From contig RFOO01000001.1 in assembly GCA_009926645.1 (NCBI GenBank), forward strand, positions 1 through 26,967: a stretch of 26,967 bases of DNA, read 5' to 3'. The notes beneath the pieces were generated by a model, which saw nothing but the letters and a program-made list of their open reading frames with translations, had not been told where the DNA came from and did not search any database. This stretch comes from a bacterium. Its GTDB lineage: Bacteria; Verrucomicrobiota; Verrucomicrobiia; Opitutales; UBA953. Position numbers and translations under genes: made by a program. Shown in pieces: positions 1-26,967 of the stretch. How positions within the stretch are numbered: the stretch's first letter is position 1; each line of letters begins with the position of its first letter.

Positions 1-2
1 CT

Positions 3-824
3 CAGGCAGCTGATGCGATTCAACGTTTAGCCAAGTTAATCGCTTCACCGCTGACGGAGCGGCTGATGTCGTCCTTCACCGTGGGCTCCTTCCGCTATCG
101 TTTGTCCTTTTCCGATGCCCAAACGAGTGATGTTCTTTTGCAAAAATGTGCCCAAGTTGCTTTTGAGATTAATCCTCGAATTTTGAATGATGCCCGAGAG
201 TCGGCCTGGTCGATTGAGGTTTATGTCACTCCCACCGCTGCCTTGGTTGAGCTCAGCCCCAAGGTTTTACCTGACCCTCGTTTAGCCTACCGCATGGGGA
301 CAATTAGTGCTGCCTCTCATCCTCCTTTAGCAGCGTGTATTGCACGTTTGGCTAATCCACAGGCGAATGAGGTAGTATGGGATCCGTTTTGTGGCTCAGG
401 AATGGAGTTAATTGAGACCTGTTTGCGAGGTGGAGTGGTCAAAGTGATTGGTTCCGACTTGAGCGAAGAAGCGATTCAGCATGCACAAAACAATTTTCAA
501 GCAGCCAATTTGGCTGGAGTGAAAAGTCATTTCATCGTCGGAGATTTTAGAAATTATCTAGCCGAGACGGATCTGCAGCCCGGAACGGTTTCCTTGGTTG
601 TTTCCAATCCGCCACTGGGTCGCCGCGTGCGAGTTCCCAATCTACAGGGAATGTTTACGGATTTTTTCCAGGCGGCTTCGCGAGTGCTCAAACCGGGAGG
701 GAAGTTGGTCTTCGTCAATCCTTTGAAACTAGAGCCAGCCGATTCTTCACTTCGTCGCACCTACCGTCAAGTGGTCGACCTCGGAGGGTATGATTGCCGT
801 TTAGAGGTCTACGTTAAATTGTAA
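3..824 (+). CDS. Class I SAM-dependent RNA methyltransferase (Trm14/TrmN/RlmL-like, UPF0020-type), 5' truncated by the window edge
   Basis: Motifs AASHPPLAAC, VWDPFCGSGMELIE (motif I) and VSNPPLG (motif IV-like). The frame is open from position 3 (QAADAIQRLAKLIASPLTERLM), so the real start lies upstream of the window. Confidence 0.8.
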   Translation, partial: QAADAIQRLAKLIASPLTERLMSSFTVGSFRYRLSFSDAQTSDVLLQKCAQVAFEINPRILNDARESAWSIEVYVTPTAALVELSPKVLPDPRLAYRMGTISAASHPPLAACIARLANPQANEVVWDPFCGSGMELIETCLRGGVVKVIGSDLSEEAIQHAQNNFQAANLAGVKSHFIVGDFRNYLAETDLQPGTVSLVVSNPPLGRRVRVPNLQGMFTDFFQAASRVLKPGGKLVFVNPLKLEPADSSLRRTYRQVVDLGGYDCRLEVYVKL

Positions 825-839
825 AAGAGCATAACGAAT

Positions 840-866
840 TAGGCCCACTCTCGGAGAGTGGGCCTA
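840..866. terminator. Hairpin between the convergent methyltransferase and tmRNA; probable bidirectional intrinsic terminator
   Basis: Perfect 12-bp inverted repeat TAGGCCCACTCT-CGG-AGAGTGGGCCTA, starting 6 nt beyond the tmRNA 3' end. Confidence 0.8.
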
Positions 867-872
867 AAGAAA

Positions 873-1239
873 GGTGGAGGTGGTGGGAGTTGAACCCACG
901 TCTTCTAACCCGTACGTCACAGCTTCTACATGCTTAGCTTCATTATTAATCTCGGTCGCGTTTGGGAATGGGCACCCGTGCGACCTATTCTCATTCTCAC
1001 TTACCCCGGAGATAGAGACGAAAGAAGGGGATCGCCTGCGTTAACCGAACGGATCTAGGGATGCAGGTCAGGCCCTAGGGTTCGTCGCTGTACTTAGGCA
1101 GCGAGTGCGAGAGCGTTGTCGTTCTCGAACGTGATGGTGTTTTTAGCAGTTATATGCTGCCAGATGGATTAAAGAGGAAACTGACATCCTCTGCATGCCG
1201 TCATGATATCTTGGTTGGAATCGAATCCGGAACACCCCC
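873..1239 (-). ncRNA. ssrA: tmRNA (transfer-messenger RNA)
   Basis: The 5' end GGGGGUGUUCCGGAUUCGA pairs with the 3' end CACCUCC-A-CC and has the G3:U alanine wobble. T-arm GUGGGUUCAACUCCCAC. Internal tag frame AUAACU-GCU...GCUGCC-UAA. Length 367 nt. Confidence 0.97.
1094..1147 (-). other. tmRNA proteolysis-tag reading frame, (A)AKNTITFENDNALALAA*
   Basis: Resume codon GCU follows the typical AUAACU context. 17 codons ending ALALAA, then UAA. Confidence 0.9.
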
Positions 1240-1385
1240 GAAATGCATACGTCGACATTAGCGGGGTCGACTGAGAAGGAACCTGACCACTATCGCCGAA
1301 AACTGAATAAAGTCAAGGGGGGTGCGAAGATGAATAACTCATATTTTTCGCTTTAAAATCATCCGTTAAGGCAAAGGGTAGGCGA

Positions 1386-2342
1386 GTGGATGTATTTACG
1401 GCAGAATTATCTCAAGCGCTTCTTCGCATGGGGCTGTTTATTTTTATCGGCTGGTTCTTGGCTCGTCAGGGTTTGGTCGTGTCCGCGGCTCGACCCTCTA
1501 TCATGCGTTTAGTCATCGGAGTTTTTTTTCCTGCTCTTATTTTTTCTCGGGTTTGTAATAATCCCTTACTGAGTTCGAGTTCTCGAGCCGCTCTTTATCT
1601 CGGAGTCGGTTTTGCCATGGTCGTTGTGGGAATTCTCGTTTCGCGCTTGGTTGCGCACCTTCTGGGATTTAAAACGGGAGTAACGAAGCGCACTTTTGCT
1701 TATGCGGCAGGAATTAATAATTTTGGGTATCTAGGCATACCTGTAACCGCGGCGTTATTTAATGACCATGTCATGGGAGTTCTGCTGGTGCATAATGTTG
1801 GAGTTGAGGCGGCGGTTTGGACTTTTGGGGTCGCCTATTTATCAGGGAAAAAGGGCTGGATGTTCCTCAAAGATCTTGTGCAACCGATGACGGTTTCGTT
1901 GGCCATAGCGTTAGTCCTGAATTTTTTGGGATGGAGTAACTCGGCTCCCGTGCTTTTTGCCACACAGTTTACGCACGTTATCGGAGAGTGTGCTATTCCC
2001 GTGGGTACAATTCTTACGGGGGTTTATCTTTTTGAAACAATCCGGGGGTATCGTTTTTTTGCTGAACCACGCATGACCACAGGCTTCATCCTTTGCCGTT
2101 GGCTCATGATTCCAATGATACTTTTAGCGGCAGCTAGCTTTTTGATTCCGGATGCCGAATTACAAAAAGTCATGCTCGTACAAGCCGCAATGCCTGCGGG
2201 AATTTTTAGTTTTTTGATTGTGGAGATGTATAAGGGAGACGTTGCGGTTGCTCTGCGCTGTTCTGTTTTTACAATCGCTTTTTGCCCGTTGATTACACCC
2301 CTCTGGCTTTACCTAGGTTCTCGTTGGCTCCACCTTGGCTAA
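1386..2342 (+). CDS. AEC (auxin efflux carrier / membrane transport protein) family transporter
   Basis: 318 aa with about 10 hydrophobic segments. Family motifs NFGYLGIP, GECAIP and QAAMPAG. GTG start. Confidence 0.88.
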   Translation: MDVFTAELSQALLRMGLFIFIGWFLARQGLVVSAARPSIMRLVIGVFFPALIFSRVCNNPLLSSSSRAALYLGVGFAMVVVGILVSRLVAHLLGFKTGVTKRTFAYAAGINNFGYLGIPVTAALFNDHVMGVLLVHNVGVEAAVWTFGVAYLSGKKGWMFLKDLVQPMTVSLAIALVLNFLGWSNSAPVLFATQFTHVIGECAIPVGTILTGVYLFETIRGYRFFAEPRMTTGFILCRWLMIPMILLAAASFLIPDAELQKVMLVQAAMPAGIFSFLIVEMYKGDVAVALRCSVFTIAFCPLITPLWLYLGSRWLHLG

Positions 2343-3736
2343 TGAAAGAAATGAAAATATTTGTCAGTACACTGTGTCTCTTCCTCGTCGGATGTGTGAG
2401 TTATTTGGATCAAGCTGAAGTGGCTCAACTGGCGATTCTCTCGGGCGATTACGAAACTTTGTCGAGTGTAGCACTCGCTGAAACTGAACAATCGAGGAAT
2501 GAGTCACTACTTTGGCAAATGGAGGCGGGTGCGGCTTTACGAGCCCAAGGCAAAATTAAGGAAAGTGTGGTTTCCTTTGAGCGAGTCGAAAGTGCTCTCC
2601 GGGCCGAAGAGGAGAGGGCTGATTTTTCAGTTTCTGAAGAAGTGGTGGGGGCGTTCTCAAATGAATATGCTCAGGCCTACCGTCCGAAGCCAGTCGACCG
2701 AATTTTTGCTTCGACTTATCAATTGCTTAATTGGATTGAACTCGGTGATTTTGCGCGAGCGCGAGTCGCTGTAACGCGTTTGCGATTTGTTCAGGAGAAA
2801 TGGGGTAATCGCGAAATTTATCTCTCGGCTTCGGCCAAAACAGGAAACGAGGCTGCGGTGGAGAAGGCCTCACAGGAGGGGCAGACGAAGTTGGCATTAG
2901 ATCAAATCGAGCAAGACCTATCTACCTATGGTGTGGCATCGACTTATGATGATGCCTTTAGTCATTGGCTCCAAGGGATGTTTTTAATGCACACCGCGCG
3001 TGAGGCCTCAGACTATGAGCGAGCGCGAAAAGAATTTTTAGCGGCTGCACAACTTAATCCTGAATGTTCCGTTATCCAAGCCGATCGGGCTGATTGTGAA
3101 AAGTTGATTCAGGGTAAATCGCTTGAGCGTTTAGTCTATGTTGTGGTCGAAAAAGGTCATGCGCCAGAGTGGTATGAGCAGCGAGTTGATTTCCCTGCTT
3201 TTTTGATTTCGGACCGCGTCTCCTTTGTGTCCGTGGCTTTGCCAGCTATCCGTCCAGCGAAACCCGATTACTCTCTCGCTTTGAATCTCGACGACAAAGG
3301 CTTGAGTCTTTCGCCTGTTTCTCGTCCCGAGGCTTTAGTGGCGCAGCATTTTGCAGCCTCGTTTTCGACGATTAAAACACGAGCGGTGGTTTCAGCGGTG
3401 ACAAAAACAGCCAGCGCTTATGCAATCAATAAGGCAACCGAACAAAGGGAACAGCGCAGGCAGGATAATGAGTCTCGATGGCTTCGCGTCATTGGACAGA
3501 TCGGGGCTGGGGTTTATACGGTTGCCTCAACCCAGGCGGATTTACGTCATTGGCGAAGTCTTCCTGCACGATTTTCCTTAGCCCGTCTGACAGCTCCCTC
3601 TGGTAGTAAAATCAGTGTGGTTGGTAGGCCAGAGGTGTCTTGTATTTTACCAGAGGGCAAGGTTCTGCTTGTAAGCGTAAAGTCTTCTAGCGAATATAGT
3701 CCTGTTACTCTTCGCTGTACTGTTTTAATTCCATGA
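2342..3736 (+). CDS. COG3014-like helical-repeat lipoprotein of unknown function
   Basis: Start more likely ATG 2342 (TAATG overlap with the AEC stop) or ATG 2351 than 2282. Lipoprotein signal MKIFVSTLCLFLVG-C. Helical N-half with YRPKPVDRIF. C-terminal ADLRHWRSLPARF resembles the ADxRxWxxLP signature of this family. Lies upstream of the YcfL- and LpoB-like genes. Confidence 0.75.
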   Translation: MKEMKIFVSTLCLFLVGCVSYLDQAEVAQLAILSGDYETLSSVALAETEQSRNESLLWQMEAGAALRAQGKIKESVVSFERVESALRAEEERADFSVSEEVVGAFSNEYAQAYRPKPVDRIFASTYQLLNWIELGDFARARVAVTRLRFVQEKWGNREIYLSASAKTGNEAAVEKASQEGQTKLALDQIEQDLSTYGVASTYDDAFSHWLQGMFLMHTAREASDYERARKEFLAAAQLNPECSVIQADRADCEKLIQGKSLERLVYVVVEKGHAPEWYEQRVDFPAFLISDRVSFVSVALPAIRPAKPDYSLALNLDDKGLSLSPVSRPEALVAQHFAASFSTIKTRAVVSAVTKTASAYAINKATEQREQRRQDNESRWLRVIGQIGAGVYTVASTQADLRHWRSLPARFSLARLTAPSGSKISVVGRPEVSCILPEGKVLLVSVKSSSEYSPVTLRCTVLIP

Positions 3737-4164
3737 AAAATCTTCTTCTTTTCGGCGTAGCAATGCTCTTCGTTGGTTGTTCAACGATTATCAAAGTAGG
3801 TGATCAAATTGAGCGTGCCGCAACCCCTCCTGATGCGGTTAATTATGTTACGACAAAGCCTGATGGTAATTACGAAGTGCAGTTAAACGATGGCCGATTG
3901 GCAGAAAAGTTAACCATTATTTCACTACGCAAATTCAAAAATCAAGGTGGCTACCTACAAGTACAGTGTGAGTTGAAAAATAGTTCGGCTCTCAGGCAGG
4001 ATTTTAATGTCAGCTTTGAATTTCTCGCGGCGGACGGAAGAGTTATCGAAGGGCAGCGCAATTGGGATACGTTACAACTGGAGCCTGGTGCTCTTCATAC
4101 CTATACAGCCACGGCCTTACGTTTCGAGGCTGTGGAATGTCGTCTACGCTTTCTTGCTAAATAA
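3733..4164 (+). CDS. YcfL/DUF1425-like lipoprotein
   Basis: Lipobox LFVG-C. Beta-rich domain LQVQCELKN...FEFLAADG...W..LQLEPG, typical of DUF1425. ATGA overlap with the upstream gene. Confidence 0.75.
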   Translation: MKNLLLFGVAMLFVGCSTIIKVGDQIERAATPPDAVNYVTTKPDGNYEVQLNDGRLAEKLTIISLRKFKNQGGYLQVQCELKNSSALRQDFNVSFEFLAADGRVIEGQRNWDTLQLEPGALHTYTATALRFEAVECRLRFLAK

Positions 4165-4172
4165 TTTTTACC

Positions 4173-4721
4173 ATGAATCGACTCATTCTCTCCCTCTCTA
4201 CAGCACTTCTTGTTTTAGTTGGCTGCGGTACACCTGCTGCTTACAAAGATCCTAATGGACGCGACTTGGTCGTTAGTTTGGATCAGGTGAATATTCAGGA
4301 TTTCGCCTCGGCTGGTGCAGCGATGCTTCAGTCCATGTCTAATGCTCCTGTTTTAAATCAACAGCCACCTGCTGTCTTAAAATTGGGTACTATCACTAAC
4401 GACACTACAGTGAATTTTGATACGAGCCTTTTATTGTCCAAGTTGACCGTGCCCTTAGTGAATTCGGGCCGCATTGTTTTACTGGAAAGCGACATGGCTG
4501 CTGATGCCGCTCGCCAAGCACAGGGTGCAGAGGGTCAAGTTCCCCAAGCCCAATTGGTTCTGAAGGGGAAAATTTTAGAAGATCGTGCCAATGCGGGTAG
4601 CACTCGCCAGGCTTCCTATGTTTTCCAACTGACTTTAGTCGATGTTAAGCGTGGAGTGGCCCTTTGGACGGAAGAGAAAATTGTCACTAAACAGGGCACC
4701 AAAAATACTGTTGGGTTTTAA
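4173..4721 (+). CDS. LpoB-like lipoprotein (penicillin-binding protein activator LpoB family)
   Basis: Lipobox VLVG-C. Pattern ITNDT..FDT..L...L...LVNSGR and C-terminal YVFQLTLVDVKRGVALWTEE match the LpoB/CsgG-like fold. Confidence 0.75.
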   Translation: MNRLILSLSTALLVLVGCGTPAAYKDPNGRDLVVSLDQVNIQDFASAGAAMLQSMSNAPVLNQQPPAVLKLGTITNDTTVNFDTSLLLSKLTVPLVNSGRIVLLESDMAADAARQAQGAEGQVPQAQLVLKGKILEDRANAGSTRQASYVFQLTLVDVKRGVALWTEEKIVTKQGTKNTVGF

Positions 4722-4773
4722 GTGAAACGCTTCCTGCGTTTGACCTTTTATCAGCCTGCGTCTCTGTCGAGGG

Positions 4774-5820
4774 ATGCAGGTTGATTTTTTAATCATTGGT
4801 CAAGGTCTTGCGGGCTCACTCTTAGCTCGAGCCTTAAAGCACCGTGGCCAAAAAGTCATGGTCGTGGATGATGGGTGGAAATCTTCCTCTTCGCAGGTGG
4901 CAGCAGGTTTGATGACCCCCTTGACGGGTCGACGTTTTACGCTGACTCCTGAATACCCTGAACTTTTTCAACAGGCTCAAAAAGTTTTATCAGCGTTGCA
5001 GGTGTTTCGACCCATCGAAGTTTACCGAATATTTGTTGATGCCGAACAACGTGAGCGCGGTTTGAAACGTTCGCACTCGGATACCTATCGTCCCTTTATA
5101 AAACAAATCAGTGACCATGCGGGAGTATTGGACACCCGTTTGACCGATGATTGGGGTGGGGTGTTGATGTCAGGGGCTTGGGTGGATTTGCCGAAACTAC
5201 TTCATGATGTGCGTACCGAATTGCAGGCTGAGAATGCCTGGCAGCAAACGACTTTTGATCCCGCTGAGATTGAAGTGACTTCAGATTGTATTCGCTGGAA
5301 AGATTTTTCGGCTCGCGGGCTAATTTATTGTGATGGCTACAAGTCATCCCAGCGGGGGCCCTTTACCTATTTGCCATGGCAGCCAGCAAAAGGTGAGGCG
5401 ATTACCTTTCAGTCTCCTGTACCTCAGACGAGCTTTGTTTTAAATCGTGAAGGTTGGGCCCTGCCTCTTGGCAACGGTCGCTGGCGAGCTGGGACAAATT
5501 GGGAGTGGACTCAACTGGATGAGAATCCTTGCAGCATGCAGAAGGAAAAACTGATACGACGCTTTATCGGTTATTTTCGTGATCCAATCACGTTGGAGGT
5601 TACGGAACATGTGGCCGGGGTTCGACCATGTACCAGCGATAATTACCCGATGTTGGGCACACACCCCTCTTTGCCGAGGGTGCATTTGTTTAATGGCATG
5701 GGGCCACGCGGAACCGTCTGGGCTCCGACCTTGGCGGAGGAGATGGCGGATTATTTGGTCAAGCAATCACCGTTGCGCGCCCAGTGTGACCTCCGTCGTT
5801 TTCCGATTTCAACGAAGTAG
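4774..5820 (+). CDS. FAD-dependent oxidoreductase (DAO/glycine oxidase/MnmC-C-terminal-like family)
   Basis: N-terminal dinucleotide motif DFLIIGQGLAG, SSQVAAGL, PAKGE, AGVRPCTSD and FNGMGPRG. Confidence 0.85.
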   Translation: MQVDFLIIGQGLAGSLLARALKHRGQKVMVVDDGWKSSSSQVAAGLMTPLTGRRFTLTPEYPELFQQAQKVLSALQVFRPIEVYRIFVDAEQRERGLKRSHSDTYRPFIKQISDHAGVLDTRLTDDWGGVLMSGAWVDLPKLLHDVRTELQAENAWQQTTFDPAEIEVTSDCIRWKDFSARGLIYCDGYKSSQRGPFTYLPWQPAKGEAITFQSPVPQTSFVLNREGWALPLGNGRWRAGTNWEWTQLDENPCSMQKEKLIRRFIGYFRDPITLEVTEHVAGVRPCTSDNYPMLGTHPSLPRVHLFNGMGPRGTVWAPTLAEEMADYLVKQSPLRAQCDLRRFPISTK

Positions 5821-5823
5821 GGC

Positions 5824-6285
5824 CTATTTTTTCTTTTTCGACTTCGGTGACGATTCGCCTTTGGCCACTAAGTAATCAACCGCTAGCAAGTAGCCATCAA
5901 ACCCTAAGCCAGTAATCACTCCGGTGCAGGCTGACGCCGTGACCGATTGATGACGAAAAGACTCACGCTTGTAGATATTGGAAATATGAACTTCAACGGC
6001 GTTCATCCCGCTACCAGCAATACAGTCGCGTAGGGCAACGCTGACGTGGGTGTGACCACCAGGATTAATGATTAAAAATTTCACACCTTCATCGGCCCAT
6101 TCCGCAATCTTATCGATCAGTTTACCTTCGTGATTCGATTGAAAGAACTGTGTCTTAGCACCCGCTTTTTTGGCGTGTTGAGCAATTAGGTTCTCGAGGT
6201 CTTTCAGCGTTTGCGTGCCATAGACCTCCGGCTCGCGTTTACCGAGACGGTCGAGATTGGGTCCGTTGATGACGCCGATTTTCAT
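5824..6285 (-). CDS. aroQ: Type II 3-dehydroquinate dehydratase
   Basis: NGPNLDRLGKREPEVYG, FFQSNHEG, INPGGHTH and EVHISNIYKRESFRH. Start taken as ATG 6285 (MKIGVIN) rather than 6327. Confidence 0.96.
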   Translation of the reverse strand: MKIGVINGPNLDRLGKREPEVYGTQTLKDLENLIAQHAKKAGAKTQFFQSNHEGKLIDKIAEWADEGVKFLIINPGGHTHVSVALRDCIAGSGMNAVEVHISNIYKRESFRHQSVTASACTGVITGLGFDGYLLAVDYLVAKGESSPKSKKKK

Positions 6286-6344
6286 ACAAGGTTCATAGGG
6301 GCTTCTCCCTGTATGGACAAGTCGCATTAAGAACCTTACCCATA

Positions 6345-6372
6345 AAAAAGGGGCGAATCATCGCCCCTTTTT
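6345..6372 (-). terminator. Intrinsic terminator after acnA
   Basis: AAAAAGGGGCGA-ATCA-TCGCCCCTTTTT, with U-runs on both sides. Confidence 0.85.
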
Positions 6373-6391
6373 CGTTAAACAGCGCTCAATT

Positions 6392-9085
6392 TCACTTGAG
6401 GATCTGACGGAGAACGTAGGGCAGAATGCCACCATGGCGGTAGTATTCAGCTTCGATAGCCGTATCAATCCGAGCGACGAGCGGAGCTTTGTCGACTTTA
6501 CCATCGGCACGATGAATGACGAGGGTAACGACTTGGCGTGGTTTGATAGGGTCGGTGAGTCCTTCGAGGTCGAACGTTTCCGAGCCGTTTAATTGGAAGG
6601 AAGCGGCGTTTTTACCATCAGCGAATTCCAAGGGCAGAACACCCATGCCGATGAGGTTGGAACGGTGAATGCGTTCGAAGGATTGAGCAACCACAGCTTT
6701 GATGCCGAGGAGAGCAGTACCCTTAGCGGCCCAGTCGCGCGACGATCCCATACCATAGTCAACACCACCGAAAACGATTAAGCCTTCTCCGCGTTGAGCG
6801 TAGGTTTGGCAAGCGTCGTAGATGGTATCGATTTTACCTTCAGGATAAACTTTGGTGAAGCCACCTTCTTTACCTTCGGCCATGGAGTTTTTAACTTGGG
6901 TATTGGCGAAAGTACCACGAGTCATGATGCGATCGTTGCCACGACGCGAGCCGTAGGAATTGAAATCCTTTTTGGCTACGCCCGCAGCGAGCAGGAATTT
7001 TCCTGCAGGGGTCTCTTCTTTGAATGAACCCGCTGGAGAAATGTGGTCGGTGGTTACTGAATCACCGAGAATAGCGATGGGACGCAATTTCTTGAGTGAT
7101 GGTACTGGAGGAGGAGTCATCGAGAACCCCTTGAAGAAGGGAGGTTCTTGAATGTAGGTGGAAGATTCTTTCCAGCTGAAGCGAGCTCCTAATCCGCCTT
7201 GTACGCCTTTCCACTCTGCGGTTGCGTTGGCCAGAGATTCGGAGGCGTATTTCGACTTAAACATTTCGGGCTTTAGGCCACGCGCAACGTGCTCGGCAAT
7301 TTCTGCCTGGCTGGGCCAGATGTCTTTCAAGAATACTGGCTTACCTGATTTGTCGGTGCCCAGTGGTTCTTTGTCTAAATCAATGTCGACTCGGCCAGCG
7401 AGGGCGAATGCCACCACAAGGGGAGGAGACATTAGGAAGTTGGATCTTACTGCACCGTGAACGCGGGCTTCAAAGTTACGATTTCCGGAAAGAACCGAAG
7501 CCGTAACGAGGTCGCCTTGTTTAATCGCATTCTCAATCTCGGCGTCCAGAGGACCTGAATTTCCGATACAGGTTGTGCAACCATAGCCAACGAGATTGAA
7601 TCCGAGTTGGTCGAGATAAGGTGTGAGCTTGGTCTCGTTGAGGTAATCCGTCACAACACGCGATCCCGGGGCGAGAGAGCACTTGACTGTGGGATTAACC
7701 TGAAGGCCTTTTTCGACGGCTTTCTTTGCTACCAGGCCAGCCGCTACCATCACTGATGGATTGGAAGTGTTGGTGCACGAAGTAATCGCAGCGATGACGA
7801 CGGAGGCGTGTTTCAGTTGTCGACCCGTTTGTCCGATAGGAGCAGAGGCAGAGCGGTCGGCTTCGGCTTTACCAAATCCGTTTTTATCTTTGGGCGTAGT
7901 AAAGAGCGTGTTGAAGGACTCTTTGATTTTCGGTAAATCGATTCGGTCTTGCGGGCGTTTTGGACCAGAGACGCAGGGTACAACTGTGCTGATATCGAGC
8001 TCGATGGTCTGGGTGTAATCGATGCTTCCAGCCTTCGGAATGCCGAAGAGGCCTTGAGCCTTATAGTATTCGCGAACTAATGCGACATGGGCTTCATCGC
8101 GACCCGTTTGGCGGAGGTAATCGAGGGATTTATCATCGACGGGGAAGAAGCCCATCGTGGCACCGTATTCAGGAGCCATGTTCGCAATCGTGGCTCGGTC
8201 AGCGAGCGAAAGAGCCTCGGTTCCTTCGCCAAAGAATTCGACGAATTTGCCGACGACTTTGGCCTTACGGAGAATTTCAGTGAGGCGCAGAGTGAGGTCG
8301 GTAGCGGTTACGCCTTCGCGAAGGCTTCCCTTTAAGTGAACACCGATCACTTCAGGGGTTTGGAAATAAACTGGCTGACCGAGCATACCCGCTTCGGCTT
8401 CAATCCCACCAACGCCCCAACCCACAACGCCAATACCGTTAATCATAGTCGTGTGTGAGTCGGTACCAACTAAAGTGTCTGGATAGAAAACTCCGTTCTT
8501 CTCGAAGACGAGTTTAGCGAGGTATTCGAGGTTAACTTGGTGGACAATGCCGATAGCTGGAGGAACCACACCAAACGTTTTGAAAGCTTGCATGCCCCAT
8601 TTTAAAAACTCGTAGCGCTCGGTATTGCGGGCGAATTCTTGACGAAGGTTTTCCAGGAAAGAATTAGCCGTTCCAGCACGGTCAACTTGCACAGAGTGGT
8701 CGACGACGAGGTCAACGGGCACGAGAGGTTCAATGACCGAACTATCTTTACCTAAACGTGCTACCGCTTCGCGCATGGCAGCGAGGTCGACTAAAAGGGG
8801 TACGCCGGTGAAGTCTTGTAAAACGATTCGGGCAACGACAAAGGGGATTTCTGTGTCGACAGGTTTTTGTGCGTTCCATTGGGCAAGCGAACGAACATCG
8901 CTCTCGGTCACCGCAACTCCATCGCAATTACGCAAAACAGACTCTAAAACGAGTCGAATAGAAACAGGGAGACGGGAGATTTTCCCGATGCCTGCTTGTT
9001 CTAAAGCTGGTAACGAGTAGATCGAACCAGATTTTCCGCCCGCAGAAAAAGGACGGAGTGCTTTGAAGGGGTCTTTTTGTGCCAT
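6392..9085 (-). CDS. acnA: Aconitate hydratase A
   Basis: 897 aa. [60 protein letters not shown] and [12 protein letters not shown]. Confidence 0.98.
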
Positions 9086-9142
9086 GTTTGAGTGATAATG
9101 AAAAGGGTATGAAGGATTGGTGAGGGATAGCCAAAAACAAAG

Positions 9143-9171
9143 AAGGCGGTCGGGGCAAGCCCGACCGCCTT
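9143..9171 (-). terminator. Intrinsic terminator after the peroxiredoxin gene
   Basis: Perfect 12-bp stem AAGGCGGTCGGG/CCCGACCGCCTT with a 5-nt loop, followed on the - strand by CTTTGTTTTT. Confidence 0.85.
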
Positions 9172-9190
9172 AAAAACGATGGTTTTTAAG

Positions 9191-9676
9191 TTAGGCCTCT
9201 ACGGCTTTCTTAATCTTGGCAAAGTTAGGCATCGTCGCTGGGTCGCGCTTCACTTCGGAGTGAATCACATTGCCATTCTTGTCTGCCACAAAGACTGAGC
9301 GTTTTGCGACATTGAGCATGCCCGTCTTTTCAGGGATAGCTTTAGTGTCCTTAACCTTGAAGGCCTTGAGGGCAACGCGGTTGAAGTCGGAAACGAGCGT
9401 TACGCCGATATTAGCCTGTTTAGCCCAAGCTTCTTGAGAGAAAGGACTGTCGACGGAAATAGCGATAACATCAGCACCTAGCTTCTTGTACTCATCGAGC
9501 AAACCAGTGACTTTGCAAAGTTCATCAGTGCAAGTGCCAGTAAAAGCAAGGGGTACAAAGAGAATGACCGTCTTACCTTTGCCGACATTTCGACGCAGAT
9601 TGACATCAACCAGACCAGACTCGGTCTTTTGTTTGAGTGTGATGTCAGGGATTGGGAGGCCAACTTTGAGAGGCAT
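9191..9676 (-). CDS. Peroxiredoxin (AhpE/BCP-like redoxin)
   Basis: Peroxidatic PxxxTxxC motif PLAFTGTC followed by TDELC; AISVDSPFSQEAWA; AKRSVFV. Confidence 0.9.
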   Translation of the reverse strand: MPLKVGLPIPDITLKQKTESGLVDVNLRRNVGKGKTVILFVPLAFTGTCTDELCKVTGLLDEYKKLGADVIAISVDSPFSQEAWAKQANIGVTLVSDFNRVALKAFKVKDTKAIPEKTGMLNVAKRSVFVADKNGNVIHSEVKRDPATMPNFAKIKKAVEA

Positions 9677-9807
9677 GGTGGTTAGGATTAGGGTGGAAGT
9701 CGCCTAATAATGCCAAAAAGGCCTTGAGCGCAAGAATGGACGGAAAATAAAGGCGTTTTTAGCCTTAATTTTGCGTTTACGGGTAAAAACGGGCAAAAAT
9801 AGCGAAA

Positions 9808-10689
9808 TTACTCAACCGACCCGGTGGCTATTCCCAGTCTACGGAACCATTTTCTCTGCTTTTTAACCAAAGCCCAGGTATTGAGACAGATGTGTTCACT
9901 TAGAGCCTCGATGGGAGTTTCCCGACCATTTCTAATCCAATCCATCGTCTCACGGTAGCCTACGGCTCTAGCGGAAGGTAGTTCGGGATCGAGACCTAGT
10001 TTTAGTAGAGACTCTGCTTCAGTGATGAGGCCACTTCGTAGCATTTCATCGGTGCGCAAGTGAATCCGCGTCTTGAGTTCATCATCAGGACGCTCCAGTA
10101 ACTCGCAAGAAAAACGATAATCAGCAAATGGGCCCTTCTTGGTGAGAAACTCATCGCGAAGAGCATCAAGGCTTAAAGGTGAAGAGAGGCGACGTTCGAG
10201 GGCTTTGGCGAGGCGGATAGGGTTCGATTGATCGAGCCAACTTGGTAATGTAGGTCCCTCTAATTCGCGTAGACGCCGGAGTAAGGCATCGGTGCCCGTT
10301 TTTTGCAACGCACGTACTTCCTCAATGACGGCCTCGCTGATAGCAAGTTCGTCGGTTACTGGACCAAAAAAGGCAGCGAGGTAAAATCCACTGCCGCCTG
10401 TAATACAAACACTTTTACCTTTGGTTTGGATTTCGCGAATAGCGGATTGCGCATAACTGATGAACTGGGCGACAGAGAAACGCTGAGTCGGTTCAACCAA
10501 ATCGATTCCGTAGTGGGGAACTCTTTTTTGCTGTGCGAGAGTGGGTTTGGCCGAACCAATATTCATTCCACGGTAAACACATACCGAGTCGCACGAGAGA
10601 ATTTCGGCCTTGTTTTTCTCAGCCCATTCTAATGCTGCCTCTGTCTTTCCTACGGCAGTCGGTCCAGTGATGATATGGAGAGTGGTCAT
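9808..10689 (-). CDS. miaA: tRNA dimethylallyltransferase
   Basis: ITGPTAVGKT, ILSCDSVCVYRGMNIGSAKP, VPHYGID, GGSGFYL and KKQRKWFR. Confidence 0.96.
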   Translation of the reverse strand: MTTLHIITGPTAVGKTEAALEWAEKNKAEILSCDSVCVYRGMNIGSAKPTLAQQKRVPHYGIDLVEPTQRFSVAQFISYAQSAIREIQTKGKSVCITGGSGFYLAAFFGPVTDELAISEAVIEEVRALQKTGTDALLRRLRELEGPTLPSWLDQSNPIRLAKALERRLSSPLSLDALRDEFLTKKGPFADYRFSCELLERPDDELKTRIHLRTDEMLRSGLITEAESLLKLGLDPELPSARAVGYRETMDWIRNGRETPIEALSEHICLNTWALVKKQRKWFRRLGIATGSVE

Positions 10690-10693
10690 CTTT

Positions 10694-11581
10694 TCACCAA
10701 GCCGACTTTGCCCACTCTAAACCATAGGAGAGGATGACGAGGGCGAGAGGGGCGGTAAGAATCAAACTATCGATGAGATCGAGTGCGCCACCGATACCAG
10801 GAATCGTGGATCCCGAATCTTTAACTCCTGCTTGGCGTTTAAAAACAGATTCAATCAAGTCCGAGGGCACACTAGCGATAGCCAAAGGCAGAGCGAGAAT
10901 CGCGGCCTTGGTAGGCAACATAAACGGTATGTGAAAAACGTTTAAGCAAACCCAGGCATAGAGGGCAGAAGCGAGGGCTGAGAAAAATAAACCACCCACC
11001 ACACCTTCCCAGCTCTTGGCCGGACTAATCGTCGGAGCAATTTTGTGTTTTCCGAAGGGTACGCCAACAAGCAGTCCGCCGACATCGGTAAACTTAGTCG
11101 CCACCGCTACCCAAATGACGTAAAACAAACCAACCGATGAATGGTTCAGTAGTACTCCATTTTCCATTCGTGCGATAGCCACGAGTGGTGAGAGCATAAA
11201 GGGGACATAGAGGAAACCGTAGAAATTGGGTAAATGACGAACAAGGGGAGGTGTCTGCTGAGGGTTCCTGAGTAAACTAAGAAGATGTAGAGCAAAAAGA
11301 AAAGTAAGAGCAGTGATAAGGGGGTTCGCTCTTAGGCGCTCGCTGGCGAAGAAAAAAAGTACGAAAAGAAAAACGAAACCAGCAATGATACCCGTGAAAT
11401 TGGTTCGGCGATTACGATTAATTTTATTACAAATTTGATAAAACTCGTACTGAGCGGCCCCGACTAAAAGGGCAAGAACGCCGAAAGCGGCTTGCTCGGT
11501 GAGGGAGTAACAGGAGCCGAGATAAATCACGAGACCGACGATAACCCAGAGGCCAATCGTGCTGAGCGTACGGTGTATCAT
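10694..11581 (-). CDS. cdsA: Phosphatidate cytidylyltransferase
   Basis: Multi-TM protein with KFTDVGG, GKHKIAPTISPAKSWEG and SDLIESVFKRQAGVKDSGSTIPGIGGALDLIDSL. Adjacent to uppS. Confidence 0.95.
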   Translation of the reverse strand: MIHRTLSTIGLWVIVGLVIYLGSCYSLTEQAAFGVLALLVGAAQYEFYQICNKINRNRRTNFTGIIAGFVFLFVLFFFASERLRANPLITALTFLFALHLLSLLRNPQQTPPLVRHLPNFYGFLYVPFMLSPLVAIARMENGVLLNHSSVGLFYVIWVAVATKFTDVGGLLVGVPFGKHKIAPTISPAKSWEGVVGGLFFSALASALYAWVCLNVFHIPFMLPTKAAILALPLAIASVPSDLIESVFKRQAGVKDSGSTIPGIGGALDLIDSLILTAPLALVILSYGLEWAKSAW

Positions 11582-12387
11582 GGGGTCTTGGTGTGGTTAA
11601 TTTGCTCGTGAGTCATGCCGAAACGGCGCTCACGTTTTCCAAATTCGGATAAGGCTTTCGTAAACTCTTCTTTTGTAAAATCAGGCCAGTGGACTGGGGT
11701 GAAGACAATCTCCGCATAGGCTGATTGTAGAAGTAAGAAATTGCTCAAGCGATGTTCTCCCGATGTGCGAATAATTAAATCGGGGTCGGGGAGGCCACTG
11801 GTTTGAAGATGATTAGCGATATCGTCCCAGCCGATATTTTCGGGTTTGATTTTACCTGCCAGGGCTTCCGCAGCGAGATTTTTGACGGCGGTGGTGATTT
11901 CTTGGCGTGCACCGTAGTTTAAGGCGACAATGAGTGTGAAAGCTTCATGCTTGGCGCTATCGGTAATAGCCTGCTTCAGGGGGTTCTTCACAAAGTCAGG
12001 CATCGCTTCTAAATCACCAATGACTTTGAGGCGAACTTTGCGTCGATGTAGCCGGGCAAGATTGGCTTTAAGTACCCATTCACCGAGCTTGAAAAGACCA
12101 GTCACTTCTTCAACGGGTCGACGCCAATTTTCAGCTGAAAATGCAAAAAGAGTGAGGGCGCTGACACCTTGATCGATGCAGCAGTCTACGACATCAAAAA
12201 TACGCTCAGCTCCACGACGGTGTCCTTCGAGACGAGGTAAATGACGGGCGGCAGCCCACCGTCCATTTCCATCCATAATAATTCCGATGTGCTTAGGTAT
12301 GTCCGTGCGCAGGCTGGGTGATGGATGAGATTCAGGCACGATAGGTAAGTTTCGAGGCAAAGTGTTGCACGAGTCTTTGGGAGTCAA
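11578..12387 (-). CDS. uppS: Isoprenyl transferase (undecaprenyl diphosphate synthase)
   Basis: HIGIIMDGNGRWA, FAFSAENWRRP, ALNYGARQEI, PDLIIRTSGEHRLSNFLL and RERRFG. TTG start overlaps the exbD stop; the true start could be slightly downstream. Confidence 0.96.
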   Translation of the reverse strand: MTPKDSCNTLPRNLPIVPESHPSPSLRTDIPKHIGIIMDGNGRWAAARHLPRLEGHRRGAERIFDVVDCCIDQGVSALTLFAFSAENWRRPVEEVTGLFKLGEWVLKANLARLHRRKVRLKVIGDLEAMPDFVKNPLKQAITDSAKHEAFTLIVALNYGARQEITTAVKNLAAEALAGKIKPENIGWDDIANHLQTSGLPDPDLIIRTSGEHRLSNFLLLQSAYAEIVFTPVHWPDFTKEEFTKALSEFGKRERRFGMTHEQINHTKTP

Positions 12388-12848
12388 CGCTCGTCAGCAG
12401 CAATCAAAACCCCAGGAAATCCTGCCCGTCGAACGGATTCACAGACGGAGATAAAACTTTGCATGGTTAAAAGGGCATCGGCTTTGATGAGCACCGGACG
12501 AGATAAAAGTGTTTGGTCGGCTGCGAGTCGCTGTAATTCAACTTTGAGTCCGGCATCGTCTACCACCCGTCCATCAATCACATAAACACCTGCCCCACGT
12601 GCGGAAATAAGGGTGACGGTGGTTGATGTTTGTGCAAGGTCGCCAACGTTCGTGACGGGAGTGGTGAGGTGGCTATTGGCGGCAGCACGGACATTGCTAA
12701 ATCCCACATACATTCCTGGGGCATAAACGAAATGCGAGCACAGTACGGCAATCAGTGCAGCACATACTAGGGCTAAAAGAACAGGCCACGTTCCTGAATC
12801 CTTTTGAGCAGGACGTACTTTTTCGAGAATGCCTAAAGGGGTGTGCAT
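12384..12848 (-). CDS. ExbD/TolR-like biopolymer transport protein, atypical (no TM aspartate)
   Basis: One N-terminal TM helix and a periplasmic domain VYVIDG...VLIKADA...VCESVRRAGFPGVLIA, typical of ExbD. Start taken as ATG 12848 (MHTPLG), 7 nt after the exbB stop. Confidence 0.8.
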   Translation of the reverse strand: MHTPLGILEKVRPAQKDSGTWPVLLALVCAALIAVLCSHFVYAPGMYVGFSNVRAAANSHLTTPVTNVGDLAQTSTTVTLISARGAGVYVIDGRVVDDAGLKVELQRLAADQTLLSRPVLIKADALLTMQSFISVCESVRRAGFPGVLIAADER

Positions 12849-12855
12849 ACCGTGA

Positions 12856-13497
12856 TTAAACAGAACGTTCTTTCTCTGTTGGCAGTTCGTGATGGACGAA
12901 GGTGATGATAGAGTGGGCTGCAATTTCCATTTCGGTAACAATCGAACGTACCCGCCCCACAAGAAAGTGATGAGCTAATGTGCAACCCGTTGCGATGACG
13001 AGGGAGAATCCAGCATTGGCTAGCGCTGATAAAATATCGGGAAACAATTTATTCGCAGATGCGTAGACACTGCCATCGTGAAGACCACTGGCCAAGTGGA
13101 AGCCAGAAAAAATGGCCGCGGTAAGTCCGATGAGTGGTGCAACCCTTCCAATCGCGGAAATTGTTCCAAGTCGTCTTTCTAAAACGGGTAATTCCAAGAG
13201 TGCTGCTTGGATAGCAGCTGCCCGCATGGCCTCTTCAGTGCCATCGGCACGGAGTAAAGCCGCCTTCACCACGCGGGGTATGGGACCAGGGGATTCCTCG
13301 CAAGCAGCCAAAGCTTCTAAAGGCCTTTGGGCTTTTAGGTTGTTTCGCACTCCATCGATAAAATCGGATGAAAGTACGAGACCGCGATGAAGGAACATGG
13401 TTCGTTCGACAACAAAGACGAGAGCGAGAAAAGCGAGACCGAGTAAGATCCAGACAAATGGTCCAGCATCAGCGGGGAAAGAAAAAGGTGCATTCAT
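12856..13497 (-). CDS. MotA/TolQ/ExbB-like proton channel family protein, atypical
   Basis: TM1, then a cytoplasmic helical domain (LELPVLERRLGTISAIGRVAPLIGL), TM2 and TM3. Lies directly upstream of the exbD-like gene. Confidence 0.85.
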   Translation of the reverse strand: MNAPFSFPADAGPFVWILLGLAFLALVFVVERTMFLHRGLVLSSDFIDGVRNNLKAQRPLEALAACEESPGPIPRVVKAALLRADGTEEAMRAAAIQAALLELPVLERRLGTISAIGRVAPLIGLTAAIFSGFHLASGLHDGSVYASANKLFPDILSALANAGFSLVIATGCTLAHHFLVGRVRSIVTEMEIAAHSIITFVHHELPTEKERSV

Positions 13498-13503
13498 AAC
13501 CTA

Positions 13504-16248
13504 TTATTTTTTATTGGAGATTTGTGATAGAGTCGCAAGTTTGCTTTCGGCGGCGTTTTGACCAGGAAGTCTAATCTCTCCTTGAGGTAAAAGGCGATTG
13601 AGTTCGGTAATGATTCGGTAAGTAGCGATTGCCTCGAGGGTATCGCCTTCGTCTTCATAAAGTTGACCGAGTAAGAGAATCGAACGCGAAAGCCAAACTC
13701 GACCAGAAGTTCCGTAGGTAAATTCGGAGGAGTTTTTGACTGTTTTTAGGGCCGAGAGTGTATGAAGAAGAACATTACGAGCCTCCAAGCGAGTTGCGTT
13801 GGCGTCGGTGCTCGCCTCTGCTTTGGCACGCTCGAGAAGCGCGAGAGCTAGTTTGTAGCGCACCTCAGCTAAGACGTCGGCGTCTTTGGCCCACGCACCA
13901 GCAACATTTTCATAGGCGGCTACGGCCAAAGAGACGCGCTGTCGGTCCAGCTGTCCGTTGCGCTCACGGCGCAATTCGGAGAGTCCAAAAAGGGAATCAG
14001 CCCGATCAATTTCTGCTTGGGCACGCATGGGATGATCGGGATTTTCTCGAATCAGGCCATTGAGTACCAAAAGTGCGCGATTAAAGTCACCCAGCATGCG
14101 AAGTAGTTCAGCACGTCGAAGTGTGGCGGTGAAGAGAAGGGGGCTTTTGGGGAATGATTCGGAAAATTTTTCAAGAATTTCTACCGCCTCTTTTAATTTC
14201 TTATCACCAACCGTTGGAGCTTGAATCGCAGCTTCCTCAGCAGCCTCGTACAAACCTAATTCAGCGAACTCAGCCATGGTTGCATCCTCACCTTGGAAAT
14301 TTTGCGAGAGCTCTAAGAAACGTTCTTGGGCTTCGGCGTGCCGGCCTAAAGCAGCGAGATACCTACCTTCGACGAGATAGGAGGCGGCAGCGGCAGAGAC
14401 TTTTCCGTACTGCTTTCGTATGTTTTCAAGTTCCACTAAACCCGCAGCGTTTTGAGTGCCGAGGGTGGTTCTTGCTTTCAAGAGGGCAATATGACCACGC
14501 AGAGCTGGTGCGTTTTCTTTCAACTCAGCAGAGGCATTGGCGGGTAACTGATTGAGTTGCTGACTGATACCATCAGCGATTTTGAGGGTATTTTCAGTAT
14601 CGTGTTTAGCCAGAGCAATGAGGGCTCGCTGCCAACTAAAGCGCAGACTGTAGTCCACCGGCAAATCGACGAGTAAAGGGTTTAGGCGTTCGAGAACTTG
14701 TCCTGCTGTATCAGGTTGATTAGCTTTGCGAATGTCTTCCACTAGGCACCACACGGCAATCCAGATTCTTTCGGCGGGAATTTTATTCGATTTCTGACTT
14801 TGTTGAATGATGTCAGCGACCTGCGACCAGGTTTTATTATCGTTCGCTGTTTGTAGAAGGGAAAGGATACGTTGATGAAACGCTGAGATGGCTAAATCGA
14901 CTCCCTCTGTTTCATTTTGAATCGCAGCATAAGCTTTTTCAGCTAAAGCGTAATCACCGGCGAGAAACAAGCAGTCAGCTGACACGGTTCGTAGAATGTC
15001 ACGCGGAATGCCGACCTTACCCTCGGCCAGAGTGTCGAGCAAAGAGGAGGCGAGTCGGAAAGAGCCATCTCCCCAAGCAACCAGGGCTAGGGTGCGTGTT
15101 GCTTCTCGGGCTAGGGGGCTAGCGGGAACGTCCTTGATTAAATCGCTGGCTGCTTGGCGGGCTTTTTCTCGATTGCCAGCAATGAGCATGAGTTGAGCTC
15201 GGGCTAAGTGGATCGCATCGAGAACCGCTGGATCGCGCGGACAGACAAATTGGTTCTGCCCTTCGTTTTGCTGCATTAAAAAATCATAAATTTCGTTAGC
15301 AACCGATTGGGTCTCGCTCGGCTTAGCTTCCGCGGCTGCTGCGACTAATGCACGTAATGCGGTGAGGCGAAGAGAGGTTGCCGCTGGGTTTTTGGCGACA
15401 TGCATTAAAGCTTTTCGTCCATCTGCAGTTTCAATTCCAAGAATTAAACCAGCGAGTAAGTCTGCTTCAGCTTGTTCGGTGGGCGAGCGTTGTGCCGACG
15501 ACAAGAGGATGGAGGCAGCTTCTGATTTAAGATTCTGTCGGGCCAAGGCTAATGCCAAACTGCGCTGGTAGGCAAAAGCGTTAGGAGTGCCGACACTGAG
15601 TTTTACTTTTTCTCTTAAATGGGCGATAACAGTGTCATCAATTTTCCCTGCCATGATCAGGGAACGATAATTCAGAATTTCGATGCGTTGCTTCTGGATT
15701 TCAGAAACAACGGATTGATTAGCATCGAGAATAGATTGATTGAGTTTAAGGGTGTCTCCTTGATGGCTGGCAATGAATCCGCGTAAGGCATGAAGCCAGG
15801 CAACATCTTGGGGAACTAGTTGGTTGGGGTTAATTTTTTCTGTCCATTGAATGGCGGCCGTAAAGTTATCATCCAGCACTGCCAGCATACCTTCGCGCAA
15901 AGCTTTGGCGGGAGAATAGGGAATTGTATTAAGTATTTCTCGTGCTTCCTTGATTTTAGAGCGTTCAATGTAGGCTGTGCTTAGACCAAGAGACGCTGTC
16001 TCGCGATCTTGGGCGCTGAGTTGGGGAAGGCTTAAGACTTTGGTGTATAAATCCGCAGCCGTCGCCGTTAAGCCAATCGTGAGAGCATCATCGGCTAATT
16101 CCATCTGGCTGCGTTGCCAGGCTGGGGTCGAGGCTGTCGCAGACGGTGTCTGGCCAATGACGGGGACGGGCACATCTTGTGCGTAAGCCAAGCCTCCTGC
16201 AGTAAGGCAGAAGCAAAGACTCAAAATGATCCCGAATCGTCTCATCAT
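13504..16248 (-). CDS. Large exported tetratricopeptide-repeat protein (~914 aa)
   Basis: Signal peptide MMRRFGIILSLCFCLTAGGLAYA-Q. Repeated Ala/Leu-rich helical pairs, e.g. LRRAELLRMLGDFNRALLVLNGLIRENPDHP and ADCLFLAGDYALAEKAY. Alternative GTG start at 16296 abuts the lysC stop. Confidence 0.8.
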   Translation of the reverse strand: MMRRFGIILSLCFCLTAGGLAYAQDVPVPVIGQTPSATASTPAWQRSQMELADDALTIGLTATAADLYTKVLSLPQLSAQDRETASLGLSTAYIERSKIKEAREILNTIPYSPAKALREGMLAVLDDNFTAAIQWTEKINPNQLVPQDVAWLHALRGFIASHQGDTLKLNQSILDANQSVVSEIQKQRIEILNYRSLIMAGKIDDTVIAHLREKVKLSVGTPNAFAYQRSLALALARQNLKSEAASILLSSAQRSPTEQAEADLLAGLILGIETADGRKALMHVAKNPAATSLRLTALRALVAAAAEAKPSETQSVANEIYDFLMQQNEGQNQFVCPRDPAVLDAIHLARAQLMLIAGNREKARQAASDLIKDVPASPLAREATRTLALVAWGDGSFRLASSLLDTLAEGKVGIPRDILRTVSADCLFLAGDYALAEKAYAAIQNETEGVDLAISAFHQRILSLLQTANDNKTWSQVADIIQQSQKSNKIPAERIWIAVWCLVEDIRKANQPDTAGQVLERLNPLLVDLPVDYSLRFSWQRALIALAKHDTENTLKIADGISQQLNQLPANASAELKENAPALRGHIALLKARTTLGTQNAAGLVELENIRKQYGKVSAAAASYLVEGRYLAALGRHAEAQERFLELSQNFQGEDATMAEFAELGLYEAAEEAAIQAPTVGDKKLKEAVEILEKFSESFPKSPLLFTATLRRAELLRMLGDFNRALLVLNGLIRENPDHPMRAQAEIDRADSLFGLSELRRERNGQLDRQRVSLAVAAYENVAGAWAKDADVLAEVRYKLALALLERAKAEASTDANATRLEARNVLLHTLSALKTVKNSSEFTYGTSGRVWLSRSILLLGQLYEDEGDTLEAIATYRIITELNRLLPQGEIRLPGQNAAESKLATLSQISNKK

Positions 16249-16296
16249 CTCGCAGTGTGGCGAGGGATTTGGCGACGGGCAAGAGGCGAGTGCCAC

Positions 16297-16938
16297 TTAA
16301 GCCTTATCTAGGCCAAAGGCGGTATGAACGGCACGAACGGCCGCATCGGCTTTAGCGGGGTCAATCGCCACGGAAATCTTGATTTCGGAAGTGGTGATTA
16401 ACTCGCTATTGATGCCAACTGATGCGAGAGCCTTAAAGAGTGTTCCCGCAACGCCAGGGTGGGAAATCATGCCCACGCCAACGATGGAGAGTTTAGAGAT
16501 TTCGCCAGCTGAGCGTACAGAACCCGAGCCGAGTTTTTTAAGCGTCTGCCCAACAATTTTTTCAACGCGGGTAAACTGATCGGTTGTTACCGAGAAAGTG
16601 AGGTTTGATTTTCCGTTATTACCCAGATTTTTAATGATCATATCCACGCTGAGACCTGCTTCGCCAAGGTCGTCAAAGAGGGCAGCGATTGCTTGAGGCG
16701 TGTCGGGTAAATCAGTCACCGTGACGCGTGTTTGTAATCGGTCGAGGGCTACGCCTGCAATCGCGGCGTCTTCGAGGGTTTTGTCGATGGCTTTCACAAT
16801 AGTACCGGGTTGGTCGTTAAAAGAGGAGCGAACTTCGAAGGGAACGTTGTATTTTTGTGCAAATTCTACGGAACGAGATTGCATGACTTTGGAGCCACTC
16901 GAGGCTAGCTCAAGCATCTCTTCATAAGAAATTTCTTG
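16297..16938 (-). pseudogene. lysC: Aspartate kinase, C-terminal part (end of the kinase domain plus two ACT domains) of a split lysC
   Basis: Frame reads [27 protein letters not shown]...FEVRSSF...PGT, then KLSIVGVGM.SHPGVA..LF and TTSEIKISV. Confidence 0.9.
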
Positions 16939-17429
16939 ATTGATGCGGCGACGGCGATGGCAGTGAGGTCTGATCCACCACGACCTAGGGTTGTTACTTC
17001 GCCTTGATCGGTTACCCCTTGAAAACCAGCCACAACAACGACTTTACCTTCATCGAGGCGTTCTAATAAATCTCCTCCCGTGATGCGGGTGATGCGAGCC
17101 CGAGTGTGGACATCGTCGGTAAAAATACCTGCTTGGGCTCCCGTTCGGGAAACAGCGGGGACGCCAATAGCGTGTAATGCGATTACTGTTAAAGCGATGG
17201 TCTCTTGCTCACCTACGGCAAGTAGGACGTCCATTTCCCGTTCATCGGCAAGGGGCATCAGCGCTTTGGCTCGGCCGATGAGTTCATTGGTCACGCCACT
17301 GCGGGCCGAAACAACAACGACCAGACGGTGACCCTTGGACCACTGCTCTTTGATTTTTGCAGCGACGTTTTGAATGCGGTCAACATTTCCAACCGATGTA
17401 CCGCCGTATTTTTGGACAATGAGTGCCAT
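16905..17429 (-). pseudogene. lysC: Aspartate kinase, N-terminal part of a split lysC (frameshifted after ...AVAASIK)
   Basis: [31 protein letters not shown] and [17 protein letters not shown]. It then runs out of frame to a TAG at 16905, and the IYTDVDGVYTADP segment is absent. Confidence 0.9.
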
Positions 17430-17435
17430 CCTGAT

Positions 17436-18767
17436 TTATGATTCGGGCGAGAAGATGCGAAGGAGGAAGGGTTCCTCAAGCACCGTCTTTAAACGTCTCA
17501 GTTCAGCAAGAACAGCCCCCATTTTGCGTTCGCTGACTGGATAGGTTGAAAGCGTCACCGTGCCACGACCTTGATTGGGGTGTTCGTACTGAATAACGCG
17601 GGCAATAGAAACCTTGTGCTTGGTAAAAATGCGATAAACACCTTCAGAAACACCCGCTTTATCTAAGAGAGACAGGCGAAGGTAGAAGGGGGAGACAATT
17701 TCATCCAGCTCTGCCATGCGGATTTTTTGGCCCTGTTTTTCTCGAGCCTGTAAATCATCAAGTGAAAGACCTTGGCGAGCTGACCCCGTGAGTGAGGCGA
17801 TGGCATCGATGATATCGCCGATGACAGCTGATGCGGTAGCGTCTTGGCCTGCTCCACGTCCTGCCAAAGTGGTCGCACCAACGACGTCACCTCGTAAGGT
17901 GATGCCATTGTTCACTCCCGAAACGCGAGCGAGAATATCCCCATTAGGAACAAGAGCAGGGTAGACGCCAACGGTCATCCAATCTTTCTCAAAATTGCGT
18001 CGAATTACCGCGAGATGTTTTAGAGCGAATCCAAAGCGTCGGGCGAAATCGATATCGGCAGGACCGATGTTGCGAATGCCTTCGACGAGGGTGCGATTGC
18101 GCGGAGCCCACTTACCATGAGCCAACCAGGCTAAAATCGATGCTTTATGCCAAGCATCAATACCATCGACATCCAAGGTGGGATCGGCTTCCGCATAGCC
18201 GAGTTCCTGCGCTTCTTTGAGTGCATCAGCGAAGGAAAGACCATCTTCGCCCATGCGGGTTAAGATGTGGTTACAGGTGCCATTGAGAATACCGACAATG
18301 AGTTCAAAATGATTCGCGGCGAGGCCTTCACGAATGGCTTTGATGATGGGGATGCCTCCCGCAACGCTGGCTTCAAAAAGGAATTGTCCTCCGTGCTGTC
18401 TTACAGCCTGGAAAATTTCAGGTCCATGCTCGCAGAGGAGTGCTTTGTTTGCCGAAACAACGACTTTTCCTTGGCGTAGTGCTCGCAGTGTGCACTCGCG
18501 AGCCTTCGTGGTTCCTCCGATTAATTCACAGACGACATGAACTTTGGGGTCGTCGATAACTTCAAAAGGATTGGGGGTTAGTTTGGCGGAACTGATTTTA
18601 ACTTCACGTTTCTTCTTTAAGTTTCGGACGGCGACTTTGCGTAAATCGAGTTTTACTCCGAGACGGGATTCGAGGTCGGATTTTTTTTCGGTTAAATGTT
18701 TCCAAACACCTTGGCCGACGGTGCCAAAGCCGAGAATACCGATGCCGATAGTACGAGAGGTTTTCAT
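17436..18767 (-). CDS. hom: Homoserine dehydrogenase with C-terminal ACT-like domain
   Basis: GILGFGTVG, VVSANKA, FEASVAGGIPII, GILNGTCN, AQELGYAEADPTLDVDG and GRGAG. Confidence 0.96.
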   Translation of the reverse strand: MKTSRTIGIGILGFGTVGQGVWKHLTEKKSDLESRLGVKLDLRKVAVRNLKKKREVKISSAKLTPNPFEVIDDPKVHVVCELIGGTTKARECTLRALRQGKVVVSANKALLCEHGPEIFQAVRQHGGQFLFEASVAGGIPIIKAIREGLAANHFELIVGILNGTCNHILTRMGEDGLSFADALKEAQELGYAEADPTLDVDGIDAWHKASILAWLAHGKWAPRNRTLVEGIRNIGPADIDFARRFGFALKHLAVIRRNFEKDWMTVGVYPALVPNGDILARVSGVNNGITLRGDVVGATTLAGRGAGQDATASAVIGDIIDAIASLTGSARQGLSLDDLQAREKQGQKIRMAELDEIVSPFYLRLSLLDKAGVSEGVYRIFTKHKVSIARVIQYEHPNQGRGTVTLSTYPVSERKMGAVLAELRRLKTVLEEPFLLRIFSPES

Positions 18768-19465
18768 GAATGATATTTTTTCTTCCCTTCACCAAATCGA
18801 AGTTCAGTGCCTTGACGAAGGCGACTTAGGTTTGATCGATGGGTCCAAAGATTAAACAGGGCAATGATTGAAGCAAAAACGATTTTGGTCGGATCGCTTG
18901 GGCTGGATGCAATCAGATGGAGAACAATGCAGGTTAAGGGTAGGGAAGTACTTAGGCCGATTGAAGCGACGGAAACGTAGCGTGTCGTAAAAAATAAAAT
19001 CACCCAGATGAGTGCACCGATAAGAATCGGTATGGGAAGTATCACGAGTAATCCGCCAATGGTTGAGGCAACACCTTTGCCTCCTTTGAAGTTAAGAAAA
19101 ATCGAAAAACAATGGCCGAGAATCGTACCTGTAAAACCTGCAATCAGCTGATAAAGTGTGGCGGCTGAGTTTAAATCAAAAGGGATTTTACTGACCTCGC
19201 CCCAGTTCGATGAAATGCCCCAGAAAACGAAAAAAGGGAGAAAAGTGCCAACCGCACCTTTCATAACATCCAACGCAAAAACAAGATTCCCCGCGCGTTT
19301 ACCAACCACGCGTTTGACATTGGTTGCACCAGGATTGCCTGAGCCTTCCTTGAGTATGTCAAAACCTTGAGATTTGGCGACTAGGACAGCGAAGTTGAGG
19401 GAGCCAAGAATATAGCCCGTAACGGTGCAGAGACCAATAGCGAGAATGAGTAGGGCCGTTTCCAT
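18764..19465 (-). CDS. plsY: Glycerol-3-phosphate acyltransferase
   Basis: GYILGS, GSGNPGATNV, DVMKG, GHCFSIFLNFKGGKGVAS and HRSNLSRL.GTE. Confidence 0.96.
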   Translation of the reverse strand: METALLILAIGLCTVTGYILGSLNFAVLVAKSQGFDILKEGSGNPGATNVKRVVGKRAGNLVFALDVMKGAVGTFLPFFVFWGISSNWGEVSKIPFDLNSAATLYQLIAGFTGTILGHCFSIFLNFKGGKGVASTIGGLLVILPIPILIGALIWVILFFTTRYVSVASIGLSTSLPLTCIVLHLIASSPSDPTKIVFASIIALFNLWTHRSNLSRLRQGTELRFGEGKKKYHS

Positions 19466-19470
19466 ATCAC

Positions 19471-21060
19471 CTACGCATCGATGAGCGATGCGCTCACGAT
19501 GGCTGGGTTGCGCAGAATTTCTTTGATCGTCGCCTCGCTCGGAGCGGTGTCCAACTGGTAAACAGCCAAGGCATTTTCTCCGCCAACACGACTTAATGCC
19601 ATGCTGCCGATGTTGACGCGTTCTTTGGATAACAAGGTTCCCAGGTTCCCGATAATGCCTGGTTGATCTTGGTTTTCGATGAAGAGCAATTTACCTTCAG
19701 GAATAAACTCTATGGTGCGATTGTTGATCGAGACGATACGAGGGGATTGTGCTTTACCCAAAATCGTGCCCGCCGCGGAGATGATTTTTCCATTGGCGAG
19801 GATGGCTTCCACGAGAATCAGTTCTTTGTAATCAGCCTCTGCCGTTGAGCGAACTGACTGAACTTCAACACCCAAGGCTTTAAGTTTGCTGGGGGCATTC
19901 ACGTCATTAACGCCTTCGAGAATGCCACGAAGGTAGCCTCGCTGAACGGCACGTGAAATGGCGCCGGCACCTTGTTCGGATCCTGTGCCAAAGGTTGTCA
20001 GTCTTAATGACTCGATTCGACCAGGAGCCGCGAGTTGTCGAACGATGGCGCCGAGTTTTTCAGCCAGCGATAAGAACGGACGAATGGTCGAGAGTGTCTG
20101 GGAGTCGACCGACGGGAGGTTGACCGCATTGGCTGGTGAACCGCCGTTTAAAACAGCAATCGCGGCTTCGGCTACTTCAACGCCGACATTTTCTTGTGCT
20201 TCAGCGGTTGACGCACCGAGGTGGGGAGAAAGGTGAGCTTTAGGAAGGGTGCGTAAAACATGGTCCTTGGCTAAAGGCTCATCAACAAACACGTCGAAAC
20301 CACAGCCACCACATTGGCCTGATTGTAAAGCTTCTGCGAGAGCGGCTTCATCAACAATACCTCCGCGGGCACAGTTCACAATCTTTACGCCCTTCTTCAT
20401 TTTCGCAAAAGCGGCTTTGCCAACCATGCCCTCGGTTTGGGCGGTCAGTGGCATGTGCACGGTAATGTAATCCGAAAGACCAAAGACTTCATCGAGAGTC
20501 GCCATCGTAACGCCAAGGGCTTTGGCACGGGCTTCGGTTAAGTAAGGATCGTAAGCGAGTACGCGCATTCCGAAAGCAATCGCGCGTTTAGCGACTTCTG
20601 CGCCGATTCGACCTAAACCCAGAACTCCCAGGCTTTTACCAAAGAGTTCGGTGCCAGAGAGAGTCTTTCGATCCCACTTACCTTCGCGCATTGATTGAAT
20701 CGCTTCGGGTACTGGACGAGCGAGGGAGAGTAGGTGAGTGAAAGTGAGTTCGGCCGTGGCGATGGTATTGCCCGAAGGGGTGTTCATCACAATCACTCCG
20801 CGCTCAGTGGCAGCATCGACATCGATGTTGTCGACTCCTACGCCTGCTCGACCAACGCACACCAGACGAGGGGCGGCGGCTAAAACCTCACGGGTAATTT
20901 GTGTTTCCGAACGAACTAAAATGGCATGCACATCTTCGACGAGAGTGAGGATTTTTTCAGGGGAGGAACCATAGGCCTCAATGACCTCGTAGCCTGGTTG
21001 GGCTTTGAGGAGGGAAACTCCAGTGGGTGAAATTTTATCAGCAACAAGGACCTTAGGCAT
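19471..21060 (-). CDS. serA: D-3-phosphoglycerate dehydrogenase (long form with ASB and ACT domains)
   Basis: GRAGVGVDNID, NTPSGN, LGLGRIG, VNCARGG, DVFVDEP, PHLGASTAEAQ and C-terminal NQDQPGIIG...NIGSMAL. Confidence 0.96.
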   Translation of the reverse strand: MPKVLVADKISPTGVSLLKAQPGYEVIEAYGSSPEKILTLVEDVHAILVRSETQITREVLAAAPRLVCVGRAGVGVDNIDVDAATERGVIVMNTPSGNTIATAELTFTHLLSLARPVPEAIQSMREGKWDRKTLSGTELFGKSLGVLGLGRIGAEVAKRAIAFGMRVLAYDPYLTEARAKALGVTMATLDEVFGLSDYITVHMPLTAQTEGMVGKAAFAKMKKGVKIVNCARGGIVDEAALAEALQSGQCGGCGFDVFVDEPLAKDHVLRTLPKAHLSPHLGASTAEAQENVGVEVAEAAIAVLNGGSPANAVNLPSVDSQTLSTIRPFLSLAEKLGAIVRQLAAPGRIESLRLTTFGTGSEQGAGAISRAVQRGYLRGILEGVNDVNAPSKLKALGVEVQSVRSTAEADYKELILVEAILANGKIISAAGTILGKAQSPRIVSINNRTIEFIPEGKLLFIENQDQPGIIGNLGTLLSKERVNIGSMALSRVGGENALAVYQLDTAPSEATIKEILRNPAIVSASLIDA

Positions 21061-21149
21061 GGTAATAGGGAAATGGATGAGTGATTTGAGTCATAAATGC
21101 TCACCTTTGGCAATGGCAAGCCACTACCCAATCACCCTTGTCATAAGGC

Positions 21150-23201
21150 TTAAAATCGGCGGTGTGTATAATCCGCTAATTCGTAACATTCTGGGCTCAT
21201 TTCCTCAAGAAAACGACAACGGTCAAGTGGGCGATACCCTTCGCCAGCAGTCGTGAAACGCGGAGTGAATAAGTAGAGGGTGTTTTCAGCCCGTGTACAA
21301 GCGACATAGAAGAGCCGTCTTTCCTCTTCAACATCCCCCTCGTCGATGGCACGTGTCAGGGGAAGTAATCCATCGGCGACACCAATGAGGAAAACAATGG
21401 GAAATTCCAATCCTTTCGACTGATGGATGGTGGTTAAACGCAAAGTGTCTTGTTCGGGCTCAGGTTTTTTATCGGATGTCTCGCCATTGAGGAGGATGAC
21501 TTGGGCGACCAGATCTCCGAGGTCTTCAAATTTTGCCGCAAATCCAATTAAACTGATCAGGTCTTGTTCGCGGTCTTTCCAATCCGGGAAAAGGGTTTTG
21601 ATGTGGGATCCATACCAACCCTCAACGCAGACCCGAACCGTTTCAGCCGGAGTGCGGGCAATTTTTTCCTCTTCCTTTTCGCGGGCGGCTTGAAAAAGGT
21701 CTCGCGCTGGTGAGGCGGGCGGTGCCTTCTGTTGGGCATTTTCAATGCCCTCTAACATATCTTCCAGTGTGATAGTAAGGTCTTGAAAATCGTCTTTAGC
21801 GATCTCGGTTACTTTCTTTAAGACAGCCGAGTCTCGCAAGGCACGGATGAGACCGCGACCTTGTTGGAGAGCCACTTCTTGTGCTGCGCGAATAATTTTA
21901 TCTGCTGCAACAGGTCCGACTTTAGGTAATAAACAAAGTAAACGAGAGAGGGCTACCTGGTCATTGGGGTTATGAATGACGCGTAAATGAGCCAAAACAT
22001 CTTTGACATGAATGAGGTCAAAAAACTTATGTCCGCTAGTAATCACAAAAGGAATACCAAGGGCATTAAGTTCCATTTGTAATTCGAGCGACTGGTAATG
22101 AGCTCGATATAAAATATGCATCTCAGACAAGGGGTGCCCTTCCTGATGAAGTTGAAGAATTTTTCTTCCGACAATTTTGGCCTGTTGCGATGTATCGCCT
22201 ACGTTGAAAACCACAGGTTTATTGCCTGAATGACGCACTGCTTGCAGGTGGCGATCAAACCCATCGACGGCGGGTCGATGAGAAAGGATTTCGTTCGCAA
22301 AAGCTAAGATTTCTGGGGTGGAACGATAATTGGTATTAATCGTATAGATTTGAGTATGCGGATGTCGCTGAGGAAAGGTGACGATATTTTCCCAATCGGC
22401 ACCACGCCAAGTGTAGATACACTGAGCGTCATCACCGACCGCCATGATTTGATGTTCAGCTGCGAGTAGATCGATAATCTTACTTTGCAATCGATTGGTG
22501 TCTTGGAACTCATCCACCAGAAGGTATTGAAAACGTCGGCGATAGTGCTCGAGGACGCTTCCATCGGTTTCCAGGAGTTTAAGCCACAGCACTAAAAGGT
22601 CATCGAAGTCGCAAACATTGCGCTCTTTTTTTGCACTCTCATAGGCCTCACAAAAACGGAGACATTTCTCCGAGCCACCTTTCATCCAATCGAGTCGTTC
22701 ACGCAATACCTCTTCAACCGGTCGCAGGGTATTACGTGCATGAGAGTAAGCATCTAAAATAACGGGTGCCTTAGGGTTGGTCTTATCTTTGATGAAAGCA
22801 CCATCTGCTTCTTTAATGATGCCTGAAAAAAGTTGTTCCGACTCTTTTTGATCGAGGATGGTAAAATCGGGACTTCGATTAACAACGGCGGCATGTCGAC
22901 GAAGGATGCGTTGTCCAATCGAGTGAAATGTTCCTCCCCAGAATTGTCCGCGTGGTACACCGGTTAAGTCCTCGACCCGCTCCAACATTTCTTTGGCGGA
23001 TTTATTGGTAAATGTGAGAAGAAGAATATCCCAAGGTTTAACTCCTTGGTGAAGTAGCCAGGCGACGCGATAAGTGAGCGTTCGTGTTTTACCTGAGCCT
23101 GCTCCAGCCAGGACTAACGCTGGTCCGCGTGGAGAAGTGACGGCGGCGTATTGTTCGGCGTTTAACTCTGCACGAAAATTGACAGGGGGTAGTCCGTCCA
23201 C
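21150..23201 (-). CDS. UvrD/Rep/PcrA-family (SF1A) ATP-dependent DNA helicase
   Basis: LAGAGSGKT, LTFTNK, GTFHS, LVDEFQDTN, VGDDAQCIY, NYRST, TIHQSKGLEF and EEERRLFYVACTRA. GTG start. Confidence 0.95.
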   Translation of the reverse strand: MDGLPPVNFRAELNAEQYAAVTSPRGPALVLAGAGSGKTRTLTYRVAWLLHQGVKPWDILLLTFTNKSAKEMLERVEDLTGVPRGQFWGGTFHSIGQRILRRHAAVVNRSPDFTILDQKESEQLFSGIIKEADGAFIKDKTNPKAPVILDAYSHARNTLRPVEEVLRERLDWMKGGSEKCLRFCEAYESAKKERNVCDFDDLLVLWLKLLETDGSVLEHYRRRFQYLLVDEFQDTNRLQSKIIDLLAAEHQIMAVGDDAQCIYTWRGADWENIVTFPQRHPHTQIYTINTNYRSTPEILAFANEILSHRPAVDGFDRHLQAVRHSGNKPVVFNVGDTSQQAKIVGRKILQLHQEGHPLSEMHILYRAHYQSLELQMELNALGIPFVITSGHKFFDLIHVKDVLAHLRVIHNPNDQVALSRLLCLLPKVGPVAADKIIRAAQEVALQQGRGLIRALRDSAVLKKVTEIAKDDFQDLTITLEDMLEGIENAQQKAPPASPARDLFQAAREKEEEKIARTPAETVRVCVEGWYGSHIKTLFPDWKDREQDLISLIGFAAKFEDLGDLVAQVILLNGETSDKKPEPEQDTLRLTTIHQSKGLEFPIVFLIGVADGLLPLTRAIDEGDVEEERRLFYVACTRAENTLYLFTPRFTTAGEGYRPLDRCRFLEEMSPECYELADYTHRRF

Positions 23202-23204
23202 GGC

Positions 23205-24092
23205 TTAGGGTGCGAGGCGTTGACGTCGAGCCAGCAGGTCAAATTTAACGACCTGCTCATCTGCTTTGTAGGATGAGCGCACGAGGGGTCCGGATTCAAC
23301 GTGTTTGATGCCAGCAGCGAGAGCCACTTTTTTCCACTCCGCAAATTCATCGGGGTGAACCCAGCGATCAATGGGTGCGTGCTCTTTGCTGGGAGAGAGG
23401 TACTGTCCGATGGTAAGAATGTCGACTTGGGCTGCCGCGATATCGCGAATCAATTGGGCAATCTCTTCGGATCGTTCGCCAATGCCCAGCATCACTCCTG
23501 TTTTAGTGATAAAGCCTCGGGATTTTGCATGTTTGAGAACCCAAAAAGAGCGATCGTAACGTGCGGTTTTGCGGACAGGACGTTGTAGTCGTTCAACGGT
23601 CTCTAGGTTATGGTTAAGAATATCTGGCCGGGCATCGAGCAGGGTGTCGAGATGCTCTTGCTCTCCACGAAAATCAGCCGGCAAAACTTCTATGGTGGTT
23701 GAAGGATTGCGATGGCGTGTGGCGCGGATGGTTGCGGCCCAAACGGAAGCACCACCATCTTTTAAGTCATCCCGAGCAACCGAGGTAATGACCACATGGC
23801 GAAGTTTCATTTGCGCAATCGACTCAGCGACACGGGCTGGTTCGCCGAGATCGAGTTCGCTGGGGCGACCAGAGAGAACTGCACAGAAGGTGCAGGAGCG
23901 TGTGCAGATGTTGCCCAGAATCATTACCGTGGCTGTTCCACGAGACCAGCATTCGCCGAGGTTAGGGCATTGGGCTGATTGGCAAACCGTGTGGAGTTTG
24001 TGTTCATCCACATTTTTCCTCGTCTCCAAGTAGTCGGGTCCACTGGGGAGTTGGGCGCGGAGCCATTCAGGTTTGCGGGCAGACTCAATCAT
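23205..24092 (-). CDS. lipA: Lipoyl synthase
   Basis: CX4CX5C (CQSAQCPNLGEC), radical SAM CX3CX2C (CTRSCTFC), ITSVARDDL and C-terminal RSSY. Confidence 0.97.
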   Translation of the reverse strand: MIESARKPEWLRAQLPSGPDYLETRKNVDEHKLHTVCQSAQCPNLGECWSRGTATVMILGNICTRSCTFCAVLSGRPSELDLGEPARVAESIAQMKLRHVVITSVARDDLKDGGASVWAATIRATRHRNPSTTIEVLPADFRGEQEHLDTLLDARPDILNHNLETVERLQRPVRKTARYDRSFWVLKHAKSRGFITKTGVMLGIGERSEEIAQLIRDIAAAQVDILTIGQYLSPSKEHAPIDRWVHPDEFAEWKKVALAAGIKHVESGPLVRSSYKADEQVVKFDLLARRQRLAP

Positions 24093-24140
24093 TGGAGTTA
24101 AGTACCATTACGGATTATCGATATTTTTCAACTTAAACAA

Positions 24141-24174
24141 AAAGGGGCGTTCCCCTATCCGAGAACGCCCCTTT
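24141..24174 (-). terminator. Intrinsic terminator after the porin-like gene
   Basis: 12-bp stem AAAGGGGCGTTC/GAACGCCCCTTT with a 10-nt loop. On the - strand the stem ends in a U-run (TTTTTGTTT). Confidence 0.8.
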
Positions 24175-24194
24175 GCTATGATATCCTTAGCGGA

Positions 24195-24866
24195 TTAGAA
24201 GGTCTTCTTCAGCGTGAAAGCGGTGAGACCATCAATGGTGCTGTCACCGTTGGAGTACACGAGAGAAGCAACGAGTCCAGCAACAGGGTAGGAGAGACCA
24301 ACGGAGTAGTCGTCTACGGTGCTGTTAGAACCGCTAGAGTCTTTCCAACCATAGTGGAGGGAGAGATCAAGGCCCTTGATAGCAGGAATGCTGTATACGT
24401 AGCCGAGTTCATAGTAGTAACCATGGTCGGTGTAACCAGAACCAGAGACGCTGTTAGCAACTTCTTTGGAAACTTTGGCGGTTAAACCTGCATAAGAAGC
24501 AGCGACGTTAACTTCAGAGAAGGTGGAGGAAACGTCAGACTGATAGGTGTAAGCGATGTAGCCAACAGAGAGGTCTACTGAGCCAACTTTGAAGCCGTAG
24601 TTAGCATAGAGGTCAACTTCAGTGCCCGAAGAGAGGCTCGAAGCCCATACGCCAGCTGAGAGACCGCTGGAGTGAGCAACGTCGAAGCCGCCTTGAACGG
24701 CGATGCTGTTGTTGTTTTGGGAAACGCCACGCCAGACGTAGTTGCTGGTGAGGGCGATGTTAGCGCTTTGGCTCCAAGCAGAAGCAGGAGCGGCAGCAGG
24801 AGCGGCATCAGCGAAAGCCGAAGCAGCAACGAGGGTGAGGGTGGTGATAGAAGCAATATGTTTCAT
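24195..24866 (-). CDS. TorF-like / TIGR02001-type outer-membrane beta-barrel protein
   Basis: Signal peptide. NIALTSNYVWRGVSQ, AVQGGFD, AGVWAS, EVDLYANY and YIAYTY match this family. C-terminal Phe (LKKTF). Confidence 0.82.
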   Translation of the reverse strand: MKHIASITTLTLVAASAFADAAPAAAPASAWSQSANIALTSNYVWRGVSQNNNSIAVQGGFDVAHSSGLSAGVWASSLSSGTEVDLYANYGFKVGSVDLSVGYIAYTYQSDVSSTFSEVNVAASYAGLTAKVSKEVANSVSGSGYTDHGYYYELGYVYSIPAIKGLDLSLHYGWKDSSGSNSTVDDYSVGLSYPVAGLVASLVYSNGDSTIDGLTAFTLKKTF

Positions 24867-24883
24867 AAGCGATTCCCTACGTA

Positions 24884-24898
24884 ACTATCTCCGTGCCA
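24884..24898 (-). promoter_or_regulatory. Possible sigma54 -24/-12 element upstream of the porin gene
   Basis: TGGCACGGAGATAGT has a perfect -24 box and correct spacing, but the -12 box is TAGT instead of TTGC. Confidence 0.3.
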
Positions 24899-25009
24899 AT
24901 GTCCAACAAAAGTTTTTCCTGATTAAATGCGGGCTCAATGGGGGTCTAGAAATGGGCACAATGCCCAAAAATAGCCCAAAAATACAGAAAAACCATGTCA
25001 AAATGCCAC

Positions 25010-26455
25010 TTAAGTTCTTTGATTTAGGGCTTTTTTGTAGCAGGCGAGATAACTTTCAGCAGCAGATTTCCAACTGAACTGGCACTTCATTCCCTTTTTT
25101 TGCACTGCTTTGTAAGCCTTGGAGTCAGCATAAAGCTCGAGTGCCTGTGAGAGTGCCCACTCGATCGCTTTGCTGTCAGCATCATGGAAAACAATACCAG
25201 TCGCCTCTTTGCTTCCTGGTGTCCAAGGTTTAACGGTGTCGGCTAATCCGCCGGTCGATCGGACAATGGGCACGGTGCCATAGGCGAGTGAGTAGAGTTG
25301 ATTTAATCCACAGGGTTCAAAGCGACTGGGCATTAAAAAGAAATCGGACCCTGCTTCAATTTGATGCGCGAGGGCATTGTCATAACCAAAGCGAACAGCC
25401 ACTTGCAAAGGGAATTCTTCCGCTAAATTTCGAAATGCGTTTTCGAGTGCGATATCGCCGCTACCCAAAAGAACAAACTGGATTTTACCTTCCTGTAAAA
25501 AGCGACGCAGAGGGTGTAAGGTTAAATCCAAACCTTTTTGCTCCCACAAACGTGAAACCACGCCAATCAAGGGTAGGTTAGGATTAGGATCCAAGTTTAA
25601 CTTTTTCTGCAGGTCGAGTTTACAGGCTTTTTTCCCGGCTAACTTTTTTTCGGAAAAGTTTTGTGCAATCTGTGGGTCGGTCTGGGGGTCCCAATCGTCA
25701 CCATCTACTCCATTCAGAATGCCTTCGAGGTCGTTTTGGCGGCGACGAATGTATTCATCGAGTCCAAAGCCATAAGCAGGGGTGAGGATTTCTTTAGCGT
25801 ATGTCGGACTGACCGTGGTCACCTTAGTGGCATGAAGAATTCCTCCTTTAAGGAAGTTGATGCCACCAAAGCATTCAAGCTCATCGGGATGGTAAAGCCA
25901 TTCGGGGAGATTGAGAAAAGGTAGAATTCTCCGTCCATGGATGCCTTGGTGTTGGAGATTGTGTATGGTGAGAACCGAAGCGGTACGACCGAGAAAAGTG
26001 CCTTTGGCGGTGGTGTTTAAAAGAACGGGAACAAGTCCAGTGGTCCAATCGTGACAATGAATCACGTCCGGAATCCAATCCATCGCTAAACAAATATCGA
26101 GCGCCGCACGGCTGAGAAAAGCAGCTCTTTCACCAGCATCTTCCCGCGCAGGGTAAATTTCAGAAGAACCATAGTAGTCTTCATGCTCAATAAACCATGC
26201 TTCACATTTTTCCGTAACGTTCGTTTGTCGAATGCGACAGTGGGCTTTGGCGGGATCGCCTGCGACATGAACCTTGAGCGAGGGGATCAGAATAGGAAAA
26301 TCTTCGCGACCAGCGATCGAGCCGTAAAGAGGGGTCACTACACGAATTTGGTGCTGTTCCTGTGCAAGAGCCTTAACCAAGCCTGCCGTTGCATCTCCCA
26401 ACCCGCCCGCCTTTGACCAGGGCGTAAGTTCTGGGGTGATGTGTAAAATTTTCAT
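25010..26455 (-). CDS. glgA: Glycogen/starch synthase
   Basis: KxGGL motif (WSKAGGLGD), HCHDWTTG, TIHNLQHQG, TVSPTYA.EI, SRLWEQKG, MPSRFEPCGLNQL and GGLADTV. Confidence 0.96.
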   Translation of the reverse strand: MKILHITPELTPWSKAGGLGDATAGLVKALAQEQHQIRVVTPLYGSIAGREDFPILIPSLKVHVAGDPAKAHCRIRQTNVTEKCEAWFIEHEDYYGSSEIYPAREDAGERAAFLSRAALDICLAMDWIPDVIHCHDWTTGLVPVLLNTTAKGTFLGRTASVLTIHNLQHQGIHGRRILPFLNLPEWLYHPDELECFGGINFLKGGILHATKVTTVSPTYAKEILTPAYGFGLDEYIRRRQNDLEGILNGVDGDDWDPQTDPQIAQNFSEKKLAGKKACKLDLQKKLNLDPNPNLPLIGVVSRLWEQKGLDLTLHPLRRFLQEGKIQFVLLGSGDIALENAFRNLAEEFPLQVAVRFGYDNALAHQIEAGSDFFLMPSRFEPCGLNQLYSLAYGTVPIVRSTGGLADTVKPWTPGSKEATGIVFHDADSKAIEWALSQALELYADSKAYKAVQKKGMKCQFSWKSAAESYLACYKKALNQRT

Positions 26456-26967
26456 GGGGACTGGGAAGGCGGAGGCGTGCTACGTCCCAATCGATTGATT
26501 AGTGGTACGCAGGCAAGCAGTAAGAGAAAGGCTAAGACCATAGAAGCGTTGCCGGCAAAATCATGCACGTTGCCGAGTTTCGAGAATTGCGGACTACCCA
26601 TTTCCATTCCCCAGAAGTCATGCTCGAGCGAGCGGGATCCATGTTTTAGAGCGTAAAATGCCAAAAAGGCATTGCGAGCAATGTTAATCAGAATGGCAGC
26701 AAATCCGGCGCAGACGATGAGAAGAATCCGGCGAATAAGACTTCCCGGAAATCCGCCTTGCAGAAAAATAGCTCCTAAAAATGCACCGACAAAGATACAG
26801 GCGGAGAGAGAGCGAATGCCAGAGCAAGCATCGGCAATACCGACCGCATCTTGATTCGCAAACACGATGGTATTGCCTCGAACGGTAATCGTTTCTCCGG
26901 CGAGTCGCATTAATCCAGAAACGATCTCGGTAACATTGGTGAGAAGTTCGCCTTTGATTTTATTATC
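26452..26967 (-). CDS. Exosortase/archaeosortase family protein, 5' part outside the window
   Basis: IADACSGIRS (Cys), INIARN (Arg) and VHDFAG (His) triad. The frame stays open to the window end (DNKIKGELLTNVTEIVSGLM). Confidence 0.85.
   Translation of the reverse strand, partial: DNKIKGELLTNVTEIVSGLMRLAGETITVRGNTIVFANQDAVGIADACSGIRSLSACIFVGAFLGAIFLQGGFPGSLIRRILLIVCAGFAAILINIARNAFLAFYALKHGSRSLEHDFWGMEMGSPQFSKLGNVHDFAGNASMVLAFLLLLACVPLINRLGRSTPPPSQSP

Follow-up and report, generated by a model that had tools for sequence, protein, structure and literature searches.

The Asp residue and the Thr ring are essential in the ion-driven complexes MotAB, ExbBD and TolQR (PMC10666116), and replacement of the Asp by Asn mimics its protonation (PMC9389320). 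All 5:2 motors have been taken to be defined by a core consisting of the MotB/ExbD/TolR Asp and the MotA/ExbB/TolQ Thr ring (PMC10666116, PMC9389320). In the PVC group, a cluster made up of one TPR and one tolQ-like gene, two tolR-like genes and a vWA transducer has been proposed to be driven by the PMF; the transpore-helix Asp and the Thr ring considered in the same paper belong to the second vWA family described there (PMC12204202). We found no description of natural Asp-less TolR/ExbD families in the literature that we searched by keyword. Here we describe a family with many such members, represented by a gene pair in the genome of a verrucomicrobial bacterium of the order Opitutales.

The window, i.e. 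the whole stretch of DNA that was analysed (26,967 nucleotides), harbors this pair where the first-pass annotation had predicted it, with the TolQ/ExbB-like gene followed by the TolR/ExbD-like gene, both on the minus strand, and with a gene for a 913-aa TPR protein preceding them. The TolR/ExbD-like gene starts with the ATG at 12848, 7 nt past the stop of the ExbB-like gene; a TTG at 12962 was considered as its start and rejected. The genes and the sites discussed below are as follows.

13504..16245, minus strand: gene that opens the module and encodes the periplasmic TPR protein (913 aa, counted from the ATG used in relatives).
12856..13497, minus strand: TolQ/ExbB-like gene, 213 aa, three TM helices, PF01618 match.
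12384..12848, minus strand: TolR/ExbD-like gene, 154 aa, a single TM helix (residues 21-38) followed by a periplasmic domain.
13279..13317, minus strand: family signature E-A-L-x-x-C-E-x-x-P-G-P, located in the TolQ-like cytoplasmic domain, kept in the phylum-wide orthologues and missing from the canonical paralogues.
13114..13116, minus strand: TM2 Thr site, Ala128, codon GCC (E. coli ExbB T148 in the numbering of the first-pass annotation); Ala in 92% of 80 clade genomes.
13027..13029, minus strand: TM3 Glu site, Ser157, codon TCA, placed by profile alignment to TolQ chains.
13012..13014, minus strand: TM3 Thr site, Ala162, codon GCT (E. coli ExbB T181 in the same numbering); Ala in 96% of the clade.
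12985..12987, minus strand: TM3 Pro site, Gly171, codon GGT; the next residue is the clade-invariant Cys172.
12774..12776, minus strand: site of the essential Asp of ExbD/TolR/MotB, Leu25, codon TTA, placed by MAFFT and hhalign, codon checked.
12762..12764, minus strand: Cys29, codon TGT, one helical turn past Leu25, clade-specific.

The TolQ-like protein scores 42.3 bits against PF01618, above the gathering score of 22.9, and 29.7 bits against the TIGR02796 equivalog model, whose cut-off is 221. Its AlphaFold2 model (pLDDT 86) shows the TolQ/ExbB fold, with three TM helices and a long helical domain in the cytoplasm. The top PDB match of this model is E. coli TolQ (9ddm_E, TM-score 0.76), followed by ExbB structures with TM-scores of 0.62-0.69, with fold E-values of about 1e-3, and profile alignment to solved TolQ chains gives E-values from 2.6e-10 to 3.6e-9. 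The TolR-like protein scores 21.9 bits against PF02472, under the cut-off of 25.4 and with a match restricted to the periplasmic part, and 12.8 against the TIGR02801 equivalog model (cut-off 127). However, its orthologues at the same locus position reach up to 86.4 bits with PF02472 and align with it over the full length, so its homology to ExbD/TolR holds by transitivity. Its periplasmic domain also superimposes on ExbD/TolR structures, the three best ExbD chains giving target-normalised TM-scores of 0.75-0.81 at 2.1-2.9 A rmsd.

The residues of the proton path are absent from both proteins. In the profile alignment, GLTAA of the window protein stands opposite GLFGT of the TolQ chains in TM2, placing Ala128 at the Thr site, and DILSALANAG..ATG stands opposite GIAEALIATA..AIP in TM3, placing Ser157, Ala162 and Gly171 at the Glu, Thr and Pro sites. 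Thus, none of the conserved TM2 Thr (G-L-x-G-T) and the TM3 Thr and Pro of the MotA/TolQ/ExbB family is present. In the TolR-like protein, Leu25 lies opposite the aspartate of P-x-x-D both in the MAFFT alignment with canonical paralogues and according to hhalign; no Asp or Glu was found in the predicted TM helix (residues 21-38), which Asp17 precedes, and the window pair has no protonatable carboxylate facing a Thr ring. The assignments at the ion-path sites are supported by three alignment methods in agreement, which bears out the first-pass annotation as to Leu25, Ala128 and Ala162. It had also counted a Glu (E176) and the proline of an IP motif among the losses; the window protein indeed has Ser157 and Gly171 there, but almost all of the family, Asp-bearing members included, already has another residue, mostly Gln, in place of the TM3 Glu.

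This state is a well-kept one among freshwater Opitutales, where the combination of Ala, Ala, Leu and Cys is common to 72 of the 80 species genomes and both reading frames are unbroken in 80 species. None of the 77 TolR-like proteins from these genomes has an acidic residue at the Asp column; the column holds Leu in 76 of the 77, and in all 89 scorable homologue clusters (91 rows at 48-100% identity, two of them gapped there). Cys29 is found in 88 of 89 clusters and in 94% of the clade genomes, and does not occur in other clades, while Cys172, Ala158 and Gly132 are each conserved in 100% of the clade. The two genes are under purifying selection, with dN/dS values of 0.06 (TolQ-like) and 0.05-0.16 (TolR-like), compared with 0.05 for the TPR gene and 0-0.09 for the comparison genes uppS, cdsA, miaA and ahpC. 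This, together with the spacing of 7 nt, sustains the earlier view that the genes are intact, tightly linked and not decaying. Our search for a conserved ionisable residue in place of the lost ones found none except the clade-specific Cys. Two residues previously suggested as signs of a different chemistry do not qualify: the Asp of FPDI (Asp154) is conserved in only 31% of the clade, and the Arg of IGRVAP (Arg118), although conserved in 93%, is located at the cytoplasmic start of TM2, at the membrane boundary. Thr126 was rejected as a substitute, since its column holds Ala in 90% of the clade, and Asn161 and His134 are not conserved. In one freshwater metatranscriptome we saw ahpC and two short TPR fragments only, and nothing on the window pair.

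The same genome encodes four canonical ExbB/ExbD pairs elsewhere, as the first-pass annotation had advised checking; each of them retains the GLxGT of TM2 along with the Thr of TM3 and the Asp of ExbD, and one has two ExbD genes. As all four are canonical, the loss of these residues is specific to the window pair. These paralogues all score under the NCBIfam equivalog cut-offs, which do not single out a true TolQ. No tolA, tolB or pal lies beside the window pair, a TolB-like gene being located on another contig (C315) without Tol neighbours, and no TonB-dependent receptor was found near it.

Orthologs of the family are present in 396 of the 401 Verrucomicrobiota genomes searched, including one of 0.9 Mb. 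The module they form consists of the TPR protein, the TolQ-like and TolR-like proteins, and a single-pass protein of about 250 aa with a TonB_C-like end. The TPR protein has an N-terminal signal peptide and matches several TPR Pfam families, with a YbgF/CpoB-like stretch scoring 45 bits; at most orthologous loci, the ExbB-like gene has a TPR gene immediately upstream, whose product has about 650-985 aa, mostly around 845. The order of the TPR, TolQ-like and TolR-like genes is preserved down to 68% TolR-like identity, and the sister genus has its TolR-like and TolQ-like genes at unlinked sites. Conservation in the family is highest in the cytoplasmic motif C-E-x-x-P-G-P, which is missing from the canonical paralogues.

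The gene of the TonB_C-like protein, which has no Pfam match, lies directly downstream of the pair in most relatives, and in many lineages its product has the TM His typical of TonB/TolA. A profile built from six sequences detected none in the window's family, but a better profile found the gene of the source genome on another contig (C17), adjoining tuf and encoding a TM helix without the His; it was also found in sister species. A co-loss of this gene was thus rejected, the gene being merely unlinked. Nor does the TM His track the TolR Asp with a clean correlation: it is present in 8 of the 14 Asp-type loci that have the third gene, while 6 non-Asp loci also keep it, and in the window's order L012 is the one Asn-type locus that has it.

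Across 54 orthologous loci, the TolR Asp column holds Asp in 18, Asn in 32, Ser in 2 and Leu in 2, a distribution for which the tree requires no fewer than 11 changes (to Asn, Ser or Leu); among representative clusters, Asp is absent from 55 of 146. Asp and Asn versions alternate even inside single taxonomic families (L064 vs L067). Loss of the Thr residues is rarer: almost every Asn-type lineage retains the Thr ring, and among the 54 loci Ala takes the place of the TM2 Thr solely in the window's genus. Hence the losses, described as concerted in the first-pass annotation, were instead stepwise, with the Asp replaced at least 11 times phylum-wide and the Thr lost later in fewer lineages. The TM3 Thr is replaced by Ala at 8 of the 36 loci with an Asp-less partner versus none of the 18 with Asp, but a statistical link between the two losses was not significant after phylogenetic correction, the independent-pairs test having too few pairs. 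Since the Asp and both Thr residues are found in family members from other lineages, the ancestral module probably had them too. The retention of the Thr ring in nearly all Asn-type lineages suggests that some Asn-Thr interaction still matters there, a point against the scaffold reading proposed below.

We propose that the pair encodes an inner-membrane complex of the TolQ/TolR type in which, by homology, a pentamer of the TolQ-like protein would surround a dimer of TolR-like transmembrane helices in a 5:2 arrangement. This complex has lost the canonical proton pathway and presumably conducts no ions. In many lineages the TolR Asp has given way to Asn, a mimic of the protonated state, or to Ser, and in the freshwater Opitutales radiation of the window its site holds Leu, while Ala occupies both TolQ Thr sites. 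Selection still acts on the proteins, their TM helices and the family-specific cytoplasmic motif included, presumably for a role that would not involve proton-driven cycling. As the pair is maintained under strong selection in freshwater Opitutales despite the loss of all residues known to carry the proton, the complex probably works without proton flow. Most likely, it would hold the TPR protein and the TolR-like periplasmic domain in place as a scaffold or anchor in the membrane. Among the three readings offered in the first-pass annotation, namely, a de-energised scaffold, a hetero-oligomer partner of a canonical paralogue, and a channel with different chemistry, the first fits best and the other two rank lower; judging from the sequences, we hold it slightly more probable than its negation that a TolQR-type complex no longer conducting protons has been kept as a scaffold or anchor. 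The four canonical pairs can cover the energised functions of the cell. On the other hand, a passive scaffold may not need such strong TM conservation, which might point to another pore chemistry. A wider proposal, which we regard as tentative and give clearly less than even weight, is that the module constitutes a distinct class of 5:2 complexes whose core job needs no ion flow, so that Asp, Asn and hydrophobic versions are equivalent and the Asp is dispensable. If so, the role may be PMF-independent, e.g. that of a static tether across the envelope or of a swivel that turns freely, and the window clade, with Leu, Ala and Ala, may be the clean natural end point of the trend.

The strong conservation of TM2, TM3 and the TolR-like helix in the clade would also suit a motor that is still driven by ions through Cys29, Cys172, the pair His176/His177 where TM3 reaches the cytoplasm, or a water wire; moreover, the new invariant Cys arose together with the loss of Asp and Thr, and His177 is invariant both in the alignment of the window's relatives and in the clade. 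Nevertheless, we consider such a motor unlikely, as none of the TM cores holds an acidic residue, the central-site Leu is hydrophobic, and Asp154, Asn161, Thr126 and His134 are not conserved. From the direction of the helices, the central site would have Cys29 on its periplasmic side and Cys172 about 10 residues away toward the cytoplasm, so the two should not pair. To our knowledge, there is no 5:2 motor that lacks a carboxylate. In GldLM/PorLM, a 5:2-type complex of gliding and type IX secretion, the ion-coupling residues differ from the MotB Asp, and GldL keeps a conserved TM Glu, i.e. a protonatable carboxylate; we saw no sequence relationship of the window pair to GldLM/PorLM. Alternatively, the module may have served signalling or assembly, outside envelope force transduction, and may never have depended strongly on a proton path, even in its Asp-bearing members. 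The prominence of the C-E-x-x-P-G-P motif, which the canonical paralogues lack, the TPR partner, the alternation of Asp and Asn within single families and the replacement of the TM3 Glu in nearly the whole family are consistent with this; however, the TonB_C-like third gene, often with a TM His of the TonB/TolA type, speaks for an ancestral force-transducing system, and we think such a role quite unlikely. It seems improbable, too, that the proteins work only in mixed complexes, with a canonical Asp-bearing ExbD inside the TolQ-like pentamer or with the Leu-type TolR-like protein paired with a canonical ExbD. Four canonical pairs, one with two ExbD genes, would be available as partners, the sister genus does not have the two window-type genes linked, and heterologous TolR pairs exist in other PVC clusters (PMC12204202). 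However, a canonical Asp needs a Thr ring, which the pentamer of the window pair does not have; the two genes are separated by 7 nt; in all clade genomes that yielded the Leu-type partner, its gene and that of the Thr-less pentamer are linked; and the synteny with the TPR gene is kept down to the identity given above. Finally, it is hardly credible that decay, relaxed selection or an alignment artefact underlies the apparent losses: although the TolR-like protein has a higher evolutionary rate than its neighbours (dN/dS up to 0.16) and falls under the Pfam cut-off, dN/dS is far under 1, the frames are intact in 80 species, three alignment methods concur, and the TM helix is without any Asp or Glu.

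Residues taken to define all 5:2 motors are missing from members of a natural and strongly conserved family that nearly every Verrucomicrobiota genome searched contains; the Asp has been replaced repeatedly, and a large radiation of freshwater bacteria has had its entire proton path turned hydrophobic. The family thus offers a natural experiment on roles of 5:2 complexes beyond the conversion of PMF to rotation, as the Asp-, Asn-, Ser- and Leu-type orthologs can be compared directly by swapping. The module is uncharacterised and probably important for the cell envelope, being kept even in a 0.9-Mb genome, and Pfam-based labels such as 'proton channel' or 'biopolymer transport protein ExbB/ExbD' are misleading for the window genes.

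As for known systems, the best match to the window pair in both sequence and fold is E. coli TolQ-TolR of the Tol-Pal motor (PDB 8ODT, 9DDM), with which it shares a three-TM pentamer subunit and a single-pass partner with an ExbD/TolR periplasmic domain; it differs in lacking the TolR Asp, both TolQ Thr residues, and the TM3 Glu and Pro. The TPR protein in the same operon is reminiscent of CpoB/YbgF, but with about 900 aa it greatly exceeds the YbgF model with its 119 positions. The Ton system's ExbB-ExbD (PDB 5SV0, 6TYI) belongs to the same superfamily and has the same architecture, and the relatives encode a TonB_C-like single-pass protein directly downstream; however, the pair is further from ExbB than from TolQ, its proton-path residues are missing, and in the source genome the third gene is unlinked and its TM helix has no His. 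Many natural members of the family have Asn at exactly the site altered in the C. jejuni MotB D22N stator mutant. Whereas such laboratory mutants are non-functional forms of working motors, the Asn, Ser and Leu of this family are natural and long-kept, and the window clade lacks the Thr ring as well. The PVC-group cluster (PMC12204202), from the same superphylum, likewise combines a tolQR-like motor with an upstream TPR gene and, downstream, a novel periplasmic partner, but the Verrucomicrobiota module differs from it in having one tolR-like gene and a TonB_C-like protein, and in the repeated loss of the Asp.

The pair lies in a run of co-oriented genes in the window, which begins as follows:

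13504-16245, minus strand: TPR protein gene, first of the run (913 aa from the ATG used by relatives)
12856-13497, minus strand: TolQ/ExbB-like gene (213 aa), 6 nt after the TPR gene
12384-12848, minus strand: TolR/ExbD-like gene (154 aa; real start the ATG at 12848), 7 nt after the TolQ/ExbB-like gene

Further downstream, and also co-oriented, are uppS, cdsA, miaA and a peroxiredoxin gene. A search of one freshwater metatranscriptome yielded reads for ahpC and two short TPR fragments, none for the pair. The source assembly is an Opitutales (Verrucomicrobiota) genome of 1.46 Mb that is 93% complete, and the contigs near-identical to the window are freshwater 'Opitutae' MAGs. In the gene calls of these contigs, uppS (window 11578-12387, minus strand) encodes 253 aa, which puts its start at a GTG near 12339 and leaves 44 nt between the TolR-like stop and this codon; the ORF that begins with TTG, with its 4-nt overlap with the TolR-like gene, is probably an over-extension. 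The aspartokinase gene lysC (16297-17429, minus strand) is split into two overlapping ORFs of 206 and 174 aa, while it is a single intact 405-aa gene in close relatives (loci L083 and L086-L089) and in a same-genus genome (in L098); the split reflects a genuine frameshift or deletion of the window's MAG, or else an assembly error.

The TolQ-like protein matches PF01618 with 42.3 bits (cut-off 22.9), and the best structural match of its AlphaFold2 model (pLDDT 86) is E. coli TolQ, with a TM-score of 0.76. The TolR-like protein matches PF02472 weakly and in its periplasmic part only (21.9 bits, below the cut-off of 25.4); its model shows a single TM helix, spanning residues 21-38, and a periplasmic domain, which superposes on those of ExbD and TolR, the three best ExbD chains giving target-normalised TM-scores of 0.75-0.81. 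A profile alignment of the TolQ-like protein to solved TolQ chains gave these equivalences:

TM2 Thr: Ala128
TM3 Glu: Ser157
TM3 Thr: Ala162
TM3 Pro: Gly171

Leu25 of the TolR-like protein falls at the P-x-x-D aspartate in two MAFFT alignments with the canonical paralogues and in hhalign, all concordant, and there is no acidic residue in its TM helix. We verified the codons at the aligned key positions in the window DNA. These alignments bear out the first-pass annotation, in which the pair was described as lacking the proton-translocating residues. In MotAB, TolQR and ExbBD, the conserved Thr ring, the proton-transfer Asp and the TM prolines are all essential (PMC10666116).

The Ala/Ala/Leu state is old and stable across a large clade. 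Among 80 species-level freshwater Opitutales genomes (61-100% identity), 72 combine Ala/Ala in the TolQ-like protein with a TolR-like protein that has Leu and, at +4, Cys, and the Asp column is non-acidic in all 77 genomes where the TolR-like gene was found. Leu also occupies this column in 89 of 89 scorable TolR-like clusters of metagenomic homologues (48-100% identity). TolQ-like clusters above 70% identity have Ala or Gly at the TM2 position; since those at 60-69% already have Ala/Gly in TM3 and still have Ser/Thr in TM2 in about two thirds of cases, the Thr residues were lost one after the other. Six public MAG records (L130, L143, L146, L167, L176 and L187) carry the Opitutales-type gene at 72-87% identity under the titles Akkermansia muciniphila, Klebsiella sp., Polynucleobacter meluiroseus or Prosthecobacter debontii; these titles are most likely mislabelled taxonomy.

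The family extends over the phylum: strong full-length matches to the TolQ-like profile were found in 396 of 401 Verrucomicrobiota genomes, in most genomes with a best E-value <1e-30. Its cytoplasmic signature, E-A-x-x-x-C-E/D-x-x-P-G-P plus E-L/I-P-x-L-E-R/K, is not found in the canonical paralogues; the motif at window 13279-13317 (TolQ-like residues 61-73), which contains the invariant Cys-Glu and Pro-Gly-Pro, is the family's most conserved part phylum-wide. The conserved neighbourhood opens with a TPR gene that encodes roughly 650-985 aa (about 845 in most cases), continues with the TolQ-like and TolR-like genes, and ends with a single-pass protein of 230-300 aa, for which no Pfam match was found and whose C-terminal part appears to resemble TonB_C, judging solely from an S-S-G..D motif and an atlas lead. 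The gene of this single-pass protein, the module's third gene, is unlinked in the window's genus (255 aa, adjoining tuf on contig C17), and the TM of its product lacks the His typical of TonB/TolA; in the window's genome (G000) the homologue, at C17:3741-4448 (L112 1498-2265, minus strand), is flanked by an HtrA-like protease gene on one side and tuf on the other. In L013, from another member of the order, the entire module adjoins tuf, so in the window's genus the TPR, TolQ-like and TolR-like genes seem to have moved off, leaving the third gene behind. A 0.9-Mb single-contig genome (G090; L096 3730-4754) keeps the pair in a form with Ser at the Asp column and no TPR gene alongside, and additionally has one canonical TolQ-like pair; this retention is a hint that the module matters to the cell.

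In a set of 54 orthologous loci, 18 have D at the Asp column, 32 have N, 2 have S and 2 have L, the last being the window's genus; this distribution requires at least 11 changes on the TolQ-like tree; the states differ even inside one taxonomic family (Asp in L064, Asn in L067). The best 146 single-domain representative TolR-like clusters comprise 91 with Asp, 47 with Asn and 8 with other residues. Among the 54 loci the TM2 Thr is retained everywhere outside the window's genus, bar one locus with Ser, and the TM3 Thr is Ala in eight loci (seven events), each with a non-Asp partner, and in none of the 18 Asp-type loci, an association that was put to an underpowered test with phylogenetic correction. 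Almost all of the family has another residue, mostly Gln, in place of the TM3 Glu. The Thr of the TolQ-like protein is retained in the sister genus, where the TolR-like gene (Asn/Ser type) has been relocated beside a CPBP protease gene; in L104 (1441-2632) and L105 (826-2022) it stands apart from the TolQ-like gene, and the next gene encodes an Rce1-like CPBP intramembrane protease (PF02517). The most parsimonious ancestor is a canonical TolQR-like module, probably PMF-coupled, from which Asp would have been lost repeatedly, and the Thr, then no longer needed, later in some lineages.

Asn at the Asp site mimics protonated Asp and is unable to cycle (PMC9389320). Leu would bind no ion at all and, with the missing Thr ring, would close the canonical pathway in the window's complex. 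Compared with relatives 95-99% identical in protein (dS 0.10-0.25), the TolQ-like gene has a dN/dS of 0.06 and the TPR gene one of 0.05; the TolR-like gene stands at 0.12-0.16 (0.05-0.06 when the relatives are those at 84-87% identity), and uppS, cdsA, miaA and ahpC at 0-0.09. The missing residues are thus not decay, which the first-pass annotation had also thought unlikely, and decay or artefact is a highly improbable explanation. Since all parts are still under selection, we infer that the complex is, on balance, a TolQR-type assembly that conducts no ions and is retained to scaffold or anchor the TPR protein and the periplasmic domain of the TolR-like protein. The strong conservation of the TM helices is what chiefly speaks, unexplained, against a role that is purely passive.

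An alternative chemistry through the new Cys residues or the His pair seems unlikely. Cys29 (TolR-like) and Cys172 (TolQ-like) are conserved clade-specifically and, by helix direction, may flank the central site from opposite sides. As for the substitute residues proposed earlier, Asp154 falls away with 31% conservation in the clade, and Arg118 is indeed 93% conserved but is located at the cytoplasmic start of TM2; the Thr126 position, being Ala in 90% of the clade, is a poor candidate. That the whole family, with its Asp-type and Asn-type loci, has an ion-independent role is a doubtful proposition. Obligate mixing with canonical paralogues, which we consider improbable, would have partners to draw on: the search for such paralogues suggested in the first pass turned up four further ExbB/ExbD pairs in the window's genome (contigs C285, C205, C323 and C330), all of which keep the ExbD Asp and, in ExbB, both GLxGT of TM2 and the Thr of TM3. 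In the canonical cluster on C323, two ExbD genes come after the ExbB gene; the second of them overruns the contig and resumes on C273.

The literature searched contained no account of TolR/ExbD families that naturally lack the Asp. A PVC cluster of a gene for a TPR protein, a tolQ-like gene, two tolR-like genes and a vWA transducer, proposed to be PMF-driven (PMC12204202), is different from the window's module. The nearest known system to the window pair is TolQR, with ExbBD further off; the pair scores far short of the equivalog models for both, and TolB of the window's genome is located elsewhere, without Tol neighbours.
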